Origin: an uncultured Pirellulales bacterium | GTDB lineage: Bacteria > Planctomycetota > Phycisphaerae > Sedimentisphaerales > Anaerobacaceae | Direction of reading: 5' to 3' | Assembly (NCBI GenBank): GCA_964508925.1 | Contig: CAZDVM010000008.1 | Location: 97,774-161,773, forward strand | Length of the DNA: 64,000 nt | In this document: piece after piece, positions 1-64,000 of the stretch | How positions within the stretch are numbered: the first letter of the stretch is position 1 | Layout: the number at the start of each line of letters is the position of its first letter | Program-made: the position numbers and the translations under genes | Notes under the pieces: model-generated | Database searches by the model: none | Seen by the model: only the letters and a program-made list of their open reading frames with translations | Told to the model about the DNA's origin: nothing

Positions 1-489
1 ACGACGCAGTCAGCGGTAAGTACCGGCCCTTCAAGTGCGATGAAGACATCGCTCATCTTGATGTCCTTGGGGTCTTTTGCCAACAAGTAGCCGCCTCTTG
101 CCCCCCTGACACTTCTCAGAAAGCCCATGGATTTTAAAATCGTCATTAGTTGTTCCAGATATTTGTTTGAGATATCCTGGTGCTGTGCGATCAGTTTCAA
201 CTGAACAGGGCCGTCTTTTTTTGTCTGTGCGAGTTCTAAAAGAGCTCTTATACCGTATCTTGTTCTTGTAGATAATTTCATATTATCACCTTTTCTATCA
301 CCTATTAACTCTAGTAAAATACTAGTATTTTAAGTATATGTTTCGAATATTTCCAGTAAAAAACAGGAATTTTTTTAAATTCGCCTAAATTCCTTATTTT
401 TATGCTTTTTTTTATCAGATTCAAATATTGACTTTAACTCGAAAACGGGTAAAATACAGTTTTGCTTAGAGGAACAGAGGAGTTTTGAA

Positions 490-2838
490 ATGGCAGAGAA
501 AACGAGAAGACGGGTAGCGTTTGTTTCTACATTTCCGCCAAGAAAATGCGGGATCGCTACATTCACTCAGGATCTTATCACTAATATCAGTAAAATTTCA
601 GGAAGCAACTTCGAGCCTATAGTTATCGCCATGCAGTCAGATAATCAGATAAAATATGATGATCCGGTAAAGTTCGAGATCAGGAGAAATGTCAAGAACG
701 ATTACATCTGTGCAGCGGATTTCATAAATTTCAGTGACGTCGATGTGGTATCGGTACAGCATGAATTCGGTCTTTTCGGTGGTGATGCGGGGTCTTATCT
801 GAATATTCTTCTTGATCGGCTCAATGCACCTGTCATTTCGACACTTCATACGGTATTAAAAGACCCTGAGCCTGATTATTACAAATCCATGACAGCCCTT
901 TGCAACGCTTCCTACAAGATAGTGACTATGAATACCAAGGGTATCGAGATGCTCAGGGAAATTTACGGGATCGACGAAAAAAAGATAGAGCTTATTCCGC
1001 ACGGGATACCGGATCTGCCTTTTGTGGATAATAATTATTACAAACATAAATATTCTATGGAGGGCAGGAAGACCATACTGACTTTCGGGCTGTTGAGTAA
1101 GAACAAGGGGATCGAGTTCATGCTGGAAGCTATGCCCAAAGTGGTAGAAGCGGAACCGTCGGTGATGTACCTGGTTTTAGGGATGACCCATCCCCTGGTA
1201 GCAAAGGAGGAAGGTGAATCCTATCGTTTCAAGCTTCAGCAGAGGGTGAAAGAGCTTGGTCTTGAAAATAACGTTAAGTTCATAAACCGGTTCGTGGATG
1301 ACGACGAGCTGGGCAATTTTCTCTGTGCCTCGGATATTTATGTCACTCCATATATGAACGAAGAACAGCTGACCAGCGGGACGCTTTCCTTTGCTGTGGG
1401 AACAGGCAAGGCGGTGGTTTCCACTCCTTACTGGGCGGCAAAGGAGCTATTGGATGAGGGGAGAGGTATTATAGTGGATTTCGGCGACACCGAAGGGCTG
1501 GCAGATTCGATAATAAAAATACTGCAGGATGACAGGCTTTTTTATACACTGCGCAGGAAGGCTTACGATTACGGGAGGTCGCGAACATGGCCTAAGATAG
1601 GCAAAAAATACTGGAAGCTATTCAGCCAGAAGCTTCCAATATGCCTTTCTCATCTGGTTTCGGATGAATATTTAGAGGCGGGAGCAAACATGTCGTTTCC
1701 CGAGCCTTCCTTAAAACACATAAAGCATCTCACTGATGACACGGGGATAATGCAGCATTGCAAATATACGGTGCCGAACAGAAGTCAGGGTTACTGCACC
1801 GATGATAATGCCCGGGCAGCGATGGCGATGCTGAAATATCATTATCAGCACCCGGATTCGGAAGCATTGAAACTTCTGGATATTTATTTATCCTTTCTGC
1901 TTCATTCGCAGAGGCCTAACGGCAAGATAAGAAACCTGATGCGATATGACCGAAGCTGGATAGAAAATGAGCCTCAGCATGATGCACTGGGAAGATTTCT
2001 CTGGGCACTTGGTAATATTATAGCAGCTCCGCCGAGTAAAGCTTATGTTCCGATTCTGAAGGATTATTTTGACCGGACGGTTAATGCACTTGAATTCGAG
2101 CATCCGCGGGTTCTTTCTTATGCGATTTTGGGAATGTTCGATTACCTAATCCAGTTTCCGGGAGCAAGTGAAATAAAACGTCAGATGCAGAAGGCTGCTG
2201 ACTTTTTAATCGATCTTTATGAAAGCAACAGTGAAGAGGGTTGGGAGTGGTTTTTGGATAAGCTTACTTATGATAATGCGATAATTCCTTATGCTCTTTT
2301 TGTAGTTTCGATGAAGTTCCCCGAAAATACTGAATATTTTGAAGTCGCAGAAAAGAGTTGCGGTTTTTTACTGAAGCAGACATACCGTGAGGGGCACTTT
2401 AGTTTCATAGGCTGTAACGGCTGGTACAAGAAAGGTCACGTCCGGGCACAATTCGATCAGCAGCCGATCGAGGCGGCAAGTACTATCATGATGCTGAGGG
2501 CGGCTTACGATTCGACCAAAAACATAAAATACCTGAAACTTCAGAGAAAAGCATTCGACTGGTTTCTGGGGGATAATGACAGAAGGATACCGGTTTATAA
2601 CTTCAAGACTAAGGGGTGCCATGATGGTTTAATGAGGGGTGGTTTGAATCAGAATCAGGGCGCAGAGGCAATGCTGAGTTTTACTCTCAGTCTGGTAACG
2701 GTGATCGAGAGCTATGCCTTGAAGGACGAAAATCAGGAACAGATATTCAAATCCAGAGTTCCGATCGAACAGCTAAAAAATAAAAGTACCTCATTTAAAC
2801 GTCCTTCTCTGAAGAGCCTGAGATCTCAAAAGAAATAA
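490..2838 (+). CDS. Bifunctional-looking glycosyltransferase: N-terminal GT4 (group 1) domain fused to C-terminal (alpha/alpha)6-barrel glycoside-hydrolase-like domain
   Basis: 782 aa. N-term ~400 aa has GT4 features (EFGLFGG, C-terminal Rossmann half). C-term ~380 aa contains CTDDNARAAMAM-type six-hairpin glycosidase-like motifs. ATG preceded by GAGGAG RBS. Confidence 0.6.
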   Translation: MAEKTRRRVAFVSTFPPRKCGIATFTQDLITNISKISGSNFEPIVIAMQSDNQIKYDDPVKFEIRRNVKNDYICAADFINFSDVDVVSVQHEFGLFGGDAGSYLNILLDRLNAPVISTLHTVLKDPEPDYYKSMTALCNASYKIVTMNTKGIEMLREIYGIDEKKIELIPHGIPDLPFVDNNYYKHKYSMEGRKTILTFGLLSKNKGIEFMLEAMPKVVEAEPSVMYLVLGMTHPLVAKEEGESYRFKLQQRVKELGLENNVKFINRFVDDDELGNFLCASDIYVTPYMNEEQLTSGTLSFAVGTGKAVVSTPYWAAKELLDEGRGIIVDFGDTEGLADSIIKILQDDRLFYTLRRKAYDYGRSRTWPKIGKKYWKLFSQKLPICLSHLVSDEYLEAGANMSFPEPSLKHIKHLTDDTGIMQHCKYTVPNRSQGYCTDDNARAAMAMLKYHYQHPDSEALKLLDIYLSFLLHSQRPNGKIRNLMRYDRSWIENEPQHDALGRFLWALGNIIAAPPSKAYVPILKDYFDRTVNALEFEHPRVLSYAILGMFDYLIQFPGASEIKRQMQKAADFLIDLYESNSEEGWEWFLDKLTYDNAIIPYALFVVSMKFPENTEYFEVAEKSCGFLLKQTYREGHFSFIGCNGWYKKGHVRAQFDQQPIEAASTIMMLRAAYDSTKNIKYLKLQRKAFDWFLGDNDRRIPVYNFKTKGCHDGLMRGGLNQNQGAEAMLSFTLSLVTVIESYALKDENQEQIFKSRVPIEQLKNKSTSFKRPSLKSLRSQKK

Positions 2839-2860
2839 AACAAGAAAATTAAAAAAGATT

Positions 2861-2992
2861 TTAATTTGCGGCATCCTGAATTCCATCTCCAACTGCCGAA
2901 ATATCCTCTCCGATACCTTCAACCGTGTTACAGCCGACGCAGGAAACGATTAATATTAATATTGTTGCAATTAATAACATTTTACGGATCAT
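2861..2992 (-). CDS. Entericidin A/B-like small lipoprotein (43 aa)
   Basis: Below the 60-aa cutoff so absent from the ORF track. Translation MIRKMLLIATILILIVSCVGCNTVEGIGEDISAVGDGIQDAAN has a lipobox (VSC-VGC) and the GCNT..G.GxDI...G..I..AA entericidin signature. AAGGAG RBS sits 8 nt upstream of the ATG. Confidence 0.6.
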   Translation of the reverse strand: MIRKMLLIATILILIVSCVGCNTVEGIGEDISAVGDGIQDAAN

Positions 2993-3144
2993 TTTTAGAC
3001 TCCTTCTCTTATCAAAATTTTATTTTTAACTATTATATTATCTTTCTTCATGTAAGGAAATATATTTTATAATTGGAAAATTAATATCAATGCATTTATA
3101 ATCAGATTTGAATTTATTTCTATGTAAAAGGAAGAAAACTCAAA

Positions 3145-3915
3145 ATGCAGATAGCTACTTTTAATGTAAATTCACTGCGAGCACGAATCGGAATCGTGCG
3201 GGACTGGATCAAGGACAATAAGCCTGATGTGCTGTGCCTTCAGGAAACGAAGGTTCAGGATGATGAATTTCCGGAAGATGAATTCGACGGTTTCGAATAT
3301 AATTTCGTTTACCGGGGACAGAAGACTTACAACGGAGTTGCGATAATAAGCAGGCATGAGATAAATGATGTAGAGATGAGCCTGGATGAGGATCCGAAGG
3401 ATGAGGCAAGGCTGATAAAGGCAGCAGTTAATAATGTTGCGATAATAAATGCCTATGTACCACAGGGACAGTCGCGAGATTCTGATATGTTTCAATATAA
3501 ATTAGAATGGCTGGGGAATCTTAAGAAATTCATCGATAAGCGATTTAAGAAAAAAGACAAGGTTGTTCTAGTTGGGGATCTTAATATAGCTCCGGAGGAC
3601 AGAGACGTTTATGACCCGGAAATACTAGAGGGGCATGTCTGTTTTAATGAGGAAGTCAGTAAGATATTCGATGATCTGAAGGACTGGGGATTTGTGGACT
3701 GTTTCAGAAAGCATAATGAAAAGCACAGTCAGTTTTCTTTCTGGGATTATCGCGAGGGAAATGCGTTCAAGAAGAACCGCGGGTGGCGGCTTGATCATAT
3801 TCTTGCAACAAAGCCAATGGCGGACAAGTGTTCGAAGTGCTATATAGATAAGGGACAGAGGGAACTTAAAAAGCCGAGTGACCATACGCCCGTTATTGCG
3901 GAGTTCGATATATAA
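3145..3915 (+). CDS. xth: Exodeoxyribonuclease III
   Basis: MQIATFNVNSLRARIG...DVLCLQETK...SDHTPV: full ExoIII/APE1 family signature. Confidence 0.9.
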   Translation: MQIATFNVNSLRARIGIVRDWIKDNKPDVLCLQETKVQDDEFPEDEFDGFEYNFVYRGQKTYNGVAIISRHEINDVEMSLDEDPKDEARLIKAAVNNVAIINAYVPQGQSRDSDMFQYKLEWLGNLKKFIDKRFKKKDKVVLVGDLNIAPEDRDVYDPEILEGHVCFNEEVSKIFDDLKDWGFVDCFRKHNEKHSQFSFWDYREGNAFKKNRGWRLDHILATKPMADKCSKCYIDKGQRELKKPSDHTPVIAEFDI

Positions 3916-3939
3916 AATTTTAAATTCAGGGAAGATATT

Positions 3940-5277
3940 ATGTTTCAAAAAGTATTCGATTTTTTAAGGCACGGTATCTGGCGGTTGAGATTGAAGAATT
4001 ATCCGCCGGGAAAGTCATTTCTATTAAAACAGCTTCGAGTAATAGTGCTGTCGGTGAGAGGATTTGTAGAAGATCAGTGCAAGTTCCGAGCGTCTGCTTT
4101 AACATTCTTTTCGCTGCTTTCGATCGTGCCTGTATTGGCATTAATGTTCGGCATAGCAAAGGGATTCGGCCTTCAAAAAAGAGTAGAAAATGCAATACTT
4201 AATAATTTGCAAGACTTTGAAAATGTAGAAGGCTATGAAAAGATGGCCGAAAACATCATTTCCTTTTCAAATTCGCTGCTAGAACGAACAAGCGGCGGCC
4301 TTATTGCTGGTATCGGTGTGGTGTTTCTTTTCTGGACTATTATTAAGCTTTTAGGAAATATTGAAAATTCATTCAATAACATCTGGGGCGTTAAAAAACC
4401 CAGGCACCTTGGAAGAAAATTCAGTGACTATCTTTCAGTGATCCTTATCTGCCCGATACTTCTGGTGATATCCAGTAGTCTCAATGTAGCAATAACGACA
4501 CATGTAAAAGACTTTATTGCAAATTTCGATGTTCCGAATATTATTTCAGCCTTGATATTACTTTCATTGAGGCTGCTTCCGTTTATCACAATCTGGTTAA
4601 CCTTTTCGTTTGTATTTATTTTCATGCCAAATACAAAGGTCAAGCTTAAATCGGCCTTCGCATCTGCAGTGGTTTCGGGGACATTATTTGTTATAGCTCA
4701 GAAGCTTTATGTGATTTTCCAGGTAGGATCAGCCAAATACAGTGCTATTTACGGTAGCTTTGCAGCACTTCCTTTGTTTTTATTGTGGCTTCAGATAAGC
4801 TGGCTGATAGTTCTTTTCGGGGGGGAGTTGTCTTTTGCATATCAGAATGTTGACACTTACGAGTTCGAACAGGAGAGCCTCTCGATAAGTTATAAATTCA
4901 AGAAAAAGCTTTCGCTTCTGATAACGCATTTATTCGTAATGGATTTCTGCAATGAAAAGCCTGCGAAGACATCGTCAGAAATTACGCATCATTTTGAGAT
5001 CCCGATCAGGCTTGTACGGCAGATAGTTTTCGAACTTTGTGAATCAGGTATTCTTTCGGAAGTTAAAAAAGACGATGAGACTGACACGGCGTATCAGCCC
5101 GCGGTTTCAGTGAATAAGCTGACCATTAAATATGTTCTGGATGCCCTGGAAGGACATGGCAGTGCCGATATACCCATGGAAAAGACCGAGGTGCTTGAAA
5201 AACTGTCCGGCTGTCTAGAAGATATTTCCAAACAGATAGAGAAGTCGCCGGCTAATGTAAAATTAATGGACATCTGA
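3940..5277 (+). CDS. YihY/BrkB family membrane protein (RNase BN-like) with C-terminal extension
   Basis: 445 aa. Multi-TM core typical of the YihY family (FRASALTFFSLLSIVP) plus a soluble C-terminal ~110 aa domain. Confidence 0.65.
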   Translation: MFQKVFDFLRHGIWRLRLKNYPPGKSFLLKQLRVIVLSVRGFVEDQCKFRASALTFFSLLSIVPVLALMFGIAKGFGLQKRVENAILNNLQDFENVEGYEKMAENIISFSNSLLERTSGGLIAGIGVVFLFWTIIKLLGNIENSFNNIWGVKKPRHLGRKFSDYLSVILICPILLVISSSLNVAITTHVKDFIANFDVPNIISALILLSLRLLPFITIWLTFSFVFIFMPNTKVKLKSAFASAVVSGTLFVIAQKLYVIFQVGSAKYSAIYGSFAALPLFLLWLQISWLIVLFGGELSFAYQNVDTYEFEQESLSISYKFKKKLSLLITHLFVMDFCNEKPAKTSSEITHHFEIPIRLVRQIVFELCESGILSEVKKDDETDTAYQPAVSVNKLTIKYVLDALEGHGSADIPMEKTEVLEKLSGCLEDISKQIEKSPANVKLMDI

Positions 5278-5307
5278 TAATCAAATCCCAGGGATGTATA
5301 AAAAAAG

Positions 5308-5378
5308 CTGGGGCACAGGGATTTGAACCCCGACTAAATGATTCAGAGTCATTCGTGCTACCATTACACCATGCCCCA
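5308..5378 (-). tRNA. tRNA-Gln (anticodon CUG)
   Basis: Minus-strand sequence TGGGGCATGGTGTAATGGTAGCAC...AATGA-CTCTGAA-TCATT...CGGGG-TTCAAAT-CCCTG-TGCCCCA-G folds as a cloverleaf. 7-bp acceptor stem, TTCAAAT T-loop, anticodon loop CU-CUG-AA. CCA is not encoded. Confidence 0.85.
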
Positions 5379-5524
5379 GTAAATGAACATTTACCAGCAA
5401 AGAGTATAAAAGTTTAGTGATTTTGCAGAATTTTTCAAGTTATTTGGCATATTTTTCGGTTTATTTTTATTTATAAAATAAGGGTTAAGTTGACTTGAGA
5501 TGCTTTTGTTACTAATTTAATGCT

Positions 5525-6412
5525 ATGAGAAAAAGGATTTTTGAAATTTTATTTTTATTTTTTCTGGTCATACTGTTGGGTTGTGAAGGCCCTCCTGAAA
5601 GAAAAGTGCGGGAAAAGCCTGAATTGCAGGGGCTTACGGTACGGGACCTTGGTTCGCAGTATGATTTCAGAAAGGGTCGCTCAAAGAGCAGAAACATAAT
5701 AGAGATCAGCTTCGTGTGGCTCGAGATGCCGGCAGATAAAATCGGCAGTTTGATCGATATCACGAGACACCTTTCTAAAGAAAATATAGAATTGTTCAAT
5801 GAAGAAATCTTCTATGCCAATGATTTTGCAATTCATTTCGGACAGGTGGAACAATTCGAGGAAGTAGCGAATGCTCTTGCTGTTCAGGAGGCAAAAGAAA
5901 ATAAGATCACTAATATGGTAATAAATGAGCAGTTTTACAATGAGATCGAGCTGAAGAATTTCGAAAAAGAAAAGACGATATTTTATAATTCCGAATATGA
6001 ATCTCTGGAGGGAATAAGCCAGGAGGGTGGAAGTCTGGCGCTGCGTCTGAGGGTGAAAGTGTTAAAAGAACAGCGGGGGGCAGCTAAATTAAAAGCAGTG
6101 CCTGTATACCTGCCGGCAAAAAGCCGCCTGCCGGATATTTCAGGTATAGAGGAAAATAAGGAATATCCTTTTACGGATCTGGGTTTCAGTGCGGATATGG
6201 CGGTCGGTGACTTTGTTATGATGACACCGACTTCTCTGCACGATGATCAGGGCAGTTTGAACGGGATTTTCTTCTACAATCCTGAGTCGGATATCCTGCC
6301 GCCCAAGCCTGCAAAAGTTAAAAGCGGCGAAGAAGACAAACCAGGCGTGATAAGACTTACAAGTCAATCTTCGATCAATGTATTCATCATGTTTTTAAAA
6401 AGGATAGGCTAG
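5525..6412 (+). CDS. Hypothetical lipoprotein
   Basis: 295 aa. N-terminal signal peptide with lipobox LLGC. No recognisable catalytic motifs. Confidence 0.5.
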   Translation: MRKRIFEILFLFFLVILLGCEGPPERKVREKPELQGLTVRDLGSQYDFRKGRSKSRNIIEISFVWLEMPADKIGSLIDITRHLSKENIELFNEEIFYANDFAIHFGQVEQFEEVANALAVQEAKENKITNMVINEQFYNEIELKNFEKEKTIFYNSEYESLEGISQEGGSLALRLRVKVLKEQRGAAKLKAVPVYLPAKSRLPDISGIEENKEYPFTDLGFSADMAVGDFVMMTPTSLHDDQGSLNGIFFYNPESDILPPKPAKVKSGEEDKPGVIRLTSQSSINVFIMFLKRIG

Positions 6413-6415
6413 CGG

Positions 6416-7369
6416 ATGAATTTTTCCTGTGCTGTGGCAGAATGCAAAGATTACGAAAAGGAAAACGTAAAAGGTGCTTTGGAAAGGACTTTTTCACTTC
6501 TGGGGGGACTGGATAAATTTGTTGACAAAGGTGACAAGGTACTTATCAAACCCAATCTTATCGCTCCTAAGCCGGCTTCCATCCCGGCACAGACAAACGG
6601 AACCATGATCGTTGAGACGGCGAGAATTTTAAAGGAATTCGGAGCGAAGCCTTTTGTGGGTGATTCCCCTGCTTGGTCGAATATTTCTAACTGTTTAAAG
6701 AAGCTGGTTATTTATGATGAACTGGAAAGGATGGATGTGCCGGTCAAGGCATTTGTCAGGCCATATAAGAAGAGACTAAAGAATCCTTCCTGTAAGATCG
6801 GTTTCAGCACGGCTGCAAAGGAAGCGGACAAGATAATAAATCTGCCGAAATTGAAGGCACATCAGCAGCTTGGAGCGACGGTTGCGGTAAAGAATATGTT
6901 TGGGACAGTCACGGGAAAACAGAAGGCATACCTGCATTTTTCTATGGGCGGTAACAGGGCAAGATTCGCCAAGATGCTGATAAATATTTATGAAGAGATG
7001 AGGCCGGCACTGAATATTGTGGATGCGGTGGATGCAATGGAAGGACCGGGGCCTATCCGAGGCAATCCAAGGCGGCTTGGGTTGATCGTATCTTCGGAGC
7101 AGCCGATATGCTGTGAGCTGATATGCGCAAAAGTGATCAACCTGGATATCAATAAATTGTGTATCTTAAACGCTGCGAGAGAGCTTCATTACGGGCCGAA
7201 GCGACCGGAGGAAATCGAAATCCTCGGAGACGGATTCGAAGATAGAATATGCAGGAATTTTGTTTTGCCTGAGATCAAGCCGATCAAATTTTCCTTCGGA
7301 CATGTCTGCAGGAGTGTTTTTAGGCAGATAATGCTATTGATAAAGGCAGGCAGGAATTCGGATAATTGA
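6416..7369 (+). CDS. DUF362 domain-containing protein
   Basis: GDKVLIKPNL...GAKPFVGDSP pattern typical of DUF362. Starts 4 nt after the upstream lipoprotein gene, so likely co-transcribed. Confidence 0.7.
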   Translation: MNFSCAVAECKDYEKENVKGALERTFSLLGGLDKFVDKGDKVLIKPNLIAPKPASIPAQTNGTMIVETARILKEFGAKPFVGDSPAWSNISNCLKKLVIYDELERMDVPVKAFVRPYKKRLKNPSCKIGFSTAAKEADKIINLPKLKAHQQLGATVAVKNMFGTVTGKQKAYLHFSMGGNRARFAKMLINIYEEMRPALNIVDAVDAMEGPGPIRGNPRRLGLIVSSEQPICCELICAKVINLDINKLCILNAARELHYGPKRPEEIEILGDGFEDRICRNFVLPEIKPIKFSFGHVCRSVFRQIMLLIKAGRNSDN

Positions 7370-7394
7370 CACGGAAATGTTTTTGGGCTAATAT
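7366..7394 (+). promoter_or_regulatory. Sigma70-like promoter (TTGACA-17nt-TAATAT) directly upstream of tsaD, likely giving a leaderless or near-leaderless mRNA
   Basis: TTGACA at 7366-7371 and TAATAT at 7389-7394 with 17-nt spacing. The tsaD ATG at 7403 lies ~8 nt downstream of the -10 element. Confidence 0.5.
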
Positions 7395-7402
7395 TTTTGC
7401 TT

Positions 7403-8452
7403 ATGGAAATTGAAAATAAACAAGTGAATATACTGGGTATCGAGACTAGTTGTGATGAGACGGCGGCGGCGGTTATTACAGACGGCAAGATCATAAAATC
7501 CTCGGTAGTGGCCAGCCAGACCGAACTACATGAGAAGTACGGCGGGGTGGTGCCGGAGATCGCTTCCCGTGCGCATATTCAGAACATCTATCCGGTAGTA
7601 AAAGAAGCACTTGATCGGACAGGTATGGGCAAGGATGATATCGACGCAATCGCGATCGCAAACCGGCCCGGACTTACCATAGCCTTAATGGTAGGTGTCA
7701 CTGCAGCAAAAGCTCTCAGTTTTGCATGGGAAAAGCCGCTGATATCGATCAATCATATTCACGCACATCTGCAGTCGGCGATAATGGAAGAGGAAGAGAT
7801 CGAACTGCCGGCGGCAGGGCTTATAGTTTCCGGGGGGCATACGAGCTTATATGACTGTCACTCGATCTTAGAGCCTAGACTACTCGGTTCTACCATAGAC
7901 GATGCAGCAGGTGAGGCATTCGATAAGGTGGCGTCTATTTTGAAGCTGCCTTATCCCGGCGGGCCTAGTATCGAAAAAGCAGCCAAGGAGGGCAATCCGG
8001 AGGCGATCGATTTTCCAAGGACGCTGCTGGATAAGTTGTCCCTTGATTTTTCCTTTAGCGGGATCAAAACAGCTGTGCTTTATTACTGCAGGGGACAGGA
8101 TATGAAGGGTGAGAACCAGGTGGATAAAATGTCCAGGCAGCAGATAGCAGATATAGCTGCTTCGTTTCAGAAGGCGGTCGTTGATGTGTTGGTGATTAAG
8201 ACCAAGAGAGCTGTCGATAAGATAGATGCAAAAACAGTGCTGCTGGGAGGCGGAGTTGCGGCTAACAGTCTTTTAAGGGAAGAACTCGGGAAGTTTTGTG
8301 AAGAACACCGGCCTGAATTGAAACTTCTGATCGCACCGAAAAAATATTGCACGGATAACGCAGTTATGGTAGCCTCCCTTGCGTATTATAAGTATAAAGC
8401 GGGAATATTTGCCGATCTTTCTTTGGAACCGAAGGCGACGGCTGATGAATAA
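7403..8452 (+). CDS. tsaD: tRNA N6-adenosine threonylcarbamoyltransferase
   Basis: NILGIETSCDETAAAV...HIQ motif of Kae1/TsaD. The ORF track starts at a TTG at 7397, but the ATG at 7403 is more likely the true start. Confidence 0.9.
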   Translation: MEIENKQVNILGIETSCDETAAAVITDGKIIKSSVVASQTELHEKYGGVVPEIASRAHIQNIYPVVKEALDRTGMGKDDIDAIAIANRPGLTIALMVGVTAAKALSFAWEKPLISINHIHAHLQSAIMEEEEIELPAAGLIVSGGHTSLYDCHSILEPRLLGSTIDDAAGEAFDKVASILKLPYPGGPSIEKAAKEGNPEAIDFPRTLLDKLSLDFSFSGIKTAVLYYCRGQDMKGENQVDKMSRQQIADIAASFQKAVVDVLVIKTKRAVDKIDAKTVLLGGGVAANSLLREELGKFCEEHRPELKLLIAPKKYCTDNAVMVASLAYYKYKAGIFADLSLEPKATADE

Positions 8453-9314
8453 AGTCACTGAAATACCGAAATTACCGGAACGCAAAGCCAATTCACATAA
8501 GGGGACATACGGCAAGGTCTGCATGATAGCGGGTTCTTTCGGTATGAGCGGAGCGGCGGCGATAATGGCCAAATCCGCACTTCGCAGCGGAACGGGACTG
8601 TCCCGGGCGGCGGTACCTGAGAGCATTTTGCCGATCATAGCAGCTATTGAACCCTCATATACTATCACCCCCCTTCCGGAAGATAAACAGGGAAGAATAT
8701 CAAGAAAGGCGCTGCATACCATCCTCGATCTGCTCCCTCTTAATGACTGCATAGGAATGGGGCCGGGGCTTGGTAAAAGCAATGACCTGAAACTCATAAT
8801 CGAAAAAATAATCGGTCAGGAAGATTTGAAGCTGGTGCTGGATGCCGATGGTCTGAACAATCTTTCCGGGATCAAAGGCTGGCCCGGTAAGGTCAAGGCG
8901 GATATCATTCTCACACCTCATCCGGGTGAAATGAAGAGGATCTACAAATCGGTATTCAGGGAGGAAATGCCGGATGACAGGGTCGAGCAGGCGGCATGCC
9001 TGGCGGAAGAAACTAATACCACAGTGGTCTTAAAAGGAGCGGGGACGGTAGTTACTGACTGTAAGAAATATTATATCAATGATACAGGTAATTCAGGACT
9101 TGCAAGCGGGGGTACCGGCGACTGCCTGACAGGTATCATCACTTCTTTACGTGGACAGGGAATGTCTGCCTTTGAAGCAGCTCAGCTGGGGGTTTACATA
9201 CACGGGGTTGCAGGTGATATTGCAGCGGAAAAGCTGGGACAGATATCGATGATCGCTTCGGACGTAGTAGATTTTCTGCCGGAGGCTTTTAAACAATCGG
9301 CTCAAAATCAGTGA
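8445..9314 (+). CDS. nnrD: ADP-dependent NAD(P)H-hydrate dehydratase (YjeF C-terminal domain)
   Basis: HKGTYGKVCMIAGS...GGTGDCLTGII motifs of YjeF-C carbohydrate-kinase-like dehydratase. ATG overlaps the tsaD stop by 8 nt. Confidence 0.85.
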   Translation: MNKVTEIPKLPERKANSHKGTYGKVCMIAGSFGMSGAAAIMAKSALRSGTGLSRAAVPESILPIIAAIEPSYTITPLPEDKQGRISRKALHTILDLLPLNDCIGMGPGLGKSNDLKLIIEKIIGQEDLKLVLDADGLNNLSGIKGWPGKVKADIILTPHPGEMKRIYKSVFREEMPDDRVEQAACLAEETNTTVVLKGAGTVVTDCKKYYINDTGNSGLASGGTGDCLTGIITSLRGQGMSAFEAAQLGVYIHGVAGDIAAEKLGQISMIASDVVDFLPEAFKQSAQNQ

Positions 9315-9399
9315 TTTATAATGGAAATTCAGGCAGTACGCATGTAATATTGAAGAAATAAATCTTTTTAAGACGATATAAAACAAGGTTCTGTGTTTT

Positions 9400-10374
9400 T
9401 TGAAGGATTCAAGGATGCATCCTGAAATGGAAGAAAAAGGAATTTCAGAGGAAAAGAAGACATTCGATTTTTCCAGGAATCTTACGTCTATCGACGAATA
9501 TGCCCGCAAGCAGGGAGTCAGCACCGAACTGGTAAAAAGATGTGCCAAGCTGGGTGTTGTAAAGGTGAGGAAATTCAGGGGACAAACCTTCGTGATCGAT
9601 AATTCTCTTACCAGCAAGGAGGACCTTCTGGAAAATCTCGATATGGAGCCGGAGGAAAATGAAGAAGAGGCCTTGAGCCTTGATGTAAAGGAAGAAAAGA
9701 ATTTCGATGAGGATGAGCTCTTCGAGCCGGAACATAATGAGAGCGTGAAGGAGCCCACGCGAGAGGATGTAAACAGGGAGATGCAAAAGCTTAATAATAT
9801 CATGCAGCAGGCAAAGGCCAAGTCGGCCTCCAATTCTTATAAAAAAGCAGCTGAGCCGAAGCAGGAGATCAATGACGATACAGATGTTCCCGGCAATATC
9901 GATGCCCACAGGCTGCGGGATATTAAGCAAAAATTTCAAAATGAAAGTGACCAAAAGCAGGAGGAAGCAAGACCCGGTTTTATAAGGATAATGGCGAATC
10001 GTTTATGGCAGGTAGTTGCGGTAATTCTTTTTACGATGCTGCTTGTTGCGGGGCTTTCGGCGGCATGGCTTTACATGAACAACCAGGTGAATGTTGACCG
10101 TCTGAACGAAACCAAGGCTGCACTACAGACAACTGCAAAAGATACAACTAATTATAAACAGAAGGCACAGCAGCTGCAGAATAAACTTGTGGATACGAAA
10201 TCCGAACTGGGAAAGATCGAGGCGGGATACGAAGCATCGCAGGCGGAAATTCTTTCACTAAAAAAAGAATTATCGCAGGCAAAGTCTAATATCAAAGAAA
10301 TGCGTAACAAAAACAACGAGGCAATCGAGAGATTGAACAAGCAGATCATTAAGCTGAAAAGTCTGCAGAAATAA
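9400..10374 (+). CDS. Hypothetical single-pass membrane protein with N-terminal HTH-like segment, acidic linker and C-terminal coiled coil
   Basis: 324 aa. N-terminal ARKQGVSTELVKRCAKLGVVKV (HTH-like), acidic region, one TM segment (WQVVAVILFTMLLVAGLSAAWLY), then heptad-rich C-terminus. Start could be the ATG at 9415. Confidence 0.5.
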   Translation: MKDSRMHPEMEEKGISEEKKTFDFSRNLTSIDEYARKQGVSTELVKRCAKLGVVKVRKFRGQTFVIDNSLTSKEDLLENLDMEPEENEEEALSLDVKEEKNFDEDELFEPEHNESVKEPTREDVNREMQKLNNIMQQAKAKSASNSYKKAAEPKQEINDDTDVPGNIDAHRLRDIKQKFQNESDQKQEEARPGFIRIMANRLWQVVAVILFTMLLVAGLSAAWLYMNNQVNVDRLNETKAALQTTAKDTTNYKQKAQQLQNKLVDTKSELGKIEAGYEASQAEILSLKKELSQAKSNIKEMRNKNNEAIERLNKQIIKLKSLQK

Positions 10375-10799
10375 AGGCTTTTCGGCATTTCATAATTTCA
10401 TTTTCGAAGATCTTTTGCGGGCAAGTCCTATATTATTCGCTTTAAAAGGCGTTGTATGAAGGGGTGGAAAATTTTCTTAAAATTTTTGAATTTTGTTCGG
10501 TTTTTGTTTGGGTTTTCCAGGTCGGTTTGCCGATAGAGTTATACACATTGCAAATGATAAAAAATGATCGGATGAAACCATGAAAAAAGAAGATAATAAA
10601 AAACCTTTATGTGTATTCGGGCCGGGCGGAGATTTCAATTCGATCCTCCGTTCAAGTGCTGAATTATCAGAAAATGAAAGCGGAGGACCGCTGGGTTCGG
10701 CTCTGGCTTTGATCAGGGATACTCTGAAGACTCTTTTGAGTCCGGACTCATATGAATATTCAGATGATGTAAGTGAAGTATTTAACGAAAAGGAAAAAA

Positions 10800-11426
10800 A
10801 TGTTAACACCACGTCAATTGGAATTGTTGAAAACGGTAAAAGATCTAACAGACAGCAACTGTTATTCCCCGTCAATAACAGAGCTGGCGACAGAAGCGGG
10901 AATAAGCCGAAGCACCGCATACGAACATATAAGCGAACTCAAAAACAAAAAAATGCTCACAGCTATCCCCGGCAAGGCTCGCTCTTTGAAAACAACTTCA
11001 AAGGCACTAAAACTGCTTGAGCAGTTAGATCGCCAACCGGAGGCAGAATCGAACGGATCGGGTATTCCGCTTTTGGGAAGGGTAGCGGCAGGTATGCCTA
11101 TTGAGGCGGTTGAAAACAGGGAATATTTGTCACTTGAGGATCAATTTGCCGTTTCCGATGATTCTTTCGCCTTAATGGTCAAAGGTAACAGTATGATCGG
11201 TGACAATATTTTTGACGGGGATTATGTGATCTGCAGGAGAACTGCCGCAGCCCGAAACGGAGAGCTTGTAGTTGCGATCATCGATAATGAAAATGCAACT
11301 CTGAAGAGATTTTTCAAGGAAAGTGACAGAATTCGGCTTCAGCCTTCCAATGAAGATTATGAACCGATCTATACGGACAACTGTCGGATCGAGGGTGTGG
11401 TTACCGGTTTGATGAGAAAATACTAG
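10800..11426 (+). CDS. lexA: LexA repressor
   Basis: LTPRQLELLK...ITELA...GISRSTAYEHI (LexA wHTH), then VAAGMPIEAVEN (Ala-Gly self-cleavage site) and GNSMIGDNI...GDYVICRR (S24 Ser/Lys). The ATG at 10800 has an AAGGA RBS. The ORF-track start at 10773 is a GTG. Confidence 0.9.
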   Translation: MLTPRQLELLKTVKDLTDSNCYSPSITELATEAGISRSTAYEHISELKNKKMLTAIPGKARSLKTTSKALKLLEQLDRQPEAESNGSGIPLLGRVAAGMPIEAVENREYLSLEDQFAVSDDSFALMVKGNSMIGDNIFDGDYVICRRTAAARNGELVVAIIDNENATLKRFFKESDRIRLQPSNEDYEPIYTDNCRIEGVVTGLMRKY

Positions 11427-12240
11427 AAGACTCTTCTATACACGATCTATTGGCCTGTACCATAAGGGAGGCCAGTCTTTCTGCAACCATAAATGACGGC
11501 CAGGTATTAAATTTTCGCTGATGATTGTTTTCATACCATGCAGTGTATAAGGGTAAAATAACCGCTTCTATTTCCCGCCCTTCCAGTTCTGAGGTCAGCA
11601 TAGCAAGTACATCCGACATTCTTAAAGGCATCTGGATGACCTTGAGGCGGGGATTTTTTTCTAGGCAGCTTTGTTCGCTTCCCACTACCAGATGTTCCCT
11701 GCATACGAGAGGGCGGCAGTTATAAATACTGCATTTGCCGTATTTTAAAAAAGGGCAGGACATTTCAAGGTGGTCGTAACTTTCTGCGATCTGCTGGATG
11801 TTTTTGCCCTGAAGTGTTTTGTTTTCGAGGATCTTTTTGGAATTTACCAGGCATTTAATGTTAATCTGTTCTCTTTGCCATTTGTCCATTATTTCGAGTT
11901 CATCGTTTAGTCTCAGGCTTTCGGGTACAGTTGCGGGGACGAGATATTTGCAGCATTTATTGCAGCCGGCTTTACAGGGAATATTATGGCCTTGCTCCTG
12001 AAGATATTGTATTACCGAGCTGCTTATCTTATCACTGATCTGTCTTGCTGCAGGTACTAATTCCACGAGTGTTGTTTTGTCTTTTGAAATTCCCAGATTT
12101 ATATTTAATTTTTTTTCATAAATCTGCAGGCTCAGTCCTATAATGTGTTGGTAATGACTGGAATTTTTATTCAAATTTTTTTCATTTACCAATGATATTG
12201 CAGGTTCTTTAAACATAAAAAAGCCGGCCTCCATGACCAT
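11401..12240 (-). CDS. YkgJ-family zinc/iron-chelating (CxxCxxCC) domain protein
   Basis: CKAGCNKCCKYLVP and CPFLKYGKCSIYNCRPLVCREH motifs characteristic of the YkgJ/UPF0153 family. Convergent with lexA, overlapping it by 26 nt. Confidence 0.65.
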   Translation of the reverse strand: MVMEAGFFMFKEPAISLVNEKNLNKNSSHYQHIIGLSLQIYEKKLNINLGISKDKTTLVELVPAARQISDKISSSVIQYLQEQGHNIPCKAGCNKCCKYLVPATVPESLRLNDELEIMDKWQREQINIKCLVNSKKILENKTLQGKNIQQIAESYDHLEMSCPFLKYGKCSIYNCRPLVCREHLVVGSEQSCLEKNPRLKVIQMPLRMSDVLAMLTSELEGREIEAVILPLYTAWYENNHQRKFNTWPSFMVAERLASLMVQANRSCIEESSSIFSSNR

Positions 12241-12314
12241 ATCTAATTTTTTTCAATGCTTTTTTAAATACCTACAAATCTCATCGGTACTTTTTAAGGG
12301 TTGCTTCAGCAGCT

Positions 12315-12830
12315 TTATTGCTGTTCTTTTTTTAGTACCAGCGTTTCAGCCAGTATATCGTGAAGCCCCTGATGTCTGGGGGTAAATGCTATCATGATAA
12401 AGCCGATGCCGAAGATGGCCAGTGATATGTACTTGCCGAAATGCCTGCCTGTAGCCCTTGCGAAGCTGATCTTATTGCGATCCAGGTTGGTGACTTTTAT
12501 GCCTAAAGCCATTTTCCCGAGGGTCGCCTGCAGATTGCTGCTTTCCATTATGGCAAAGTAAAGCCATGCGACCAGCATTCTTATGAATATGAGAATCGGT
12601 GTGACCAGAACAAGTACAACTATAAAGACTTTTTTATCGATCTGCATGATGCTGCCGGGACCTGTTCGCAGAATAAGGAAAATCAAAAAGATCGTCAGTA
12701 TAAACAGTAATCTGAAGAAAAGAGTAATCGCTGTTACGAATAAAAAATCAACGAAAGCAGCGATGAGTCTTTTAACAAATCCGGCGTAAATTTTCGTTTC
12801 TTTTTCGCTTTGATATTTTTTATCAACCAT
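12315..12830 (-). CDS. RDD family membrane protein
   Basis: RLIAAFVDFLFV...R..D motif arrangement of the RDD family. 3-4 TM segments. Confidence 0.7.
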   Translation of the reverse strand: MVDKKYQSEKETKIYAGFVKRLIAAFVDFLFVTAITLFFRLLFILTIFLIFLILRTGPGSIMQIDKKVFIVVLVLVTPILIFIRMLVAWLYFAIMESSNLQATLGKMALGIKVTNLDRNKISFARATGRHFGKYISLAIFGIGFIMIAFTPRHQGLHDILAETLVLKKEQQ

Positions 12831-12947
12831 TTTATTTCCTCCCGAGAAATTTATTTCTTTTATTTTATTTTACTGGACTTAAGATAGCAAGTTTAATTAA
12901 CATGATACCGTAAATAATAATAATTTTATAAAAAGGGAACGGATAAT

Positions 12948-13373
12948 ATGGCAAACATACCGCCGCCGATATTGCTTTCAGCAGTTATATGTGACCGGGT
13001 GATCATCGATAAGATGACGGGAATGCCTTCTCTGATAAATATAATCCAGACGTTAAGGGCACCAAAATTTCCAACCCGTATGCGTCTTCTTGTATTTTTC
13101 TGTGAACTTACCAACGGCAGAGGAAATGCCAGCACCAAGGTTCGGCTGATAGAATCTCAAAAGAAGGAGAAGGTTATGTTCGAACAGAAAGGAAGTGTCA
13201 AATTTCAGGACATAAAGCAGATTGTGACGATGAGTCTTAATATGCAGGGAGTGGTTTTTCCTGAGCCTGGAGAATACCGCTTTCAACTGTTTGTAGATGA
13301 GGAACTTATCGGGGAAAGGCGGCTTCAATGCAAAAAAACAGAGAGAAAGCAAGGCCCTCCTCCGAAAAAATAA
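12948..13373 (+). CDS. Hypothetical protein
   Basis: 141 aa. ATG with GGA-rich RBS. No recognisable domain by eye. Confidence 0.4.
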   Translation: MANIPPPILLSAVICDRVIIDKMTGMPSLINIIQTLRAPKFPTRMRLLVFFCELTNGRGNASTKVRLIESQKKEKVMFEQKGSVKFQDIKQIVTMSLNMQGVVFPEPGEYRFQLFVDEELIGERRLQCKKTERKQGPPPKK

Positions 13374-13450
13374 TTATTGTAATTTTTCTGTATTTATACA
13401 TAATCAAGGCCTAATTAAAATTTTAATCAAAGAATTTACGGGGGTTAAGG

Positions 13451-14473
13451 ATGATCAAAAAAACTTTTTGCTTTTCGTTAATATTTTTAGTCTGTTCGAT
13501 AACTGCTGCGGATAAAGTTTATTTGAAAAACGGGGACAGCCTTACTGGCAAGATAAAGACTATGACGGATAATAAGCTTGTTCTGAAATCTGAAATGGCA
13601 GGTGAGATCCAGATACCTTTTGAAAATATAAGAACCTTCGGTACCTCAGAAGCGGTTAAACTTCAGCTTCAAGACGGGTCAGTTATAAATGTAAAAACAG
13701 AGTCCTCCGAGCCGAATACAGTTTCTATCAAAGAAGGACAGACTTTAGAGAAACAAAGTTTAGCTTTCTCGGAGCTGAAATCGATAAACCCACCCCCTGA
13801 GAAAAAACCGAGATGGGCAGGTGACTTTTCCGCGGGGTATTCCAGTACTCACGGCAACACGCAAACACAAAACATCTCAGCAAGTTTCAATATGAAGAAA
13901 AGAACCGAAAATGACAGGACCACCTTCACCGGTGACTATGCCCGCAGTGAACAGACAGACGATGACACCGGCGAAGATGAGACTACGGAAAACTGGTGGA
14001 GGCTGAAGGGGAAATATGATTATTTCTTCTCGAAGAAATTTTATACATATCTTGACACCCGATATGAAACCGATGAAATAGCTGAACTTGACAGCAGGTA
14101 TATTGTGGGATCAGGTTTCGGTAAGCAGTGGATAGAATCCGAAGAGATGAATTTTTCCACAGAAGGCGGCCTCGCTTATGTAAAAGAGAATTTCGAAACC
14201 GAGGGCGATAATTCTAATTGTACCGTTCAGATGGGATATAATTTCGATAAGAAGATCAACGACAAATTGAAGATCATTAATGACCTCACTTATTATCCTT
14301 CGTGGGAAGATGTTTCAGATTATATTCTCACCACGACCGGTGAGATAAGATATAAACTGAACGACAGATTATTTACCAATTTCAGGGCTATTTTCGATTA
14401 TGATTCTACACCTGCAGAAGGAGCAGGCAATACAGATACTAAATACTTACTGGGAGTCGGGGGAACCTTTTAA
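13451..14473 (+). CDS. DUF481 (YdiY-like) outer-membrane beta-barrel protein
   Basis: Signal peptide, then alternating beta-strand pattern. C-terminal ...NFRAIFDYDSTPAEGAGNTDTKYLLGVGGTF matches the DUF481 C-terminus. Confidence 0.7.
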   Translation: MIKKTFCFSLIFLVCSITAADKVYLKNGDSLTGKIKTMTDNKLVLKSEMAGEIQIPFENIRTFGTSEAVKLQLQDGSVINVKTESSEPNTVSIKEGQTLEKQSLAFSELKSINPPPEKKPRWAGDFSAGYSSTHGNTQTQNISASFNMKKRTENDRTTFTGDYARSEQTDDDTGEDETTENWWRLKGKYDYFFSKKFYTYLDTRYETDEIAELDSRYIVGSGFGKQWIESEEMNFSTEGGLAYVKENFETEGDNSNCTVQMGYNFDKKINDKLKIINDLTYYPSWEDVSDYILTTTGEIRYKLNDRLFTNFRAIFDYDSTPAEGAGNTDTKYLLGVGGTF

Positions 14474-14628
14474 CAGGGAAAAAGTTAAAATAAACCCAAA
14501 AACATTTGGTTTTATGTTCATAATTATGCCGGTTTTAAAAACAACCCTCTTTCTCCCATTCCCTGACCAGCAGATCTCAGGTTACGAATAATGCCTTTTA
14601 CTCGTCCTTTTTACTAAGCAGCCGCTTT

Positions 14629-14808
14629 TTAAATATCAACATCCAGTAAAGACGGTTCAATGAAATCGGCAAGCTGTGCTATGAGTTTTCCCTGCAAAGT
14701 ATGCAGATCAAGCAGTTTTTCGAGAGTTTCAGCAGCTTTTGACCTGTCGAATTTTACTTGAACCTCTTTCTGTATGTTATGGCGGCCATTTTGTACCTCT
14801 TTGAACAT
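14629..14808 (-). CDS. Candidate small ORF (59 aa) divergent from the XRE-S24 repressor gene
   Basis: Absent from the ORF track. Translation MFKEVQNGRHNIQKEVQVKFDRSKAAETLEKLLDLHTLQGKLIAQLADFIEPSLLDVDI. It shares the 160-nt operator-bearing intergenic region with the repressor gene, a CI/Cro-like arrangement. No strong RBS. Confidence 0.3.
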   Translation of the reverse strand: MFKEVQNGRHNIQKEVQVKFDRSKAAETLEKLLDLHTLQGKLIAQLADFIEPSLLDVDI

Positions 14809-14856
14809 AATAATCCTTTCTCCGCTATTGACTTTGCAATAGCGATGTGTTACAAA

Positions 14857-14944
14857 TATTTCGCAAATATAAATTATACAGCCGTATATTATCGTTTATG
14901 CGAATATTTTTAAGTATTTACTTACGTTTTTGCGAATTATTTTG
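14857..14944. promoter_or_regulatory. Three copies of a TTGCGAAWWATTT operator-like motif (one inverted) in the repressor promoter
   Basis: TATTTCGCAAATAT (14857-14870, inverted), TATGCGAATATTTT (14897-14910), TTTTTGCGAATTATTTT (14926-14944), all within 110 nt upstream of the ATG at 14967. Confidence 0.5.
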
Positions 14945-14966
14945 AGTTTTTTTAGACCGGCAGATA

Positions 14967-15923
14967 ATGAGCAGTAATTCAGACCAGCAGATCATAGAAA
15001 GGGTGAAGATCCTGCGCGATAAATTTGCAGGGCCTCGAGGTAAAAGCAAGTTTGCCAAGGCGATTGGCATCAGCCCATCGACGTATAATTATTACGAAAA
15101 AGACCGGGTACCGCCTATTGAGACCCTGGTCAAAATGGCGGAACTGTCCGGTGCTGACCTGGTATGGCTTTTGACCGGCAAAAAAAACACAGAAAAACTT
15201 CAGCTGGGGCCTAACCAGGGATTGATAAAGAAGATCATCAGGCTGCTGGATGAAAACCAGGAGCTTGCGGGGCCTCTGGAAGCTTTTGTAGAACTTCTGG
15301 AAGCTCAACAGGAAATAGAGAATAAGGGTAAGTCAAAAAAAGTTAAGGATGATAAGGGCGGGGATAACTGGATCCCGGTGCTGGGAAGAACGGCAGCGGG
15401 GATTGCTTACAAGTGGAACGAAACTTTAAAACAACAAAGGCCCGATGTTACGGAACTTAAAGATATCGTTAAAGAACATACCGGAAAGGACATCTTAGAC
15501 AGCAGGGAGAAGAAAATCGAGATAGACCTGAAAGCCAGACCTTTGATGGAAAATCTTTCGGAGGGGGAAGTTAGCATTGTCAGGGTTACTGAAAATAACG
15601 GGGATGAACTGTTCGAATTCGTGGACAGTGAAAAAATAATCAGTATGTTCTCGGATGCGTTTGCATTGCATATTGACGGCGACAGCATGTCTCCGAAGAT
15701 AAATGACGGTAATATAGTGATAGTCAGTCCTTCAGTTAATGCTATCGAAGGCCAGACAGCAGTGGTAAAGATAAAGGATCAGATAGGAGTTACATGCAAA
15801 TTATTCCGTAAAGATGGGGGAAAAGTGCACCTGATCCCCGTCAATGAGAAATTCGATACTAAAGTATTCGATGAAAATGAACTTGAATGGGCCCTGGCAG
15901 TTTTGTGTCATGTCGATTTTTGA
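14967..15923 (+). CDS. LexA/CI-like self-cleaving repressor: XRE-family HTH fused to S24 peptidase
   Basis: 318 aa. N-term FAKAIGISPSTYNYYEKDRVPPIETLVKMAELSGADLVWLLTG (Cro/C1 HTH). LGRTAAGIAYKWNE (LexA-like Ala-Gly cleavage region). C-term GDSMSPKINDGNIVIV...KLFRKDGG (S24 Ser/Lys dyad). Confidence 0.85.
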   Translation: MSSNSDQQIIERVKILRDKFAGPRGKSKFAKAIGISPSTYNYYEKDRVPPIETLVKMAELSGADLVWLLTGKKNTEKLQLGPNQGLIKKIIRLLDENQELAGPLEAFVELLEAQQEIENKGKSKKVKDDKGGDNWIPVLGRTAAGIAYKWNETLKQQRPDVTELKDIVKEHTGKDILDSREKKIEIDLKARPLMENLSEGEVSIVRVTENNGDELFEFVDSEKIISMFSDAFALHIDGDSMSPKINDGNIVIVSPSVNAIEGQTAVVKIKDQIGVTCKLFRKDGGKVHLIPVNEKFDTKVFDENELEWALAVLCHVDF

Positions 15924-16085
15924 AAATTTTAATATTTAACCGGAACTTTTTTTATAAAAAAAAGGATTCTGAGATTTATTCTAAATTAATGCATCTAAAT
16001 TGTTTTGTTGAACTTTTTATTTGGCATGTTATAATCGGTAAGATTTTATAATAGGGGAAGTATATTATTTTGGAGAGTATCTTTT

Positions 16086-17153
16086 ATGTTTAAGAACATT
16101 TTACGTTTCATTTTTATTGTTGTAATTGCCGCAGTTATCATAGTTAATCTGACCATTCCCGAAATTTCAGGAGAAGTCGGCAGGAAGAATTTTTTCGTAA
16201 TCCTCTGGAGCGGTATCGGACTTGCAATAATAACTCTTTTAATTGACCTTTTTATGCCTAAAAAGTCGCTTGCGGGGCTTGCGGGCGTGTTTTTCGGTCT
16301 TTTGGTGGGAGTTTTCATCAGCTGGGTGCTTGCCCTTGTATTGAAAATGATGAACGAGATTTACAACATAGGATTGACTGTTACCGGGGTGCAGGCGATA
16401 CAATGGCTATTGGGTATATGTATTTGTTACACGGTTATCACCATAGTTTTGAGGACGAAAGACGATTTTCGTTTTGTAATTCCTTATGTCGAATTTGCAA
16501 AGCAGACCAAAGGTGCCAGGCCCCTGGTTATGGACACCTCAGCTATTATAGACGGCAGAATCGCCGACCTTTATAATAATAACCTGTTCGATGCCCCGAT
16601 AATCGTTCCCAGGTTTGTGATAAACGAACTGCAGCTTCTTGCGGATTCCTCTGATAAACTGAAAAGGAACCGCGGCAGAAGAGGGCTCGATATTTTAAGG
16701 TCCATGCAGGAAAACCCCAAGATGGAGGTCGAGGTCGATGAGAGCATCGTCAAGGATTCAGAAGGTAAGGGAGTTGACCAGAAGCTGGTCGTACACTGCA
16801 AAGAGATAAACGGCAGGTTGGTTACTACGGATTACAATCTTTCCAAGGTCGCACAGGTCAGGCAGGTCGATGTGATGAATATAAATGAGCTGGCCAATTC
16901 CATGAAAGCAATTGCCCTTCCGGGTGAAGAGATGACGGTCAAGATCATTCGCGCAGGTGAAGAAGCAGAACAGGGGATCGGATACCTCGATGACGGCACC
17001 ATGGTGGTTGTCGAAGGCGCAAGAGATAAGATCGGAAAAGACCTCAAGATCACCATCACAAGTTCGCTTCAGACTTCTGCAGGTAAGATGATATTCGGCA
17101 AGTTCGAGGGATTTGCAAATAAAAGATCAAAGCAAAGACATCAGAATGTCTGA
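16086..17153 (+). CDS. PIN and TRAM domain protein (YacL-like)
   Basis: N-terminal TM segments, PIN domain (PLVMDTSAIIDGRI...), C-terminal TRAM (MTVKIIRAGEEAEQGIGYLDDGTMVVVEGA). Confidence 0.8.
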   Translation: MFKNILRFIFIVVIAAVIIVNLTIPEISGEVGRKNFFVILWSGIGLAIITLLIDLFMPKKSLAGLAGVFFGLLVGVFISWVLALVLKMMNEIYNIGLTVTGVQAIQWLLGICICYTVITIVLRTKDDFRFVIPYVEFAKQTKGARPLVMDTSAIIDGRIADLYNNNLFDAPIIVPRFVINELQLLADSSDKLKRNRGRRGLDILRSMQENPKMEVEVDESIVKDSEGKGVDQKLVVHCKEINGRLVTTDYNLSKVAQVRQVDVMNINELANSMKAIALPGEEMTVKIIRAGEEAEQGIGYLDDGTMVVVEGARDKIGKDLKITITSSLQTSAGKMIFGKFEGFANKRSKQRHQNV

Positions 17154-18206
17154 TCAATATTTTTCTATCTCCGCTAATAGCTGATCGATAAGCTCTTGTT
17201 CGGGTACCGTGGAAATTTTTTTACCCTTGCTGTAAATATAGCCCTTTCCCTTACCGGCGCAAATGGCGAGGTCGGCATCTTTTGCTTCCCCGGGGCCGTT
17301 GACGACGCATCCCATGACAGCGATCTTCAGAGACTTAGTGACATTTTTTAAAGAGCTTTTGACTTTTTTTGCAAGGCCGATGACATCAACCTGAGTTCTG
17401 CCGCAGGTGGGACAGACGACTAACTCGAGTTTCGGTTTTTCTCTCAGGCCTAGCGATGTCAATATTTCATCTGCAATTTTCGCTTCTTTTACCGGGTCCC
17501 CTGCGATGCTTACCCTTATAGTATCACCGATGCCCTGGGAAAGCAGACTTCCTATGGTGACAGCAGAAGGAACTTTCGCATCTTCTGGCAGGCCTGCATG
17601 GGTAAGGCCGAGATGAATGGGATAATCGAAGTTTTCTGACAACATTTTGTTTACTTCGATGGTTCTCATCGGATCGCTGCTTTTTGCACTCAAAACGAGT
17701 TTTTCAAAATTTCTTTCTTCGAAAAGTTTTACGTAGCTTTTCAATTCCCGGAGCATGTGTTTTGTTCTTTTATTTAAGGGGACATCTTTTTTCAGATTGC
17801 GAATGCTTGCTTCGTTTACCCCTGCACGGACAGCGACATCGTTTGCTTTTGCGGCATCGATTATTCTTAAGATGTCATTTTTACTTTTTATGTTTCCAGG
17901 ATTTAGTCTGATCTTGGCAGCACCTGCTTCTATGGATTCGATCGCTCTGGAGGGACTGAAATGCACATCTGCTATAAGGGGAACATCGACTTGCGGTACG
18001 ATTTTTTTGAAAGCTTCGGTATCTTTTTTAGTTGGTACGGCAAGTCTTACCAGGCCGCAGCCTGCCTTGACCAATTGCTTGACCTGCTTTACACATCTTT
18101 CAATATCGGTGGTCGGCACTTTGGTCATGGACTGTATGATTACAGGGTGGTTATCGCCTAAAGATATGTTACCGATTTTTACGGTTTTGCTTTTCCGTTC
18201 TATCAT
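17154..18206 (-). CDS. ispG: 4-hydroxy-3-methylbut-2-en-1-yl diphosphate synthase (flavodoxin)
   Basis: VKIGNISLGDNHPVIIQSMT...CPTCGRT signature of IspG/GcpE. Confidence 0.95.
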   Translation of the reverse strand: MIERKSKTVKIGNISLGDNHPVIIQSMTKVPTTDIERCVKQVKQLVKAGCGLVRLAVPTKKDTEAFKKIVPQVDVPLIADVHFSPSRAIESIEAGAAKIRLNPGNIKSKNDILRIIDAAKANDVAVRAGVNEASIRNLKKDVPLNKRTKHMLRELKSYVKLFEERNFEKLVLSAKSSDPMRTIEVNKMLSENFDYPIHLGLTHAGLPEDAKVPSAVTIGSLLSQGIGDTIRVSIAGDPVKEAKIADEILTSLGLREKPKLELVVCPTCGRTQVDVIGLAKKVKSSLKNVTKSLKIAVMGCVVNGPGEAKDADLAICAGKGKGYIYSKGKKISTVPEQELIDQLLAEIEKY

Positions 18207-18742
18207 CGATCATTCAATTTTTTTTTAACGAAATTTTCAAATTCCTGGTAGAGTTCCCATGCTTCGACGTAACTGAAAAAACTGGTATCAAGGGTTTTTT
18301 TGTCCATATCTACATTTATTAATTTTCCGTTCCATTCGACAGGCAGTCTTTCTTTGTCATATTTATTAAACTCGAATCTGCAGTTATGTGAAAGATAATT
18401 TCTTATCAGCCTTGCAAATTCATACCAGGGTTCAGATTTAAAAGTCGGATACTGATTGGTTTTTTCGCAATAATCCTTAATATGTTCAAATGCTTCTTTG
18501 ATGAAAGTTCTCAAAAGCATTTTTGCAAATTCATTCAGAGCCAGAGTCCTGTCTTTTTTATTTCTTAAAAGATTAGCCACCTGGTCAAAAGTAACAGTAT
18601 AAGGTCCGAAAGCTGCCATGTGGGTTTCGAGCAGGCTGTATGATCTTCCAGTATCGAACAAAGAATATGCCGCCAGCCCGAGAATAAAATTGTTCTTAGT
18701 ATGCTCCAGCTGGTTCATAAGTTCTGATTTCGTAATTTTCAT
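18203..18742 (-). CDS. Hypothetical helical protein with HEPN-like Rx4H motif
   Basis: 179 aa. Stop overlaps the ispG start by 4 nt (ATGA). LIRNYLSHN in the C-terminal half fits the Rx4-6H HEPN motif. Otherwise no recognised domain. Confidence 0.45.
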   Translation of the reverse strand: MKITKSELMNQLEHTKNNFILGLAAYSLFDTGRSYSLLETHMAAFGPYTVTFDQVANLLRNKKDRTLALNEFAKMLLRTFIKEAFEHIKDYCEKTNQYPTFKSEPWYEFARLIRNYLSHNCRFEFNKYDKERLPVEWNGKLINVDMDKKTLDTSFFSYVEAWELYQEFENFVKKKLNDR

Positions 18743-18880
18743 ATCCTGACCTTTTACTCAAACCTGAAATTCATTTCAGATTTTCAAATAATATCAGCTA
18801 ATTGCAATTTTTTCATGTAAAAATGGGGAAGTTATTGAAAAACTTTGGATTTTAACATCTATTTTTAGAAAAAGTGAGTT

Positions 18881-19684
18881 TCAGCCGAATAATTCCTTGA
18901 ATTTTGCGGTTATGTCTTCGCTTTCGCAAAGGGTCTGTCCGATCAGGACTCCGCCGATGCCTGCTTTTATTAATTTTATGACATGCTTTCGGGTTTTTAT
19001 GCCGCTTTCTGCGATAAGCTCATTTCTGCGTTCAACGAATTCGGCAAGCCTCAGAACGTTATTGAAATCAACTTTCATTGTATCAAGGTTTCTATTGTTA
19101 ATACCCATGACGGAATAGCCGCTTTTTGGAAAGCCTATGAGGCTTCGGTACTGAAGCAGGATATCTGCGCCGTGGACTTCCAGTAAAACTGTCAGAGAGA
19201 GTTCGGCAGCCTTTATCATTAGATCTACAAGCTGACCTTTTTTCAAGGCATCTGCTATGAGAAGGATGGCATCTGCCCCCGCTGCGCGGGATTCGTAAAC
19301 CTGGTATTCATCTATTATGAAATCTTTTCTGAGAACAGGGATGTCCACCGCATCCTTGACCCTGGTGAGATATTCGAGCTTTCCCTGGAAATATTTTTCA
19401 TCGGTAAGAACGCTTATCGCATCGGCTCCGCACTGCCGGTAAGTTTTTGCGATTTTTACGGGGTCGAAGTCCTCTCTAATGACACCTGCCGAAGGTGAGG
19501 CTTTTTTGACCTCTGCAATGACGTTTATGCCTCGGGGGTTTTTCTTTGAAACCTCCTTGTAGAAATTCCTGCATTTGGGGAGGTGTTGGGTCGATTCCTT
19601 CAGTTCTTCTACAGGTACGGCCTTTTTTTGCTCTGTGACTTCTTTCTTTTTGTCCGCTATTATTTTGTCCAGTATGTTTGCCAA
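18881..19684 (-). CDS. trpC: Indole-3-glycerol phosphate synthase
   Basis: IAEVKKASPSAGVIREDFDP...ISVLTDEKYFQG...LRKDFIIDEYQ motifs of TrpC. Confidence 0.9.
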   Translation of the reverse strand: MANILDKIIADKKKEVTEQKKAVPVEELKESTQHLPKCRNFYKEVSKKNPRGINVIAEVKKASPSAGVIREDFDPVKIAKTYRQCGADAISVLTDEKYFQGKLEYLTRVKDAVDIPVLRKDFIIDEYQVYESRAAGADAILLIADALKKGQLVDLMIKAAELSLTVLLEVHGADILLQYRSLIGFPKSGYSVMGINNRNLDTMKVDFNNVLRLAEFVERRNELIAESGIKTRKHVIKLIKAGIGGVLIGQTLCESEDITAKFKELFG

Positions 19685-19688
19685 AGTA

Positions 19689-20084
19689 TCAGCCCGTCAT
19701 TTTCACATATGCCATTCTCAGCTGGTTCAGGGTATCGTTTAATATCTTGCTTTCTTCATCCGAGAGGTTTCCTTTTGTTTTTTCCTCAAGGGTTTCGAGC
19801 ATATCGATATTGTATCGTGCCACCTGAAGATCGGGTTCTCTTTTTTCCTGTCCTTCCAGCTGGATGAGTCCCATTGCAAAAAACGCCTGGGTTGCCAGCA
19901 TACTCAGCAAGGCCTTGAAATCACCTTTTGGAAGTTCTCTTTTTTCCTTCTGTTCTTCGGTACCTTCTTTATCTTCCTTTTCTTTTTCGGCCTTTTCTTC
20001 TTTGGCTAATTTTTCCTTTTCCTGCTGGGCTTCCTTTTTCCAGTCTTCATCAACAATAATCTTTTTTTCTTTGTCTTCGGCCAT
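19689..20084 (-). CDS. DUF1844-like acidic protein
   Basis: 131 aa. Lys/Glu-rich N-terminus, then LATQAFFAMGLIQLEG...DLQVARYNIDMLETLEEKT resembling DUF1844. Starts 5 nt after trpC ends. Confidence 0.5.
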   Translation of the reverse strand: MAEDKEKKIIVDEDWKKEAQQEKEKLAKEEKAEKEKEDKEGTEEQKEKRELPKGDFKALLSMLATQAFFAMGLIQLEGQEKREPDLQVARYNIDMLETLEEKTKGNLSDEESKILNDTLNQLRMAYVKMTG

Positions 20085-20097
20085 AATTTTCTCCTTG

Positions 20098-20580
20098 TTA
20101 TCTGTAATTTTTCATTTGTTTTTCAATTCTGCGCTTCTGTTCTTTTTCCGCAATTGACTTTCTCTTATCGTATTTTCTTTTACCCTTTGCCAGTGCAAGC
20201 TGGCACTTTGCATATCCTCTTTCGTTAAAATAAATTTTCAGTGGAACGAGGGTGTACCCTCTCTGTTCGAGTCTGGTAGTTATTTTTCTTATTTCCGATT
20301 TATGCAGTAACAGTTTTCTGCTCCTTTTAGGATCGTGGTTATTTATTCCCGCTTCGTCATACTGAGAGATACTGGCTCCCATAAGCCATATTTCCCCGCG
20401 TCTTACTCTTGCGTAAGAGCCGGAGAGGTCTGCCTGGCCGCTGCGTAAGGATTTTACCTCACTTCCGACCAGGGACATACCTGCTTCGTATTTATCCTCG
20501 ATGTTGAACTCGTGAAAAGCCTTTTTATTTACAGTTACCGGGCCTTTTGCTTTTTTGTTTTTGTTATCTTTTGCCGTCAT
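20098..20580 (-). CDS. smpB: SsrA-binding protein
   Basis: KKAFHEFNIEDKYEAGMSLVGSEVKSLRSGQADLSGSYARV matches SmpB throughout. Confidence 0.9.
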   Translation of the reverse strand: MTAKDNKNKKAKGPVTVNKKAFHEFNIEDKYEAGMSLVGSEVKSLRSGQADLSGSYARVRRGEIWLMGASISQYDEAGINNHDPKRSRKLLLHKSEIRKITTRLEQRGYTLVPLKIYFNERGYAKCQLALAKGKRKYDKRKSIAEKEQKRRIEKQMKNYR

Positions 20581-20621
20581 GGTGTTATCTTAAGGTTAAA
20601 TTTTGCGTTTTGCAAGCTCCG

Positions 20622-20957
20622 CTACCTTTGAAAAATTATTTGATGTATAACGGCAACGATAATCCACGCGGCAAAACTAAGACCCACTGCAATCCAAACC
20701 GGTTGATCTTTTTTAAATGCCAGATAAGCCGCCAGGAAAAAGAAAATACTTGGTACTATCCCTGTAAGTGCCCCGGCAGTGTAGTCGACCATTATCTTCT
20801 GTTTATCCGGGTTTTCCGCATACAGCCAAAGCAGAACAATAAGGCCTGTCAGCGGCATAACTGCGATAAGGCCCGAAAGTGACGGCAATTTCCTGCCGAT
20901 CTGCGTGCAGAAGATTATTATCAGCACGCTTATCAAAAGCCTTACAACAAATTTCAT
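20622..20957 (-). CDS. Small integral membrane protein (DUF3147-like)
   Basis: 111 aa with 4 predicted TM helices. Family assignment is tentative. Confidence 0.45.
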   Translation of the reverse strand: MKFVVRLLISVLIIIFCTQIGRKLPSLSGLIAVMPLTGLIVLLWLYAENPDKQKIMVDYTAGALTGIVPSIFFFLAAYLAFKKDQPVWIAVGLSFAAWIIVAVIHQIIFQR

Positions 20958-20975
20958 TTTTAAACGATCCGTTAA

Positions 20976-21452
20976 TTATTTCAGGAAGTTTATCGCGATC
21001 GGATACCTGTAAACCTTACCTTCGCTTGCCCTCAAGGCACCGATTATCACGAAAACGATCTGCAGAACAACCAGGACAGGCAGCAGCAATGCACCAATAA
21101 CGATCAATGTCAGTACAAAACTGATCATATAATAGATGATCATCGAGATAATGAAGTTAATCGCCGCTTTGCCGTTGTCATTGATAAACGGATGGCTGTC
21201 CTTTTTCACAAGCCAGATTATCAAGGGTCCTATCAGGCCGAATATCCCCGGAAAGATCCCCAGCAAATGGCAAAGCATTGCCATATTGCGGATATCCGCA
21301 GGTAATTTTTCACCTTCCGGCTGAGTCTGTGCTTCCGGAGTTCCCTGTATTTGTTCTTCTTTAGCTTCCTGACTTTCTTCTATTTTTTCTTTTTCTTCCG
21401 CCATAAATATTCCCTCCAAAGAGACTATAGATTTGTAATTATTTTTTAACAA
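20976..21452 (-). CDS. DUF4870 domain membrane protein
   Basis: MLCHLLGIFPGIFGLIGPLIIWLVKKDSHPFINDNGKAAINFII matches the DUF4870 core. Acidic N-terminal tail. Confidence 0.6.
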   Translation of the reverse strand: MLKNNYKSIVSLEGIFMAEEKEKIEESQEAKEEQIQGTPEAQTQPEGEKLPADIRNMAMLCHLLGIFPGIFGLIGPLIIWLVKKDSHPFINDNGKAAINFIISMIIYYMISFVLTLIVIGALLLPVLVVLQIVFVIIGALRASEGKVYRYPIAINFLK

Positions 21453-21536
21453 ACAATTTATAATGTGACAAGAAAAATAATAGAAAAAAGCGGGATATTG
21501 GATCCCGCCTTTGTCATTTCTATTTTCAAATTGTTA

Positions 21537-23999
21537 TTATTTTTTATTTTCGGAGCAGAATTTTCCCATCAGCATCATTGGTTCGTTCATCTTTTCGGGC
21601 GAACCGTCGTTCTTTGCGAATGCATCTACAAGCTTAACCAGTTCGGGGTCGGCTTCCTTGTAGCCGTATTTGTGCGAGGTATTTACTATACCTGCATCAA
21701 GGCCGTATTCGCGGGCCTTTTTGACGTAGGCTCTGCATATACCGATCTTTCTTGCCGGCAGGTCCCTGCAGCAATTGCTGATACCGAGAGAAAAGTGAAC
21801 ATCCTTCATATCGGGATCGTTTTTGATCTTTTTGATGGTTTCAAACGCCCTGTATGTAAAGCTGGGAGTACCGGGTTCCATGGGCATATCGATAGCCAGC
21901 GGGAATACCGTAGTATCGAAGAAAATTTCTTCGGGTTTAAAACCATATTTGTTTACAGCTGCATCGAAAATGGTCTTGGCGACTTCGTAAAGATCATCGA
22001 TAGTGTGCATACCTTTGGGACCTGAACCCTGACTTTCGGTGACCAGTAGTCCTATGAAGGAGTAATCATAATGTTTCTTGAGCGGCATCAGTTCATCGAT
22101 GTTGTGATCTTTTATGGAGTTTATCAAAGGCTGTTTTACTTCTTCGTCTGTATTGTACCATTCTTTCAGGCCTGCAATGAGAACTTCGTTGTTGCTGCTG
22201 TCAATGCAGATCGGAACACCTTCGCCCCATTTTCTAACCATCTTCACGTATTCCTTCATCATATCGACTGCAAGCTGCGGGTCCTCTTCGCCGAATGAAT
22301 CCAGGTTAACAGCGATGTAATCTGCCCCGTCGTCAGCCTGTGACTGTATCAGTGCCTTGATGTAATCCAGCTGATCGGATGGTTTTTTATAGGCATCGGG
22401 CCCCATTTGCTGGAGTTCCTTCATTATCTTGCCTGTTTTTGGAATCGATGCGTGAACAGATTCGCCAATATAAATGATCGGATTTTTCATAGTATGATCC
22501 TTCCCGAAAATATAATTTAACATTGAAGACGTATTTTCCAGTTCAGGGTTTCGCGGCTGATTAATTCTTTTTCTCAAAGTTTCCAGCCCGTTCTTTTCTG
22601 AAGCTGCCGCCTTGTAAATATATTCGCCGATGCATATCCGGTCAAGATTATTTCCGCACATGCCTTCAACGGTGGCATCGCCGCAGGGTGCATTGTCCAT
22701 TCCTTTTTCGCATCCGCCTATGGTGCACCAGCTGAAGTTTTCCGGCAAAAAGCAGTCGCCGCATTCTTCGCAATCGAAAAGCAGATACTTCGATACCTTT
22801 TCGAAACAGAAAAATGATTTATAGGCAAATCCTTCGCCCTTTTCTGCGCCAAGGGTTTTCATCACCTTATTAAATGCGTGAAAGCCTTTGTAGTCCGGGT
22901 CAAGGATGCTTCTGTGCATGAGCTTGAACATGGCGTGATTCAGTTTTTTCCTGTGTTTTGAAAGTTGATTCTGTTTTCCGTTCTCATCGTAAAGGTAGTA
23001 AGATTCTTCGGCGGGCCAGTACAGGTTATCTTTGTATTTTTCCCAGTCCTGGCCGATCTCGGCAGCTCTTTTTACTATTTTCTGAAAGGTTTTAAAGTTG
23101 TGCACTCCACCGATATCGGCACCGGCAGCTCCCATTGTCTTGTACATTGCCACCTGCTGAGCAGCTCTTTCGATATTTTCCTCTTTGCTTTCCGAATATA
23201 CTTTCTCAAGCAGATCGTCGCTTACGAAACAACCGGGCAGTTCAATATCGTGCATGAGTTTTGCAGCCTTGTTGGAATTGCTGAGCATGTAAACATTGCC
23301 GATGACCGGGACATCGATTTCGTTATCCTGCATGTATTGGAAAAGTTCTTTTGATTTTTTCCAGTCCCAGCCGACCTGGGTGATAAGAAATTCTGCCCCC
23401 GTTTTAATTTTCTTTTCCATTTTAAAATACTGCTGCAGCAGAGATGGTTCGGTGTATTTGAAAGGCGAAACGGCAGCGCCGGTATAAAACCTGTGAACGG
23501 AGTCAAGTGAGTCCGGTTTTGCCTTTGTAAGGGCCTTGTTGTTCATCTGCCTTATCATTCTCAGCAATCCTATTGCATCCAGTTCGAAAACACCCTTGGA
23601 GCTTATGGGTTTGTCTCCGGTTAAAACCAGGATATTATCGATGCCTGCTTTCTGGTAGCCGATGATCAAGCTTTTCAGGCCGTCTTCATTATGATCTTTA
23701 CAGCTTATGTGAGGAACAAAATGCAGACCGTCGAGCAGACCGTTTTTGTCCACATATCTTAGAACGTCTGCCGGGTCGAGATTTGCCACTCCACCTGGAT
23801 TTTGGGGAAATGTTATTGAGCAGAAATTGAAATCTTCGGGTACCCAGTCGTCTCCTTCTTCTCTGTAGCCTTCGAGGAATTTTTTGATAGGATTGAGCTT
23901 ATAGCCGAAGCCTGCTGTCAATTCCACATTTATCACAAAATTCGAATTGTCTTCAAGTTTTTCTTTAAACGTCATTTCAGTCATTACAAAACTCTCCAT
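21537..23999 (-). CDS. Fusion protein: methylenetetrahydrofolate reductase (MetF-like) + Zn-ribbon MetV-like segment + methyl-THF pterin-binding methyltransferase domain (MetH/AcsE/MtrH-like)
   Basis: 820 aa. N-term MTHFR fold (FVINVELTAGF...HFVPHISCKDHNEDGL...ILVLTGDKP). Middle Cys-rich CEECGDCF...CTIGGCEKGMDNAPCGD. C-term IAVNLDSFG...VPICIDSSNNEVLIAGLK...GISNCC...GLDAGIVN parallels the MetH pterin-binding barrel (IDSS motif). The second ATG at 23984 has a better RBS (GGAGAG). Confidence 0.75.
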   Translation of the reverse strand: MESFVMTEMTFKEKLEDNSNFVINVELTAGFGYKLNPIKKFLEGYREEGDDWVPEDFNFCSITFPQNPGGVANLDPADVLRYVDKNGLLDGLHFVPHISCKDHNEDGLKSLIIGYQKAGIDNILVLTGDKPISSKGVFELDAIGLLRMIRQMNNKALTKAKPDSLDSVHRFYTGAAVSPFKYTEPSLLQQYFKMEKKIKTGAEFLITQVGWDWKKSKELFQYMQDNEIDVPVIGNVYMLSNSNKAAKLMHDIELPGCFVSDDLLEKVYSESKEENIERAAQQVAMYKTMGAAGADIGGVHNFKTFQKIVKRAAEIGQDWEKYKDNLYWPAEESYYLYDENGKQNQLSKHRKKLNHAMFKLMHRSILDPDYKGFHAFNKVMKTLGAEKGEGFAYKSFFCFEKVSKYLLFDCEECGDCFLPENFSWCTIGGCEKGMDNAPCGDATVEGMCGNNLDRICIGEYIYKAAASEKNGLETLRKRINQPRNPELENTSSMLNYIFGKDHTMKNPIIYIGESVHASIPKTGKIMKELQQMGPDAYKKPSDQLDYIKALIQSQADDGADYIAVNLDSFGEEDPQLAVDMMKEYVKMVRKWGEGVPICIDSSNNEVLIAGLKEWYNTDEEVKQPLINSIKDHNIDELMPLKKHYDYSFIGLLVTESQGSGPKGMHTIDDLYEVAKTIFDAAVNKYGFKPEEIFFDTTVFPLAIDMPMEPGTPSFTYRAFETIKKIKNDPDMKDVHFSLGISNCCRDLPARKIGICRAYVKKAREYGLDAGIVNTSHKYGYKEADPELVKLVDAFAKNDGSPEKMNEPMMLMGKFCSENKK

Positions 24000-24510
24000 T
24001 AATGCCGGATTTTTAACATTTCAACCGATCATTTTGTTCTCCAAAACAACATATTTGCCGTTTTCAGTAATAAAACGGACATTGAAATTTGTTATAAAGA
24101 TTTTTATTTAAAATTTATAGGGTCTTTACAGCTATTTTTTATAATAATCTGGCTATATGGGATATAGGGAAAATTTTGATATGTTAATTTTCTGTTATTG
24201 TGGATAACTTGTTGAAAACTCTGATTTTTTCCACAGGCAAATGTTAATAAAATATTAATGTCACGTTAATTGTAAATTAAGCCTCATTGAATATATTAAC
24301 GGCCCGCATACTCTACTTAGTTTAACACCCCTTAAACCTTTATTATATAAGTACTTAAAACTTTTTTAACAAATAGAACCAGATAGTGTTTGTTAAAATT
24401 GTCAATTTTACTTAGGTTGCCTATTTTAACATATGGTATATCTAGAGGAAAAGATACCATAATAGAAAGACGTGGATAAGTGTTTGAATTAAGAAAATTT
24501 TTCAATTTTT

Positions 24511-25572
24511 TTATATTTTTTGCTCATCGAAGAACTGATCGAGCTTTTTTTTGAAATTTTTACAGGCCTCGATGGGGTCAGGAGCCTTAGTAATTGCAGA
24601 ACAAACGGCAACCGCATCCGCTCCTGCACTGAGTACTTTTTCCAGATTATCAAGGTTAATACCGCCAATGGCAACAACTTTTGGAGCTTCATTTTTTAGC
24701 CTTGCTGATGCTTTTTTAATGTAGTCAAGTCCGGCAATTTCGGGGATCTCTTTTGTTTCACTTTCAAAAACCGGGCCTGCTGCTACATAAGAGGGGTTTT
24801 GAGCAAGGGCTATTTCCAGCTGATTCATATTGTGAGTGCTTTTTCCTATGATCATGGGCCCCTGCTGGAGTTTTCTTGCATCTTCTATGGAAATATCATG
24901 CTGGCCCAAGTGGACGCCGTCAGCTGAACTGGCTATCGCTATATCAACCCTGTCATTTACTATGCATATCACCCCCATATCCCTGCAGAATTCAGAAACC
25001 TGCCTGCATACAGCCACCAGCTGGTCGTCGGCCGTATTCTTGCACCTTATCTGAATGCAGTCAACTTCTCCGATAGCACAGCATCTTGCCATGGAAATTA
25101 TGTCCAAGGGATTGTCGCTTGATATCAAAACGTAAAGTTTAACATTTTTGAATTTATTAATGCAGTCACCCTGCAGTGCTGCATCCTTTTCAAGAGCATA
25201 GGACCTGTATCTTAAATCTTCAAAGGAAGCGGCGATCTCAGGGTCAATTGATTGCGTGGTTTCGGCAAGGACTCTCATGGCTTCTGAAAATCTTTTGCAG
25301 GCAGCGGTGAAACTGTCATTGATATCTTTTCTGGAAAGCTGGCCTTTGACCTGTTTGCCTATCCCGACATCTCCTTCGGTATCTCTGTTTGCAAGGAGTC
25401 TGGACTGCTGGAATTTTGAAATTTCAGTGCATAACTCGTGCCTCAACTGTTTTATCCTAGCTGTCAAAAACTCGGAGTTGAGGTAAAATCTGCAGAATTC
25501 TTCCATCACTCTGGCGGCTTCTCTGGCCCGATTGAAATTAGCATCAATTATCCTGTAAATGCTGTTGTCCAT
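24511..25572 (-). CDS. thiE: Thiamine-phosphate synthase with ~150-aa N-terminal extra domain
   Basis: C-terminal 200 aa: KLYVLISSD...GVHLGQHD...VAIGGINLDNLEKVLSAGADAVAV, as in ThiE. N-terminal RIIDANFNRAREAARVMEE-type extension. Confidence 0.8.
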   Translation of the reverse strand: MDNSIYRIIDANFNRAREAARVMEEFCRFYLNSEFLTARIKQLRHELCTEISKFQQSRLLANRDTEGDVGIGKQVKGQLSRKDINDSFTAACKRFSEAMRVLAETTQSIDPEIAASFEDLRYRSYALEKDAALQGDCINKFKNVKLYVLISSDNPLDIISMARCCAIGEVDCIQIRCKNTADDQLVAVCRQVSEFCRDMGVICIVNDRVDIAIASSADGVHLGQHDISIEDARKLQQGPMIIGKSTHNMNQLEIALAQNPSYVAAGPVFESETKEIPEIAGLDYIKKASARLKNEAPKVVAIGGINLDNLEKVLSAGADAVAVCSAITKAPDPIEACKNFKKKLDQFFDEQKI

Positions 25573-25650
25573 ACATTTAAGGATATATTAAGTTAGAAAA
25601 AAATCCAATAGTAAAATAAATATTTTAAGTAAAATGAAACTTGCGAGAAA

Positions 25651-25689
25651 TAAAAAAGCTGAGCCGTCCTCCTCCGATTTCGACTCAGC
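25651..25689 (-). terminator. Rho-independent terminator-like hairpin (minus strand) 79 nt upstream of thiE; possible attenuator
   Basis: Minus strand reads GCUGAGUCGAAAUCGGAGGAGGACGGCUCAGC followed by UUUUUUAUUU. It lies 377 nt downstream of the preceding gene's stop. Confidence 0.4.
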
Positions 25690-26066
25690 GTCACCCTTTT
25701 AATAAATTGCCCTGAAAGTTTTATCGAGCGGACCATTCCTCCTCCAAATAAAACTTTTCGAATGTCCGCCCGATATCAACTTTTTAAAGCAACGGACTTT
25801 ATTATATGCAATAGGTATGCCAAAAACTTTTCTTTTTTGAATAAGCTCAAAAAAAGCCCGAAAACAGGCATTAAAGGGGTTATTAAAAAATTTTGAAAAT
25901 ATTTTTGATTGTAACAGTTTTGCGCTTTTGTTGATTTTATTAAACATCTGGTTTGTTTCAGGGTTTTTATTTAAGTAAATATCGGACTTTTACCCCATGT
26001 CTATTGTAAAGAATCCTTGTGTTTAAAAAAATAAACACCTCTGTTTACAAAAGTGTACGAAAGAGT

Positions 26067-28055
26067 TTATTTCTTTTCTTTGTCTTCGAATCTTGCCCAT
26101 GCCAGCCTATCTGACCATTTGACCAGCCACTTATCATATAAAATAATTCGTCCTTCTTCTTTTTGCCTTATCTTCATGATGGTGTTTCTTCGCCAGGTGA
26201 TAATTTTCTTCACTAACTTTTGATCGTCGGGCTTTTTTATTTCTGTTCTTTTGACTTCATCGGGGTCTTTCTCGAGATCATATAGCCATGCGGCTTCATT
26301 GGTGGGATTATAGACGAATTTTTTATCACCCTTGACGTACCCGAAGGGACTCTGCATAAGCCAGCCGCTGAAATAAACCTTTCTCTCAGGAATATTGCTA
26401 TTAAGAACATCTTTGCCCAAGAAACCGGAATCGTCGATTTTCAAACCTAATTGAGCCAGGATCGTCGGTGTTACATCAATTGAGCTGACAGGCTTAGAGA
26501 TGTTTTGCGGGTCATTACCCGGAATTTTAATTACCCACGGAACCTTGAGCACTTCATCGAAGGCGATCCTTTCATGGCCGTGCAGGCCGTGTTCGCCAAA
26601 GGCCTCGCCGTGGTCACCGACCACGCAGAAGATGGTGTTTTCCATCTGTCCCTGCTTTTGCAGTTTTCGATATAAAGTTTCAATAAATTCATCAGTATAC
26701 CTTATGGTTTTAAGATACTGGAAAATCGGCTTGCCCTCTATATCAGAGTACCATTCGGGCACTTCATATGGGTCATGCGTCACTGAGCAGAGCATGGTTA
26801 AAAGGTAAGGCCTGTTATCTTCATTTATCCAATCCAGGGCAGGGTCGATCATGGCGAATTCATCACTGCCCAGGTAACCGACGAACAGGTTCGGGTCCTT
26901 TAAGTTTTCTCTTGACCAGAATTTATCGAAGCCGAGATTATGAACCATGGACGGGCGGGATTCGAAATTTCCTTTTGCGGACTGAAAAAAGGCTGTCTTA
27001 TAATTCAGATTATCTCCGAGAATGGCAGCCAGACCCGCATAGGGTCTATCGACGGGAACGGTTTCAGCCAGGTCCTGAGATGCAGAAGGATAACGTCCTG
27101 TTAAAATCGAAAAGACGGCCTTTGTAGTGTGGGTCAGGGCTGATCTCATTTCAGTGAAGTTAACGGCTTCTTTTGAAAGCTGAGAAAGAAAAGGGGTTGT
27201 AGAATAGATGTTCTCCGCCAGGGAAGTTTTCTGGAACTGAACACCTTCCAGTATCACTATCACGATATTCGGCTTATTGTGCTGTGGATTACCTGCAGAA
27301 GTCAAATTTACCTCATCACGAAAAGGTATCACCCTTTCAAAGTTCTTATCATTTAAGATATCGGTTTCATCCGAACCGAGGGAAAAAATCTGGAACATTC
27401 CTTTTAAGTGAGCATTGAATTCCAAGCCCTCAGAGATAATGAAATTCGGTGTTTCTTTTCTTATGGCAACAAAACTCAGGGCAGTCATCAGGATAAAAAT
27501 ACAGAAGATCATTATTTTCACCGAGACCCTTTTAACATTCACCCGGGGGATCCTGGGCTTTGCGAGAACAGAAAATAGAAACATAAGTGCAAGAGCACTC
27601 GGTACCAACAGAACGACCGAAGCAAGTGGCATTTTTATAAGGTTCCCGCCGATTATCTGCAGAGCGTTTAAGGGATCGCGGAACAGGGGAAGCAGGACAT
27701 GGGGAAGTATCTGAGTTCCTGTGCGTATAATCCAGCCGGCATTTAAAACCGCATAAGTACAGATCAAAGCGGCGAAAATGGTGAGCGTTCTGTAAACTGC
27801 TTTTGTGGGGAATCGATACAGGATTATAAAAAAGAGGGTTTCTACACCCAAAAGAAATAAAACATCGAAAACGATCCAGAAAAAATACTGGTTCAACATA
27901 TCTACCCTGACTGCATGGTAGAATTTTACCCCGATGGTGAATAAAAGCGCAACAGTTATGATAACGCTGAAAGCGTTTTGTGAAAGATATTTATATAAAC
28001 GAAGGAGCAAGTGGCGGGACTTTTTCCTGATCTTTTCCTTTTTCTCATCTCGCAT
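26067..28055 (-). CDS. LTA-synthase/sulfatase-family membrane enzyme (LtaS-like phosphoglycerol transferase or sulfatase)
   Basis: 662 aa. Five N-terminal TM helices, then alkaline-phosphatase-superfamily domain (VIVILEGVQ..., VVGDHGEAFGEHGLHGH). Confidence 0.7.
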   Translation of the reverse strand: MRDEKKEKIRKKSRHLLLRLYKYLSQNAFSVIITVALLFTIGVKFYHAVRVDMLNQYFFWIVFDVLFLLGVETLFFIILYRFPTKAVYRTLTIFAALICTYAVLNAGWIIRTGTQILPHVLLPLFRDPLNALQIIGGNLIKMPLASVVLLVPSALALMFLFSVLAKPRIPRVNVKRVSVKIMIFCIFILMTALSFVAIRKETPNFIISEGLEFNAHLKGMFQIFSLGSDETDILNDKNFERVIPFRDEVNLTSAGNPQHNKPNIVIVILEGVQFQKTSLAENIYSTTPFLSQLSKEAVNFTEMRSALTHTTKAVFSILTGRYPSASQDLAETVPVDRPYAGLAAILGDNLNYKTAFFQSAKGNFESRPSMVHNLGFDKFWSRENLKDPNLFVGYLGSDEFAMIDPALDWINEDNRPYLLTMLCSVTHDPYEVPEWYSDIEGKPIFQYLKTIRYTDEFIETLYRKLQKQGQMENTIFCVVGDHGEAFGEHGLHGHERIAFDEVLKVPWVIKIPGNDPQNISKPVSSIDVTPTILAQLGLKIDDSGFLGKDVLNSNIPERKVYFSGWLMQSPFGYVKGDKKFVYNPTNEAAWLYDLEKDPDEVKRTEIKKPDDQKLVKKIITWRRNTIMKIRQKEEGRIILYDKWLVKWSDRLAWARFEDKEKK

Positions 28056-28089
28056 TAATTATGTAAATCAGCCTTAATTTTTTAAAAAG

Positions 28090-29133
28090 TTAGTCGAAAG
28101 TATCATAAATATCCGACATCGGCAACTCTGCATACGCAACAGAGTTATCGGAAACACCGTAATATAACTTCAAAACTTCTTTTTCGTTCAGAAGACCGGA
28201 AGTAAAAACGACATTTCCAAAAAAACCCTTAATCTCATAATCGGTTTCAGGTTCCATTATCGGTTTTTTTGATCTTTTGAGTATCTTCCATGGCTGATCG
28301 GCATCCGTAAGAACGCCGCCGAGACAATATCTATCCCTTTCATCGACGCCGTGGTATATTTCCAGCCAGCCTTTTTCCGTTTTAAACGGTACCGCTCCTG
28401 CTCCCCCCCGGTTACAATCCCACATACCCTCCTCGAATCCCATAAAATAACGGTGATTGCCCCAGTTAATGAGGTCCTTCGATTCTGCAATCCAGATATG
28501 GTATTTATCGAAAAGAGGTGTTACGGGCCTGTGAAGGGCAAAGTACGTGCCGTTTATTTTTTCCGGAAAAATCGCTACATCCTTATTTTCAGGACAGAAA
28601 ATAACGCCCAGCTTCTGGAAGGACTCAAAATCCTTTGTTTTTGCAAGGCAGGTTGATATCCCTTTGTCACAGACGCCTACGTAATCAATATAGTAAGTAT
28701 CATCTATCTTTGTGATCCGCGGGTCCTCGATGCCGAAGGATTCATACATATTATCAGGAAAAAGCGCTGGTTCATCTTCGATTTCAAAATTTATTCCGTC
28801 CCTGCTTTTTGCAATTCTCAGGTATGAAAGGGAAGTAAGGAATTTGCCGTCAGGTGCTATCCTCATCCGTGGATCGGTAAAGTCAATCCGTTTATTTGCT
28901 TTATTGAATCCTTTCGTTTTCAGTTTTTTGTTCTCAGCATCATAAATGAAGGTCGCTTCGATATCAGGATGTTCTGTGACGGGTCTTTCTGCGACTCTTA
29001 ATAAGAGAATTATTTCGCCCTGATATTTCGTAACGCCGGGATTGAAGGCCCCTATAACTTCCGAATCCGGCAAAAGGGGGTTCACATCCTCCGGGGTAAT
29101 AATGGGATTATCCAGGGATCTTAGTACAGCCAT
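28090..29133 (-). CDS. Glycoside hydrolase family 130 (beta-mannoside phosphorylase-like)
   Basis: NPIITPEDV...GAFNPGVTKYQGEIILLLRVAE...FEIEDEP...GIEDPRI...GFFGNVVFTSG motifs of GH130. Confidence 0.8.
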   Translation of the reverse strand: MAVLRSLDNPIITPEDVNPLLPDSEVIGAFNPGVTKYQGEIILLLRVAERPVTEHPDIEATFIYDAENKKLKTKGFNKANKRIDFTDPRMRIAPDGKFLTSLSYLRIAKSRDGINFEIEDEPALFPDNMYESFGIEDPRITKIDDTYYIDYVGVCDKGISTCLAKTKDFESFQKLGVIFCPENKDVAIFPEKINGTYFALHRPVTPLFDKYHIWIAESKDLINWGNHRYFMGFEEGMWDCNRGGAGAVPFKTEKGWLEIYHGVDERDRYCLGGVLTDADQPWKILKRSKKPIMEPETDYEIKGFFGNVVFTSGLLNEKEVLKLYYGVSDNSVAYAELPMSDIYDTFD

Positions 29134-29260
29134 TTTTAACCTCCCGTAAAATTAAATCAAAATGGACAATATAAATATACCAGTGGTTTAAAGTAACTAC
29201 AAGATTAAATAAAAAACCCGGCCCTGATACGAGCCGGGTTGTATCTAACAAAATCGAAAC

Positions 29261-31987
29261 CTATTTAAATTCGGAAGAATCCACTTCGATGAAGGGTACT
29301 TGGCCTGCCCTGTGGAGAACCGGCCGGTTTTGAACAGAGCTTGTAATGATATCGAAATGTTCTGAAAGATCCAACACATCACCTTCATAAGTTTTAAAAT
29401 TGGGGACGTCGATCTTTATCGCTTCGGATGCAGGTTTGCCTGCAGGTACGACTTCGATATCGAATATTTTCATAGGCTTGCTTCGGTACATCTTTTCGAT
29501 CTTTAATTTAACGGTTTCCTTTTCCATGTCAATTTCGAGTGTCGCCCAGAATCTCGGGTAAAATAACGGATAGCGGACGAACTCGGCATCTTGCCTGATG
29601 ACCGGTGCCAGCCTGAATAATTTTTCCGGCCCGTCGAAACTTGCTCCTGCAAGGACATCGGTAATAAACCATGTCACCGGTGCGGACATATAGGTAGCTT
29701 CTCCGGGATTCCATAAGTTCTGGGTCCAGGTCCAGCCTTCTCTTAAGTGCACCAACTGGATATTTTTCATTATCGCCAGGCCGTCTTCAAGGTAGCCGTT
29801 TTGTATGCCGAGCATGGCGGTGTAGCTTTCCAGGTAAAAAGGCCAGCACTGTGAACCGGATTTGTCTATACCTCTTTTCAGGTTCAGGTCATAGACCTTG
29901 GGGGCATAATATGAAGGTGCACTTGATACAGAGGTCTTGAACTGTGAAAGCACAGAAGCCCGTGCCATTTTCTGTGGTACGACGTCACCCCAGCCGCAAT
30001 ACCTGCTTACGAACTGTCCCGCCAGCTGGCCGGTGAACATCCTGTAGTCCTGTTCATCAGAGCCGTCGAGGTCGCAGCCGTAAGAAAAGAACCTGCCGTT
30101 CCAGAGATATTTAATAAAGTCTTTCCGTGTTTCTTCCAACTGTTTCTGCAGCTTATTTTCGAAATCGTCGTCGTCCATGCAGTCTGCAAGTACCTTGCCT
30201 GCTTCCAGTGCAGAAAGATAAACGCCCGCGATGTAGGAATAAACGGGTGGATGGATGTAATCATCGTAGGTTGTCTTTCCGACAGGGATATCTATATCAC
30301 TTTTTATATTGTTCTTTAAATTCTCAAATGCGAATTTGACTCTTTCATAGTGCTCTTTGACGTATTCCTCGCCGCGTGTCTGCTGGTAGTCTTTCGCCAG
30401 CTGAATTATCCAACTGCAGGTGTTATCGAGCATCGTGCCCTTTGGAGCCGGTGACAAGCCTTCACGGGTTGCGATTCCAAGGTAATAATGGCCGTTGAAG
30501 TGCAGAATGAATCCTTCTTCCGGGTCCTGGGTATAAGCGAAGAGGTCCATTTCGGCCCTGTCAAGGTCGGTGAAGAATTTCTGGTAAAAGGGATGGGCGC
30601 TGAGCCTCTGGTCCATGGTGCCGGCAAGGCCTCCCATCTTACCTTCCATGACCGCAAAGTCACCTGCCCTGTTTAAGATACTGTTTGTATAGAGTACGTA
30701 GGCACTGTTTATAAGTTTGAATTTCAGCCAGTCCGGATAGGTACTTTCCAGTATAGGTTTATGCCATTCGACTGTACCTTCATGAATTCTGCTGTAATTT
30801 TGGGCAGAGTAGGCAACAATGTCACTTATCCCGTCGAAGAATTTGTGGAAATATCTGCCGTAATCCTGGGTTCCGAAATAGCTTTTAGGGTGTGCTTTTT
30901 CCCTGTCAATCTTCAGCTGCGGATAGTACCAGGCGACCATAAAGCGGACGGTTTTGGTTTCCGCTTTGTCAAGTTTGAGTTTCAGGGCTATGGCACTTGC
31001 TTTCTCTTTTGCTTCATCGGGATCGTAAAGTTGTACCTTGTCGAAATCTTTCGCAAATGTTCCGTCTTTTTTGAAGGTCTTCCATTTCTGTTCGCCGTTG
31101 TTTACTTCATATGCGGGAAGAACGGTAACTTCTGTTCCTTCGGTTTCTTCAGCAAGGATGGCGACTTCCTGAACGTAATTCTGGTAAGTAGCCTTGATCG
31201 GGTCGAAAGGTTCGGGAGTAAACTGTTTAATGCCTTTCCATTTGCCGACTTCGAAGGGTTCAGAAAAAGTTTCGACCCTGGGGTAATCGACCCAGTTGGC
31301 TCTTTTGACGTGAAAGGCGTTGTTTTTGGGTAGTTTATCCAGCGCATCTTTGTTTTCCAGATCAAGAAGGCCTCTGGAGATGATATCTTCCCATGAAAGT
31401 GCGATACTGGTTTCTATCGGCCTGTTTTCAGTATTAACGATCGACACTTCGAAAAATGCCACCGGCAGCGAAGAATCCTTTATGTTATGGGGAACGCAGC
31501 CAGACCAGCCGTAAAGAGAGAGTCTCGAACGGGGTTCATCTGCACTTCTGTCCTTGAAGGCAACTCTTGCAGTCGGGAAAAGTCCCCGGTAAATGGAACT
31601 TGCGTAACCTTTCAGACCCAGATATTCGGAATCATCCCTTACCATCCTCCTGTGGGTTATCTTTTTCCTTCTTGTATTGTTTTCCCAGATAGCAAAGAAG
31701 CTCGCCTTTACGTCTTTGATAACCCCGTCTTCGTGGGTGTTATTCAGTGCTATCCTTGTGAATTCGCCTGTAGGTGCGAGGTCAAAACAACCTGTACCTA
31801 CACCGCCGAACGGTACCCCGCTTGGCCCGATATGATCCTTTAATGCAAGGTAGTTAAAGCCTGTAGCACCGCCGGAAACATCACTGAAGAAGCTGGTATT
31901 TGCCGTTTCCGCCCCGTAATCAGGCTGAGCGGCAAAACTTGTGGTCAGGATCAATAATGACATGATAAAAATACCCGTTTTTCGCAT
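29261..31987 (-). CDS. Secreted GH116-like glycosyl hydrolase (GBA2/beta-glucosidase-type)
   Basis: 908 aa. Signal peptide. N-terminal GVPFGGVGTGCFDL motif typical of the GH116 N-domain, followed by a large (alpha/alpha)6-type catalytic region. Confidence 0.6.
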   Translation of the reverse strand: MRKTGIFIMSLLILTTSFAAQPDYGAETANTSFFSDVSGGATGFNYLALKDHIGPSGVPFGGVGTGCFDLAPTGEFTRIALNNTHEDGVIKDVKASFFAIWENNTRRKKITHRRMVRDDSEYLGLKGYASSIYRGLFPTARVAFKDRSADEPRSRLSLYGWSGCVPHNIKDSSLPVAFFEVSIVNTENRPIETSIALSWEDIISRGLLDLENKDALDKLPKNNAFHVKRANWVDYPRVETFSEPFEVGKWKGIKQFTPEPFDPIKATYQNYVQEVAILAEETEGTEVTVLPAYEVNNGEQKWKTFKKDGTFAKDFDKVQLYDPDEAKEKASAIALKLKLDKAETKTVRFMVAWYYPQLKIDREKAHPKSYFGTQDYGRYFHKFFDGISDIVAYSAQNYSRIHEGTVEWHKPILESTYPDWLKFKLINSAYVLYTNSILNRAGDFAVMEGKMGGLAGTMDQRLSAHPFYQKFFTDLDRAEMDLFAYTQDPEEGFILHFNGHYYLGIATREGLSPAPKGTMLDNTCSWIIQLAKDYQQTRGEEYVKEHYERVKFAFENLKNNIKSDIDIPVGKTTYDDYIHPPVYSYIAGVYLSALEAGKVLADCMDDDDFENKLQKQLEETRKDFIKYLWNGRFFSYGCDLDGSDEQDYRMFTGQLAGQFVSRYCGWGDVVPQKMARASVLSQFKTSVSSAPSYYAPKVYDLNLKRGIDKSGSQCWPFYLESYTAMLGIQNGYLEDGLAIMKNIQLVHLREGWTWTQNLWNPGEATYMSAPVTWFITDVLAGASFDGPEKLFRLAPVIRQDAEFVRYPLFYPRFWATLEIDMEKETVKLKIEKMYRSKPMKIFDIEVVPAGKPASEAIKIDVPNFKTYEGDVLDLSEHFDIITSSVQNRPVLHRAGQVPFIEVDSSEFK

Positions 31988-32149
31988 AAATTACTCCTTT
32001 GAAAAAATTTACGAACTCGTTTTGCAGCTATTTTTATGAATTTTTTGCTCAATTTAAAGTCAAAAATCGAACAGAAGCGAAAATTTAAATTAAAAAAGAG
32101 TTAGGAATCTTGACTTATTTGCCGAAGGTTATTAATATCTCTAGTTCTT

Positions 32150-32221
32150 GCCACTGTAGCTCAACGGCAGAGCACCGGTTTTGTAAACCGGCGGTTGAGA
32201 GTTCGAATCTCTCCGGTGGCT
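32150..32221 (+). tRNA. tRNA-Thr (anticodon UGU)
   Basis: GCCACTGTAGCTCAACGGCAGAGCA-CCGGT-TTTGTAA-ACCGG-CGGTT-GAGAG-TTCGAAT-CTCTC-CGGTGGC-T cloverleaf, followed by a T-run. Confidence 0.9.
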
Positions 32222-32257
32222 TTTTTATTTTACTCACATACAGTTTTTCCAGCTTAA

Positions 32258-33133
32258 CTAAAATATGATACTTGCATAGCCTACACTTTCCTCGCTGCTT
32301 CGGCCCATTTTTTGTTGCATGATGTTATTGCTGTTATCTTTATCCAGCAGGATACCTTTTGTTCTTCCGAGTTTTCCAGCAAAAGCTACAACAGCCGCAG
32401 CCGCACCCGGGCCGCAGGCGTTGTGATGAGACATAGCTTTGTCCAGAAGCTGGGCGGGCTTTACATCATTTGCAAGCTGTATGAATTCCTCATCATTAAC
32501 ATCGGAAGCCCATTTCAATGCCTCTTCTCCCGTACCCTGGGGCTCAAAGCCGTACCGCGGGCCGTAATGAGTCAAATCGGTCGAACCGATGCAGACTACC
32601 TGTTTTTCGGTTTCCTCAGTTATTATTTCTGCCAGACCTTCGCCTAAAGCAACTGCATTTTCATTGGGTGAAACGATTACGGGGATGATCTCTGCACCTT
32701 CGAACATGTGCTGGATGAAGGGAACCTGCACTTCGATACTGTGTTCATATTTATGGGCGCCGGAGTCACTTATTGCCAGCTCTTTTTTTCTAATCTTTTT
32801 TGCAAGTTCCTCGTCGATACTGATATCCCCCAGCGGCGTGCTCCAAGCTCCCTTGTCATAGGCAGCCGGTATATCGCCGAAATAGCCGTGAGAAGTGCCG
32901 AAGATCACGAAGGTATCGACTTTTTCATTCTGCTGTTTTACGGCCTGGAAAACTTCAAGTGCCAGTTTTCCGCTGAAGAACCACCCTGCATGAGGTACGA
33001 TTGCACCCACTATTTTTTCGGGAAGTTCGGTTTCAAGTTTGATCTCGCTTAGCATCTGCTCGATCTCGGAAATGCATTTTTCCTTATCTCCCGGGTAAAA
33101 CTGTCCTGCTACGATCGCTCTTCTTTTCTGCAT
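32258..33133 (-). CDS. AmmeMemoRadiSam system protein B (MEMO1-family)
   Basis: AGQFYPG...IVPHAGWFFSG...FGTSHGY...CGPGAAAAV pattern of the Memo-like family. No AMMECR1 or AmrS radical-SAM partner in the window. Confidence 0.75.
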   Translation of the reverse strand: MQKRRAIVAGQFYPGDKEKCISEIEQMLSEIKLETELPEKIVGAIVPHAGWFFSGKLALEVFQAVKQQNEKVDTFVIFGTSHGYFGDIPAAYDKGAWSTPLGDISIDEELAKKIRKKELAISDSGAHKYEHSIEVQVPFIQHMFEGAEIIPVIVSPNENAVALGEGLAEIITEETEKQVVCIGSTDLTHYGPRYGFEPQGTGEEALKWASDVNDEEFIQLANDVKPAQLLDKAMSHHNACGPGAAAAVVAFAGKLGRTKGILLDKDNSNNIMQQKMGRSSEESVGYASIIF

Positions 33134-33227
33134 GTTTCAACCTGCCCCTTGAAATTATCACTTTTGCAAGTTATATTAACTCCGCTTATTTTCAACCATA
33201 ATTTTAACTTATTAGGAAGAAAAAACA

Positions 33228-33734
33228 ATGGTAAATGAAAAAACATCCAGCGTAGCTGTGGTAATGGGTTCAGACAGTGATCTTAAAGTAATGCAGAGCT
33301 GTATCGATAACCTGAAGGATTTCGGTATCAATCCGATCGTCAGGGTTATCTCTGCTCACAGAACTCCCCAAATTGCAGATGAATTCGCTGCAAATGCAAA
33401 GGAAAAGGGAGTAAAGGTCATCATAGCAGCTGCGGGAATGGCTGCTCATCTTGCAGGTGCCATGGCGGCAAGGTCGAGACTGCCTATAATCGGAGTACCT
33501 ATCCAGGCAAGCTCCGGGCCTAACGGGATGGACGCCCTTTTGAGCACCGTTCAGATGCCGCCTGGTGTTCCGGTAGCTACCGTCGCCATCGGTAAAGCTG
33601 GTGCCAAGAACGCAGCAGTGCTTGCGATTCAGATACTGGCACTTTCTGATGAAGATATGGACGAGAAATTAAAGCAATACAAAGCCGACATGGAAAAGAA
33701 GGTGATCGAAAAGGACAAGAGTATCCAACAGTAA
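33228..33734 (+). CDS. purE: N5-carboxyaminoimidazole ribonucleotide mutase
   Basis: VAVVMGSDSDLKVMQ...ISAHRTP...AAGMAAHLAG...IGVPI, canonical PurE. Confidence 0.9.
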   Translation: MVNEKTSSVAVVMGSDSDLKVMQSCIDNLKDFGINPIVRVISAHRTPQIADEFAANAKEKGVKVIIAAAGMAAHLAGAMAARSRLPIIGVPIQASSGPNGMDALLSTVQMPPGVPVATVAIGKAGAKNAAVLAIQILALSDEDMDEKLKQYKADMEKKVIEKDKSIQQ

Positions 33735-33759
33735 AAACAACATCGTGCTGTTCTAATAC

Positions 33760-35286
33760 ATGCAAAACAATTTCAAAGGGTACGAGATGAAAGCAATTAA
33801 GACAATAATGGCCTTTATATTTTGCATTTCTAGTTTATTGAATGCAGATGTCAAAGTCAATCCTCTTTTTTCTAAAAACATGGTTTTACAGGAAAATGCT
33901 GAAGTTCCGATCTGGGGTTGGGCAGAACCGGGAGAGGAAGTCACGGTGTCTGGAAGCTGGGGTGAATCTGAAAACACTGTCGCAGATAAAAACGGAAAAT
34001 GGATGGTTAAACTGTCAACTCCGGTATCCAATGATGTTTTCACTGTAAGGATCAAAGGTAAAAACGAGATAAATATCGGGAATGTGCTTCTGGGGCAAGT
34101 ATGGCTGTGTTCGGGTCAGTCAAATATGCAGTGGATACTTGCCTGGAGTAAGAACGCCGAGGAAGCTATCTTGGGTTCGAGATATCCTGAGATAAGATAT
34201 TTTCATGTCAAAAGGACCGCTTCTGAAACCCCACTTGAAAAATGCGAAGGTGAGTGGGTTATATGCGATCCTTATACTTCCAAGGATTTTTCTGCTGTAG
34301 CATATTTTTTCGGCAGGGAATTATTTCAGGAATTAAGAAAGCCGATCGGTTTGATAAATTCCTCTTTCGGAGGGACAAGGGCAGAGACATGGACGCCTTT
34401 AGAAACTTTGAAAGCAAATCCGGTTAATAAAGATTATCTTGAAAATTACGAAAAAGCTGCAAAGACTTATCCTGAACAAATGGAAAAATTCCGCAGGGAA
34501 CGTCACGAATGGATAAAGGAATCTCGCAAAGCCAGGTTTAAAGGCAAGAAAGTACCGAGGCCTCCGCATAAACCCTACGGGCCGGGACATCAGAATGCAC
34601 CCGCTCATTTATATAATGCTATGATAAATCCGCTAGTGCCTTTTGAAATAAAAGGTGTGATATGGTACCAGGGTGAGGCTAATAACAGAAATCCGTCAGC
34701 ATATAAAACTATTTTTCCCGAGATGATAAAAAGCTGGAGAAAATTATGGAGCGATCCGAATATGCCTTTTTATTTTGCACAGCTTTCAGATTTTAAGGGA
34801 ATAAAGCCCATTACCAGAGAGGCCCAGATGAGTGTCCTGTCACTTGATAACACCGGCATGGCTGTTACCGTCGACATCGGCAATCCCAATGACATTCACC
34901 CCAGGAACAAAGAGGATGTCGGAAAAAGGCTGGCACGATGGGCGTTAGCAAAAGATTACGGCAAAGATATTGTATATTCCGGGCCTTTGTATAAATCTCA
35001 TAAAATAGAAGAAGATAAAATAAGAATTCATTTTAAATATGCCGGATCAGGGCTTAAAGTTAAAGGTAACAAATTATCTGAATTTACAATAGCAGGTAGT
35101 GATAAAGAATTTCTTACTGCAAAAGCAGAGTTGGAAGGCGATACTGTTCTTGTATGGAATGAAAAGATCGAAAATCCTAAGGCAGTACGATACGGCTGGT
35201 CCAATTCGCCAGACATAAAATTGTATAATGGGGAAGACCTGCCGGCTTCACCATTTAGAACAGATAACTGGGAAATTAAGGATTGA
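33760..35286 (+). CDS. Sialate O-acetylesterase (SASA/DUF303 family), secreted
   Basis: Signal peptide. GQVWLCSGQSNMQW catalytic motif. IWYQGEAN second motif. Confidence 0.85.
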   Translation: MQNNFKGYEMKAIKTIMAFIFCISSLLNADVKVNPLFSKNMVLQENAEVPIWGWAEPGEEVTVSGSWGESENTVADKNGKWMVKLSTPVSNDVFTVRIKGKNEINIGNVLLGQVWLCSGQSNMQWILAWSKNAEEAILGSRYPEIRYFHVKRTASETPLEKCEGEWVICDPYTSKDFSAVAYFFGRELFQELRKPIGLINSSFGGTRAETWTPLETLKANPVNKDYLENYEKAAKTYPEQMEKFRRERHEWIKESRKARFKGKKVPRPPHKPYGPGHQNAPAHLYNAMINPLVPFEIKGVIWYQGEANNRNPSAYKTIFPEMIKSWRKLWSDPNMPFYFAQLSDFKGIKPITREAQMSVLSLDNTGMAVTVDIGNPNDIHPRNKEDVGKRLARWALAKDYGKDIVYSGPLYKSHKIEEDKIRIHFKYAGSGLKVKGNKLSEFTIAGSDKEFLTAKAELEGDTVLVWNEKIENPKAVRYGWSNSPDIKLYNGEDLPASPFRTDNWEIKD

Positions 35287-35304
35287 GAAAGAAATATTTC
35301 AATT

Positions 35305-35337
35305 AAATCAAAAAAGACTGTGGTTTTTGCCACAGCC
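35305..35337 (-). terminator. Rho-independent terminator (minus strand) after the ParA-CBM48 gene; hairpin shared with convergent SASA gene
   Basis: GACTGTGG-tttttg-CCACAGcC hairpin. On the minus strand it is followed by TTTTTTGATTT. Confidence 0.6.
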
Positions 35338-35364
35338 TTCCTTAATGGAGAAAAGTAATTTAAG

Positions 35365-36597
35365 TTATTTTACTTCGACAACCGAATTGTATTCGCCGAA
35401 GGGGTTTACTTCTTTTGTTTCGTTGTATGGGTCCTGCTGCCATTTGCCGTCAACTACTATCCTGTAGCGGTGCTTTCCTTTAGGTATTTTCACCTTAGCC
35501 TGCCAGATTCCGCTTTCGCCGACTTTCTTCATGGGGGTTTTTTCGGGCTGCCAGCCGTTGAAGTCACCTGCGATCTGAACTTTTTCAGCCCGCGGGTACA
35601 AACTTACGAATGCCACGGCATCTTTCATGCAGGTGACGCCGTAATAATCGGAAAGCTTTTCATCCAGCGAACTTTTCTGTTCTGTTTTTTCCTGCTGTTT
35701 TGTCGCAGTTGCGGTTTGCTGTTTGGTTTTATTTTCCGGCTGAACTTTGCTGATAATCTCATCAGCGGTCATACTTATCTTTGTCAGCCTGTCATCCATT
35801 TGATTGACTTTTTCGTCCCTGCTGTCGATAACCTGTGAATTCAGTAATTCTTCTGCAAGGGAATTGAAATCCATTCTTCCCCTGCTGCCGGGGTCGTATT
35901 CGCAGATGGGCTGGCCGAAACTGCTTGCTTCCTTGATCTTGGTGTTGAAATTGATAACCGTAGTGAACATCTTATCGGTAAAGTGATTTCTCAGTTCTGC
36001 GAGAATTTCTCTTGCCATTTTGGTTCTTACATCATACATGCTGGCAAGTACTTGGACGTTTACGTCCTGGTTGGATCTTTCGGTAATGATATTCAAGGTC
36101 TCAAGCTGTTTGCTCAAACCATGCAGAGCAAAATAGCCGGTTTCCACCGGAACGATAACTTCCGAAGATGCCTTCAATGCGTTGAAGGTCAAAAGGCTTA
36201 CAGCCGGGGGACAGTCTATAACGACATAGTCGTATTTATCGCGTACTTTTTCGAGTTCTTCCTTTAAGGTGTATTCCCTTCCGACAACGCCGCTCATCTG
36301 CTGTTCGAATGCAGACAGATCGATACTGCTGGGGGCCAATTCGAGATTATCGGTTATCTGCCAGAGAATTTCTGACAATTCGGTTTTTTCGTTTCGGCTT
36401 TTGCTGATCATAACATCGTAAATGCTCTGATCGATCTGGTCTTCGGGCACTGCCAGACCAACGGCGCAATGTGATTGCGGGTCCATATCGACAAGCAGTG
36501 TTTTCTGGCCTAGTTCTGCAAGTGCACTTGCCAGGTTAATTGAAACGGTGGTTTTTCCGCAACCACCCTTTTGGTTAATGACTGCGATCGTTCTCAT
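35365..36597 (-). CDS. ParA/MinD-family ATPase fused to C-terminal CBM48 (AMPK-beta-like glycogen-binding) domain
   Basis: 410 aa. N-term MRTIAVINQKGGCGKTT (deviant Walker A) ...LLVDMDPQ... full ParA core to ~aa 250. Low-complexity Q/T/K linker. C-term ...VQIAGDFNGWQPEKTPMKKVGESGIWQAKVKIPKGKHRYRIVVDGKWQQDPYNE matches the CBM48/AMPK1_CBM consensus (GSFNNW...G.H.YKF.VDG.W..DP). Confidence 0.8.
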   Translation of the reverse strand: MRTIAVINQKGGCGKTTVSINLASALAELGQKTLLVDMDPQSHCAVGLAVPEDQIDQSIYDVMISKSRNEKTELSEILWQITDNLELAPSSIDLSAFEQQMSGVVGREYTLKEELEKVRDKYDYVVIDCPPAVSLLTFNALKASSEVIVPVETGYFALHGLSKQLETLNIITERSNQDVNVQVLASMYDVRTKMAREILAELRNHFTDKMFTTVINFNTKIKEASSFGQPICEYDPGSRGRMDFNSLAEELLNSQVIDSRDEKVNQMDDRLTKISMTADEIISKVQPENKTKQQTATATKQQEKTEQKSSLDEKLSDYYGVTCMKDAVAFVSLYPRAEKVQIAGDFNGWQPEKTPMKKVGESGIWQAKVKIPKGKHRYRIVVDGKWQQDPYNETKEVNPFGEYNSVVEVK

Positions 36598-36982
36598 TGT
36601 TTCTGAACAACCCCCTATCTGAATCCATTCTTTAAACCATAATCCATTATATTCTCTATAAGTATAAAAATACCTATAGTAATTCTTTCGGCCAGTTTTA
36701 CTTTAAAACTTTACAATTTTATGGGACGAGCCGATAAAAAACCCCGATATTAATACTAAAATCGGGATTTTCGAGTGTTTTCCAATATGAAAAAGTAGTG
36801 TAAAAATCTTCATGGCAAGGTTTTACGGCACTTTGAGATATCCTGAACTTTTCAGCAAAAAATATTAAATTTTTTTGAATTTTTATAAAGATTGCTGTTA
36901 TTAATGCCATGAAAACCAAAAACCGCTGGTTTTTAGCTGGCGGTCCCAGGTGATTTTCAGTATTTCTGAAAGCTGAAAATTC

Positions 36983-37342
36983 TTATTTTTTCAGCTTAGC
37001 GATCAATTCTTCGATCTTTTTATGGTTTTCAGGCGTAGTTCTAACAAATACCTGCCCATCATTTTTAATTTGATAAATTCTATGTGGAGACTTCGGTTTC
37101 CGTTTCAGTCTCGATGTCTCCCAATCCTCGGGTATCATGGTTTGGATGAGTTTTGGTAAATTCCTGTTTGTTTCTTCATCGTTTATAAAACAATAGGTTT
37201 TAACCTTGAAATCCGCATTTTCATAGGGTGTTGATCTTTCAGGCTCATCGGATTTATACTCTTTTCTACTAGAAACGCAAATACAGCCTGAAGGAGTTAA
37301 AGTTACCAATACTAAAAGACTCACCAATATTCTCTTTTTCAT
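36983..37342 (-). CDS. Small secreted/lipoprotein (119 aa)
   Basis: Signal peptide with lipobox-like TPSGC. 9-bp stem hairpin plus downstream terminator-like structure at 36905-36982. Confidence 0.5.
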   Translation of the reverse strand: MKKRILVSLLVLVTLTPSGCICVSSRKEYKSDEPERSTPYENADFKVKTYCFINDEETNRNLPKLIQTMIPEDWETSRLKRKPKSPHRIYQIKNDGQVFVRTTPENHKKIEELIAKLKK

Positions 37343-37354
37343 ATTTTTCCCTTT

Positions 37355-37555
37355 TCATTTTCTTAATTCAGTGATTAATTCTTCTATTTTTTTATGATCC
37401 CCGGCTGGATTTTCAACATTAACATCACTTAAAAGCTGCTTGTAATAAATACTGTGGAAACCTGGCTGGCCATTCCAATTTTCAATTATAACAGTATGGA
37501 TGAAATTTAATAAATTCCTGTTTATCAAGCCTTTCATATTTTCTCCCCTTAACAA
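37355..37555 (-). CDS. Small ORF (66 aa) paralogous to the C-terminus of the adjacent lipoprotein
   Basis: C-terminal ...NPAGDHKKIEELITELRK versus neighbour ...TPENHKKIEELIAKLKK. Likely a partial tandem duplication. Coding status uncertain. Confidence 0.3.
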   Translation of the reverse strand: MLRGENMKGLINRNLLNFIHTVIIENWNGQPGFHSIYYKQLLSDVNVENPAGDHKKIEELITELRK

Positions 37556-37692
37556 AAATACCTTCTATTTAATATGACGTGAAAGCGGGAAAAATTGTAC
37601 AAAAAACTTTAAATTTTATTAAAAAAAGGAATGCACCACCTTATTGAAAGATGATGAATTCCTGGAGGATGGTATTTGTTCTTTTCAGTTAA

Positions 37693-38154
37693 TTACTTCG
37701 ATCCTTTGATCTGGATCTTTTTGGTCTTAGTTTCGGCTGCTTTCGGCATAGTTATCTGGAGCAGACCGTCTTTATACTCTGCCTCTATCTTGTCTCTGTC
37801 AACTTCGCTGGGCAGAGTTACATCTCTTCTGAATTTTCCGAAAGACCTCTCCATTCTGTAACAGCCTTCCTTTTCATATTCTTTTTCCCTTTTCTTTTCA
37901 CCGCTGATGGTCAATACATCGCCGTGAATTGAAAGATCAATGTCGTCGGCCTTGCAGCCCGGAACTTCAGCATTTACAATGATATTGTCTTCTTCTTCGA
38001 CCATATCCAGACTTGGCCAGGTCATTGTTGTTTCAGTAGCGGTTGTTCTGGAAGGCCACCTGCCGAAAAATGAGCCGAAAAGATCATCAACTTCATTCTG
38101 CAGCCTCTCAAGTTCGTTTCTAATTCCTCCTCTTCTTAATTGAATGTTAGCCAT
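37693..38154 (-). CDS. Hsp20/alpha-crystallin family small heat-shock protein
   Basis: MANIQLRRGG...WPSLDMVEEEDNIIVNAEVPG...LTISGEKK...FGKFRRDVTLP. Perfect AGGAGG RBS 8 nt upstream of the ATG at 38154. The ORF-track N-terminal extension was rejected. Confidence 0.9.
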   Translation of the reverse strand: MANIQLRRGGIRNELERLQNEVDDLFGSFFGRWPSRTTATETTMTWPSLDMVEEEDNIIVNAEVPGCKADDIDLSIHGDVLTISGEKKREKEYEKEGCYRMERSFGKFRRDVTLPSEVDRDKIEAEYKDGLLQITMPKAAETKTKKIQIKGSK

Positions 38155-38440
38155 AGTTAAACCTCCTTTTATAAATTCCCGTTTAATTAATTCATTTCTT
38201 TTATTAACCTCTATTTTAAAGTTTGCAAATGCTGTGCCAATCGGGTAAATCCCCGAAATCTGCCTTTTTTTACCCTTAACAGCATATGGGGCTGTCAAAA
38301 TGACGCCCTTTAACTTGAAACTGTTGTAAAAATGGCAGGTAATAAAAAATTTTAAAAAATACTTTCAACTGAAATTATTTTTGTTATAATATTTTTTGTT
38401 GAATAAATTTGAACTGATACTACTTTTTTAAATAAAGAAT

Positions 38441-38998
38441 ATGATAAGAAACGAACCGGAAAAAAACAGAAATAACGCTGCTGATTTAAAAGGAGCTGCT
38501 GAAGATACTAAATTTTTCAGGAACCACAGCTTCAGGATATTAAGCAGTCTGCGTAAAATAACGCATTCAGTGGCCATATATTCAAAAAAACTGAAAAAAA
38601 TATATGGTATAACAGGGCCTCAGCTGCTCTGTCTGTATGCTATTGAAGAAAACGGGCCCACCACTTTGACCGAGATCAGCAAACTTATCAGCTTAAGCAG
38701 CAGTACAATACTGGGCATAGTGGACAGACTGGAAAAGAAAGACCTTGTAGAAAGAAGAAGAGATTCAAAAGACAGGAGAAAAGTATTTATCACCACAACC
38801 TCAAAAGGGAGCGAATTTGCACTCAATGCTCCCATGCTGCTTGAAGATAAGGTAGCGGAAGGGATTCTGAAAAAAGACGAAAAAGATCAGGCTGCGATCG
38901 CATGGTCGTTAGAGCAGATCGTTACGCTCATGGATGAAAACTGTTTTTCAGACATAAGTAAATCGGAAATTGAATCTTTTGAAAAAAATATAAGATAA
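38441..38998 (+). CDS. MarR-family transcriptional regulator
   Basis: ITGPQLLCLYAIEENGPTTLTEISKLISLSSSTILGIVDRLEKKDLVERRRDSKDRRKV: winged HTH of MarR. Its end lies 58 nt upstream of ablA. Confidence 0.85.
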   Translation: MIRNEPEKNRNNAADLKGAAEDTKFFRNHSFRILSSLRKITHSVAIYSKKLKKIYGITGPQLLCLYAIEENGPTTLTEISKLISLSSSTILGIVDRLEKKDLVERRRDSKDRRKVFITTTSKGSEFALNAPMLLEDKVAEGILKKDEKDQAAIAWSLEQIVTLMDENCFSDISKSEIESFEKNIR

Positions 38999-39057
38999 GA
39001 ATTTCTGAAAGATTAAAACTGCGTTCAACTTTATTAACTCATTAGAGGGTTATAATT

Positions 39058-40368
39058 ATGATAAAAGTGCTTAAAGACAAAAAAATGAAAGTTAAAGAAG
39101 CTATTTCCATTGATAAAGATATTTTCAAATGGGAAGACTGGAGATGGCAGCTGAAACATTCTATCAAAAGCATCGAGACATTCGAGGAGCTGCTTGGTAT
39201 CCAGTTCAGGGAAGACATACGTGAAGAGATCGAAAAGACCGTGGAGAAGTTCCCTTTAAGCATTACTCCGTACTACCTTTCATTAATAGATACAGACGAT
39301 ATTAAGAACGATCCTATATTCAAACAGGCCTTCCCTTCCCCTCATGAAATGGACGATCACAAATGTGACATGTCCGACCCGCTTGCAGAAGATAAGGACA
39401 GCCCGGTGGAAGGGATCACTCACAGGTATCCTGACAGGGTGCTTTTCCTTGTAAGTAATGTCTGTTCAATGTACTGCAGACACTGTACTAGAAAAAGAAG
39501 GGTTGGCGACGTCGATTTCGTGCCGGACAAGAAAACTATCTTAAAAGGGATCAAATACATAAAGGATCATCCGGAGGTACGTGACGTGCTGCTTTCGGGC
39601 GGAGATCCGTTTTTGCTATCAAATGAATACCTGGACTGGATTTTGAGCGAACTTGCAGAGATCGAACATCTGGAGGTTATAAGGATCGGCACGAGAACGC
39701 CGGTAGTTCTGCCTCAGAGGATAACGGATGAACTGGTGGATGTTCTCAGGAAATACCAGCCGATCTGGATAAATACACATTTCAACCATCCCAGGGAAAT
39801 AACTAAATCCTCCAGAAAAGCCGTAAAAAAACTTGCAGATGCAGGTATCCCGCTGGGTAATCAGTCGGTACTTCTTGCGGGTGTCAACGACTGCCCGCGG
39901 ATAATGAAGGCCCTGGTACATAAGCTTGTCGAAAACAGGATCAGGCCTTACTATCTGTATCAGTGTGACCTTTCAGAGGGATTGACGCATTTCAGAACGC
40001 CCGTCGGAAAAGGTATCGAAATAATAGAAAATCTCATCGGCCATACTTCCGGATTTTGCGTCCCCAGATATGTAATAGATGCTCCGGGCGGAGGCGGAAA
40101 AATTCCGGTAATGCCGAATTACCTGATATCATGGTCAACGAATAAAGTTGTACTGAGGAATTACGAAGGTGTCATTACCACCTATAAAGAGCCTGATTCG
40201 TATGAGCCTATCTTCTGCGACAGGAAATGCGGCGACTGCAAACTGCAATTAAAAACAGATGACGCCGAAGAGCAAAAGGCCACGGGTATCTGTAAACTTC
40301 TCAACGATTACGATAAGGATATATCACTGACGCCTTCGGAAAATGAACGTCACTCAAGAAGGAAATAG
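39058..40368 (+). CDS. ablA: L-lysine 2,3-aminomutase (radical SAM, KamA/AblA)
   Basis: [12 protein letters not shown] (CX3CX2C radical-SAM cluster of the KamA family). Whole-length KamA similarity ([27 protein letters not shown]). Confidence 0.85.
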
Positions 40369-40370
40369 TT

Positions 40371-41819
40371 ATGGCTGTAATTGACTATATCCTCTTCGGT
40401 CTGTATATGGCAGGTGTCCTCGGGATCGGATACTACCATTTCCTGAGAAACGAGGACAGGGAAGATTATTACGTCGGCAGCAGATCCATCAAGGCTCACC
40501 ACGTAGGTTTATCCATAGTCGCCACCGACGTAGGGGGCGGCTTTTCCATAGGTCTGGGCGGACTTGGGTTCGTGATGGGACTTGCGGGAAGTTGGCTTTT
40601 GTTTACCGGCCTTATAGGTGCCTGGCTGACTGCCGTGATAGTAATACCGAGGATCAAGAAATTCGACAGAAAACATAAGATGTTCACCTATCCGGATTTT
40701 TTAAGGTTCAGATATAATGAGAAAGTGGCCCTTGCAGCTGCCCTGATATCCGGGCTGGGATATATGGGATTTACAGGAGCACAGGTTCTGGCAGGTGCCA
40801 AACTGGCATCGGCTACCCTGATAACCAAGGCTCCTTTCGGTCTTACTCCCCTTGAATTTTCCATCTATATAATCGCCTGTATAACTCTTGTTTACACAGT
40901 GATCGGGGGTTTGAAGGCGGTCATATATACTGATACCGCACAATGGGCGATTCTTTTAACCGGTCTGATATTTGTTACTATACCGGTGACTCTTTTTAAA
41001 CTGGGAGGTATCTCCAGACTGAAAGAGGCACTGCCTTCGAATTACTTTGACCTGACCAACATAACCGCAACCCAGTTTATAAACTGGATGGTGACTATTA
41101 TACCTATCTGGCTGATAGGAATGACACTTTACCAGCGAATGTACGCCTGCAAGAACGAAGAGGAGGCCAAAAAGGCCTGGTACATCGCCGGTCTGTTCGA
41201 GTACCCGGTAATGGCTTTCACCGGCGTTTTTCTTGGGATGTGTGCAAAGGTGCTTATCCCGGAGGCGGAGTCGGAAATGGCAATGCCCATGCTGATATCA
41301 CGGATGCTGCCCATAGGAGTGACGGGGATTGTTATCGCATCTTATTTTTCGGCTATAATGTCAACCGCAGACAGTTGCCTTATGGCATCATCGGGCAACC
41401 TGGTCAACGACGTACTTCACAGGTATATATTCAAGAACAATTCTGACAAGCAGCTGATGTTCTTATCACAGATAGTAACACTTATCATCGGCATAGTCGC
41501 CATCGTGATCGCAAGTGAATTTAAAAAGGTGCTCGATGCCATATTATATGCCTACGCCTTCATGGTTTCAGGGTTGTTCATACCGACACTGGGTGCATAT
41601 CTGTGGAAAAAGGCGAGCTCGACCGGGGCTTTATTGAGCATGATAGCTGGTGGAAGTCTGACATTGACCCTGCAGATAAAGCCCGAACTCCTGCCGGAAA
41701 AATTAAGTAAGACAGGTTTAGATGCCACGGTCTACGGCATTTTGATCTCACTGATCATATTTATAAGTTGTTCCTATATATTTCCCGATAAAGAAAAGAC
41801 GAATCATTATGACATTTGA
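40371..41819 (+). CDS. Sodium:solute symporter family (SSF) transporter
   Basis: 482 aa, ~13 TM helices. SSF-like N-terminal Y..GR...........GG motif region. Inserted between ablA and ablB. Confidence 0.75.
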
Positions 41820-42648
41820 CAAGATAGAAAAGATCGGAAGTTCACTGATACAGCACGGCGAGATGAACAGCAGGATTTACCTGATGAAACTCCATCATGA
41901 GGATTTTCCCGATATTGTCGAAAACATAGATAAGCTGTCCGAAAAAAACAACTATACAAAGATATTCGTCAAGATTCCCGCCGAATTCGAGAAAAAATTC
42001 GAGAAGTTCGGTTATCAGCGGGAAGCCTGTATACCGAAATTCTTCAACGGCAGAAAAGATGCCGTCTTCATGGGTAAGTATTTCAGCGAACACAGGAAAA
42101 ACGATAAAAATCTCGAAATAATTAAAACAAACCTGAAACTGGCTGAGGAAAAAAGGAAAACTCCGGCAAGCAGTGACATCCCGGAAGGTTTCGAGTTCTC
42201 GAAATTGAGTTCTGACAGTGTCGATGAAGCTGCTCAATTGTACAAGGATATCTTCACCAAATATCCTTTTCCCATCTTCGACCCGGTTTACCTGCACAAT
42301 ACCATGGAAAGTCACGTCGATTATTTTTGCGTGCGGGACAAAGGTAAGATGATCGCACTTGCATCGGCTGAAAAGGATGAGGAACACCAAAATGTAGAGA
42401 TGACGGATTTTGCTACCATACCAGAATATCGAGGCAGAGGCCTTGCTTCAGCACTTTTAAAGAAAATGGAAGAGGAAATGAAAGATCAGGGTATGAAAAC
42501 CGCCTATACCATCGCAAGGGCCTTGTCTGCGGGAATGAATATCACCTTTGCAAGGGCAGGCTATGAATTTGCGGGAACATTGATAAACAACACCAACATA
42601 TATTCAGGCCTTGAGAGCATGAACGTGTGGTACAAGCCGCTTAAATAG
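41809..42648 (+). CDS. ablB: Putative beta-lysine N6-acetyltransferase (GNAT)
   Basis: 279 aa, the length class of AblB. C-terminal GNAT motif [19 protein letters not shown]. Positioned in an abl operon. Overlaps the SSF gene by 11 nt. Confidence 0.6.
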
Positions 42649-42666
42649 GCGATACGGCAACACATG

Positions 42667-43929
42667 TCACTTTATTTTTAAGATTTCGTCCCAGCGGGTG
42701 GTGTATCTTGCCGAACGGTGCATTGCCTTCATCTGCCATAGCTGATCCGTACCCTGGGCGGCGAATCTGAGCTGGGAGAAGGGAAAGTCCCGGTTTATCC
42801 GGTCTATTGTTTTCATCAGTTTTTTCGATCTGCTGCGGCTTACGGTATTAAAGAAATTTTCCTGGATATTATCTTCATTTACCAGGCCGGTGAGCATAAG
42901 GCCGGATTTTTTGAATTCCTGCCCCTGCCGGTAGAGTTTTTTCACTATTTTGCGAGCACTTTCAATGAGCTCGGGCGTATTCTGCGTCGGTGTCAGAAAC
43001 TTCACAGTGGCGGAATTATAATAGCTCTGATCGGAATCGAAACGGTTTGTCATCACGAAAACGGTCATGCAGGAGGCGGCCTTTTTTTCTTCTCTTAACT
43101 TTTCGCCCGCCCTTGCTGCATACTGGCTGGTTGCCTCCATGAGTTCATCGAGATCAGTCACCGGCCTGCCGAAGCCGCGCGAACAGGTGATCCCCTTTTT
43201 TGCAGGGGGATTGGACTCCAGGGGATAGCAGCTTATGCCGCGAAGTTCGTAAACGGTTCTTACTCCTACCACGCCGAATGTTTTCCTTACCCTTTCGGCG
43301 TCGGCATCCCGCAGCTGTTTTGCATTTTGGATCCCTATCTTTCTTAGTTTTTTGGCTGTTCTGCGTGCTACCCCCCAGATATCTTCAAGTTCGATCTTTT
43401 CAAGGGCCTTATTGAGATAGAGGGAGTCGCTGAGATCGAGAACGCCGCCTGCTTTCTTGGATTTTTTGGCTATCTTGTTTGCAGCCTTGGCAAGTATCTT
43501 CGTAGGTGCTATACCGACTGAAACCGGGATTCCCATCCACTGCTTGACGGTCGCTTTCATTTCCCTGCAGTACTTTGTCAAATCCGCGGGGATGCCGCTT
43601 AAGTCCAGAAAAGCCTCGTCTATAGAGTAAACTTCGATCTCGGGAGTAAATTCAGCCAGCGTCTGCATTACCCTTGAGGACATGTCGGCATAAAGGGCAT
43701 AGTTTGAAGAATAAACTTCCACATGATGTTTTTCAAGCTGATCTTTGACCTTGAAATACGGAATGCCCATGGGTATGCCGATGGCTTTGGCCTCATTGGA
43801 TCGGGCTACCACACAACCATCGTTATTGGAAAGTACCACCACCGGCTTGTTGTTTAAGTGCGGGTCGAAAACCCTTTCACACGAGACGTAAAAATTGTTG
43901 CAGTCTACTAGTGCAAAAATCTTTTTCAT
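42667..43929 (-). CDS. umuC: Error-prone translesion DNA polymerase V subunit UmuC (Y-family)
   Basis: [19 protein letters not shown]...[19 protein letters not shown]: Y-family polymerase N-terminus. 420 aa. Confidence 0.9.
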
Positions 43930-44366
43930 AGCTGATGAATTACGTAAGTTACAACGCCCCAGACCTCGAATTCCATGGACTCATCCAGTTCCTGTGTCTG
44001 GAAATCCTCGTTTTCCGGTTCCAGATAATATTTCCCTTTGATTATACGGATTCGCTTGACAGTGAGTTCCCCGTTAATATTGGCGATAACCACTTTTTTA
44101 TTGCGAGGTTCAACGGATCTGTCAACAACCAGCAAATCGCCTGAATGAATGCCGGCACCCAGCATGGAATCACCGGTGACACGTACAAAATATGTGGCGG
44201 CGGGATTTTTGATCAGGTACTTGTTTAAATCCAGCTTTTCTTCTTCGTAATCCGATGCCGGTGAAGGAAAACCGGCAGAGACATTAGCCACATACAACGG
44301 CTGTTTGCTGTCGGTTGACCAGTCCGGCTTGAATATGTTTTTTATCTTTATTCCCATGCCCGGCAT
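43926..44366 (-). CDS. umuD: UmuD-like S24 peptidase (translesion synthesis accessory protein)
   Basis: VSAGFPSPA...[25 protein letters not shown]...[11 protein letters not shown]. Overlaps umuC by 4 nt. The true start may be the ATG at 44357 (MGIKIK), which sits 7 nt downstream of a TGTTATAAT extended -10, giving a leaderless configuration. Confidence 0.85.
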
Positions 44367-44428
44367 TATAACAGAAATTATCGAAGTACTGAATTTTTTT
44401 AGTAATAAAGTTAATCACCGATTCATCC

Positions 44429-45478
44429 TCAGGTGTCAATGTCGTAGCCGTATTTTTCCACAGCCTGTTTCTTGATAAATTCCATGAGCACTGGATAATG
44501 TTTTTCGATATTAATCATCTCAATTTCCTGGTCTGTGCCGGTTTGCTTGCGGATAGCATCGGTTATCTTACCTGTTTCCCAGACATTGGGGCTGACTTCA
44601 TGGGTCATTTCAAAACCGTATTTATCCAGTGCGGTCAGAACCGGAACAGGATATGATATGGGCTCCGGATTCCCGCAGCCTTCTACATTCGGCATAAGTG
44701 TCGCTGTTATGTACCCGTCATCCAGTCCTATATCCATATTCCTTTTTTTAGTATCCACATGCAGCAGACCGCTGTACCATTTACCCCTCATCTTTTCGGT
44801 GGCCTGTATTGCCGTTTTTTTCGATACCCCTCCAAGCTTTTCCAGTTCTTTATCTATAGCCTCGGTCATTGCCTGATCATAATCCTCTCCTGAGCGCATT
44901 GCCTTGAGGCCTAGTCTTACACCGACCAGATTAGAGAAATTGTCTTCCCATGAAAATGCGGAATTGAATTCCGGCTCGAAGGCAGCAAATTTGGTACCGA
45001 ACCAGGTAATTATCTCGTGCCATAAAGTGGAATTGAAGGCAATATAAGGAGCCGCCTCGAAGGCGATCTCGTCGGCAATCTTTTCTCTTTGCTGTTTACC
45101 CATCTGCTTCCAGTTTGCAGGATAATCGAAACTTATATAATGAGTCGAAGGTTCCCAGGTCAGGTTATAATGAAATCCCTGCTCGTTTTCCAGCAAGGTC
45201 TCGCATATCCTTTCTATAAAATACCTGGTATAGTCAGCGTTCCATCTTACGTGAGTCAGATCAATATGTCCCCCTTTGCAAGTATAAACTTGAGCATTTT
45301 TTTCAAACAGGTCGAAATGATAAGAATGTTTTCCAATGTTGTCAGGGTCGACATATCGCGGGCCCGGCGGCGGCGTAGGCAGGGTTCCCATTCTCGGTCT
45401 CGGTGCTTTGATATTACATCCTGCTGCAAAGATCAACAAACACCCTCCAACTGCTGAAATTATTTCTCCTTTACTCAA
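44429..45478 (-). CDS. Hypothetical lipoprotein
   Basis: Signal peptide with lipobox (FAAGC). 349 aa. Family uncertain. The Cheo-like palindrome lies 47 nt upstream. Confidence 0.5.
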   Translation of the reverse strand: MSKGEIISAVGGCLLIFAAGCNIKAPRPRMGTLPTPPPGPRYVDPDNIGKHSYHFDLFEKNAQVYTCKGGHIDLTHVRWNADYTRYFIERICETLLENEQGFHYNLTWEPSTHYISFDYPANWKQMGKQQREKIADEIAFEAAPYIAFNSTLWHEIITWFGTKFAAFEPEFNSAFSWEDNFSNLVGVRLGLKAMRSGEDYDQAMTEAIDKELEKLGGVSKKTAIQATEKMRGKWYSGLLHVDTKKRNMDIGLDDGYITATLMPNVEGCGNPEPISYPVPVLTALDKYGFEMTHEVSPNVWETGKITDAIRKQTGTDQEIEMINIEKHYPVLMEFIKKQAVEKYGYDIDT

Positions 45479-45524
45479 TTTTAGTCCTCCGTCTTGAATA
45501 ATTTACTCAGTTTTGCTATCTTAT

Positions 45525-45540
45525 CCGAACAATTGTTCGG
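45525..45540. promoter_or_regulatory. Perfect 16-bp palindrome CCGAACAATTGTTCGG, a Cheo-box-type (CGAAC-N4-GTTCG) LexA operator candidate
   Basis: Matches the Bacillus-type SOS box consensus CGAACRNRYGTTCG. Lies in the 410-nt divergent intergenic region between the lipoprotein gene (44429-45478) and the EEP nuclease-family gene. Confidence 0.5.
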
Positions 45541-45889
45541 CATCCAGGTTAATTCAAAATACAAGGTGGTTATTGGAGGACTGCTTAAACCAAACGGTTT
45601 GATACTCTTCCTTCCCAATAAACCCCTTATCTAATTGCAGTTACAAGATTATCCGTATTTTTCTTCGGAGTCAAGGGTATTAATGAATTTTTAATTCAGA
45701 CGAATATCTTGTATTGACGATTATTTTAAAAGCTGCATTTTCTTTAAGTTTTGCTCTTTAAACAGGAATACCTGTCTCAGAGGCAACGGGATTGCCCGGA
45801 GTAAAACAAAAATCCGGATTACAGTAATGAGAATTTAAATTTGGGGGTGTACAGTTTACACCGTATTTTTTAATTGGAGATCTCAGGGT

Positions 45890-46807
45890 ATGTTTAAACA
45901 GGTAAAATTAACGGCAATTATTTTATTTTTAACAGTTTTCCTTGTTTTATCGGGGTGTGGCAGTCAAAAAATTGAATCAAGGGAAATGAACTTTTCGTCT
46001 AATTCAAACGGGATAGTCAAAGCAATGACTTTCAATATCCGCACCGGCACGGCATGGTGGGATGCTTTCAACAACTGGAACAACCGCAAGCAGCTGGTGA
46101 TCGATACCATAGCAAAAAACAAGGCGGATGTAATCGGGCTTCAGGAAGGACTGAACTATCAGATCGAACAGATCCAGAAAGGCCTGCCGCAATATGAAAA
46201 ATATGCCGTCGGGAGAAATGACGGAAAAAAAGACGGAGAGACCTGTGCCATTTTTTACAGGAAGGACCGATTTACAAAACTTGATTCGGGAACGTTCTGG
46301 TTTTCCGAAACTCCGTCAGAGGCGGGTTCGAAATACTGGATGAGTATTTTTCCAAGAATTTGCAGCTGGGTTCATCTGGTTGACACAGCCAGTAACAAGG
46401 GTTTTTATGTTTACAATGTTCATCTTGCATGCCTTTCTCAATCAGCCCGAGAAAAAAGCGTGCGTCTTCTTGCAGAAAAAATAACAGGCAGACGGACAAA
46501 CGACCCTTTTATTGTCACCGGTGACTTCAATATGGAACTGGACAATGACGCCATGAAATACCTGCAGAATATAGGCAAAAGAAACCCCCATCCTTCGATG
46601 TACGATGCATGGGCATCAGCTAACCCGGGTAAAAGGATTATCGGCACGACGCATCAATTTACCGGCAGTGACAGCGGGCCGAAGATCGACCACATACCGA
46701 TAAGTGAAAACATTAAAGCGATAGAAGCAGTTGTGGATCGATATGCATGGGACGGACGTTACCCTTCCGATCATTTTCCAGTAACTGCGATCCTGCAGAT
46801 ATTCTGA
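45890..46807 (+). CDS. Endonuclease/exonuclease/phosphatase (EEP) family secreted protein
   Basis: Signal peptide/lipobox (LSGCGS). MTFNIRTG...GLQEG...DHFPVTA motifs of the EEP fold. Confidence 0.75.
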   Translation: MFKQVKLTAIILFLTVFLVLSGCGSQKIESREMNFSSNSNGIVKAMTFNIRTGTAWWDAFNNWNNRKQLVIDTIAKNKADVIGLQEGLNYQIEQIQKGLPQYEKYAVGRNDGKKDGETCAIFYRKDRFTKLDSGTFWFSETPSEAGSKYWMSIFPRICSWVHLVDTASNKGFYVYNVHLACLSQSAREKSVRLLAEKITGRRTNDPFIVTGDFNMELDNDAMKYLQNIGKRNPHPSMYDAWASANPGKRIIGTTHQFTGSDSGPKIDHIPISENIKAIEAVVDRYAWDGRYPSDHFPVTAILQIF

Positions 46808-46883
46808 CAGTTGAAAAGCTCATAAGCTAATTAAAAAGGCCTTCCCATTTAAGAGAAGGCCTTTTTCTTTTCAGATTGTGAAT

Positions 46884-48395
46884 CTATTTCTGAGGTCCTT
46901 TCTGAGTCGGTTTGAGTTTGCCTTTTAAGATGGTACCCATCAAGGCATCTGTCATACCGCCGTTCTGGCCTGCACCGACCATGACCTGCGGAGTGATGTT
47001 GATATCTTCATCTGCGACCAGTTTCATAAGTTCAAGAAGTGCAGCGTTATCAGGACCTATAACGTCAGAGACTTTCTTATAGGCCTCGGCTTTAGCTGTT
47101 GCGACAGTTTTCAGTTGCTCGGCTTCTGCCTCTGCATCAATGATCCTTTTCTGCTTTTCCTGTTCAGCTACCTGGACAGCGTATTCTGCAGTAGCGAGTT
47201 TCTTTTCTTCTTCCGCTTCCTGTTCGGTTCTTTTCAGGGCTTTGGATTCTTCTGCTGCTTTCTGCTGTTCTATCAGTGTCTGCTGTTCCTGTCTTGCGAT
47301 TTCCCTGTCTGTCTGGGTCTTCAAAAGTTCGCCCAGTGACTGTTCGTCGCCGACGTCGCCTATCCTTACGGCAAGAACTGTCACACCGTATTTATCCAGC
47401 TCTGCTTCAAGCATTTTCTCACTTTTTTCTTCCTGTACGGATCTGTTCTGAACATATTCCAGGGCCTTTACCTTTTCAGCGTTGTTTCTGAATATTGCAC
47501 GAACAGCCGGTGTCACCAGCTTTTCCAGTACCAGCTCATCATCACCGATTCTGGCAACCACTACCGGCGCATCTTCGGGTTCTATAATATATGTCACCCT
47601 GACATCGACAGGAAAGGTAAAACCGTCCGAACTTCTTACAGTAATAGGTCTTAACGGCTGGAACTTGCTTTCACCGGCTTCGCTTGATGCGGTATAGCTG
47701 ACCTTCACCTGCCTTATATCCAGCATGGTGACTTCATAGGCATTGGTGTTCAGGTAGTACTGACCTTCTCCGAGGGGTGTATCCCAGATACCTCTTTTTC
47801 CCCTTTCGACAAGACGGTTATCCGTTTCGTCGCCGACATTACTTTTAATAACCGCTACTTTACCGGTTTCCACGTTCACTACAGGCACCTGATTAACGGA
47901 AAACAGCTTTGTGTTAAACCTGTACTTACCCGGCTTCAAAACCGTTAGCTGAGGCCCCTTGTAGCCGTTGCCCTTGTCTTCTGAAAGGAAGTACCGGGCT
48001 CTTAACATGTCATCCGGATTTTCCCATTCGGGGGCATAGATAGTATTGGGAGGAAGACTTCTGCCGTCGTTTGCCTTCAGCATACCTACCATACCTTCAG
48101 GTATCTCGATGATGTCTTCCTTGATGATCCTGTACTGCCACTTCCAGTAGAAAAAATGCCAGCCCGGAGACAGGATCTTTGCCTGGATACCGTTTTCACC
48201 GTTGACCGCAATGATCTTTCCTTCGGGCAAGGATCCGCCGCCGAATTTCTTTTCCACGATTCCTATCTGATCACCGTCAATGTAGGTGACAGAACTTCCG
48301 ATCAGAACGACCACCAGCACCGTCACTACAACGATAAACCCGATAATTGCTTTTACTTTTGACATTGATCTTACTTCATTCCATTCCTGTTCCAT
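46884..48395 (-). CDS. Flotillin-like SPFH/band-7 protein (YqiK-type)
   Basis: N-terminal TM, SPFH domain, long Ala/Glu/Lys-rich coiled-coil (EQQKAAEESKALKRTEQEAEEEKK...), 503 aa. Confidence 0.8.
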   Translation of the reverse strand: MEQEWNEVRSMSKVKAIIGFIVVVTVLVVVLIGSSVTYIDGDQIGIVEKKFGGGSLPEGKIIAVNGENGIQAKILSPGWHFFYWKWQYRIIKEDIIEIPEGMVGMLKANDGRSLPPNTIYAPEWENPDDMLRARYFLSEDKGNGYKGPQLTVLKPGKYRFNTKLFSVNQVPVVNVETGKVAVIKSNVGDETDNRLVERGKRGIWDTPLGEGQYYLNTNAYEVTMLDIRQVKVSYTASSEAGESKFQPLRPITVRSSDGFTFPVDVRVTYIIEPEDAPVVVARIGDDELVLEKLVTPAVRAIFRNNAEKVKALEYVQNRSVQEEKSEKMLEAELDKYGVTVLAVRIGDVGDEQSLGELLKTQTDREIARQEQQTLIEQQKAAEESKALKRTEQEAEEEKKLATAEYAVQVAEQEKQKRIIDAEAEAEQLKTVATAKAEAYKKVSDVIGPDNAALLELMKLVADEDINITPQVMVGAGQNGGMTDALMGTILKGKLKPTQKGPQK

Positions 48396-48426
48396 TTCTA
48401 ACTCCTATACAACTCAATAAAATTCT

Positions 48427-49353
48427 CTATTCTACAATTTCAGCTTCTATTATTTCAGATTTGAAAACGTCATATTCACTGCCGAACTGACGCAGGAAAA
48501 ACACCGAATACGAGCGGATAAAAGAATGTACCGGCAGTAAAATCACTGCATTAATATAAGGCAGGGCAAGTAAAATACCGGCACAGCAGCATGTCAATAA
48601 TACAGCTAACATAATTAAAAATATTACCGCTAAAAATATTACTATTTGAAACAGCAAATATAAAAAGAATGACATTTTATTGTACTTCAACAGGCCGAGA
48701 AAATCTTTCCATGCATCAATGACTTTAATTTGTTTTACATACATAATCGGCACGACGAAATCCACCGTGAATTTAACCACAATCGCAAGGATGCTAAACA
48801 AAAGGGTCATCGAAATAAAAATCACAGAAAATAAAGCAAACCCCACAACACCCCCTGGAAGACCTTTGTCGAAAAAGTGGGCAAAAGCAGCTATACCGCC
48901 AACTAAGAAGAGAATAAAAACCAGTATCCCTCCGTAAAGCAAAAGGCGGAACAGAAATAAACTGTTTCCTCCGATCTTGTACTGCTTCCAGGGTTTTTTC
49001 ACTTCACCCTTATTTTCTGCCACACAGCCTAAAAACATGAACTCACCCCTGCTGGAGACCCATAAAAGCAACACGAACAATCCAAGCAGAATCGGTGCCC
49101 CGATAAGGATCAGGGGGAGCAAAAATGAGGGAGCATTGTGTATAGGCAGATTGGTATATTGAGAAGGTTGTCCCGAACCTGAAATATTGAAATTGAACCC
49201 GCCGCTTCCCAATGTCGCAAGCCACGCACAGAAAGCCATGGCCATCCATTTAGTGCCGTCAAAATCGGTGAACAGAATTTTTTTCGTCCAGTCGATCGCA
49301 TTGCCGACCGGTTCTATGACACTGATATTTTCCAGATGTTTATTCATTTTCAT
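48427..49353 (-). CDS. Polytopic membrane protein (DUF4013-like)
   Basis: 308 aa, ~6 TM helices. N-terminal ...IDWTKKILF... resembles DUF4013 proteins. Upstream of and co-oriented with the flotillin gene. Confidence 0.45.
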   Translation of the reverse strand: MKMNKHLENISVIEPVGNAIDWTKKILFTDFDGTKWMAMAFCAWLATLGSGGFNFNISGSGQPSQYTNLPIHNAPSFLLPLILIGAPILLGLFVLLLWVSSRGEFMFLGCVAENKGEVKKPWKQYKIGGNSLFLFRLLLYGGILVFILFLVGGIAAFAHFFDKGLPGGVVGFALFSVIFISMTLLFSILAIVVKFTVDFVVPIMYVKQIKVIDAWKDFLGLLKYNKMSFFLYLLFQIVIFLAVIFLIMLAVLLTCCCAGILLALPYINAVILLPVHSFIRSYSVFFLRQFGSEYDVFKSEIIEAEIVE

Positions 49354-49675
49354 CCTCTTTTGGTTCCTTTTCTTTCATCTGTTTATTCAGTTTTCCCTTT
49401 TCTTTCTGCATTTTTTTCATGTACCTGAGTTCCCTTCTTACCGGCCAGTCACTGAATGCTAGGTAGAACGGCAATATTACATTTACGATAGGAACAAGTA
49501 ACAATAATCCCCAAAACCAGCCGAACCCGGCTTTATGAAATAACATACACCAAATGACCACGGATATTATCATCGAGAGTATAAAAAACAGAATTCCCAG
49601 ACCTACAAGAAAGAATATCCAGGGACCCATTTGACATGAAGAAATTGCAGTTGCATCATAAACACACTGGTTCAT
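49340..49675 (-). CDS. Small membrane protein (111 aa)
   Basis: Two to three TM helices, basic C-terminal tail. Overlaps the downstream gene by 14 nt. Confidence 0.45.
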   Translation of the reverse strand: MNQCVYDATAISSCQMGPWIFFLVGLGILFFILSMIISVVIWCMLFHKAGFGWFWGLLLLVPIVNVILPFYLAFSDWPVRRELRYMKKMQKEKGKLNKQMKEKEPKEDENE

Positions 49676-49901
49676 AATTTTTACCTTTCAAAATTAATAA
49701 TCCCGATTTGCCAATATGATAATATAATATAAGGATATGAAAAGAATAAAATCAAAAAATGAAAATGGAAAATGAGCCGTCTATTTCTTCTTATTTCGGC
49801 GCATGATCATAAATACTATCAGCGCAGTGATAATAACTATGACCATTACTTCACCTTGTCCGAATAATACACCCAGCATTTTCCATTCTCACAATAAAAA
49901 A

Positions 49902-50909
49902 TTATATCGCAATATTCACGTCTTTTATTATACCATGAATTTCAGAAAGTTCATCCTCTGTAAATTCAAGGTTGTCAAGTACCGCCACGTTTTCCTCTAT
50001 CTGGCTTACCTTACTTGCACCAATCAGAACGGTCGTCATTCTCGGATCCTTAAGCAGCCAGGCTATCGCCATCTGTGCAAGGCTTTGTCCTCTTTTTTCT
50101 GCTATCTTGTTCAGCTTTTCAGCCACCTGCACAGCTTCTTCAGTCACCTGTTCTTTTTCCAGTCCCCTGCCCTTTTTAGTTGCCCTGGAACCTTCGGGAA
50201 TACCGTTTATATACTTGTCTGTCAAAAGTCCCTGGCACAAAGGGCAGAACGCGATACAGCCGACACCTTCATTTCCCAGCACATCCAGAAGCGCATATTC
50301 GGGCCACCTGTTGAGCATCGAATAGTTCGGCTGATGTATCAGACAAGGCGTACCGAGATCATTTAACACTTCGATCGCTTTTTGGGTCTGGTAAGCGTTG
50401 TAAGAGGATATACCGGCATAAAGTGCCTTGCCCTGCCTGACTGCAGTGTCAAGTGCACCCATGGTTTCCTCGATCGGCGTATCGGGGTCGGGGCGGTGAC
50501 TGTAGAATATATCAACGTAATCGACGCCCATTCTCTTAAGGCTCTGGTCGAGACTTGCTATCAGGTATTTTCTCGAACCCCATTCGCCGTAAGGTCCCGG
50601 CCACATATAGTGACCTGCCTTGGTACTGATTATAAGCTCATCCCTGTAAGCCGAGAGTTCGGAGTTCAATATCTTCCCGAAGTTCCTTTCCGCAGAACCG
50701 GCAGAAGGCCCGTAATTGTTCGCAAGATCGAAATGAGTTATCCCCAAATCGAAAGCCCTGAATATCATCTTTTTAATATTATTGAAATCATCAACATCGC
50801 CGAAGTTATGCCATAACCCGAGAGCAACTGCCGGTAATTTCAATCCGCTGTTTCCACAGCGGTTATATATCATCTTGTCATATCTTTGTTCTGAAGGTTT
50901 ATAAGTCAT
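49902..50909 (-). CDS. Aldo/keto reductase (YghZ/Tas-like)
   Basis: LPAVALGLWHNFG...GITHFDLANNYG...IISTKAG...: AKR superfamily throughout. 335 aa. Confidence 0.85.
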   Translation of the reverse strand: MTYKPSEQRYDKMIYNRCGNSGLKLPAVALGLWHNFGDVDDFNNIKKMIFRAFDLGITHFDLANNYGPSAGSAERNFGKILNSELSAYRDELIISTKAGHYMWPGPYGEWGSRKYLIASLDQSLKRMGVDYVDIFYSHRPDPDTPIEETMGALDTAVRQGKALYAGISSYNAYQTQKAIEVLNDLGTPCLIHQPNYSMLNRWPEYALLDVLGNEGVGCIAFCPLCQGLLTDKYINGIPEGSRATKKGRGLEKEQVTEEAVQVAEKLNKIAEKRGQSLAQMAIAWLLKDPRMTTVLIGASKVSQIEENVAVLDNLEFTEDELSEIHGIIKDVNIAI

Positions 50910-50924
50910 GTATTCCTTTCTATA

Positions 50925-52082
50925 TTATCCTCGTGAAAATCTTTTCGATAAACAAACAACGAACAGCCCCATCAGGGCAAAACCCGAAGTTGCTTCCAGC
51001 ATAGCAACGAATCTGCAGGAACCATCTGCTGCCGGGTAAATGTCACCGAAACCCAGCGTCGTAAATGTTATAGTACTGAAATAAAGCCCTTCTATAAATT
51101 CCGGCTGCTCAGGGTGCAGTTCGCCCATAAGCTTTCCGGGCTGGGAATAGTATAACGCACAAAGCAGTATGATTATTGCACTTGCAAATAAAACCCGTAC
51201 CGGCCTTTCACCGTAGCCGAAAAGCAGCTTACCGAAAAGATATTCCGGCAGAAGCCTTATTCCCTTTATCAATCTGACCATTTTTCTTTTGAAACTTAAC
51301 TTGCTGACTCCCGGCACTCCCCAGAGTTTTTTCCTCAAGCCGCTGCACATCTCGTGGTAAAAACATTCACCGGAAAGTTGATAATAACCGGCTTCCTGTG
51401 CGGACTGTTTTACAAACCGCCAGAAACTTTCGTCATCGCCGTACATCTTCCTGCCGAACCTGACACCTTCGTAAGCGGGTACCGCCCTGCTGGATGAATA
51501 AACGCCGTTGAAATCGGTATATCCTTTAAAATAAACGTCACTGAAGTTCACCCCTTTAACAAAGTGACTGTTAGTGAATCTTGTCGAAGCATCAAAGACC
51601 GCATTGCCGAAAAGTGAATAACCCTTGAAGGTCGCTGTTCTGAATTTTGCATCTTTTTTGACCTCTGCATTCTTAAATGTCACCACCCCGTCAAAGGTAC
51701 AGCCGTCAAACCCCGCAATACCGTGAAATACCGCTCCCCTGAACCTCGCCTGCCCGAGAAAATGAGAACTGTTGAAGATCACGTCCTGCTGAAATTCGAC
51801 TGAAATGCTGTCAGGTTTCGACCACGGGCCGCTGAATACCATATTCTCCTCGAAATCGCACTTATCGAAAACCACCGACTGAGGCAGTACCATGCTCACA
51901 GAATCCGGGTTCTGCCTGCAGTCCAGTTTAGAGGTGTCGAATTTTTCCTCCTCATGAAAAAGCCTGCCGATATCCAGAATGCCGGTGATGGTACACTGGC
52001 TCAATTGAATATCTTCCCCGTCGGCTATGGCCTGCAGGATGTCACTTGACGGCACGCTTTGTTTTTCCCGTTCAAACGCCAT
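50925..52082 (-). CDS. Pentapeptide-repeat protein fused to a two-TM potassium-channel pore domain
   Basis: N-term ~250 aa of F/N-rich pentapeptide-like repeats (..FKNAEV..FRTATF..FGNAVF..FTNSHF..). C-term TM1, pore helix STITFTTLGFGDIYP (TxGxGD selectivity-filter variant), TM2. Confidence 0.6.
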   Translation of the reverse strand: MAFEREKQSVPSSDILQAIADGEDIQLSQCTITGILDIGRLFHEEEKFDTSKLDCRQNPDSVSMVLPQSVVFDKCDFEENMVFSGPWSKPDSISVEFQQDVIFNSSHFLGQARFRGAVFHGIAGFDGCTFDGVVTFKNAEVKKDAKFRTATFKGYSLFGNAVFDASTRFTNSHFVKGVNFSDVYFKGYTDFNGVYSSSRAVPAYEGVRFGRKMYGDDESFWRFVKQSAQEAGYYQLSGECFYHEMCSGLRKKLWGVPGVSKLSFKRKMVRLIKGIRLLPEYLFGKLLFGYGERPVRVLFASAIIILLCALYYSQPGKLMGELHPEQPEFIEGLYFSTITFTTLGFGDIYPAADGSCRFVAMLEATSGFALMGLFVVCLSKRFSRG

Positions 52083-52088
52083 TCAGGA

Positions 52089-53063
52089 TCATCCTAAATC
52101 CTGCTGCATTAACATTTCGAGTATTTCCGACTTAGTGGGCATCGCTTCCATACTTCCGAATTTCGTGCAGGCAAGCGCACCTGCAGCAGAGGCGAATTTG
52201 ACACCTTCTCGTATATCGTCCTTCACTGCACAGTAAGCGGCCAGTGCCCCAGCAAATGCATCTCCCCTTGCGGTCTGGTCCACCAGCTCGATATTGAATG
52301 CCTCCACATGTTCTGCGATATCCCTGTCAACCACCATGCAGCCCCTTCTGCCCATGGTTATAACCGCCTTACCCACACCGCGTGCCACCAGATCCGAGGC
52401 GATAAGTTTAGCTGTCTCACCCCTTGAATTCATAAAGGCAGAATGCTCTGTAATATTAGTTGCCTCGTAAAGATTTGCCAGCATGATATCCGCATTGAAA
52501 TACTCATCCGGCAACGGAGCATATTCCAGTGGTACGTTCTCTGTGCTGATGGGCATAGCCGGGTTCAATATGATCTTTCTGCCGTGAACCTTTGCCGACT
52601 TAATGGCTGCGATTATAGTTTCCTTGGGCAGTCTGCCGTGTATAAGACAAAGATCGGCATCTGCTATTAGATCGTCTGCAGATTTTATATCATTGGGAGA
52701 CAGTGCACAGTTTGCACCGTGATATATCACCATGGCGTTTTCGCCTTCGGAATTGACCAAAGTAACTTTCATGCCGGTTTTATGGGGTTCTGATATTGTA
52801 ACGTTGTCTGTTTTGATCCCGTAAGATTTAAGGGCATCGAGAACTACCTCTGCAAAACAGTCGCCCCCCACCTTACTCAACAGATTCACCTCGCAGCCGC
52901 AGTTGGCGACCTCCACCGCCTGGTTTGGGCCCGGGCCGGTCGAGGTATAAGAAAGATCCGAGCCAACGATGTTATCCCCTGCTGTGGGAAATTGGTCACA
53001 TCGGACCGCCATGTCCACAAAGGTACTGCCTATGACTAACATTTTCGGTACGTTCGAAGGCAT
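52089..53063 (-). CDS. PfkB-family carbohydrate kinase (ribokinase-like)
   Basis: MLVIGSTFVDM...GPGPNQAVEVANCG...GDAFAGALA (PfkB signature). 324 aa. Confidence 0.8.
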   Translation of the reverse strand: MPSNVPKMLVIGSTFVDMAVRCDQFPTAGDNIVGSDLSYTSTGPGPNQAVEVANCGCEVNLLSKVGGDCFAEVVLDALKSYGIKTDNVTISEPHKTGMKVTLVNSEGENAMVIYHGANCALSPNDIKSADDLIADADLCLIHGRLPKETIIAAIKSAKVHGRKIILNPAMPISTENVPLEYAPLPDEYFNADIMLANLYEATNITEHSAFMNSRGETAKLIASDLVARGVGKAVITMGRRGCMVVDRDIAEHVEAFNIELVDQTARGDAFAGALAAYCAVKDDIREGVKFASAAGALACTKFGSMEAMPTKSEILEMLMQQDLG

Positions 53064-53175
53064 AATATTCTCCGTAAATTCCTTTTATTCGAATGACAAG
53101 TATAACTGCTGACAAGCGAATTGCAAAGGATTTTGAACGATACCGATTAATTGCAGGATTAATAATTTAAAACCC

Positions 53176-53541
53176 CTAGTCCAGGATCACGGTCTTCTCG
53201 GCGGGCCTTGGAATCTTTACTACCAGCACCCTCAGGTTTTCATCACTGGTATTGTACCAGCAGTGCGGTATCCTCGCCGGGCTGTCTACTAGGGTATCTG
53301 CCTTTACCTGTTGTTTTTCATCCCCTATTTCGACAGTACCTTTACCCTCCAGCACATAAAAGAATACATCGACCGGAGTTATGTGCCTTTTCAGGGATTC
53401 CCCCGGCTTAAGATCAATATGCATCACCTGCGCATGCTCGGAACTGTATAGCCTGGCTGCCTTTACATTATGAGGATTCTTAATCGTTTCTGCATTTTTG
53501 GCGTTCACTATCTTCATACCTGTTTCTCCTTGTTTTAACAT
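53176..53541 (-). CDS. Cupin domain protein
   Basis: HITPVDVFFYVLEGKGTVEIGDEKQQVKADTLVDSPARIPH: two-His cupin motifs. The likely start is the internal ATG (MKIVNAKN). Confidence 0.65.
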   Translation of the reverse strand: MLKQGETGMKIVNAKNAETIKNPHNVKAARLYSSEHAQVMHIDLKPGESLKRHITPVDVFFYVLEGKGTVEIGDEKQQVKADTLVDSPARIPHCWYNTSDENLRVLVVKIPRPAEKTVILD

Positions 53542-53719
53542 TCTGTTTTTATGTAGGACTATTTTAGTCTTATTATAAACTATTATATTGCCTCTTTAAA
53601 AAAATTCAAGCATTTTTATTTTCTATTGCTTAACAGTATGAAATTTTCTTGAAGGGAAAAGCGATTCAGGGTAATATCCATTTTTTTAATCGCTAACTCA
53701 GAAAAGAGGGTTTAAGCAA

Positions 53720-55249
53720 ATGCTGGCAAGGTTAAACAGTGTAACGCTGATGGGGATCGACGGGCTGATCTGCGAGGTGGAAGTTGATGTTTCCGGCGCC
53801 GGGCTGGAAAAATCCGTGGTGGTGGGCCTTCCCGATGCAGCAGTCAAGGAATCGGTGGAAAGGGTAAAAAGTGCGGTCATCAATTCCGGCTTCACCTATC
53901 CCCGCACTCAGTCGCTGGTTAATCTCGCCCCGGCAGATGTAAAAAAGGCAGGACCCGCATTTGATCTTCCCATCGCCCTTGGAATGCTCATTGGCTCAGG
54001 TCAGCTGACCTCCCAATCTGTAAAGGATTACATCATCGCAGGCGAACTTGCACTTGACGGCAGGGTCAGGCCGGTGAACGGCGTTTTGAGTATGGCAATG
54101 ACGGCGGCGGATAACGGATTCGATAAAATGATCGTCCCCATAGAAAACGCAAAAGAAGCGGCAGTGGTAAAAGATATCGATGTTTACCCGGTCGGATCGC
54201 TTACCCAGGCGGTAGGGTTTCTCTGCGGCGATGTGGCACTGGAAACCGAATATATCGACCTGGAAGATGTTTTCGAGGTAGCATCCAATTACAAGAGCGA
54301 CTTTGCAGACGTCAAGGGGCAGGAAAATGTTAAAAGAGCTCTCACTATAGCAGCAGCCGGTTCACATAATTTAATGATGATCGGCCCTCCGGGTGCAGGA
54401 AAGACAATGCTCGCAAAACGATTGGCGACTATTCTGCCTCCCTTGAGTTTAAAAGAGTCACTGGAAACAACGCGGATATATTCCTCGGTGGGACTGTTGG
54501 ATAAAAAAGAACCGCTCCTTGCCAAAAGACCCGTAAGAATGCCGCACCATTCGGCTTCTGCACCCGCTTTAGTCGGCGGCGGAACATATCCCAGACCCGG
54601 GGAACTGTCACTTGCTCATTACGGGGTGCTCTTTCTGGATGAATTCGCCGAATTTCCAAGGAACGTACTGGAGACCATCCGCCAGCCTTTAGAAGACGGC
54701 AACGTCACCATATCCAGGGCAAAAGGAACCATATCCTTTCCCGCTGAATTCATGATGGTGGCGGCAATGAACCCGTGTCCCTGCGGCTACTTCGGCTCCA
54801 AGATAAGAAACTGTAAATGCACCCCTAACCAGATCGAAAGATACCTCGGCAAGATCTCCGGCCCGCTCCTTGACAGAATAGACATCCACGTGGAAGTAAA
54901 CGCGACCCCGTTTAAAAAGCTGAGAACCAGATCAAAACAGATCACCTCCGAACAGATCAGGGAAAAAGTTACCGATTCAAGAGATATCCAGAAACAAAGA
55001 TTTTCAGAAAACGGCATTCTGACCAATTCGGCCATGGGGCACAAGGACATTGAAAAATTCTGCAAACTCGACAGGTCATCCGAACAGATGTTAAAACACG
55101 CCATGAGTGAACTCGGCCTGTCGGCAAGAGCACATGACAAGATTTGCAAGGTCGCAAGAACAATCGCAGATTTGGAAAATGAGGAAAATATCAAACCCGA
55201 ACACATAGCTGAAGCAATCAGCTATCGAAAACTCGACCGCAAGCTGTAA
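53720..55249 (+). CDS. comM: YifB/ComM family Mg-chelatase-like AAA+ ATPase
   Basis: MLARLNSVTLMGIDGLICEVEVD... (N-terminal Lon-like), GPPGAGKTMLAKRL Walker A, VLFLDEFAEF Walker B, C-terminal HTH region. Confidence 0.9.
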   Translation: MLARLNSVTLMGIDGLICEVEVDVSGAGLEKSVVVGLPDAAVKESVERVKSAVINSGFTYPRTQSLVNLAPADVKKAGPAFDLPIALGMLIGSGQLTSQSVKDYIIAGELALDGRVRPVNGVLSMAMTAADNGFDKMIVPIENAKEAAVVKDIDVYPVGSLTQAVGFLCGDVALETEYIDLEDVFEVASNYKSDFADVKGQENVKRALTIAAAGSHNLMMIGPPGAGKTMLAKRLATILPPLSLKESLETTRIYSSVGLLDKKEPLLAKRPVRMPHHSASAPALVGGGTYPRPGELSLAHYGVLFLDEFAEFPRNVLETIRQPLEDGNVTISRAKGTISFPAEFMMVAAMNPCPCGYFGSKIRNCKCTPNQIERYLGKISGPLLDRIDIHVEVNATPFKKLRTRSKQITSEQIREKVTDSRDIQKQRFSENGILTNSAMGHKDIEKFCKLDRSSEQMLKHAMSELGLSARAHDKICKVARTIADLENEENIKPEHIAEAISYRKLDRKL

Positions 55250-55329
55250 AATCCTTCCAGATATTATTATTTGCCTTTTTTAATGGATTTCTGTATAATA
55301 CCTTAATCTATTTTATCGGAGCAGGATGA

Positions 55330-57312
55330 ATGGGAAAGTTTTACAGATATAAATCACTATATATTCTCGTCTTACAATTTTTTGCGCTGTTATTTTTTCT
55401 TTCCTTCGCTTACGGCACACCAGTCAAAAGAAAATACCATCCGAGATTAAAAGACCCTGAATTCAGGGCACAGAAAGTCAGACAGCTCCGAAGAAAATAT
55501 AGGCAGAAAAGGCAAAGAGCCCACCGGATCGCAAAAGAAAAAGGCTGGCCGGTAAGAACTTACATCAACGGAAATCTTCATGTTCTGGTAGATATAGATG
55601 AAGGCGGGCCGAGATATATAAGCACCTGCAACAAGGAATCCGCTATCGTTATTAACGCAGACAAGGTCAGGCAAACCCCGCCATACAACATCGACGGAAC
55701 CGGAATTGCAGTAGGAGTTTGGGACGGCGGCGCTGCCAGGGACACCCATGTAGAACTGGATGGAAGAGTCCAGCTCATGGAGTCGATGAGCTATAATTCC
55801 CATGCAACCCACGTAACAGGTACAATCGCAGCCGAGGGTGATTATTTCAAAGCAAAAGGGATGGCGCCGAATGCAAACATATTATCCTATGATTTTATAG
55901 ACGACATTTTTGAAATGACTGCCGAAGCCATGAGCGACCCCTGTCAGACTGACACGATCCAGATTTCCAACCATTCTTATGGATTTTCGGTTGGATGGGT
56001 AGCTGATGCTAATTATTCAGATACACCCGGCTGGCATTGGCTGGGAAATATAGATGAAAATGAATCATATTATTTCGGACTTTACGACAGCAAATCTCAG
56101 GACATCGATGCCCTCTGTTATGATGCTCAGTATTACCTCCCATTTTTCGCGGCAGCAAATGAAAGAGGTGATACTACTCCTGCAGAAGGCGAAACCTTCT
56201 GGTACAGGGAATATCATATAATCCACGGATGGCGATGGGAAAGTAAATCATATGATTCATCAACGGATCCGCCGCCGGATGACTGGGATAACGGCGGTTT
56301 CGATACCATACCAAACGGAAGCACTGCAAAAAATCCTGTGGTTATCGGATCGATAAATCAGGCAGTAACCTCAGGACAGCGTGACCTTTCGACCGTATCT
56401 TCCTCATCTTTCAGCAGCTGGGGGCCTGTAGATGACGGCAGGGTAAAACCCGACCTTGTAACATGCGGAGAGAACGTTTACTCATGCATCGCTACCGGCG
56501 ACATCAATTACGGCTACAAATTGGGAACCAGCACAGCAACACCTTCTGCAACAGGGGCAGCCGCCCTTCTTATCGATTATTATGACAATCTTTATCCCGG
56601 CGAAGTAATGCCGGCAAGTACGATAAAAGGGCTTTTGATCCATACTGCAGACGATGTGGGAAATATCGGACCGGATTACAAGTTCGGCTTCGGAGTGATA
56701 AATACCTTAAAAGCCGTACAGCAAATAGAAAACAGCTACAGATATGCAAATTCCGATTTTATCATCGAAGGGCTTGAAGAAAATTCCGGTTCCTCGAATA
56801 TCTATACATTCAGATGGAACGACACTGACCCCATTAAAGTCACCATAGTCTGGACCGATCCGGAAGGACCCTCTTCTAACGACCTGGATGACACCACACC
56901 CGTTTTGATAAATGATCTTGACATTCAGCTTGAAGATCCGATGGGAAATATTTACCAGCCCTACGTGCTCGATGTTTACAATCCCGACCTGCCGGCAACT
57001 GAAGGTGATAATGACATTGACAATGTCGAACAGATATATGTTTACAATCCCATGATAAGCGGCGATTATACAGTAACAGTATCGCACGAAGGCTCTTTAA
57101 GCGACGGTTACCAGTACTATTCACTTTTCATCTCCGGACAGAAAACAATTAAAGGTGATTTCAATGATGATAAAACAGTTGATCTGAAGGACCTTAAAAT
57201 ATTTTCTGATAACTGGCTGGGTTCGGATATCCGTACCGATATCGCAGGCAATGACGAAAATACGAATCTGTCTGACTTCGAAATATTCTCACAGAATTTC
57301 CCGACACCTTAA
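55330..57312 (+). CDS. Subtilisin-family (S8) serine peptidase with C-terminal dockerin-like domain
   Basis: Signal/TM N-terminus. Asp region (GVWDGG), HATHVTG His motif, GTSTATP Ser motif. C-terminal GDFNDDKTVDLKDLKIF...DIAGNDENTNLSDFEIF resembles duplicated dockerin Ca-binding repeats. Confidence 0.75.
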   Translation: MGKFYRYKSLYILVLQFFALLFFLSFAYGTPVKRKYHPRLKDPEFRAQKVRQLRRKYRQKRQRAHRIAKEKGWPVRTYINGNLHVLVDIDEGGPRYISTCNKESAIVINADKVRQTPPYNIDGTGIAVGVWDGGAARDTHVELDGRVQLMESMSYNSHATHVTGTIAAEGDYFKAKGMAPNANILSYDFIDDIFEMTAEAMSDPCQTDTIQISNHSYGFSVGWVADANYSDTPGWHWLGNIDENESYYFGLYDSKSQDIDALCYDAQYYLPFFAAANERGDTTPAEGETFWYREYHIIHGWRWESKSYDSSTDPPPDDWDNGGFDTIPNGSTAKNPVVIGSINQAVTSGQRDLSTVSSSSFSSWGPVDDGRVKPDLVTCGENVYSCIATGDINYGYKLGTSTATPSATGAAALLIDYYDNLYPGEVMPASTIKGLLIHTADDVGNIGPDYKFGFGVINTLKAVQQIENSYRYANSDFIIEGLEENSGSSNIYTFRWNDTDPIKVTIVWTDPEGPSSNDLDDTTPVLINDLDIQLEDPMGNIYQPYVLDVYNPDLPATEGDNDIDNVEQIYVYNPMISGDYTVTVSHEGSLSDGYQYYSLFISGQKTIKGDFNDDKTVDLKDLKIFSDNWLGSDIRTDIAGNDENTNLSDFEIFSQNFPTP

Positions 57313-57418
57313 TAGCGAATCAACTTTTAAACTTATTTCAATTATAAGCTTGTCAATAACTCTTTTTTCCCTCACAATAGATAGCTGAAAATTGTCTTAT
57401 TTTTGAAAGGGGTTTAAC

Positions 57419-57721
57419 ATGGAGATCAAACTTGACTTTAAAACGTTGATAGTGGGAATTATCCTGGGAATGATATTGGCCTTCGCTCTGGCATTTAACG
57501 GCTCTGCTGACCAGGCAGACTTCGGTATTGCTATTCAGGAAAAGGGGTCGGCCCTTGTACAGACCACCGGAGGGGATTTCTGGATAGTCGATTCCGATAA
57601 CGGAATGGCTACACGTGTCCTGATCCAGCCTAGTTTAAGCGATGATCCCGATACAAGCAGATCATCAAGAGATACTGTTCCCCTGAACTTCAATCTCGGG
57701 AGAAGAGGCACAGAAGATTAA
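57419..57721 (+). CDS. Small membrane-anchored hypothetical protein (100 aa)
   Basis: N-terminal TM/signal. Followed immediately by a strong terminator, which supports expression. Confidence 0.5.
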   Translation: MEIKLDFKTLIVGIILGMILAFALAFNGSADQADFGIAIQEKGSALVQTTGGDFWIVDSDNGMATRVLIQPSLSDDPDTSRSSRDTVPLNFNLGRRGTED

Positions 57722-57754
57722 TTATTAAAAATATTTACGATTTCTAAATTTTAA

Positions 57755-57778
57755 GCCCCGCAGGTCGGGGCTTTTTTT
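57755..57778 (+). terminator. Rho-independent terminator
   Basis: GCCCCG-CAGGT-CGGGGC hairpin followed by TTTTTTT. Confidence 0.85.
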
Positions 57779-57987
57779 GCCTTAAACCTTCAGGATTATA
57801 GGACGTTTCTCTTTGCGGTCTGAAAATTAATTCTGATCTTCTTTAGAAAACACTCTAACATCCATCCTGCCTTACCATTAATGGGTAATTATTTCTTTTC
57901 TATTTTAACATTTTTAATTAATCAGGACTACAAGTTTTCCGATACAGACTGTGTATTTGGATTCATTAATTAATAGGAGATAATAAA

Positions 57988-58323
57988 ATGGGAATTCAGA
58001 ACTGGTCCGAAAATGTAGTTCTGGTTGATCTGGCTGAGGAGCCTCAATTGGGTGATGAAATAAACAGCACCATTTCAATGGTAAAAGAGCAGGGAAATTT
58101 TGATGTAGTGATGGATTTTTCAGGTGTGGATATCATCACCTCATCGAGCCTTTCCAAGCTCCTTAAGTTAAGAAAACTTCTGGACAGCTGCGACAGAAAA
58201 CTGATCTTCTGTAATATGGCACCTGCAACCAAAGGGATATTTACGGTTACAGGCCTGGAAGAACTGTTCGAAATGGTCGATGACAAATTCGTAGCATTGG
58301 CAAGCCTTCAGATGGTTTGCTGA
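57988..58323 (+). CDS. STAS-domain anti-sigma-factor antagonist-like protein
   Basis: 111 aa. ...DFSGVDIITSSSLSKLLKLRKLL... conserved phosphorylatable Ser region of SpoIIAA-like STAS proteins. Confidence 0.75.
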   Translation: MGIQNWSENVVLVDLAEEPQLGDEINSTISMVKEQGNFDVVMDFSGVDIITSSSLSKLLKLRKLLDSCDRKLIFCNMAPATKGIFTVTGLEELFEMVDDKFVALASLQMVC

Positions 58324-58547
58324 CGGAAACCGACTTCTAACATAATACTTTCTCCATAAAGGGCCGGCGGGTGAACATCGTCGGTCCTTTACGATTACTA
58401 ATTATCTGACGATCATGAATACATTCGCTTGTCAAAATATATATTTTAAAGTATTATTTATCAGTGAATTATTAACAGTAAGCCGATTACGAAATTTGTC
58501 ATGTAAACAGACTTCGTAATCTGCTTCCTTTTTCAGATGAGATTACA

Positions 58548-59300
58548 ATGGACCTCAAGACCTTAAAAGAAGTAGAAAAAAAGATAGGTTACGAATTCAA
58601 AGAAAAAAAGCTTTTAAACCAGGCATTTGACCATTCCTCTTATGTCGATAATCGGCTGACCAGCAACGAAAGGCTCGAGTTTCTCGGCGATTCCATTCTC
58701 GGCACCGTAATATGCGAAAAGCTGTTCAATACCTTCCCTACTTATACGGAAGGTGATCTTACCAAGATAAAGAGCATGCTGGTTTCCCGAAGGAGCTGTG
58801 CCAAAGTCACCAAAAACCTTGACATTATAAAATACCTCAAAGTCGGAAAGGGAATGGCCAAAAGCCGGGCTCTGCACGGCTCTATAGCTGCCGGGCTTCT
58901 GGAAGCGGTTATCGCAGCCATTTACATCGACGGAGGTTATGAAGCCGCTAAAAATTTCGTCCTCAATAATTTCGATGAACTCATAGTCGAGACCGATGCC
59001 CATGAATTCCACGGCAATTTCAAGTCCATGCTTCAGCAGTATGCACAGCAGAATTATAATTTTACCCCCGATTATATCCTGCTGGATGAAAAAGGCCCTG
59101 ATCACGATAAATGCTTCGAGACCCAGGCGATCATAAAGGAAAGACATTTCAGCAGTGCATGGGGAAATAATAAAAAAGAAGCAGAACAGAAAGCCGCCTT
59201 TAACGCATTACTGGAACTCGGCGTGATAGAACTCCATCACGGAAAGGAAAAAACCAGAGAACTGGATGAGGACCTGGAAGAATCAGACCAGTTACAATAA
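58548..59300 (+). CDS. rnc: Ribonuclease III
   Basis: ERLEFLGDSILG (RNase III signature), C-terminal dsRBD. 250 aa. Confidence 0.9.
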   Translation: MDLKTLKEVEKKIGYEFKEKKLLNQAFDHSSYVDNRLTSNERLEFLGDSILGTVICEKLFNTFPTYTEGDLTKIKSMLVSRRSCAKVTKNLDIIKYLKVGKGMAKSRALHGSIAAGLLEAVIAAIYIDGGYEAAKNFVLNNFDELIVETDAHEFHGNFKSMLQQYAQQNYNFTPDYILLDEKGPDHDKCFETQAIIKERHFSSAWGNNKKEAEQKAAFNALLELGVIELHHGKEKTRELDEDLEESDQLQ

Positions 59301-59585
59301 AACCAGCTGCAGCAGATAAAGAACCACCGCCGCCAGGATCATAAACCCCATGATGGAACCGAAAAGCAGAACCACCTCTCTCGTATATTTATACAGCGAT
59401 ACTTCCTTCAACTTCGTGGCCTTATAAACTATAGCTATGGAAAGCACCAAAGGCAGCAGCCAAAGCAGTGATTCGGGCTCACAGCCGATCTCTATAGGCG
59501 AGGTAAAGGAGGCAGGAAAATCAAATAGTTGAAACATTTTCACCTCCGAAAACCTCTTCCTCGTTTGTAAGTGCCAGATGAACAC
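59292..59585 (-). CDS. Small membrane protein (start uncertain)
   Basis: Two hydrophobic helices. The likely start is an internal Met (MFQLFDF...). Weak call. Confidence 0.3.
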   Translation of the reverse strand: MFIWHLQTRKRFSEVKMFQLFDFPASFTSPIEIGCEPESLLWLLPLVLSIAIVYKATKLKEVSLYKYTREVVLLFGSIMGFMILAAVVLYLLQLVLL

Positions 59586-59940
59586 AATTTATAATAACCA
59601 GCATATTCAAAAGACCGGCAATACTGGTATATATCTGGCCGATAGTATAGGGTTTGCCGTAAACCATATATTGTCCCGACTCCGTTGTATGCCCTATTAT
59701 CGAAACCAGCGGAGAATTGAGTATCTGCGCAACATACCAAGGCTTGGAAGTCACCGGATCGATAACGCCGATGCTCCCTATAAATATTCCCAGCAAAAAA
59801 GTCGCAGCCAGCGTCACGAAAACCACAACCGCCCTTTTTTTCTGCCCCAGAACCAGATACCCCAGCCCGGGAATAAACCAGGCCGCTATACCTGAAACTA
59901 TGGCCTGCAGATTCTTGTTATCAGTATACTTTTCTATCAT
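59521..59940 (-). CDS. Integral membrane protein (139 aa)
   Basis: Three to four TM helices. Its start lies immediately after the stop of the upstream PpiD-like gene, so operonic. Confidence 0.5.
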   Translation of the reverse strand: MIEKYTDNKNLQAIVSGIAAWFIPGLGYLVLGQKKRAVVVFVTLAATFLLGIFIGSIGVIDPVTSKPWYVAQILNSPLVSIIGHTTESGQYMVYGKPYTIGQIYTSIAGLLNMLVIINCVHLALTNEEEVFGGENVSTI

Positions 59941-62187
59941 CTATTCGATCACTTCATTCGGCTCGTTCGGCTCGGAAAGTTCGGTTTCTTCCTCGACAAA
60001 ACTGAAGTTATTTCTTTCCACGATATTGTCAGATGTAAGATGAACCATCGCAAGGCTCTGGGCCTTCCTGCCGGCTTCAAGATAAAGTGTCATCGGTTTG
60101 TTCATCTCATAATCTTCGAAGAAAAACTCATCGGCAGAAAGAGTATTTACCACATAATAGCTCTGTTCTGGCTTAAACACAAAACTCAGCGGAAGTTCAT
60201 TCGGCTCTTGTTTGCCCCGGGGTATCAGTGACATCAGCTTTTCATTCAGCAGTGCCCTCTTCTTATAGGCCCCGGTCGCCCTTCCCTGCGGCGTACCCTC
60301 ACTCTGTATCTCATACACCAGCATATCTTCAGGCGTAAAGAGCCTGATCCTCTGACGATCCCTGACCGTCACCTTCAGATCATCTTTTGCATACTCGGAA
60401 TTAAATTTCTCAACCGCCGCTTCGAAGCTGTTCGCATCCTCAACCATCTTCACAAACTCATCGACTTTCGGCTGCATATTCTCAAGTGCTGCAACCTTCT
60501 TCAGATCCTCAGTGACATCTTCCTTAACCGAGTAAATTTTTTCCTCTGCGGTCTCTTCCAGCCTCAAGGCGTTTTTACTTATCACGGTATCAAGTGTCGG
60601 CATCTTCTGCTTCTGAGTTTTCGTCACTCGCGCAAGCATGAACAGCCTGTTACCCATATCCTTCAGCGGCCCGATATTCTTATAAAGCTCCGGAGGCTGA
60701 ATATCGAAAGGTCCGAGGTCACTCAAATCCAGCTCACCTGCAGAGAACAATATCTGGCTCATATAAACCGGTGTACCGGCAGAACCACGCATAAACATTC
60801 TGCCCAGGTTTGCATCTTCCATAACATCCGCCACTCCAAGCATACCGGTCTTACCCGAAAGCACCGGCAGCCCGAACTTTTCGGTAAGCTCCTGTGCCGC
60901 CATCTTATAATCACCCGAAAGCTTCCTGTAATCCTCTCCGGTCAGCATTTCCACACTTTTATCACTCTGCTCAAGCCCAACCTCGGTAAGCGTTTTCGCT
61001 TGCTCCATAACCTTATCGGCCTTGTCGGTGATCCGGTTCTCCGTAATCCTCCTTCGTATCTGGCTCATCACCGAGGAATAACTCTTCAGCCTTTGCTCTT
61101 TCGGCGAATTCGGATCGTTAGGATCGGTCGGCACCTGCTCGGTGAACATGTTCCGGTTTCTCTGATAAAAATTCTCCATCTCCTCGCTCGTAGGCAATTC
61201 GACAGTCTCTAAGATATCGTCCCTTTTCACCGCAATATACTCGAACGCCACCATCTCCGGCAGCTTATACCCGAAGCCGTAAGGATTATCCTCCGTCACC
61301 ACATCCGGCAGCACATCCTTATACTCTTCAAACTGCTGCTCGATCGCCTCCTGCGAAGGCTCCGGCTGCTCATCCAGAAAAAGCTCCGCCGGTACAGCCG
61401 CAAACTGACCCGAAACTTTTGCATTTCTCAGCTTCGTATCGACCCTGATCTCTGTTTCGGTAAAACTCTCACCCGTGCAGACCATCCGGTTATAAGTAAT
61501 TATCCTCATCAGTTTCGCAAAAGTATCTATCACCTGCTCCTGCGATATATTCTGCATTCGGGTAACATTCTGCATCACCTGCTCGAAACTCGACTGCTCG
61601 AAAAGCTGCGGAACGACGTTGGCAAGCTGCTTAGCGGCATCTTCCCTTTTGATCCTTATTCCCGCCTGGTGGGCCTCGTGGTTCAGAAGTATCCAGTAGA
61701 TATGCGGCGGATAACGCTTCTCATAAAAATTATTTATCTGCTCTGCACTTATCGCAATATTATTCGTCACCGCTATCCTCTGCAGAAACTGGGCGATCTG
61801 TGCAGATGTGGTCGTATCGGAAAAAAGCAGTTCCGCTATCAGCAAAGCCCTCAGATCAGGCGCCCTCATCGCCGGCATCGGGATATTCCTCAGCATTAAC
61901 TCCGCCCTCAAAAACTTCAGCGTCTCAAGCTCCCTGGAGGCTATAATACTGTCCTCGCGGGTGATCTCCTTGCCGTCATTATAAACTGCAAGTGTCTCGC
62001 CGAGACCTCTCCTTCTCTTGCCAAGCTGCCTCAGCCATGCACCTGCCACAAATCCGATCATAAGAATTACGATCACGATCGCCATTATCTTACGGTTGTT
62101 CCTGCGGAACCATCTGGTTAAACTCATATTTCGCTCCAAATATCTTTTAGAATCTCTTTGTGGAAAAACTTCAAGTATAAAGGGCAA
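59941..62187 (-). CDS. Periplasmic chaperone PpiD/SurA-like protein with N-terminal membrane anchor
   Basis: 748 aa. Basic N-terminus plus single TM (IMAIVIVILMIGFVAGAWL). Long SurA-N-like helical domain. No clear parvulin signature seen by eye. Confidence 0.5.
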   Translation of the reverse strand: MPFILEVFPQRDSKRYLERNMSLTRWFRRNNRKIMAIVIVILMIGFVAGAWLRQLGKRRRGLGETLAVYNDGKEITREDSIIASRELETLKFLRAELMLRNIPMPAMRAPDLRALLIAELLFSDTTTSAQIAQFLQRIAVTNNIAISAEQINNFYEKRYPPHIYWILLNHEAHQAGIRIKREDAAKQLANVVPQLFEQSSFEQVMQNVTRMQNISQEQVIDTFAKLMRIITYNRMVCTGESFTETEIRVDTKLRNAKVSGQFAAVPAELFLDEQPEPSQEAIEQQFEEYKDVLPDVVTEDNPYGFGYKLPEMVAFEYIAVKRDDILETVELPTSEEMENFYQRNRNMFTEQVPTDPNDPNSPKEQRLKSYSSVMSQIRRRITENRITDKADKVMEQAKTLTEVGLEQSDKSVEMLTGEDYRKLSGDYKMAAQELTEKFGLPVLSGKTGMLGVADVMEDANLGRMFMRGSAGTPVYMSQILFSAGELDLSDLGPFDIQPPELYKNIGPLKDMGNRLFMLARVTKTQKQKMPTLDTVISKNALRLEETAEEKIYSVKEDVTEDLKKVAALENMQPKVDEFVKMVEDANSFEAAVEKFNSEYAKDDLKVTVRDRQRIRLFTPEDMLVYEIQSEGTPQGRATGAYKKRALLNEKLMSLIPRGKQEPNELPLSFVFKPEQSYYVVNTLSADEFFFEDYEMNKPMTLYLEAGRKAQSLAMVHLTSDNIVERNNFSFVEEETELSEPNEPNEVIE

Positions 62188-62232
62188 ATCCGTTTTTTCA
62201 AGAAAAATAGCCGCCTAAAAAGACGAAAATAA

Positions 62233-62639
62233 CATATGCAAAAAGTTGTGCATATGCCAACTCATTGCTGTAATACCGGATGAAGCTTAAACCATACCCC
62301 AGCCTGCCCTGAGCAAAGCCGAACGGGTCATCTCGAGTGAGGCGAAGCCGAATCGAGCCAATGCCGTTTATTGCAAGGTGTCGTTCCTTAAATCTTTTCG
62401 CTTAAGGAATGTTAATATGAGTATCGACTTTAAAAATCGGGAGCCTTTACCGCAGAAAGATCTCTCCGCTTCGACCGGCAAAGCCGGTCTCCGGTCGAGA
62501 TGACGGGGAGGGCGATTGTACTTCGTTCACTGTGTACGAGATAACAGGGGGGGGGACTTCACTCACTCCGATTAAGATTACATACACTGTTTGCAAAACG
62601 TTTTCTACCTCACGTCATTCCGAGCGGAGCCGAGGAATC
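62233..62639. repeat. Hairpin-dense non-coding region with four perfect 8-bp inverted repeats, a G9 homopolymer and a pair of imperfect 26-28 nt direct repeats
   Basis: IRs: CATATGCA/TGCATATG (62233-62256), TTCCTTAA/TTAAGGAA (62384-62409), TCGACCGG/CCGGTCGA (62471-62498), CTCGA/TCGAG within the repeat at 62327. G9 at 62547-62555. Direct repeats GTCATCTCGAGTGAGGCGAAGCCGAATC (62327-62354) and GTCATTCCGAGCGGAGCCGAGGAATC (62614-62639). Confidence 0.5.
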
Positions 62640-62845
62640 TTTCTTAGATAACCCTTTATAAAGATATATAAAAATTAATATAATAGTTTTATTTATTTTT
62701 GTCACTTTTTAAAAAAGATTAAACAGTAATAAAAATTTTTATATGTTAAACAAAAAATACTGAAGAAAAAAAAGAAAAAAACCGAAAGGAACAATATGAT
62801 ACTGTGACTTTTTATTGTTGAACTTTTAACTTGGAAAGGAAAATA

Positions 62846-63073
62846 ATGGCTAAAAGAAAAACAAGAAAGAAAAAATCAGGAAAAAAGAACCTTAAAAAGG
62901 GTAGATGGACTAAAGAAGAAGTAAAATTTCTCAAAAAAGAATTTCCAAGAAGACCATGCCAAGAAGTCGCTAATGAATTAGGCCGCCCATTGTATGCAGT
63001 TAAAAGAAAAGCGTATAGACTGGGCAAATACAAAACTAAAAAATATTTAAGAAGTTTGGGGCGTAAAGTTTAA
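62846..63073 (+). CDS. Small highly basic protein with Myb/SANT-like (homeodomain-like) helix pattern
   Basis: 75 aa. MAKRKTRKKKSGKKNLKKGRWTKEEVKFLKKEF...CQEVANELGRPLYAVKRKAYRLGK fits W-T-x-EE...L...IA..LGR...C..R of SANT/Myb repeats. AAGGAAA RBS. Lies in AT-rich DNA. Confidence 0.5.
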   Translation: MAKRKTRKKKSGKKNLKKGRWTKEEVKFLKKEFPRRPCQEVANELGRPLYAVKRKAYRLGKYKTKKYLRSLGRKV

Positions 63074-63076
63074 AAT

Positions 63077-63946
63077 TTAGACTTTAGAAACCCTTTTGCT
63101 TTTTACCTTAAGTAATTTGTAACTAGCGCCTATATGCACTAGGGTTTTTTCCTTAGATGGATTTAATCTTTTTTGAGTTGTTTTTATTGCTGCTTCTGAT
63201 TTATCGATACCCATCCATTTACGGTTAAGGTTTTCTGCAATCTTTAATGTAGTTCCAGAGCCACAGAAACAATCAAATACTGTATTTTCTGGTAGAGATG
63301 AAGCTTCAATAATACGCTTAAGAAGCTTTAAATTTTTTTGTGTAGGATAAGAGGGATAAGGGGCATCTTTAAATTCCCAGATATCTTGCACCATTTTTCC
63401 CTTTTTCCTGGCTTCGTCAGCATATTTAATTTTTCTAGGATTGCCAGTTTTGGACCATTCTATTAAACCTTTTTCGTCTAACTTATCTAATTTTTTAGGA
63501 TCATATCGCCAATGCCTACCTGGTGGTGGATTCATGCCTTTCCACTTTTTCCCTGTATTTCCATTAGCAGTTTCACCGGGTGCATGTAAAGGAGTAGTGG
63601 TATATCTCCGTCCCTTGGAGTCTTTTTTAGGGAATAGTCTTTTTAAATCTTCCTCACTTTGTGGTTCTCTTGGTTCGTTCCAAATAAAATCATCAGACTT
63701 GGTATAGAAAAGAATCATATCTTTAATATTTCCGTAACCTTTTCTTTTAAAATTTTTAGGATTACATTTAATCCTTGTTATATCATTTCTAAAATTATCT
63801 TGCCCAAAAACCTCGTCCATGATTATTTTAACGTAATGACCAATTTTATAGTCTATGTGCAGGTAAATAGAGGCGTGTTCAGCCATGAGTTCTCGGATGT
63901 ATATTAATCTTTCTCTTATAAATTCAAGATATTTTTCTTCTTTCAA
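63077..63946 (-). CDS. DNA methyltransferase (N4/N6 amino-MTase, beta-class), 5' end truncated by window edge
   Basis: C-terminal FDCFCGSGTT (motif I, AdoMet binding), typical of beta-class MTases where DPPY precedes it. The DPPY motif lies beyond the window end. Convergent with the basic mini-protein gene, 3-nt gap. Confidence 0.7.
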   Translation of the reverse strand: MKEEKYLEFIRERLIYIRELMAEHASIYLHIDYKIGHYVKIIMDEVFGQDNFRNDITRIKCNPKNFKRKGYGNIKDMILFYTKSDDFIWNEPREPQSEEDLKRLFPKKDSKGRRYTTTPLHAPGETANGNTGKKWKGMNPPPGRHWRYDPKKLDKLDEKGLIEWSKTGNPRKIKYADEARKKGKMVQDIWEFKDAPYPSYPTQKNLKLLKRIIEASSLPENTVFDCFCGSGTTLKIAENLNRKWMGIDKSEAAIKTTQKRLNPSKEKTLVHIGASYKLLKVKSKRVSKV

Positions 63947-64000
63947 AGTGGCGTGACCCCCTGAAACTGTACCATTGCTAATTAGAGAGTATTCGATAGA

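Follow-up and report, generated by a model that had tools for sequence, protein, structure and literature searches.

A symporter embedded in a bacterial abl operon as a candidate transporter of the Nε-acetyl-β-lysine pathway

Why should the gene for a Na+/solute symporter stand between two genes for the synthesis of a compatible solute? The archaeal abl operon, which makes Nε-acetyl-β-lysine (NeABL), is known as a pair of adjacent genes without a transporter. In the 64,000-nucleotide stretch of DNA analysed here (the window), from an uncultured Pirellulales bacterium, four genes follow one another on the plus strand. The first gene of the operon is marR (38441-38998, 185 aa), followed by ablA (39058-40368, 436 aa) for a radical-SAM, PLP-dependent L-lysine 2,3-aminomutase. 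A gene for an SSF/SSS symporter of an abl-linked subfamily comes next (40371-41819, 482 aa), and then ablB (41809-42648, 279 aa), encoding a β-lysine Nε-acetyltransferase with a GNAT domain and an AblB-specific N-terminal domain. Coordinates and strand of these reading frames agree with the original prediction for this locus.

The aminomutase is AblA rather than another member of the KamA family, as had been proposed. In an NCBIfam profile search, it scores 780.3 bits against the TIGR03820 equivalog (cutoff 525.4) and falls below the cutoffs of all the rival KamA clades: glutamate 2,3-aminomutase (472 versus 650), arginine 2,3-aminomutase (377 versus 600), AblA_like_2 (318 versus 396) and EpmB (253 versus 369), the last being a grouping that had been named in advance as one to check. 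Against the C. subterminale enzyme (2A5H) the score is 515 bits. The alignment pairs the CxxxCxxC cysteines C136/C140/C143 with C125/C129/C132 of 2A5H, K348 and R145 with K337 and R134, and D304 and D341 with D293 and D330. In 2A5H the three cysteines reportedly bind the 4Fe-4S cluster, K337 is reported to be the PLP lysine, and D293/D330 are reported to bind the ε-ammonium group of lysine (Lepore 2005; Ruzicka & Frey 2007). These matches support the prediction that the ablA product converts L-lysine to β-lysine.

The 279-aa GNAT protein likewise passes the equivalog cutoff of its proposed family, AblB, with 351.8 bits against TIGR03827 (cutoff 205.1) over residues 12-278 and profile positions 2-266 of 266. 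PF00583 (GNAT) matches residues 143-234, and the acetyl-CoA motif (R/Q-x-x-G-x-G/A) is present in the translation as RGRGLA. Predicted acetylation of the β-lysine ε-amine by this protein is supported by the family assignment. Homologue alignments extend to query residues 1-4 and the HMM match begins at residue 12, which supports the 279-aa start that overlaps the symporter gene; a shorter AblB of 254 aa comes from one gene caller (L001).

This overlap, a translational-coupling junction, is exactly the 11 nt (41809-41819) originally given. Read from the sequence, the ablB ATG is at 41809 and the SSF stop TGA at 41817-41819. AblB codons 3-4 (TTT GAC, F-D) contain the stop, and this F-D belongs to a conserved M-x-F-D-K-I-E at the AblB N-terminus. 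Farther upstream, 2 nt separate ablA from the SSF gene and 59 nt separate marR from ablA; the placement of MarR upstream of ablA was correct, and the spacer differs only trivially from the 58 nt first counted. With a 1449-nt SSF gene intervening, ablA and ablB are not directly adjacent as they are in methanogens. Nevertheless, because ablA, the SSF gene and ablB are co-directional and linked by the 2-nt gap and the 11-nt overlap, co-transcription of the three is likely.

The protein between the two enzymes scores 167.6 bits against PF00474 (gathering score 22.8) and 164.7 against TIGR00813, under the stricter cutoff of 184 for that model. Its best NCBIfam match, PutP, is below the equivalog cutoff (166 versus 515), as is PanF (139 versus 328). 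The Na2 site, which is built from TM2 carbonyl positions and a Ser/Thr pair in TM9, is intact: A51, V54, A328, S331 and T332 align with A62, I65, A361, S364 and S365 of vSGLT. These positions are invariant across the subfamily, and an 18-residue motif and MSTADSC are invariant as well. At N64, Q69 and E88 of vSGLT, which we take to be its sugar-binding positions, the protein has D53, F58 and L76. The last two replacements leave the annotation of the Limihaloglobus sulfuriphilus orthologue as a 'Na+/glucose symporter' unsupported. Binding-site residues do not discriminate between candidate substrates, because acidic ones such as D53 and D334 are compatible with NeABL and β-lysine alike.

Counting TM segments by Kyte-Doolittle gave fragmented, ambiguous segments, and we based the topology on homology to 13-TM SSFs, on a loop at 96-118 that is rich in K and R, and on the point where the alignment with vSGLT ends. 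The predicted protein has 13 TM and, given this loop and an end ahead of vSGLT TM14, an N-out/C-in orientation, which would make a fused GNAT cytoplasmic. Like vSGLT, SiaT and PutP, it is a LeuT-fold SSF whose Na2 site is conserved, and its length and TM count are like those of PutP and SiaT, but it scores only 58-90 bits against any solved structure. Judged by sequence, it is a distinct subfamily, apart from PutP, PanF and SGLT.

The original prediction described this gene as inserted between ablA and ablB. The position is correct, but a local insertion is not what we find, since about 50 loci of the 80 that we compared have the order. These span more than 10 phyla, Chlorobium included; among the other loci, the order is ablA-ablB-SSF in seven, seven are cut by contig ends, and 14 have no abl genes within 6 kb of the SSF gene. 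The same order in so many species-level genomes of many phyla is far from chance. Members of the SSF subfamily, at 52-80% identity, occur in at least 599 species genomes, mostly from marine, hypersaline or sediment lineages. The cassette is found in Planctomycetota, Kiritimatiellia, Chlorobi, Bacteroidota, Calditrichota, Marinimicrobia, Gemmatimonadota and some Gammaproteobacteria. By this distribution, the SSF is an ancestral, widespread part of the abl cassette of diderm bacteria.

The junction with ablB is conserved as well. Of 46 related loci in which the two genes are unfused, about 30 have SSF and ablB overlapping by 1 to 20 nt, and the ATG..TTTGA motif seen here recurs at the junction in several phyla. 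In six loci (L003, L006, L008, L015, L023 and L055) the two genes form clean in-frame SSF::AblB fusions with linkers of 0-20 residues. These loci are scattered over the SSF tree, and more fusions are present among database proteins (P0033, P0082, P0086 and P0095). We rejected one other candidate fusion (L061, 567 aa), which is without TM13 and the AblB N-domain and is either a deletion or an artefact. Conserved synteny, overlapping or fused junctions and the polyphyly of the fusions strongly support the view that symporter and abl pathway are functionally coupled, as had been predicted.

The reading that we favor, with modest confidence, is an NeABL osmolyte operon with its own Na+-coupled importer. 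AblA would convert L-lysine to β-lysine, and AblB would use acetyl-CoA to acetylate the ε-amine, giving the zwitterionic osmolyte NeABL. The SSF would be dedicated to the solute of this pathway and would recapture or scavenge NeABL, or its precursor β-lysine, from the periplasm and the surroundings. Na+-coupled uptake or recapture of one of these two is the most likely role of the symporter, a function that would be comparable to that of OpuE for proline and TeaABC for ectoine. The overlapping stop and start would allow SSF and AblB to be translated in lock-step. Through its cytoplasmic C-terminus the SSF probably brings AblB to the membrane, as happens in natural SSF::AblB fusions, and we infer a physical association of the two proteins and osmotic induction of the operon. 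Speaking against this reading, the abl genes of Firmicutes, Desulfonatronovibrio and methanogens do without such a transporter.

The loci without abl genes suggest what else the symporter may carry. In 9 of 16 such loci a different small GNAT adjoins the same SSF, and these SSFs are interspersed with abl-linked SSFs on the tree. This GNAT is not a truncated AblB (BLASTP E = 0.95), and no informative PDB relative of it was found. Clusters in Flavobacterium and Omnitrophota combine SSF and GNAT with a deacetylase-like M20 protein and Orr- or Alr-like racemases. Given these GNAT, M20 amidohydrolase and racemase neighbors, the substrate class may be broader and include lysine, ornithine or N-acetyl derivatives.

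Could the symporter be feeding precursor to the acetyltransferase instead? It would then import L-lysine or β-lysine, which docked AblB or the small GNAT would acetylate, so that a cation becomes a retained zwitterionic osmolyte and uptake and synthesis are one vectorial process. We regard this as possible but doubtful. It fits the observation that the invariant partner of the SSF is an N-acetyltransferase, be it AblB or a non-orthologous small GNAT, and that translational coupling is specific to ablB, not ablA; the very short linkers of the polyphyletic fusions and the Flavobacterium and Omnitrophota clusters, which suit the handling of free diamino acids, are in its favor too. A fusion is also more intuitive if the SSF delivers the substrate of AblB, β-lysine, than if it delivers the product. 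However, free β-lysine is not known as an abundant environmental solute, and since the AblA step lies between lysine import and AblB, fusion to AblB would gain nothing if lysine were the cargo. Moreover, characterized SSF members mostly carry zwitterions, anions and neutral solutes, and dibasic amino acids would be atypical cargo. We also consider it unlikely that SSF and acetyltransferase form a membrane transport-acetylation unit that reuses non-orthologous GNATs across phyla. In such a unit, the Na+-driven carrier would pass an imported diamino or β-amino acid, β-lysine or lysine, straight to a GNAT, docked or fused, that would neutralize the side-chain charge and trap the osmolyte in a group-translocation-like manner.

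Two further readings depart from solute uptake for osmoprotection. If, as their fusions and coupled translation imply, the two proteins touch, an SSF that mainly senses external solute, Na+ or osmolarity might control AblB through this contact, for example shutting down synthesis while solute is present outside, in a way that resembles SLC5-like domain-sensor kinase fusions. Such a role would be in line with the better conservation of the SSF (about 70% identity, versus about 50% for AblB among the same relatives). We give it very little credence, because the Na2 site and the transporter architecture are fully conserved, as for an active carrier, no sequence sign of transport loss is seen, and regulation of a GNAT by an SSF is without known precedent. 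The product could otherwise serve N/C storage, secondary metabolism as a precursor, or lysine catabolism, with the SSF importing an unrelated nutrient. AblA plus AblB is in fact no guarantee of an osmolyte role, since yodP-kamA of B. subtilis, with its AblB-like GNAT, is linked to sporulation rather than salt and is not an osmostress system. The SSF is also without abl genes within 6 kb in 14 of the 80 loci. Even so, a non-osmoprotective role is improbable. MscS mechanosensitive-channel genes lie inside the operon in Sedimentisphaerales relatives, including the cultured L. sulfuriphilus, and most of the taxa belong to lineages of marine, hypersaline or sediment habitats. Adjacent to the cassette we found no β-lysine catabolic genes (KamDE etc.), and a gene that merely hitch-hikes would not show synteny, overlaps and fusions as conserved as these. 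In addition, green sulfur bacteria reportedly accumulate NeABL (Triado-Margarit 2011, as cited in PMC9337991), and Chlorobium phaeovibrioides carries the same cassette.

How might an osmolyte operon of this kind be controlled? MarR matches the PF01047 winged-helix domain at 60.9 bits (versus 24.6) and no NCBIfam equivalog above cutoff. In 26 related loci, and in L085 and L088 besides, a homologous MarR gene directly precedes the aminomutase gene and is read in the same direction; by this comparison MarR is the conserved first gene of the cassette. An AT-rich region upstream contains an imperfect palindrome, AAAAATACTTTCA-AC-TGAAATTATTTTT, at 38355-38382 (13-nt arms, 92% complementary) and then an extended -10-like TGTTATAAT at 38382-38390, with the marR ATG some 50 nt downstream. 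On the minus strand, hexamers that resemble a promoter directed at hsp20 (38413->38386 and 38402->38374) overlap this stretch. The plus-strand region 38355-38390 is a possible MarR operator and promoter, and MarR would autoregulate the operon from this divergent promoter region. In a consensus scan, promoter-like counts (11, versus 10.7 in shuffled sequence) and terminator counts (8 versus 5.4) are at background level. Cyclobacteriaceae loci carry a different palindrome, GTTCTATAGAAC, and no motif in this region recurs in other lineages. Dehalobacter ablA is under Na+/c-di-AMP riboswitches (PMC9337991), whereas the window has MarR, and we rejected such control here after an Rfam scan of 36500-43500 gave no match at E <= 1.

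The neighboring small heat-shock gene, hsp20 (37693-38154, minus strand; PF00011, 85.7 bits), is divergent from marR, as first described. Its likely start is the ATG at 38154, with GGAGG upstream, and not the TTG at 38298, which makes the intergenic region shared with marR about 286 nt. By tblastn, Hsp20 is absent beside the cassette among the 80 related loci except in L004, where it is placed differently. This leaves the proposed single stress module that includes Hsp20 unsupported, although in this genome hsp20 and marR may still share regulation from the divergent promoter region.

The bacterial side of the NeABL pathway has been little studied, and the full-text literature that we searched (PMID 21371089 was outside its scope) describes neither a transporter in abl loci nor an NeABL transporter. 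A single, highly conserved SSF subfamily that is repeatedly fused to AblB is a concrete candidate, and its recognition puts right annotations that are generic or mistaken, 'Na+/glucose symporter' among them. The cassette suggests that many anaerobic sediment bacteria organize osmolyte synthesis, uptake and, through MscS, release as a single unit. Transporter-GNAT fusions are unusual in nature and, if vectorial, would amount to a new way of accumulating solutes.

Several known systems resemble parts of this locus. OpuE of B. subtilis, from the same SSF superfamily, and TeaABC of Halomonas elongata recapture self-made proline and ectoine, which makes them functional analogues of the predicted importer; their genes stand away from those for biosynthesis, neither is fused to an enzyme, and the substrate of the window SSF is putative. 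B. subtilis yodP-kamA also joins a KamA-type aminomutase and an AblB-like GNAT in one operon, and NeABL is reportedly made on its overexpression (Mueller et al. 2011). A nearby M20-type deacetylase-like gene recalls the GNAT and M20 partners of the SSF in abl-less loci, but yodP-kamA has no SSF and is sporulation-linked, in contrast to the MarR and MscS associations here. Pelobacter carbinolicus (Pcar_1401/1402), Clostridia and Desulfonatronovibrio have AblA and AblB orthologues (AblB about 50-54% identical); these loci, and that of Dehalobacter, have no SSF gene, and their order is often ablB-ablA. The ablA-ablB operon of the methanogens Methanosarcina mazei and Methanococcus maripaludis (Pfluger et al. 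2003) encodes the same two enzymes, co-directionally, and according to papers that cite this work it is salt-induced and essential for NeABL synthesis. Its product is the compatible solute NeABL, the predicted product here as well. Compared with the methanogen operon, the SSF separates ablA from ablB and is coupled to ablB, MarR leads, and relatives add MscS: a known pathway in a new form, with an SSF embedded in the abl operon.

The cassette consists of four co-directional genes on the + strand, marR (38441-38998, 185 aa), ablA (39058-40368, 436 aa), a sodium:solute symporter (SSF) gene (40371-41819, 482 aa) and ablB (41809-42648, 279 aa), and a six-frame ORF listing agrees exactly with the coordinates of the original prediction. 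The regulator does lie ahead of ablA as proposed, but the spacer reads as 59 nt instead of 58 nt; it holds an AGAGGG ribosome-binding site. The junction sequence also gives a 2-nt gap between ablA and SSF, with GAAGGA within the ablA 3' end, and bears out the predicted 11-nt overlap of SSF with ablB (ablB ATG at 41809, SSF TGA at 41817-41819). One gene caller gives a shorter AblB of 254 aa; AblB homologues start aligning at residues 1-4, which supports the overlapping start of the 279-aa form.

AblA scores 780.3 bits against the AblA equivalog TIGR03820 (cutoff 525.4) and falls below the cutoffs of the models for glutamate 2,3-aminomutase (472 versus 650), arginine 2,3-aminomutase (377 versus 600), AblA_like_2 (318 versus 396) and EpmB (253 versus 369), the last being the alternative identity that the original prediction had singled out. 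Aligned to the solved lysine 2,3-aminomutase of C. subterminale (2A5H; 371 residues, 515 bits), it retains C136/C140/C143 for the cluster, R145, and K348 for PLP. Its D304/D341 are the counterparts of D293/D330 in 2A5H, a pair that we take to hold the lysine epsilon-ammonium and to be replaced in glutamate 2,3-aminomutases. The predicted AblB contains a GNAT domain and matches TIGR03827 over its full length (351.8 bits, cutoff 205.1), so the mismatch with this family that had been considered is not seen; among solved structures, none is closely homologous. By these matches and residues, we assign AblA as a lysine-specific 2,3-aminomutase and AblB as the AblB acetyltransferase. The ablAB genes and their product, N-epsilon-acetyl-beta-lysine (NeABL), are already well known.

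The transporter belongs to the SSF family (PF00474, 168 bits) and scores below every specific NCBIfam equivalog (PutP, 166 versus 515; PanF, 139 versus 328). In an alignment with vSGLT, the Na2-site positions are kept (A51, V54, A328, S331 and T332 for vSGLT A62, I65, A361, S364 and S365), which marks it as an SSF protein with an intact Na+ site. In contrast, vSGLT Q69 and E88, presumably sugar-binding positions, correspond to F58 and L76. Database names for the orthologues are generic or ‘Na(+)/glucose symporter’, and the latter is probably a misannotation because those vSGLT positions differ in the subfamily. The orthologue of Limihaloglobus sulfuriphilus, AQQ71551.1 (L088:5001-6470), carries this label. 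Since the alignment stops short of vSGLT TM14 and loop 96-118 has nine K/R, a 13-TM, N-out/C-in topology fits, and this predicted arrangement is like that of PutP and SiaT.

The subfamily is very tight, with 67-80% identity among the top 120 database matches, several of which are proteins of 757-775 aa with SSF plus GNAT domains. Scanning one genome per species gave at least 599 confirmed relatives, and architectures were tallied in the best 80 of these loci using tblastn with the window proteins. About 50 of the 80 have ablA-SSF-ablB in the same order and strand, seven have ablA-ablB-SSF, 16 have SSF without AblA or AblB, and seven are cut off at contig ends. This species-genome scan found the SSF subfamily in Sedimentisphaerales, Pirellulales, Kiritimatiellia, Lentisphaeria, Chlorobium, Calditrichia, Fibrobacteraceae, Marinimicrobia, Hydrogenedentota, KSB1, Krumholzibacteriia, Gemmatimonadota, Cyclobacteriaceae, Balneolaceae, Polyangia, Shewanella and Marinobacter nauticus. 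An identical cassette is present in Chlorobium phaeovibrioides (AblA 781 bits, AblB 327 bits), and green sulfur bacteria have been reported to accumulate NeABL (Triado-Margarit 2011, cited in PMC9337991). The cassettes of Cyclobacteriaceae, Marinobacter and Krumholzibacteriia carry a shorter KamA-family enzyme, for which the KamA subfamily model is the only one passed. Not all abl loci include the SSF: anchoring on AblB recovers ablA and ablB without it in Petroclostridium, a Clostridiales MAG and Desulfonatronovibrio. One MAG labelled ‘archaeon’ (L085, GCA_035528795.1) has MarR-AblA-SSF-AblB beside TetR, OEP and RND efflux genes; the label is probably wrong, because OEP/RND efflux genes are typical of diderm bacteria. 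Another locus encodes an AblB variant with an N-terminal extension of ~90 aa (L013:4903-5985; TIGR03827, 274 bits) upstream of SSF, with an Orr-like racemase downstream and no ablA within 6 kb.

Operon structure is conserved across these loci, and SSF and ablB are translationally coupled and recurrently fused. Approximately 30 of the 46 unfused junctions overlap by 1-20 nt, most commonly as ATGA or ATGTTTGA, and the SSF stop falls within the conserved AblB codons TTT GAC both in the window and in several phyla. In six loci, SSF and AblB form one clean, uninterrupted SSF::AblB protein of 762-783 aa, with a linker of only 0-20 residues between the end of TM13 and the start of AblB. The fusions are placed apart from one another on a neighbor-joining tree of the transporters, which is crude and has no support values. 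Natural transporter-acetyltransferase fusions are unusual. A separate 567-aa ORF (L061:6001-7704) joins SSF residues ~20-446 straight to the AblB C-terminal half (from query residue 142), without TM13 or the AblB N-domain, and may be a deletion derivative, pseudogene or assembly artefact.

The constant partner of the SSF is an acetyltransferase. A GNAT of ~145-158 aa directly adjoins it in 9 of the 16 loci without abl genes; considered as an AblB relative, this small GNAT has nothing in common with AblB beyond the fold. Two of these nine (L031:4205-7443 and L039:4235-7455) encode, in order, a distinct KamA-family aminomutase, a ~150-aa GNAT and an SSF of the window's subfamily. Their aminomutase fails every NCBIfam equivalog (AblA, 369 versus 525; AblA_like_2, 353 versus 396), and the arrangement is a non-orthologous cassette parallel to abl that may make a different N-acetyl-beta-amino acid. 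In Flavobacterium (L077:6001-11259, L078 and L083) and Omnitrophota (L038:5995-9076), genes for a small GNAT and an M20 amidohydrolase (TIGR01891; DoeB2-like but sub-threshold, 201 versus 550) come after SSF, and in Flavobacterium alanine-racemase-like and Orr-like racemase genes come next. With no aminomutase present, these look like acetylation/deacetylation/racemisation clusters for a diamino acid. On the same crude, unsupported tree the abl-less and abl-linked transporters are interspersed, and we therefore argue for a single substrate class, predicted to be an (acetylated) diamino or beta-amino acid.

In 26 loci the gene directly upstream, in the same orientation, encodes a MarR homologue, so MarR is the conserved regulator of the cassette. 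The original prediction had placed MarR and Hsp20 in one module; hsp20 is indeed divergent upstream of marR but is not conserved at related loci. Its likely start is ATG 38154, preceded by GGAGG, which would leave an AT-rich intergenic region of ~286 nt. There, upstream of marR, an extended -10-like TGTTATAAT (38382-38390) directly adjoins a palindrome (38355-38382); these are only a candidate promoter and operator, because consensus matches occur at background level in such AT-rich DNA. No Rfam family matches the window cassette region, whereas Na+/c-di-AMP riboswitches precede ablA in Dehalobacter (PMC9337991). A palindrome unlike anything in the window, GTTCTATAGAAC (variants TTCTGTAGAAC and TTCTACAGAAC), is conserved between marR and the aminomutase in six loci (L062, L067, L070, L071, L072 and L082), within the 335-424-nt spacer of Cyclobacteriaceae, Balneolaceae and Reichenbachiella cassettes, and is a likely MarR operator.

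Downstream, umuC (NF002955, 459 bits, cutoff 431) and umuD (NF007621, 165 bits, cutoff 110) occupy 42667-44366 (-), followed by a DUF4056 gene (44429-45478). Only 18 nt separate the convergent stop codons of ablB and umu, with no convincing terminator in this interval, and the transcripts may overlap. On the other side, a 410-aa ParA/MinD-like ATPase (CbiA/AAA_31; 35365-36597, -) has a C-terminal glycogen-binding CBM48/AMPK1_CBM domain, an unusual pairing through which a ParA-type system might be anchored to glycogen granules. Two small neighboring ORFs, 36983-37342 (-) and 37355-37555 (-), have a C-terminal motif in common (..HKKIEELIAKLKK and ..HKKIEELITELRK); the larger opens with a lipoprotein-like signal whose last residue is Cys, and the smaller may be its degenerate duplicate.

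The full texts searched describe no transporter within abl loci and no NeABL transporter. Because these texts are silent and databases label the orthologues generically or probably wrongly, the window locus represents a variant of the abl system that is widespread but apparently undescribed. There is no paradigm shift here; the gain is that a large transporter subfamily receives a functional assignment that is clear and can be tested.

We propose that the operon would make NeABL under osmotic stress and that the SSF would import the pathway's solute. In Sedimentisphaerales, the group to which the window's organism is closest, an MscS mechanosensitive-channel gene lies between ablA and SSF (L003:5081-6001, L004, L005 and L088:4100-5014), and the complete genome of cultured L. 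sulfuriphilus (L088) has MarR-AblA-MscS-SSF-AblB with overlaps or gaps of at most 10 nt; the window cassette has no MscS, its ablA and SSF being 2 nt apart. The main rival is that the SSF imports lysine or beta-lysine, which the docked GNAT would acetyl-trap at once. This would account better for the SSF::AblB fusions and the invariance of the GNAT, but it needs an unusual external substrate. Two further roles, a regulatory one as a ‘transceptor’ and a non-osmotic one, are less likely. We favor a role in which the SSF would recapture or scavenge NeABL (or beta-lysine) from the periplasm by Na+-coupled transport. This is consistent with MscS as a co-encoded release valve, and most of the lineages sampled are diderm. 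In such a role, the SSF would have analogues in OpuE and TeaABC.

Follow-up and report, generated by a model that had tools for sequence, protein, structure and literature searches.

Why does a sequence that resembles an SOS box stand in front of a lipoprotein gene in a planctomycete, and does LexA bind it? In the window (the whole 64-kb stretch of DNA analyzed here), a sequence-only reading had picked out a perfect 16-bp palindrome, CCGAACAATTGTTCGG, in which CCGAACAA is joined to TTGTTCGG to give a GAAC-N4-GTTC core, and had placed it 47 nt upstream of a lipoprotein gene. Both statements hold: the dyad consensus CGAAC-N4-GTTCG is matched with zero mismatches at 45526-45539, and the distance is that to the TTG start codon at 45478. 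The same reading described the box as heading the lipoprotein gene rather than umuDC. The first half of this description is right and the second is misleading, since umuD and umuC follow the lipoprotein gene directly on the same strand. In minus-strand order, the palindrome is followed by the DUF4056 lipoprotein gene, a 62-nt gap, umuD and umuC (Table 1), and the box heads a co-directional string of genes that contains umuDC.

The palindrome and the genes downstream

How unusual is the palindrome? Exact CGAAC-N4-GTTCG occurs once in the window, where 0.05 copies are expected, and CCGAACAATTGTTCGG is that only copy; 5 of 100 dinucleotide shuffles of the window contained at least one. That an exact match to GAAC-N4-GTTC should lie in intergenic DNA against so low an expectation counts in favor of a LexA site. 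When up to two mismatches were allowed, the window showed no excess (26 sites versus 21 expected), and the three sites with one mismatch are each intragenic. The 8-mer TTGTTCGG is also not enriched (4 occurrences versus 2.4 expected), which counts against a LexA site. Perfect palindromes of at least 16 bp are common, as the window holds four and 68% of mononucleotide shuffles held at least one, and the significance of CCGAACAATTGTTCGG therefore rests on its specific sequence and its position. Two of the other perfect palindromes of this length are TAAAATACTAGTATTTTA (315-332), which lies ahead of the first large gene (490-2838), and CCAGTTTATAAACTGG (41072-41087), within an SSF transporter gene.

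The lipoprotein gene is preceded by the Shine-Dalgarno (SD) sequence GGAGG and encodes the lipobox IFAAGC. Its DUF4056 domain has been placed in the CapCone/Lipocone superfamily (bioRxiv 10.1101/2025.01.14.632903), and every named member among its 241 homologues is from Planctomycetota. Downstream, an S24-type UmuD is followed by a Y-family UmuC with IMS, IMS_C and DUF4113 domains, which identifies a umuDC operon, and the two genes overlap by 4 nt. UmuC homologues that are 57-74% identical occur in Sedimentisphaerales and Anaerohalosphaeraceae MAGs. More generally, the homologues of each of the three proteins derive from Planctomycetota MAGs whose titles variously give Phycisphaerae, Sedimentisphaerales, Anaerohalosphaeraceae or Pirellulales. 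Logan assemblies made from SRR7048228 and its sibling samples contain matches to the window itself.

Are the lipoprotein gene and umuDC transcribed together? The 62-nt gap between them contains no terminator-like site and no stable hairpin (folding z = -0.75), and all three genes lie on one strand. The presence of two classic SOS genes in this position counts in favor of LexA control, and it weakens the word "unexpected" in the earlier proposal that an unexpected lipoprotein had joined the SOS regulon. Yet umuD keeps a conserved -10 element of its own. TATAAT or TATAAC is found 6-7 nt before the umuD ATG in the window and in every relative examined (L087, L088, L090 and L185), and in the window and L087 it takes the extended form TGTTATAAT. 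A -10 element so near the ATG points to a separate umuD promoter that yields a leaderless mRNA, and to a translation start at 44357 and not at 44366. From the ATG at 44357, UmuD has 143 amino acids, the same length as UmuD of the relatives. A strong extended -10 element and a leaderless start would make umuD independent of any upstream promoter, which argues against the LexA reading.

Two candidate promoters precede the lipoprotein gene. P1, which is conserved in L104, lies ~130 nt upstream of the box, and its use would place the palindrome at about +100 in the leader. Since a box within the transcribed leader would be unusual for a LexA operator, this too counts against LexA. P2 is a possible proximal promoter, proposed from its sequence, in which the 17-nt spacer consists of the palindrome plus A. 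P2 is a weak match to consensus (3/6 and 4/6) and is missing from the promoter-scan listing; the position of its -10 element is shared with L104, which has TAAACT 3 nt after TTGTTC. Thus the palindrome fills the spacer of a weak candidate promoter, yet it lies ~100 nt downstream of a better conserved one.

The flanks of this gene string drew our attention for other reasons. Convergent on umuC is a co-directional plus-strand cluster (38441-42648) that encodes a MarR protein, a LAM_C lysine 2,3-aminomutase-like radical SAM protein, an SSF transporter and a GNAT protein. Judged by its domains, it looks like a cluster for the compatible solute N-epsilon-acetyl-beta-lysine. The GNAT gene adjoining umuC is kept in L087. 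Upstream of the box on the plus strand, a hairpin, GGTGTAcagttTACACC, followed by GTATTTTTTA (45846-45872), lies ~20 nt before the start (45890) of an Exo_endo_phos lipoprotein gene. This hairpin is terminator-like, but with its location in a 5′ region it may act as an attenuator or operator.

Table 1. Coordinates of the features discussed, in the window and in related loci
Feature	Position	Strand	Details
lexA	10800-11426	+	winged HTH and S24 domain; Ala-Gly cleavage site; Ser and Lys present
Direct repeat upstream of lexA operon (candidate operator)	10491-10513	+	TTTTGTTCGG-T-TTTTGTTTGG-GT; GTTC-N7-GTTT; 11-bp period
lexA repeat in relatives	L094 2171-2193; L095 2102-2124; L096 2150-2172; L100 2259-2281
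Overlapping ORF at lexA in relatives	L094 2268-2705; L095 2203-2730; L096 2257-2748; L100 2362-2751
umuC	42667-43929	-	Y-family polymerase V catalytic subunit; NF002955, 459 bits (cut-off 431)
umuD	43926-44357 (ORF to 44366)	-	S24 peptidase, Pol V autoproteolytic subunit; NF007621, 165 bits (cut-off 110)
umuD extended -10 element	44365-44373	-	TGTTATAAT; 7 nt before ATG 44357
umuD -10 regions	window 44355-44373; L087 ~68-82; L088 ~2558-2575; L090 ~2558-2575; L185 ~1513-1530	- (window)
DUF4056 (CapCone/Lipocone superfamily) lipoprotein gene	44429-45478	-	349 aa; Pfam 102 bits
Palindrome (candidate LexA operator)	45525-45540		CCGAACAATTGTTCGG; perfect 16-bp palindrome, GAAC-N4-GTTC core
P2 (possible proximal promoter)	45518-45546	-	-35-like TGGATG 45541-45546; -10-like TAAGAT 45518-45523
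Leader stem	45565-45626	-	12 bp, GGGGnTTATTGGG ... CCnnATAACCnCC; then U-rich tract 45550-45562 just before the palindrome
P1 (conserved upstream promoter)	45646-45674	-	TTGACT, 17 nt, TAATCT; L104 TTGACA, 17 nt, TAATCT at the same place
Conserved promoter, leader stem and U-rich tract	window 45548-45674; L104 ~3700-3812	- (window)

A direct repeat upstream of lexA

Does the window encode a protein that could bind such a box? The lexA gene that the sequence-only reading had assigned is genuine. Its product matches TIGR00498 at 157 bits, contains PF01726 and PF00717, and aligns to solved LexA structures over residues 2-207, and a canonical LexA encoded in the window counts in favor of LexA as the ligand. 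The earlier report of no equivalent box at lexA or umuD also stands: in the 425 nt that precede lexA, neither the window nor any of four independent relatives has a palindromic box, and none lies directly upstream of umuD. The half-site-like stretch that had been noticed near lexA, TTGAATTTTGTTCGG at 10487-10501, is present and belongs to a conserved block of direct repeats.

Across five independent lexA loci, the upstream regions share the nearly invariant sequence TTTGT(T/C)CGGTTTTTGTT(T/A)GGGTT, even though the encoded LexA proteins have only 60-73% identity. This block, which can also be written TTTGTTCGG-TTTTTGTT(T/A)GG with the units TTTTGTTCGG and TTTTGTT(T/A)GG, repeats TTTTGTT(C/T/A)GG in direct orientation every 11 bp, which gives GTTC-N7-GTT(T/A), and precedes the first ORF of the lexA operon by 67-89 nt. 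The first half-site is GTTC in four of the five loci (GTCC in L096), the second is GTTT or GTTA, and the spacing is 7 in all five. At 0-1 mismatch, the repeat occurs only at lexA in ~0.92 Mb of related DNA. It is flanked by a conserved TT(G/A)(C/T)CGATA(G/C) ~15 nt downstream and a conserved GTCC(C/T)ATATTAT ~60 nt upstream. The repeat is probably the autoregulatory LexA operator of the clade. A description of the element as a degenerate palindrome (CCGAA-N4-TTCGG in L094) was rejected, since the left arm varies in both sequence and spacing from relative to relative. An Rfam search with the regulatory regions of lexA and the lipoprotein gene returned nothing relevant.

How does this repeat relate to the palindrome? 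Its first half-site, TTGTTCGG, is identical to each palindrome arm; by our own calculation, the chance of finding a given 8-mer on either strand within a 23-nt block is ~5x10^-4. The common half-site ties the palindrome to LexA and not to an unrelated regulator. Thus, the suggestion of the sequence-only reading that the LexA operator differs in this organism is borne out at lexA, whereas its corollary, that the palindrome serves another dimeric regulator, is undercut by TTGTTCGG. The geometry, however, counts against LexA: the lexA half-sites of the clade form an 11-bp direct repeat, whereas those of the palindrome are inverted with an 8-bp spacing between centers.

We also scanned viral contigs for both motifs. 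The lexA-type repeat gave five hits, among them tandem TGTTCGG-TTTT-TGTT(T/A)GG units in L105 (1530-1626), L106 (5130-5175) and L108 (4880-4925). The arrays in L106 and L108 adjoin large ORFs that, on inspection and without a family search, resemble terminase and portal genes. We rejected these repeats as SOS sites; they look like packaging sites, and their resemblance to the lexA repeat is probably coincidental. The exact palindrome was found at 75 viral loci, as expected for phages of Gram-positive hosts.

The lexA region has a further feature, an unannotated plus-strand ORF of 146 codons (10580-11020) whose 3′ part covers lexA codons 1 to ~74 in a different frame. An equivalent ORF is present in all five loci, where it encodes 129-175 amino acids, starts ~140-300 nt upstream of lexA, overlaps lexA by 221-251 nt (its first 73-83 codons) and stops at the same relative place. 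The non-overlapping N terminus carries an invariant P-(L/V)-C-x-F-G-P-G-G-D motif and the C terminus is basic (KPKHRIRTxRRTxKK...GQGSLFE). An exhaustive protein-library search found 188 clusters of this family at 50% identity, mostly of 145-180 amino acids, and there was no match in Pfam. At conserved LexA residues, codon (synonymous) identity is 63% within the overlap and 43% outside it, while LexA amino acid identity is similar in the two regions (69% and 65%), which is the pattern that dual coding would produce. We regard 10580-11020 as a candidate overlapping gene of the lexA operon.

LexA is also not the only S24-type repressor in the window. A 318-amino-acid XRE-type HTH and S24 repressor-like protein is encoded at 14967-15923 (+). 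Its upstream region (14600-14960) contains three GCGAAT-containing repeats (e.g., ATATTTCGCAAATAT) and a small divergent ORF on the other strand (~14612-14809), an arrangement reminiscent of a CI/Cro-type switch or of a non-canonical SOS regulator.

Origin of the box and competing explanations

Is the box an ancestral feature of the lipoprotein gene? Our comparison set consisted of 80 DUF4056 loci from species-representative genomes, plus L103 and L104, which encode the closest relatives (62% and 61% protein identity, respectively). None of the 80 loci had the box at up to one mismatch within 350 nt upstream of the gene, and umuD or umuC followed the gene in none of them; L077 alone has umuC, ~4.7 kb upstream. 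L103 and L104 keep the divergent Exo_endo_phos lipoprotein neighbor and lack both the box and umuDC; in L104, the next gene after DUF4056 is a convergent DUF2254 gene. As box and adjoining umuDC are missing from all these loci, we rejected an ancestral regulator site of the lipoprotein gene. The loci compared here amount to ~0.92 Mb, most of it related planctomycete DNA, and within them the exact motif is confined to L001 and L002, duplicate contigs of the window. This distribution can be read in two ways. Conservation limited to identical sibling contigs counts against a LexA site, and the restriction of the box to the lineage in which umuDC follows the lipoprotein gene counts in its favor.

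One sample offers a view of what may have come before. L104, L087 and L094 all derive from it; the UmuC of L087 is 74% identical to that of the window and is followed by the same convergent GNAT gene, and the LexA of L094 is 73% identical. The two gene blocks appear to be apart in that relative, on different contigs of one sample, and joined in the genome of the window. The upstream regions of the DUF4056 genes of the window and L104 align with 71% identity, and at the position of the palindrome L104 has only the right half, TTTTGTTCA (...TTTGATTTTGTTCAT...), which fits a site built in place after the arrival of umuDC.

Nor is the palindrome the umuDC operator of the clade. The umuD or DUF72-umuDC promoters of five relatives (from the set L087-L093 and L185) contain no GAAC-N4-GTTC, direct repeat or half-site pair, and umuD has a promoter of its own, so we rejected this possibility. 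The lack of both motifs at these promoters leaves LexA control of umuDC in the clade conjectural and argues against the LexA reading. A weak look-alike upstream of DUF72 in L088, TTTTGTTACGGGTTTTTGATAAGG, has 12-13-nt phasing and was not accepted.

A search of metagenome contigs for umuC relatives returned four loci. In the Firmicutes-like loci L085 and L086, Cheo boxes occur in tandem, and these provided a positive control for the scan. In the marine (TARA) loci L083 and L084, whose UmuC is 43-44% identical to that of the window, repeated TTTCGTAT motifs lie upstream of umuD (~2900-3040), together with one CGTAT-TTT-ATACG palindrome in the umuD promoter region; these motifs could be a different SOS-type operator of another lineage. 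The Pol V genes of relatives often form a DUF72-umuD-umuC cassette (L185 3-3212; L088 1623-4266; L092 1283-3850). In L185, the gene for a divergent LexA paralogue (its recognition region is LAQNAVYQLVSYLKKKG) stands first, giving the order lexA paralogue-DUF72-umuD-umuC, and in L092 the cassette adjoins a phage-type integrase gene. Such cassettes may be mobile and carry their own regulator.

How might LexA have acquired this site? In the scenario we favor, a rearrangement would have brought the EEP/DUF4056 lipoprotein block to a position immediately before the umuD-umuC block and in the same orientation. The promoter-proximal region of the lipoprotein gene would then have gained two inverted TTGTTCGG half-sites, creating a Firmicutes-type GAAC-N4-GTTC operator. 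In undamaged cells, a LexA dimer on the palindrome would keep the lipoprotein gene from being transcribed, whether by occupying the P2 spacer (TGGATG, 17 nt, TAAGAT) or by acting as a roadblock ~100 nt downstream of the conserved TTGACT/TAATCT promoter. Upon DNA damage, RecA-stimulated self-cleavage of LexA would allow transcription to resume, and read-through of the terminator-free gap would add a damage-inducible component to the leaderless promoter of umuD. LexA binding, the choice of promoter, read-through into umuDC and damage induction are all inferred from sequence. We consider it an even chance that the palindrome is a newly evolved LexA site, with the lipoprotein gene damage-inducible and, through read-through, umuDC as well. 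A bolder proposal, which we find possible but doubtful, is that LexA of Phycisphaerae-type Planctomycetota reads the monomer TTGTTCGG in two ways: as a clade-wide direct repeat with 11-bp phasing at its own promoter, similar to the alphaproteobacterial kind, and as a Firmicutes-like inverted repeat at a target recruited recently in this lineage, once a rearrangement had brought the lipoprotein gene and umuDC together. The motif of the palindrome was found neither at lexA nor, in relatives, upstream of DUF4056 orthologues, umuD or DUF72-umuDC, and the palindrome, which looks functionally like a Cheo-type SOS box, is a candidate member of that class.

Could neutral drift in AT-rich intergenic DNA have produced a mimic of a Cheo box that has no regulatory role? 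The frequency of perfect palindromes of this length in the window and its shuffles, the lack of conservation of the palindrome in any relative and the lack of enrichment of the motif at up to two mismatches are what such drift would leave, ~5% of random 64-kb windows hold an exact CGAAC-N4-GTTCG, and the sequence-only reading had screened for many motifs. Nevertheless, a chance palindrome must also have fallen in the ~12% of the window that is non-coding, less than 50 nt from a start codon, on the strand of umuDC and with an 8-nt arm that equals part of the most conserved block of the lexA promoters, a combination for which we estimate a joint probability below 10^-3; we consider chance unlikely. 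It is less likely still that the palindrome is the operator of a different dimeric regulator of the lipoprotein gene and merely resembles a LexA box. Candidates for such a regulator would be a LexA paralogue like that of L185, where it is linked to umuDC, the XRE-HTH/S24 repressor, which is a second S24-type repressor encoded in the window, or a factor encoded outside the window, and the palindromic geometry, unlike the direct repeat at lexA, would suit one of them. However, the repeats upstream of the XRE-S24 gene are of the GCGAAT type and not GAAC/GTTC, the MarR gene (38441) is preceded by other repeats and no regulator gene adjoins the lipoprotein gene. That neither of the other regulators identified in the window, XRE-S24 and MarR, has a matching motif upstream counts in favor of LexA, and the probability that both arms of an unrelated operator would match xCGAACxx is only ~10^-3.

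It is also conceivable, although we rate this lowest, that the palindrome acts as RNA. Within a long 5′ leader transcribed from P1, it would form a 6-bp hairpin, CCGAAC-AAUU-GUUCGG, and influence how stable the mRNA is or how it is processed or translated. Such a leader has some appeal, since the upstream promoter and the 12-bp stem with its U-rich tail are kept in the window and L104 (12 of 12 pairs, two of them via one-sided changes, in a comparison of two sequences only), and the hairpin is present in both the minimum-free-energy and centroid folds. In addition, the SD region GGAGGACU (GGAGGACT; 45483-45490) has a complement in AGUCCUCC (AGTCCTCC; 45575-45582), and the leader could be an attenuator or a translational control element. 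However, the leader folds no more stably than shuffled sequence (z = -1.0 and +0.7), the predicted fold of L104 lacks an equivalent hairpin, the hairpin is not a terminator, as it has no U-tract after it, and Rfam has no match. Moreover, a hairpin would have no reason to match a LexA half-site.

Comparison with known SOS operators

What would it mean if LexA binds the palindrome? No SOS operator for Planctomycetota is described in the literature we searched, and the palindrome and the direct repeat at lexA would together provide a first handle on the SOS regulon of the phylum. The locus would also be a case of a regulon gaining a member through a change in gene order followed by the formation of a new operator, and would inform the question of how LexA motifs pass from an inverted to a direct architecture or back. 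Should LexA fail to bind, the palindrome would be an ordinary lineage-specific one of little consequence.

Of known operators, the closest is the Cheo box of the Firmicutes and Actinobacteria LexA (DinR), for which GAAC-N4-GTTC is the documented motif (PMC4951493). The two have an identical 14-bp core (CGAACAATTGTTCG) and are perfect dyads. Like a Cheo box, the palindrome appears to lie close to a promoter, on the strand that leads to genes for translesion polymerases; LexA likewise controls the umuDC-like yqjW operon of B. subtilis (PMC4951493). Unlike Cheo boxes, it occurs in a planctomycete whose own lexA promoter, like the umuD promoters of its relatives, lacks the palindrome. Since it is a single, lineage-specific instance, the LexA of the clade cannot be said to use the motif generally.

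The umuDC operon of E. coli offers a second comparison. Here, as in E. coli, the stop and start codons of umuD and umuC overlap and a LexA-type box lies upstream on the same strand. However, the E. coli SOS box is at the operon's own promoter, whereas in the window 1.17 kb of DNA, including an unrelated lipoprotein gene, separates the box from umuDC, and umuD's own promoter, unlike that of E. coli, apparently lacks an operator and gives a leaderless transcript.

The element at lexA has a different counterpart, the alphaproteobacterial LexA operator, which is the direct repeat GTTC-N7-GTTC (as cited in PMC4951493 and PMC8565304). The sequence found here, GTTC-GGTTTTT-GTT(T/A), has the alphaproteobacterial half-site, the 11-bp phasing and the location at lexA, but its second repeat ends in T or A instead of C, the phylum is unrelated and, in the DNA analyzed, the element was seen only at lexA. 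The palindrome differs from the alphaproteobacterial operator in being inverted.

The only SOS motif from the PVC superphylum in the literature we searched is that of Verrucomicrobia LexA, TGTTC-N4-GAACA (PMC4951493). It resembles the palindrome in its TGTTC and GAACA half-sites and 4-bp spacer, and the phyla are related. The palindrome is its mirror image, GAACA..TGTTC, and the Verrucomicrobia order was present at none of the sites studied. LexA motifs have been proposed to evolve by re-arranging the same monomer sites (PMC4951493). If LexA does read both geometries described here, they would define the first SOS box for Planctomycetota and offer a natural snapshot of a LexA motif changing its architecture by re-arrangement of half-sites, as that model of re-used monomer sites envisions.

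Follow-up and report, generated by a model that had tools for sequence, protein, structure and literature searches.

The gene-free stretch at positions 62233 to 62639 of the window (the whole 64-kb stretch of DNA that was analyzed) is probably a BIME-like cluster of CGTC-tagged DNA hairpins of the REP/NTS/SRM type, targeted by Ssn nucleases and located at a recombination-prone junction. Two intact repeat copies (U4 and U2) and three to four decayed or variant copies were found in it, and together these explain its direct repeats, two of its three perfect hairpins, its high GC content, and its run of nine G residues. The repeat unit is a self-contained REP-like element of about 25 to 47 nt without conserved flanks. 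Its parts are a Y-GTC tag left unpaired, a stem whose first pairs are A-T and T-A and whose sequence covaries between copies, a GAG...CGA segment around GCGNAGC, and a C after the palindrome. An odd spacer is thus explained without a new RNA or a new mobile element, and the CGTC-REP/SRM family is extended to a Sedimentisphaerales-like planctomycete. A preliminary description of this stretch, as gene free and rich in hairpins, was partly confirmed in its observations and partly supported in its interpretation.

The spacer and its hairpins

The stretch lies within a spacer of about 720 nt between divergent genes. The left flank is a PpiD-like gene (728 aa; minus strand, ATG at 62127), for which a consensus scan located a promoter-like site at 62174 to 62201 on the minus strand (TTGAAA, 16-nt spacer, TATACT). 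This site is the last part of the locus in common with the closest relative, L067, where the TTGAAAAA...TATACTT motif is also visible (L067:670-705). To the right, an AT-rich segment begins with an 18%-GC spacer that carries promoter-like sites (62640 to 62845). Next is a small, very basic ORF of 75 aa (62846 to 63073, plus strand, ATG at 62846), for which a Pfam search returned no family; its protein and DNA recur on Logan contig L068 (4 samples). The last gene, which exceeds the window end, encodes a site-specific DNA methyltransferase (N6_N4_Mtase, PF01555, E = 2e-38; 63077 to 64000, minus strand). Its product is 55% identical to enzymes on small Geobacillus and Campylobacter plasmids and 35 to 39% identical to phage methylases, similarities that mark it as a putative plasmid-type cargo gene of a horizontally mobile kind. 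Between the flanking genes, the earlier statement that there is no ORF of any size needs one correction: the stretch is noncoding, but it does contain ORFs of 37 to 49 codons, none with a Pfam match.

Three perfect 8-bp stems with loops of up to 40 nt occur in the stretch (62233 to 62256, 62384 to 62409, and 62471 to 62498), compared with a mean of 0.18 in dinucleotide shuffles (P ~0.001), and one 7-bp stem is present at 62473 to 62489. Four perfect 8-bp inverted repeats had been described. The three local hairpins are indeed perfect; the fourth is not an 8-bp local hairpin and corresponds either to the 7-bp stem or to a 10-bp inverted repeat (62327 to 62336 and 62495 to 62504) whose arms lie 158 nt apart. 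Likewise, the stem density, which had been called atypical of intergenic DNA, is enriched relative to shuffles but is equaled by three other spacers in the window. The GC content of the stretch is 48.9%, versus 27 to 31% in other spacers of the source genome; that of the adjacent AT-rich spacer is 18%. About half of the 407 nt (62257 to 62303, 62412 to 62458, and 62556 to 62612) could not be assigned to any repeat.

The abundance of perfect stems relative to shuffles (P ~0.001) and a GC content far above that of other spacers would also be compatible with a structured noncoding RNA, either an sRNA or a cis-regulatory leader, encoded by the region. However, the fold of the whole region did not differ significantly from that of shuffles (z = -0.23 on the plus strand and -1.65 on the minus strand), and the stems are explained by individual repeat units. 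An Rfam search at E <= 10 returned only chance snoRNA-like matches, the best being snoRNA models with E values of about 1 to 8, far below gathering scores. None of the relatives examined has the region, which leaves no homologous sequence in which covariation could show. The repeats have no orientation bias relative to genes, and the protein partner of their published relatives acts on single-stranded DNA rather than RNA (PMC11893778). The proposal of a structured RNA is thus not supported, and we consider it extremely unlikely.

The first of the perfect hairpins is outside the CGTC-tagged repeat family. Hairpin 1 (62230 to 62259, minus strand) has an 8-bp perfect stem, CATATGCA/TGCATATG, or 11 pairs when wobbles are counted, and is followed on the minus strand by TTTTCGTCTT. 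Its DNA fold is -6.4 kcal/mol (z = -3.45). It looks like an intrinsic terminator directly upstream of the PpiD-like promoter and may shield that conserved promoter from read-through.

Intact and decayed repeat units

The two direct repeats noted previously, GTCATCTCGAG... (starting at 62327) and GTCATTCCGAG...GAATC (starting at 62614), exist and are related to each other, and a third, intact copy on the minus strand (62459 to 62505) as well as several decayed copies had been overlooked. The family was defined with a sequence descriptor evaluated against shuffles; a covariance model was dropped because the variable inner loops prevented alignment of the 3' arms with MAFFT. In the 64 kb, the strict descriptor matches exactly two units, U2 and U4, with 0.003 matches expected per shuffled window. 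All family copies in the window are at the 62233 to 62639 locus.

U4, the right-hand direct repeat, is the canonical intact member (CGTCATTCCGAGCGGAGCCGAGGAATC; 62613 to 62639, plus strand). It comprises a CGTC tag, an ATTCC/GGAAT stem, a core of GA/GA and the GCGGAGC mini-hairpin, and a C after the palindrome. The stem has five Watson-Crick pairs, G/A mismatches, and a mini-hairpin of 2 to 3 bp, reaching nine positions only when G/A pairs are counted. The nearest-neighbor DNA fold of U4 is only -1.9 kcal/mol, a value that was discounted in our analysis because standard parameters miss GCGNAGC mini-hairpins and sheared G/A pairs (PMC13037366).

U2 (CGTCATCTCGA-[CCGGAGACCGGCTTTGCCGG]-TCGAAGCGGAGAGATC; 62459 to 62505, minus strand) is the second intact member, and its tag and that of U4 face each other at a distance of 107 nt. 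The first two stem pairs of both units are A-T and T-A. U2 carries an extra inner hairpin that corresponds to the third perfect hairpin (62471 to 62498) and to the 7-bp stem (62473 to 62489), and its DNA fold is -12.5 kcal/mol (z = -2.31). Long variants resembling it are known in other loci, for example, AACCGTCATCTCGAACGCACC...GGCGGAGAGATCTCA.

The remaining copies are decayed to various degrees. U1, the left-hand direct repeat (gGTCATCTCGAGTGAGGCGAAGCCGAATCGAGCC; 62326 to 62359, plus strand), is a decayed copy of the long variant. Its mini-hairpin core (GCGAAGC) is retained, as is a 5-bp CTCGA/TCGAG stem with a C behind it, while its outer 3' arm is mutated and the strict descriptor does not recognize it. 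When globally aligned with the family variant GTCATTCCGAGTGAGCGAAGCGAATCGAGGAATC, it matches at ~30 of 37 positions. U1b (TGTCG-TTCCTTAA-loop-TTAAGGAA-TG; 62379 to 62411, plus strand), which includes the second perfect hairpin, folds as DNA into a 10-pair stem (z = -5.16). Its tag is of the TGTC type, but the base after it is G instead of A, and no C follows the palindrome; by resemblance, it is a possible derivative copy. The tag contexts are caCGTCATTCC in U4, ccCGTCATCTC in U2, gTGTCG in U1b, and a degenerate gGGTCA in U1, and the palindromes end in GGAAT-C (U4), GAGAT-C (U2), and TCGAG-C (U1).

U0 (CTGCCCTGAGCAAAGCCGAACGGG; 62304 to 62327, plus strand) is a degenerate fragment resembling the inner GAG-GCAAAGC-CGAACGG of long family variants. 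It has lost the tag and the outer stem, and it forms direct repeat D7 with U1 at a 29-nt spacing. Comparison by eye with the family member TCTTGTCATTCCGACTGAGGCAAAGCCGAACGGAGGAATC gives a weak case for assigning it to the family. U3 (CTGTTATCTCGTACACAGTGAACGAAGTACAATCG; 62513 to 62547, minus strand) is a degenerate copy paralogous to the 5' part of U2, with which it forms direct repeat D1 (74% identity, 41-nt spacing). Its hairpin is no longer formed, and its fold is not significant.

The origin of U3 also accounts for the G9 tract, which is present as described at 62547 to 62555 (plus strand) and is the sole run of eight or more G residues in the window. Read on the minus strand, it is the C9 run that directly precedes the tag of the decayed copy U3, and its paralog is CCCTCCCC, in front of the intact copy U2. 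A run of eight or more G residues is not statistically unusual, with at least as many matches in 40% of shuffles. The suggestion that the tract is a phase-variation switch found no support, as neither an ORF nor a promoter spans it.

Spread of the family and association with GIY-YIG genes

Copies of this hairpin are widespread. A scan of viral contigs with the motif of the direct repeats recovered about 45 copies of GTCATTCCGAGCGAAGC(C)GAGGAATC on unrelated contigs, including a 26-mer identical to that of U4 (L038:4876-4901). A scan of genomes for GTCATTCCGAGCGRAGCCGAGGAATC, in which one loop base could be A or G, yielded matches in at least 120 genome stretches representing more than 12 phyla. 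The 26-mer matches listed include Verrucomicrobia, Hymenobacter isolates, Abditibacterium, Dehalococcoidia, Acidobacteria, Nitrospirae, Clostridia, the candidate phyla radiation (CPR), Omnitrophota, a cyanobacterium, Methylophaga, Pirellulales, and three Sedimentisphaerales loci. Among the matches listed, Hymenobacter piscis has at least six loci and Abditibacterium has five. U4 shares a 29-nt identity with Hymenobacter copies, and inverted doublets of the hairpin occur in Hymenobacter, Abditibacterium, and Dehalococcoidia.

Covariation of the stem was examined in 118 matches chosen solely on GTCA-N4-GAGCGAAGCGA. A complementary 5-bp 3' arm was present in 67 of the 118, versus a mean of 17.5 and a maximum of 28 in shuffles. 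The paired matches use nine different stem sequences, and in 65 of the 67 a C directly follows the palindrome. Such covariation argues for selection on the hairpin structure in this family. Conservation is confined to positions -2 to +26, with T (55%) or C (32%) most often at position -1. As side observations, the hairpins yield spurious small ORFs in annotation (peptides such as ...SFRAERGI... and ...RFARND...) and break k = 31 assemblies.

The genes beside clustered copies of the hairpin encode GIY-YIG proteins and not Y1 transposases. All five small GIY-YIG genes in the fetched loci (L222, from a Sedimentisphaerales MAG, and L202, L237, L304, and L310) have GTCA-AT...GAG...CGA...AT-C hairpins within about 150 nt. 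The three proteins that were scanned (L222, L202, and L304) are single-domain PF01541 proteins of 98 to 119 aa, and the nearest solved relatives of the one that was searched (L222) are labeled UPF0213. In the other direction, a GIY-YIG gene lies within 8 kb of 4 of the 120 genome loci among the matches listed and of none of the ~106 viral matches. Most hairpins are far from any GIY-YIG gene, and the association is visible only from gene to hairpins. The 64-kb window itself contains no GIY-YIG or ssn gene or remnant, and a tblastn search for a pseudogene was negative.

Published work on a related system suggests a function for such pairs. The 94-aa GIY-YIG protein SsnA binds and cuts the NTS, CGTCATTCCCGCGMAVGCGGGAATCYRG, strand specifically and only as single-stranded DNA (PMC11893778). 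Binding depends critically on the C after the palindrome and cleavage on the 3 nt in front of the palindrome, and motifs of this kind flank ssn genes across phyla (PMC11893778). By analogy with these relatives, the hairpins described here would work at the DNA level. Once single-stranded, during transformation, conjugation, or replication, the tagged strand would fold, and a small single-domain GIY-YIG nuclease, Ssn, would bind the folded strand and cut it a few nucleotides 5' of the tag. Copies have probably been spread by the ssn gene or alongside it, in an NTS-ssn-NTS arrangement comparable to REP/RAYT.

It could be proposed instead that the hairpins act at the RNA level like REPs in 3' untranslated regions, stabilizing or terminating neighboring mRNAs, for example, by limiting minus-strand read-through from the methylase gene, without a role for a single-stranded DNA nuclease. 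Di Nocera et al. (PMC3733652) argue that many REPs are transcribed and lie downstream of ORFs. Moreover, a terminator-like hairpin with a T-run is present at 62259 to 62230 on the minus strand, the strand with the lower whole-region fold z score (-1.65). The cluster, however, is not in a 3' untranslated region: the genes on either side diverge from it, so that it is upstream of both. Family copies show no orientation preference relative to flanking ORFs, with 21 codirectional with both and 18 opposed to both, and with mixed cases divided 7 versus 7. The RNA form of the NTS is not bound by SsnA (PMC11893778), and the stability for which the conserved GCGNAGC core is known is specific to DNA (PMC13037366). 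We therefore regard RNA-level action as improbable and favor hairpins that act as DNA.

The island border and comparison with known systems

Relatives of the locus were compared through the PpiD-like protein (50% identity for L067 and 37 to 38% for the others). In L067, L186, and L188/L189, hemL sits 170 to 215 nt upstream of the ppiD-like gene, whereas in the 64-kb window hemL or a remnant of it is absent (tblastn negative). DNA similarity between the window and L067 ends at 62210. A scan of genome contigs with the PpiD-like protein found no relative, and metagenome contigs gave only a fragment at 27% identity. Because the relatives have a hemL/ppiD-like spacer of 170 to 215 nt, the cluster and the AT-rich methylase segment would represent an insertion or rearrangement. 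In this lineage, the ancestral spacer appears to have been disrupted here, with the plasmid-type methylase segment abutting the last repeat, and the cluster may mark a recombination-prone junction. The link between the repeats and the gain of the AT-rich segment is circumstantial. If the cluster did mediate that gain, it would be a non-Neisseria example of hairpins marking variable, horizontally exchanged DNA.

A stronger version of this idea is that an AT-rich methylase island used U4, perhaps along with U1, for attachment or recombination, the stretch being border DNA or a nonautonomous element with the direct repeats at its ends. The preliminary description had raised att sites at the edge of the island, a reading that is plausible but unproven. 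GC content drops from 49% to 18% exactly after U4, the locus breaks synteny with four relatives, the methyltransferase is of a plasmid type that would suit a cargo gene, and the Neisseria dRS3/NTS is reported to be a phage recombinase target enriched beside variable genes (PMC11893778). Against this, the 1.36 kb of the island within the window contains no integrase or recombinase, and the other end of the island, where a second att copy would lie, is beyond the window. U1 and U4 have only the family consensus in common, with about 11 nt exactly identical, and no target-site duplication is present; none of the fetched sequences contains the interior a second time; and in relatives the same hairpins also occur in ordinary metabolic spacers. 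An attachment site in this strict sense is improbable in our judgment, and we retain the interpretation of a REP-like cluster at a junction.

The previously suggested miniature mobile element bounded by the direct repeats holds in a different sense: the repeats bound nothing, but each is itself a REP-like miniature element of ~27 nt. A search of the window and of some 2.7 Mb of fetched loci found no other copy of the segment interior. A MITE was rejected, as U1 and U4 are direct rather than inverted, no flank is duplicated, and that search gave no second copy of the interior.

The abrupt change in composition at U4 could in principle be an artifact, with a planctomycete contig and an unrelated AT-rich contig joined by the assembler through a shared repeat of ~30 nt and the G9 tract a sequencing or assembly error. 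The U4 hairpin's first base, 62614, is precisely where an independent Logan assembly contig (4 samples) starts, and this contig covers the AT-rich side only, which indicates that the assembly graph branches at the repeat. A multicopy repeat would by itself branch a k = 31 graph, however, and a repeat of 26 to 30 nt is far below read lengths and usual metagenome k-mers, so reads would span it. The independent contig has U4 joined to the AT-rich DNA, and the other copies are on the planctomycete side, so the repeat family is present on both sides regardless. A misassembly is thus very unlikely.

At its most ambitious, the account would hold that the GAG-GCGNAGC-CGA hairpins are an uncatalogued subfamily of Ssn targets whose near-identical 26-mer in more than 12 phyla reflects recent spread of an Ssn-based selfish element between phyla, and that in this planctomycete the cluster served as the landing or recombination site for a methylase island between hemL and the ppiD-like gene; we view this combination as speculative and, on balance, unlikely.

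Among known systems, the GTAG-tagged REPs and REPINs with RAYT (TnpA-REP) and the BIMEs resemble the cluster in having short, tagged, imperfect palindromes that alternate in orientation. They also have one protein gene flanked by its own repeats, most copies dispersed, and hairpins acted on as single strands. In contrast, the tag here is CGTC, the partner is a GIY-YIG nuclease rather than a Y1 HUH transposase, and a 26-mer is common to many phyla whereas REP families are lineage specific. Membership in the GTAG REP/RAYT family was rejected on the basis of the CGTC tag and the lack of a flanking Y1 transposase.

The CGTC/TGTC-tagged REPs have A-T-first stems, form opposite-orientation dimers, have no known transposase, and include Neisseria dRS3 (Di Nocera et al. 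2013, PMC3733652). The units described here share with this superfamily, which also includes Rickettsia RPE-4 and RPE-6 (PMC3733652), the unpaired CGTC/TGTC tag, A-T pairs at the first two stem positions, a short tail, and opposite-orientation dimers and clusters without an associated tyrosine transposase. The unpaired tag and the opposite-orientation dimers are found at the present locus; the many dispersed copies typical of such REPs are not seen within the 64-kb window. The published survey reported CGTC repeats from five phyla, Planctomycetes not among them, and its stems have 8 to 9 fully paired bp and 4- to 5-nt loops (PMC3733652). The present units instead combine five Watson-Crick pairs, G/A mismatches, and a mini-hairpin, to which some, such as U2, add an inner hairpin.

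That mini-hairpin is itself a known structure. GCGNAGC forms an extraordinarily stable DNA mini-hairpin, described as a physicochemical structure at phage origins and promoters (Kimoto and Hirao 2026, PMC13037366). The tip of U4 is GCGGAGC, and U1 and the family consensus have GCGAAGC. GCGNAGC is not a repeat family, and its role at the present hairpins is an inference.

Features shared with NTS/SRM elements (Chenal et al., Nat Commun 2025, PMC11893778) are the CGTCA tag, the ATTCC...GGAAT palindrome, and the C that follows. Both kinds of element are directional, about 28 nt long, and arranged in intergenic clusters in many phyla, and at the family level both bracket small single-domain GIY-YIG genes, as replicated here in five of five cases. 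At this locus, the units are oriented by an upstream tag, and in U4, U2, and U1 the palindrome is directly followed by a cytosine. The differences are the GAG-(GCGNAGC)-CGA segment with tandem G/A mismatches, in place of the fully paired CCGCG...CGCGG, and a 64-kb window without an ssn gene. The published SRM string, HGTCWYN(0-2)YYVSBRHN(0-5)WNVSBRGN(0-2)RNCYNB, finds nothing in the window; U1, U2, U4, and the 25-nt consensus all lack a match to it, while the Neisseria NTS control has one. The subfamily with G/A mismatches and a mini-hairpin can thus be placed in the SRM family, as judged from sequence, by shared architecture and gene association rather than by the authors' formal criterion. 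Because the SRM search pattern misses this abundant GCGNAGC subfamily, genomic counts of Ssn targets may be underestimates.

Hairpin repeats between 62233 and 62639

The gene-free stretch at 62233-62639, which lies within a gap of ~720 nt between divergent genes, is best read from its sequence as DNA hairpin repeats of a known CGTC-tagged, Ssn-type family, grouped in a BIME-like cluster of two intact copies and several decayed ones. A strict descriptor ([CT]GTCA, N4, GA ... GA[AG]?, the reverse complement of N4, then TC) matched exactly two sites in 64 kb, both inside this stretch, with 0.003 expected per shuffled window. These intact copies are U4 (62613-62639, plus strand; CGTCATTCCGAGCGGAGCCGAGGAATC) and U2 (62459-62505, minus strand; CGTCATCTCGA[CCGGAGACCGGCTTTGCCGG]TCGAAGCGGAGAGATC). 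The hairpin apex in the window units is GCGAAGC/GCGGAGC. Both GTCATYYCGAG repeats of the preliminary description were confirmed as given: the right-hand one is U4, and the left-hand one is U1 (62326-62359, plus strand), a decayed copy of a long variant found elsewhere (GTCATTCCGAGTGAGCGAAGCGAATCGAGGAATC; ~30 of 37 positions match). The mobile-element reading of that description holds in part, in that the repeats themselves are miniature elements. U1b (62379-62411, plus strand), with a TGTC-type tag preceding its stem, may be a derivative family copy, and U0 (62304-62327, plus strand) and U3 (62513-62547, minus strand) are degenerate fragments. Together, the assigned units account for about half of the 407 nt.

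Four perfect 8-bp stems had been reported; three local hairpins reach 8 bp, and one stem is of 7 bp. The first perfect hairpin (62230-62259, minus strand) falls outside the repeat family; together with the T-run that comes after it, this hairpin was scored as an intrinsic terminator, and it lies directly upstream of a promoter-like site (62201-62174). The second corresponds to U1b, and the third and the 7-bp stem are both the inner hairpin of U2. Hairpin density is enriched relative to dinucleotide shuffles (mean, 0.18; P ~0.001) but ties with three other spacers of the window. Those long AT-rich spacers (24000-24510, 25573-26066, and 36598-36990; 27 to 31% GC) contain perfect 8-bp hairpins in equal number and no CGTCA-type repeats. 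The GC content of the flagged stretch is 48.9%, and that of the spacer directly to its right (62640-62846) is 18%. The region had also been described as lacking ORFs of any size; ORFs of 37 to 49 codons are present, none with a family match.

A structured noncoding RNA was unsupported, as an Rfam search of the region found nothing and the whole-region fold was no better than that of shuffled sequence (z = -0.23 and -1.65). The weak predicted fold energy of U4 carries little weight, because standard folding parameters miss the GCGAAGC/GCGGAGC mini-hairpin. The G9 run is present at 62547-62555, yet its proposed role in phase variation found no support: the run is the C-run directly upstream of the U3 tag and is paralogous to CCCTCCCC upstream of U2.

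Flanking genes and synteny

To the left of the gap is the gene labeled PpiD-like (59941-62127, minus strand, ATG at 62127). The gene itself, encoding a 728-aa membrane-anchored protein, was confirmed, but a Pfam rotamase/PPIase or SurA match was absent. The product is a 725- to 760-aa protein conserved in Sedimentisphaerales, and it places the organism among Phycisphaerae/Sedimentisphaerales-type Planctomycetota. Its partners on the downstream side are a DUF6677 gene, a small ORF, and the genes for RNase III and a STAS protein; upstream, most relatives carry hemL. In the closest relative (L067; 50% identity), as well as in L186 and L188/L189, hemL is the divergent upstream neighbor across a spacer of 170 to 215 nt in which family hairpins are absent; in L185 the upstream neighbor is a different gene. 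The window and L067 resemble each other at the DNA level across the gene and its promoter, as far as 62210, and hemL was not found in the window. Therefore, the site is a synteny break, occupied by the repeat cluster together with the AT-rich segment that carries the methylase. The earlier recombination-site reading was partly right, since members of the family in Neisseria are known markers of variable DNA.

To the right, a small basic ORF (62846-63073, plus strand, ATG at 62846; 75 aa, lysine/arginine-rich, GRWTKEEVKFLKKEF...) matches no Pfam family; outside the window, its protein turned up only on a short Logan contig. It adjoins an N6/N4 DNA-methyltransferase gene (minus strand) that runs past the window end and whose product has 55% identity to site-specific methyltransferases of small Geobacillus and Campylobacter plasmids. 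The methylase DNA beside the cluster is horizontally acquired. An independent Logan contig (L068; four samples) corresponds to window positions 62614-63975, beginning exactly where the U4 hairpin begins. U4 is therefore physically joined to the AT-rich DNA, with L068 covering the right side only. The break at U4 is the behavior of a k = 31 assembly graph at a multicopy repeat; the hairpin family can fragment such assemblies, or possibly misjoin them.

The hairpin family and GIY-YIG genes

A scan of IMG/VR with the previously described motif yielded ~45 copies of GTCATTCCGAGCGAAGC(C)GAGGAATC on unrelated contigs, one identical to U4. A second scan, with only GTCA-N4-GAGCGAAGCGA fixed, gave 118 distinct sites, 67 of which had a complementary 5-bp 3' arm; when 3' tails were shuffled among sites, the mean was 17.5 and the maximum 28. 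Nine stem sequences occurred among the 67 (TTGC, TTCT, TCCT, TTCC, TGTT, TCCC, CCCC, TACT, and TCAT). The excess of complementary arms over the shuffle and the nine stems indicate that the stem covaries and that the tag and apical part stay fixed. A C directly follows the palindrome in 65 of these 67 sites. Conservation stops at positions -2 and +26, and the repeat unit is therefore self-contained; no orientation bias relative to neighboring ORFs was found among family members.

Genomes, one per species, were scanned for GTCATTCCGAGCGRAGCCGAGGAATC, an exact 26-mer save for A or G at one loop base, and at least 120 loci (L190-L309) were recovered. The matches listed span more than 12 phyla, isolates as well as MAGs, and include Verrucomicrobia, Abditibacterium, Dehalococcoidia, Acidobacteria, Nitrospirae, Clostridia, candidate-phyla-radiation (CPR) lineages, Omnitrophota, a cyanobacterium, Methylophaga, Pirellulales, three Sedimentisphaerales loci, and Hymenobacter isolates, the last often with inverted doublets ~69 nt apart. 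REP-type repeats are normally lineage-specific, and such cross-phylum identity is unusual for them. At one Sedimentisphaerales locus (L235, 4990-5130 and 7260-7300), two or three family hairpins cluster in ordinary spacers among sugar-acid catabolism genes (KDPG aldolase, sugar kinase, KduD-like, and KduI-like) and yield spurious ORFs with peptides such as ...ESRLRRDG...GFARND....

All fetched loci together contained five small GIY-YIG genes (L222, L202, L237, L304, and L310), and hairpins of the GAG...CGA subfamily, with varied stems, lay within ~150 nt of all five, usually on both sides. The products from L222, L202, and L304 have PF01541 as their single domain and are 98 to 119 aa long; among solved structures, the L222 protein is closest to UPF0213 proteins. 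In L222 (Sedimentisphaerales MAG PL23b_bin.68, 6159-6742), the Ssn-like gene lies between two direct ~57-nt repeats plus one inverted copy, each repeat comprising a half-hairpin (GTCATYCCGAG), ~10 nt, a full hairpin, and then TCTATTTAAACA. This layout looks like the footprint of insertion into a hairpin. Seven alternating hairpins surround the gene of L310. The association is weak from hairpin to gene: a GIY-YIG gene occurred within 8 kb at 4 of 120 listed hairpin loci, near none of ~106 viral matches, and neither as gene nor as remnant in the 64-kb window. Separately, a family hairpin (GTCATTCCGTACTTGATACGGAATC) interrupts an Ssn-like GIY-YIG reading frame at L237:7720-8000. At L188/L189:3839-4550 (Sedimentisphaerales), GC-rich hairpins of a different kind come after a tmRNA gene (3839-4192), as does a GIY-YIG gene that has an in-frame stop and is a pseudogene or a recoded gene.

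Relation to published repeat systems

The CGTC-tagged REP superfamily defined by Di Nocera et al. in 2013 has a CGTC or TGTC tag, stems opened by A-T pairs, short closing tails, and dimers of opposite orientation; it takes in Neisseria dRS3 and Rickettsia RPE-4/6, and a dedicated transposase was not known (PMC3733652). Chenal et al. (2025) described NTS, a 28-nt Neisseria element (CGTCATTCCCGCGMAVGCGGGAATCYRG), and SsnA, a 94-aa single-domain GIY-YIG nuclease that binds NTS and cuts a few nucleotides upstream, acting on it only as single-stranded DNA of the tagged strand and not on RNA or double-stranded DNA (PMC11893778). Binding depends critically on the C that follows the palindrome, and cleavage on the three bases that precede it; related motifs (SRM) flank ssn homologues across phyla, and transforming DNA that carries NTS is integrated less when the Ssn system is present (PMC11893778). 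GCGAAGC/GCGGAGC is the "mini-hairpin DNA" motif, exceptionally stable as DNA (PMC13037366).

The window units share with Neisseria NTS an outer stem (ATTCC...GGAAT), the CGTCA tag, and the C that trails the palindrome. The SRM search string, as published, recognizes the NTS of Neisseria and no copy in the window. The window's copies would form a subfamily formally outside that criterion, placed by architecture and gene association. The interest is modest: an abundant cross-phylum subfamily was missed by the published search pattern, and the family itself was already known. The relation of the family hairpins to GIY-YIG genes is one-way, the same as that of repeats to gene in REP/RAYT systems.
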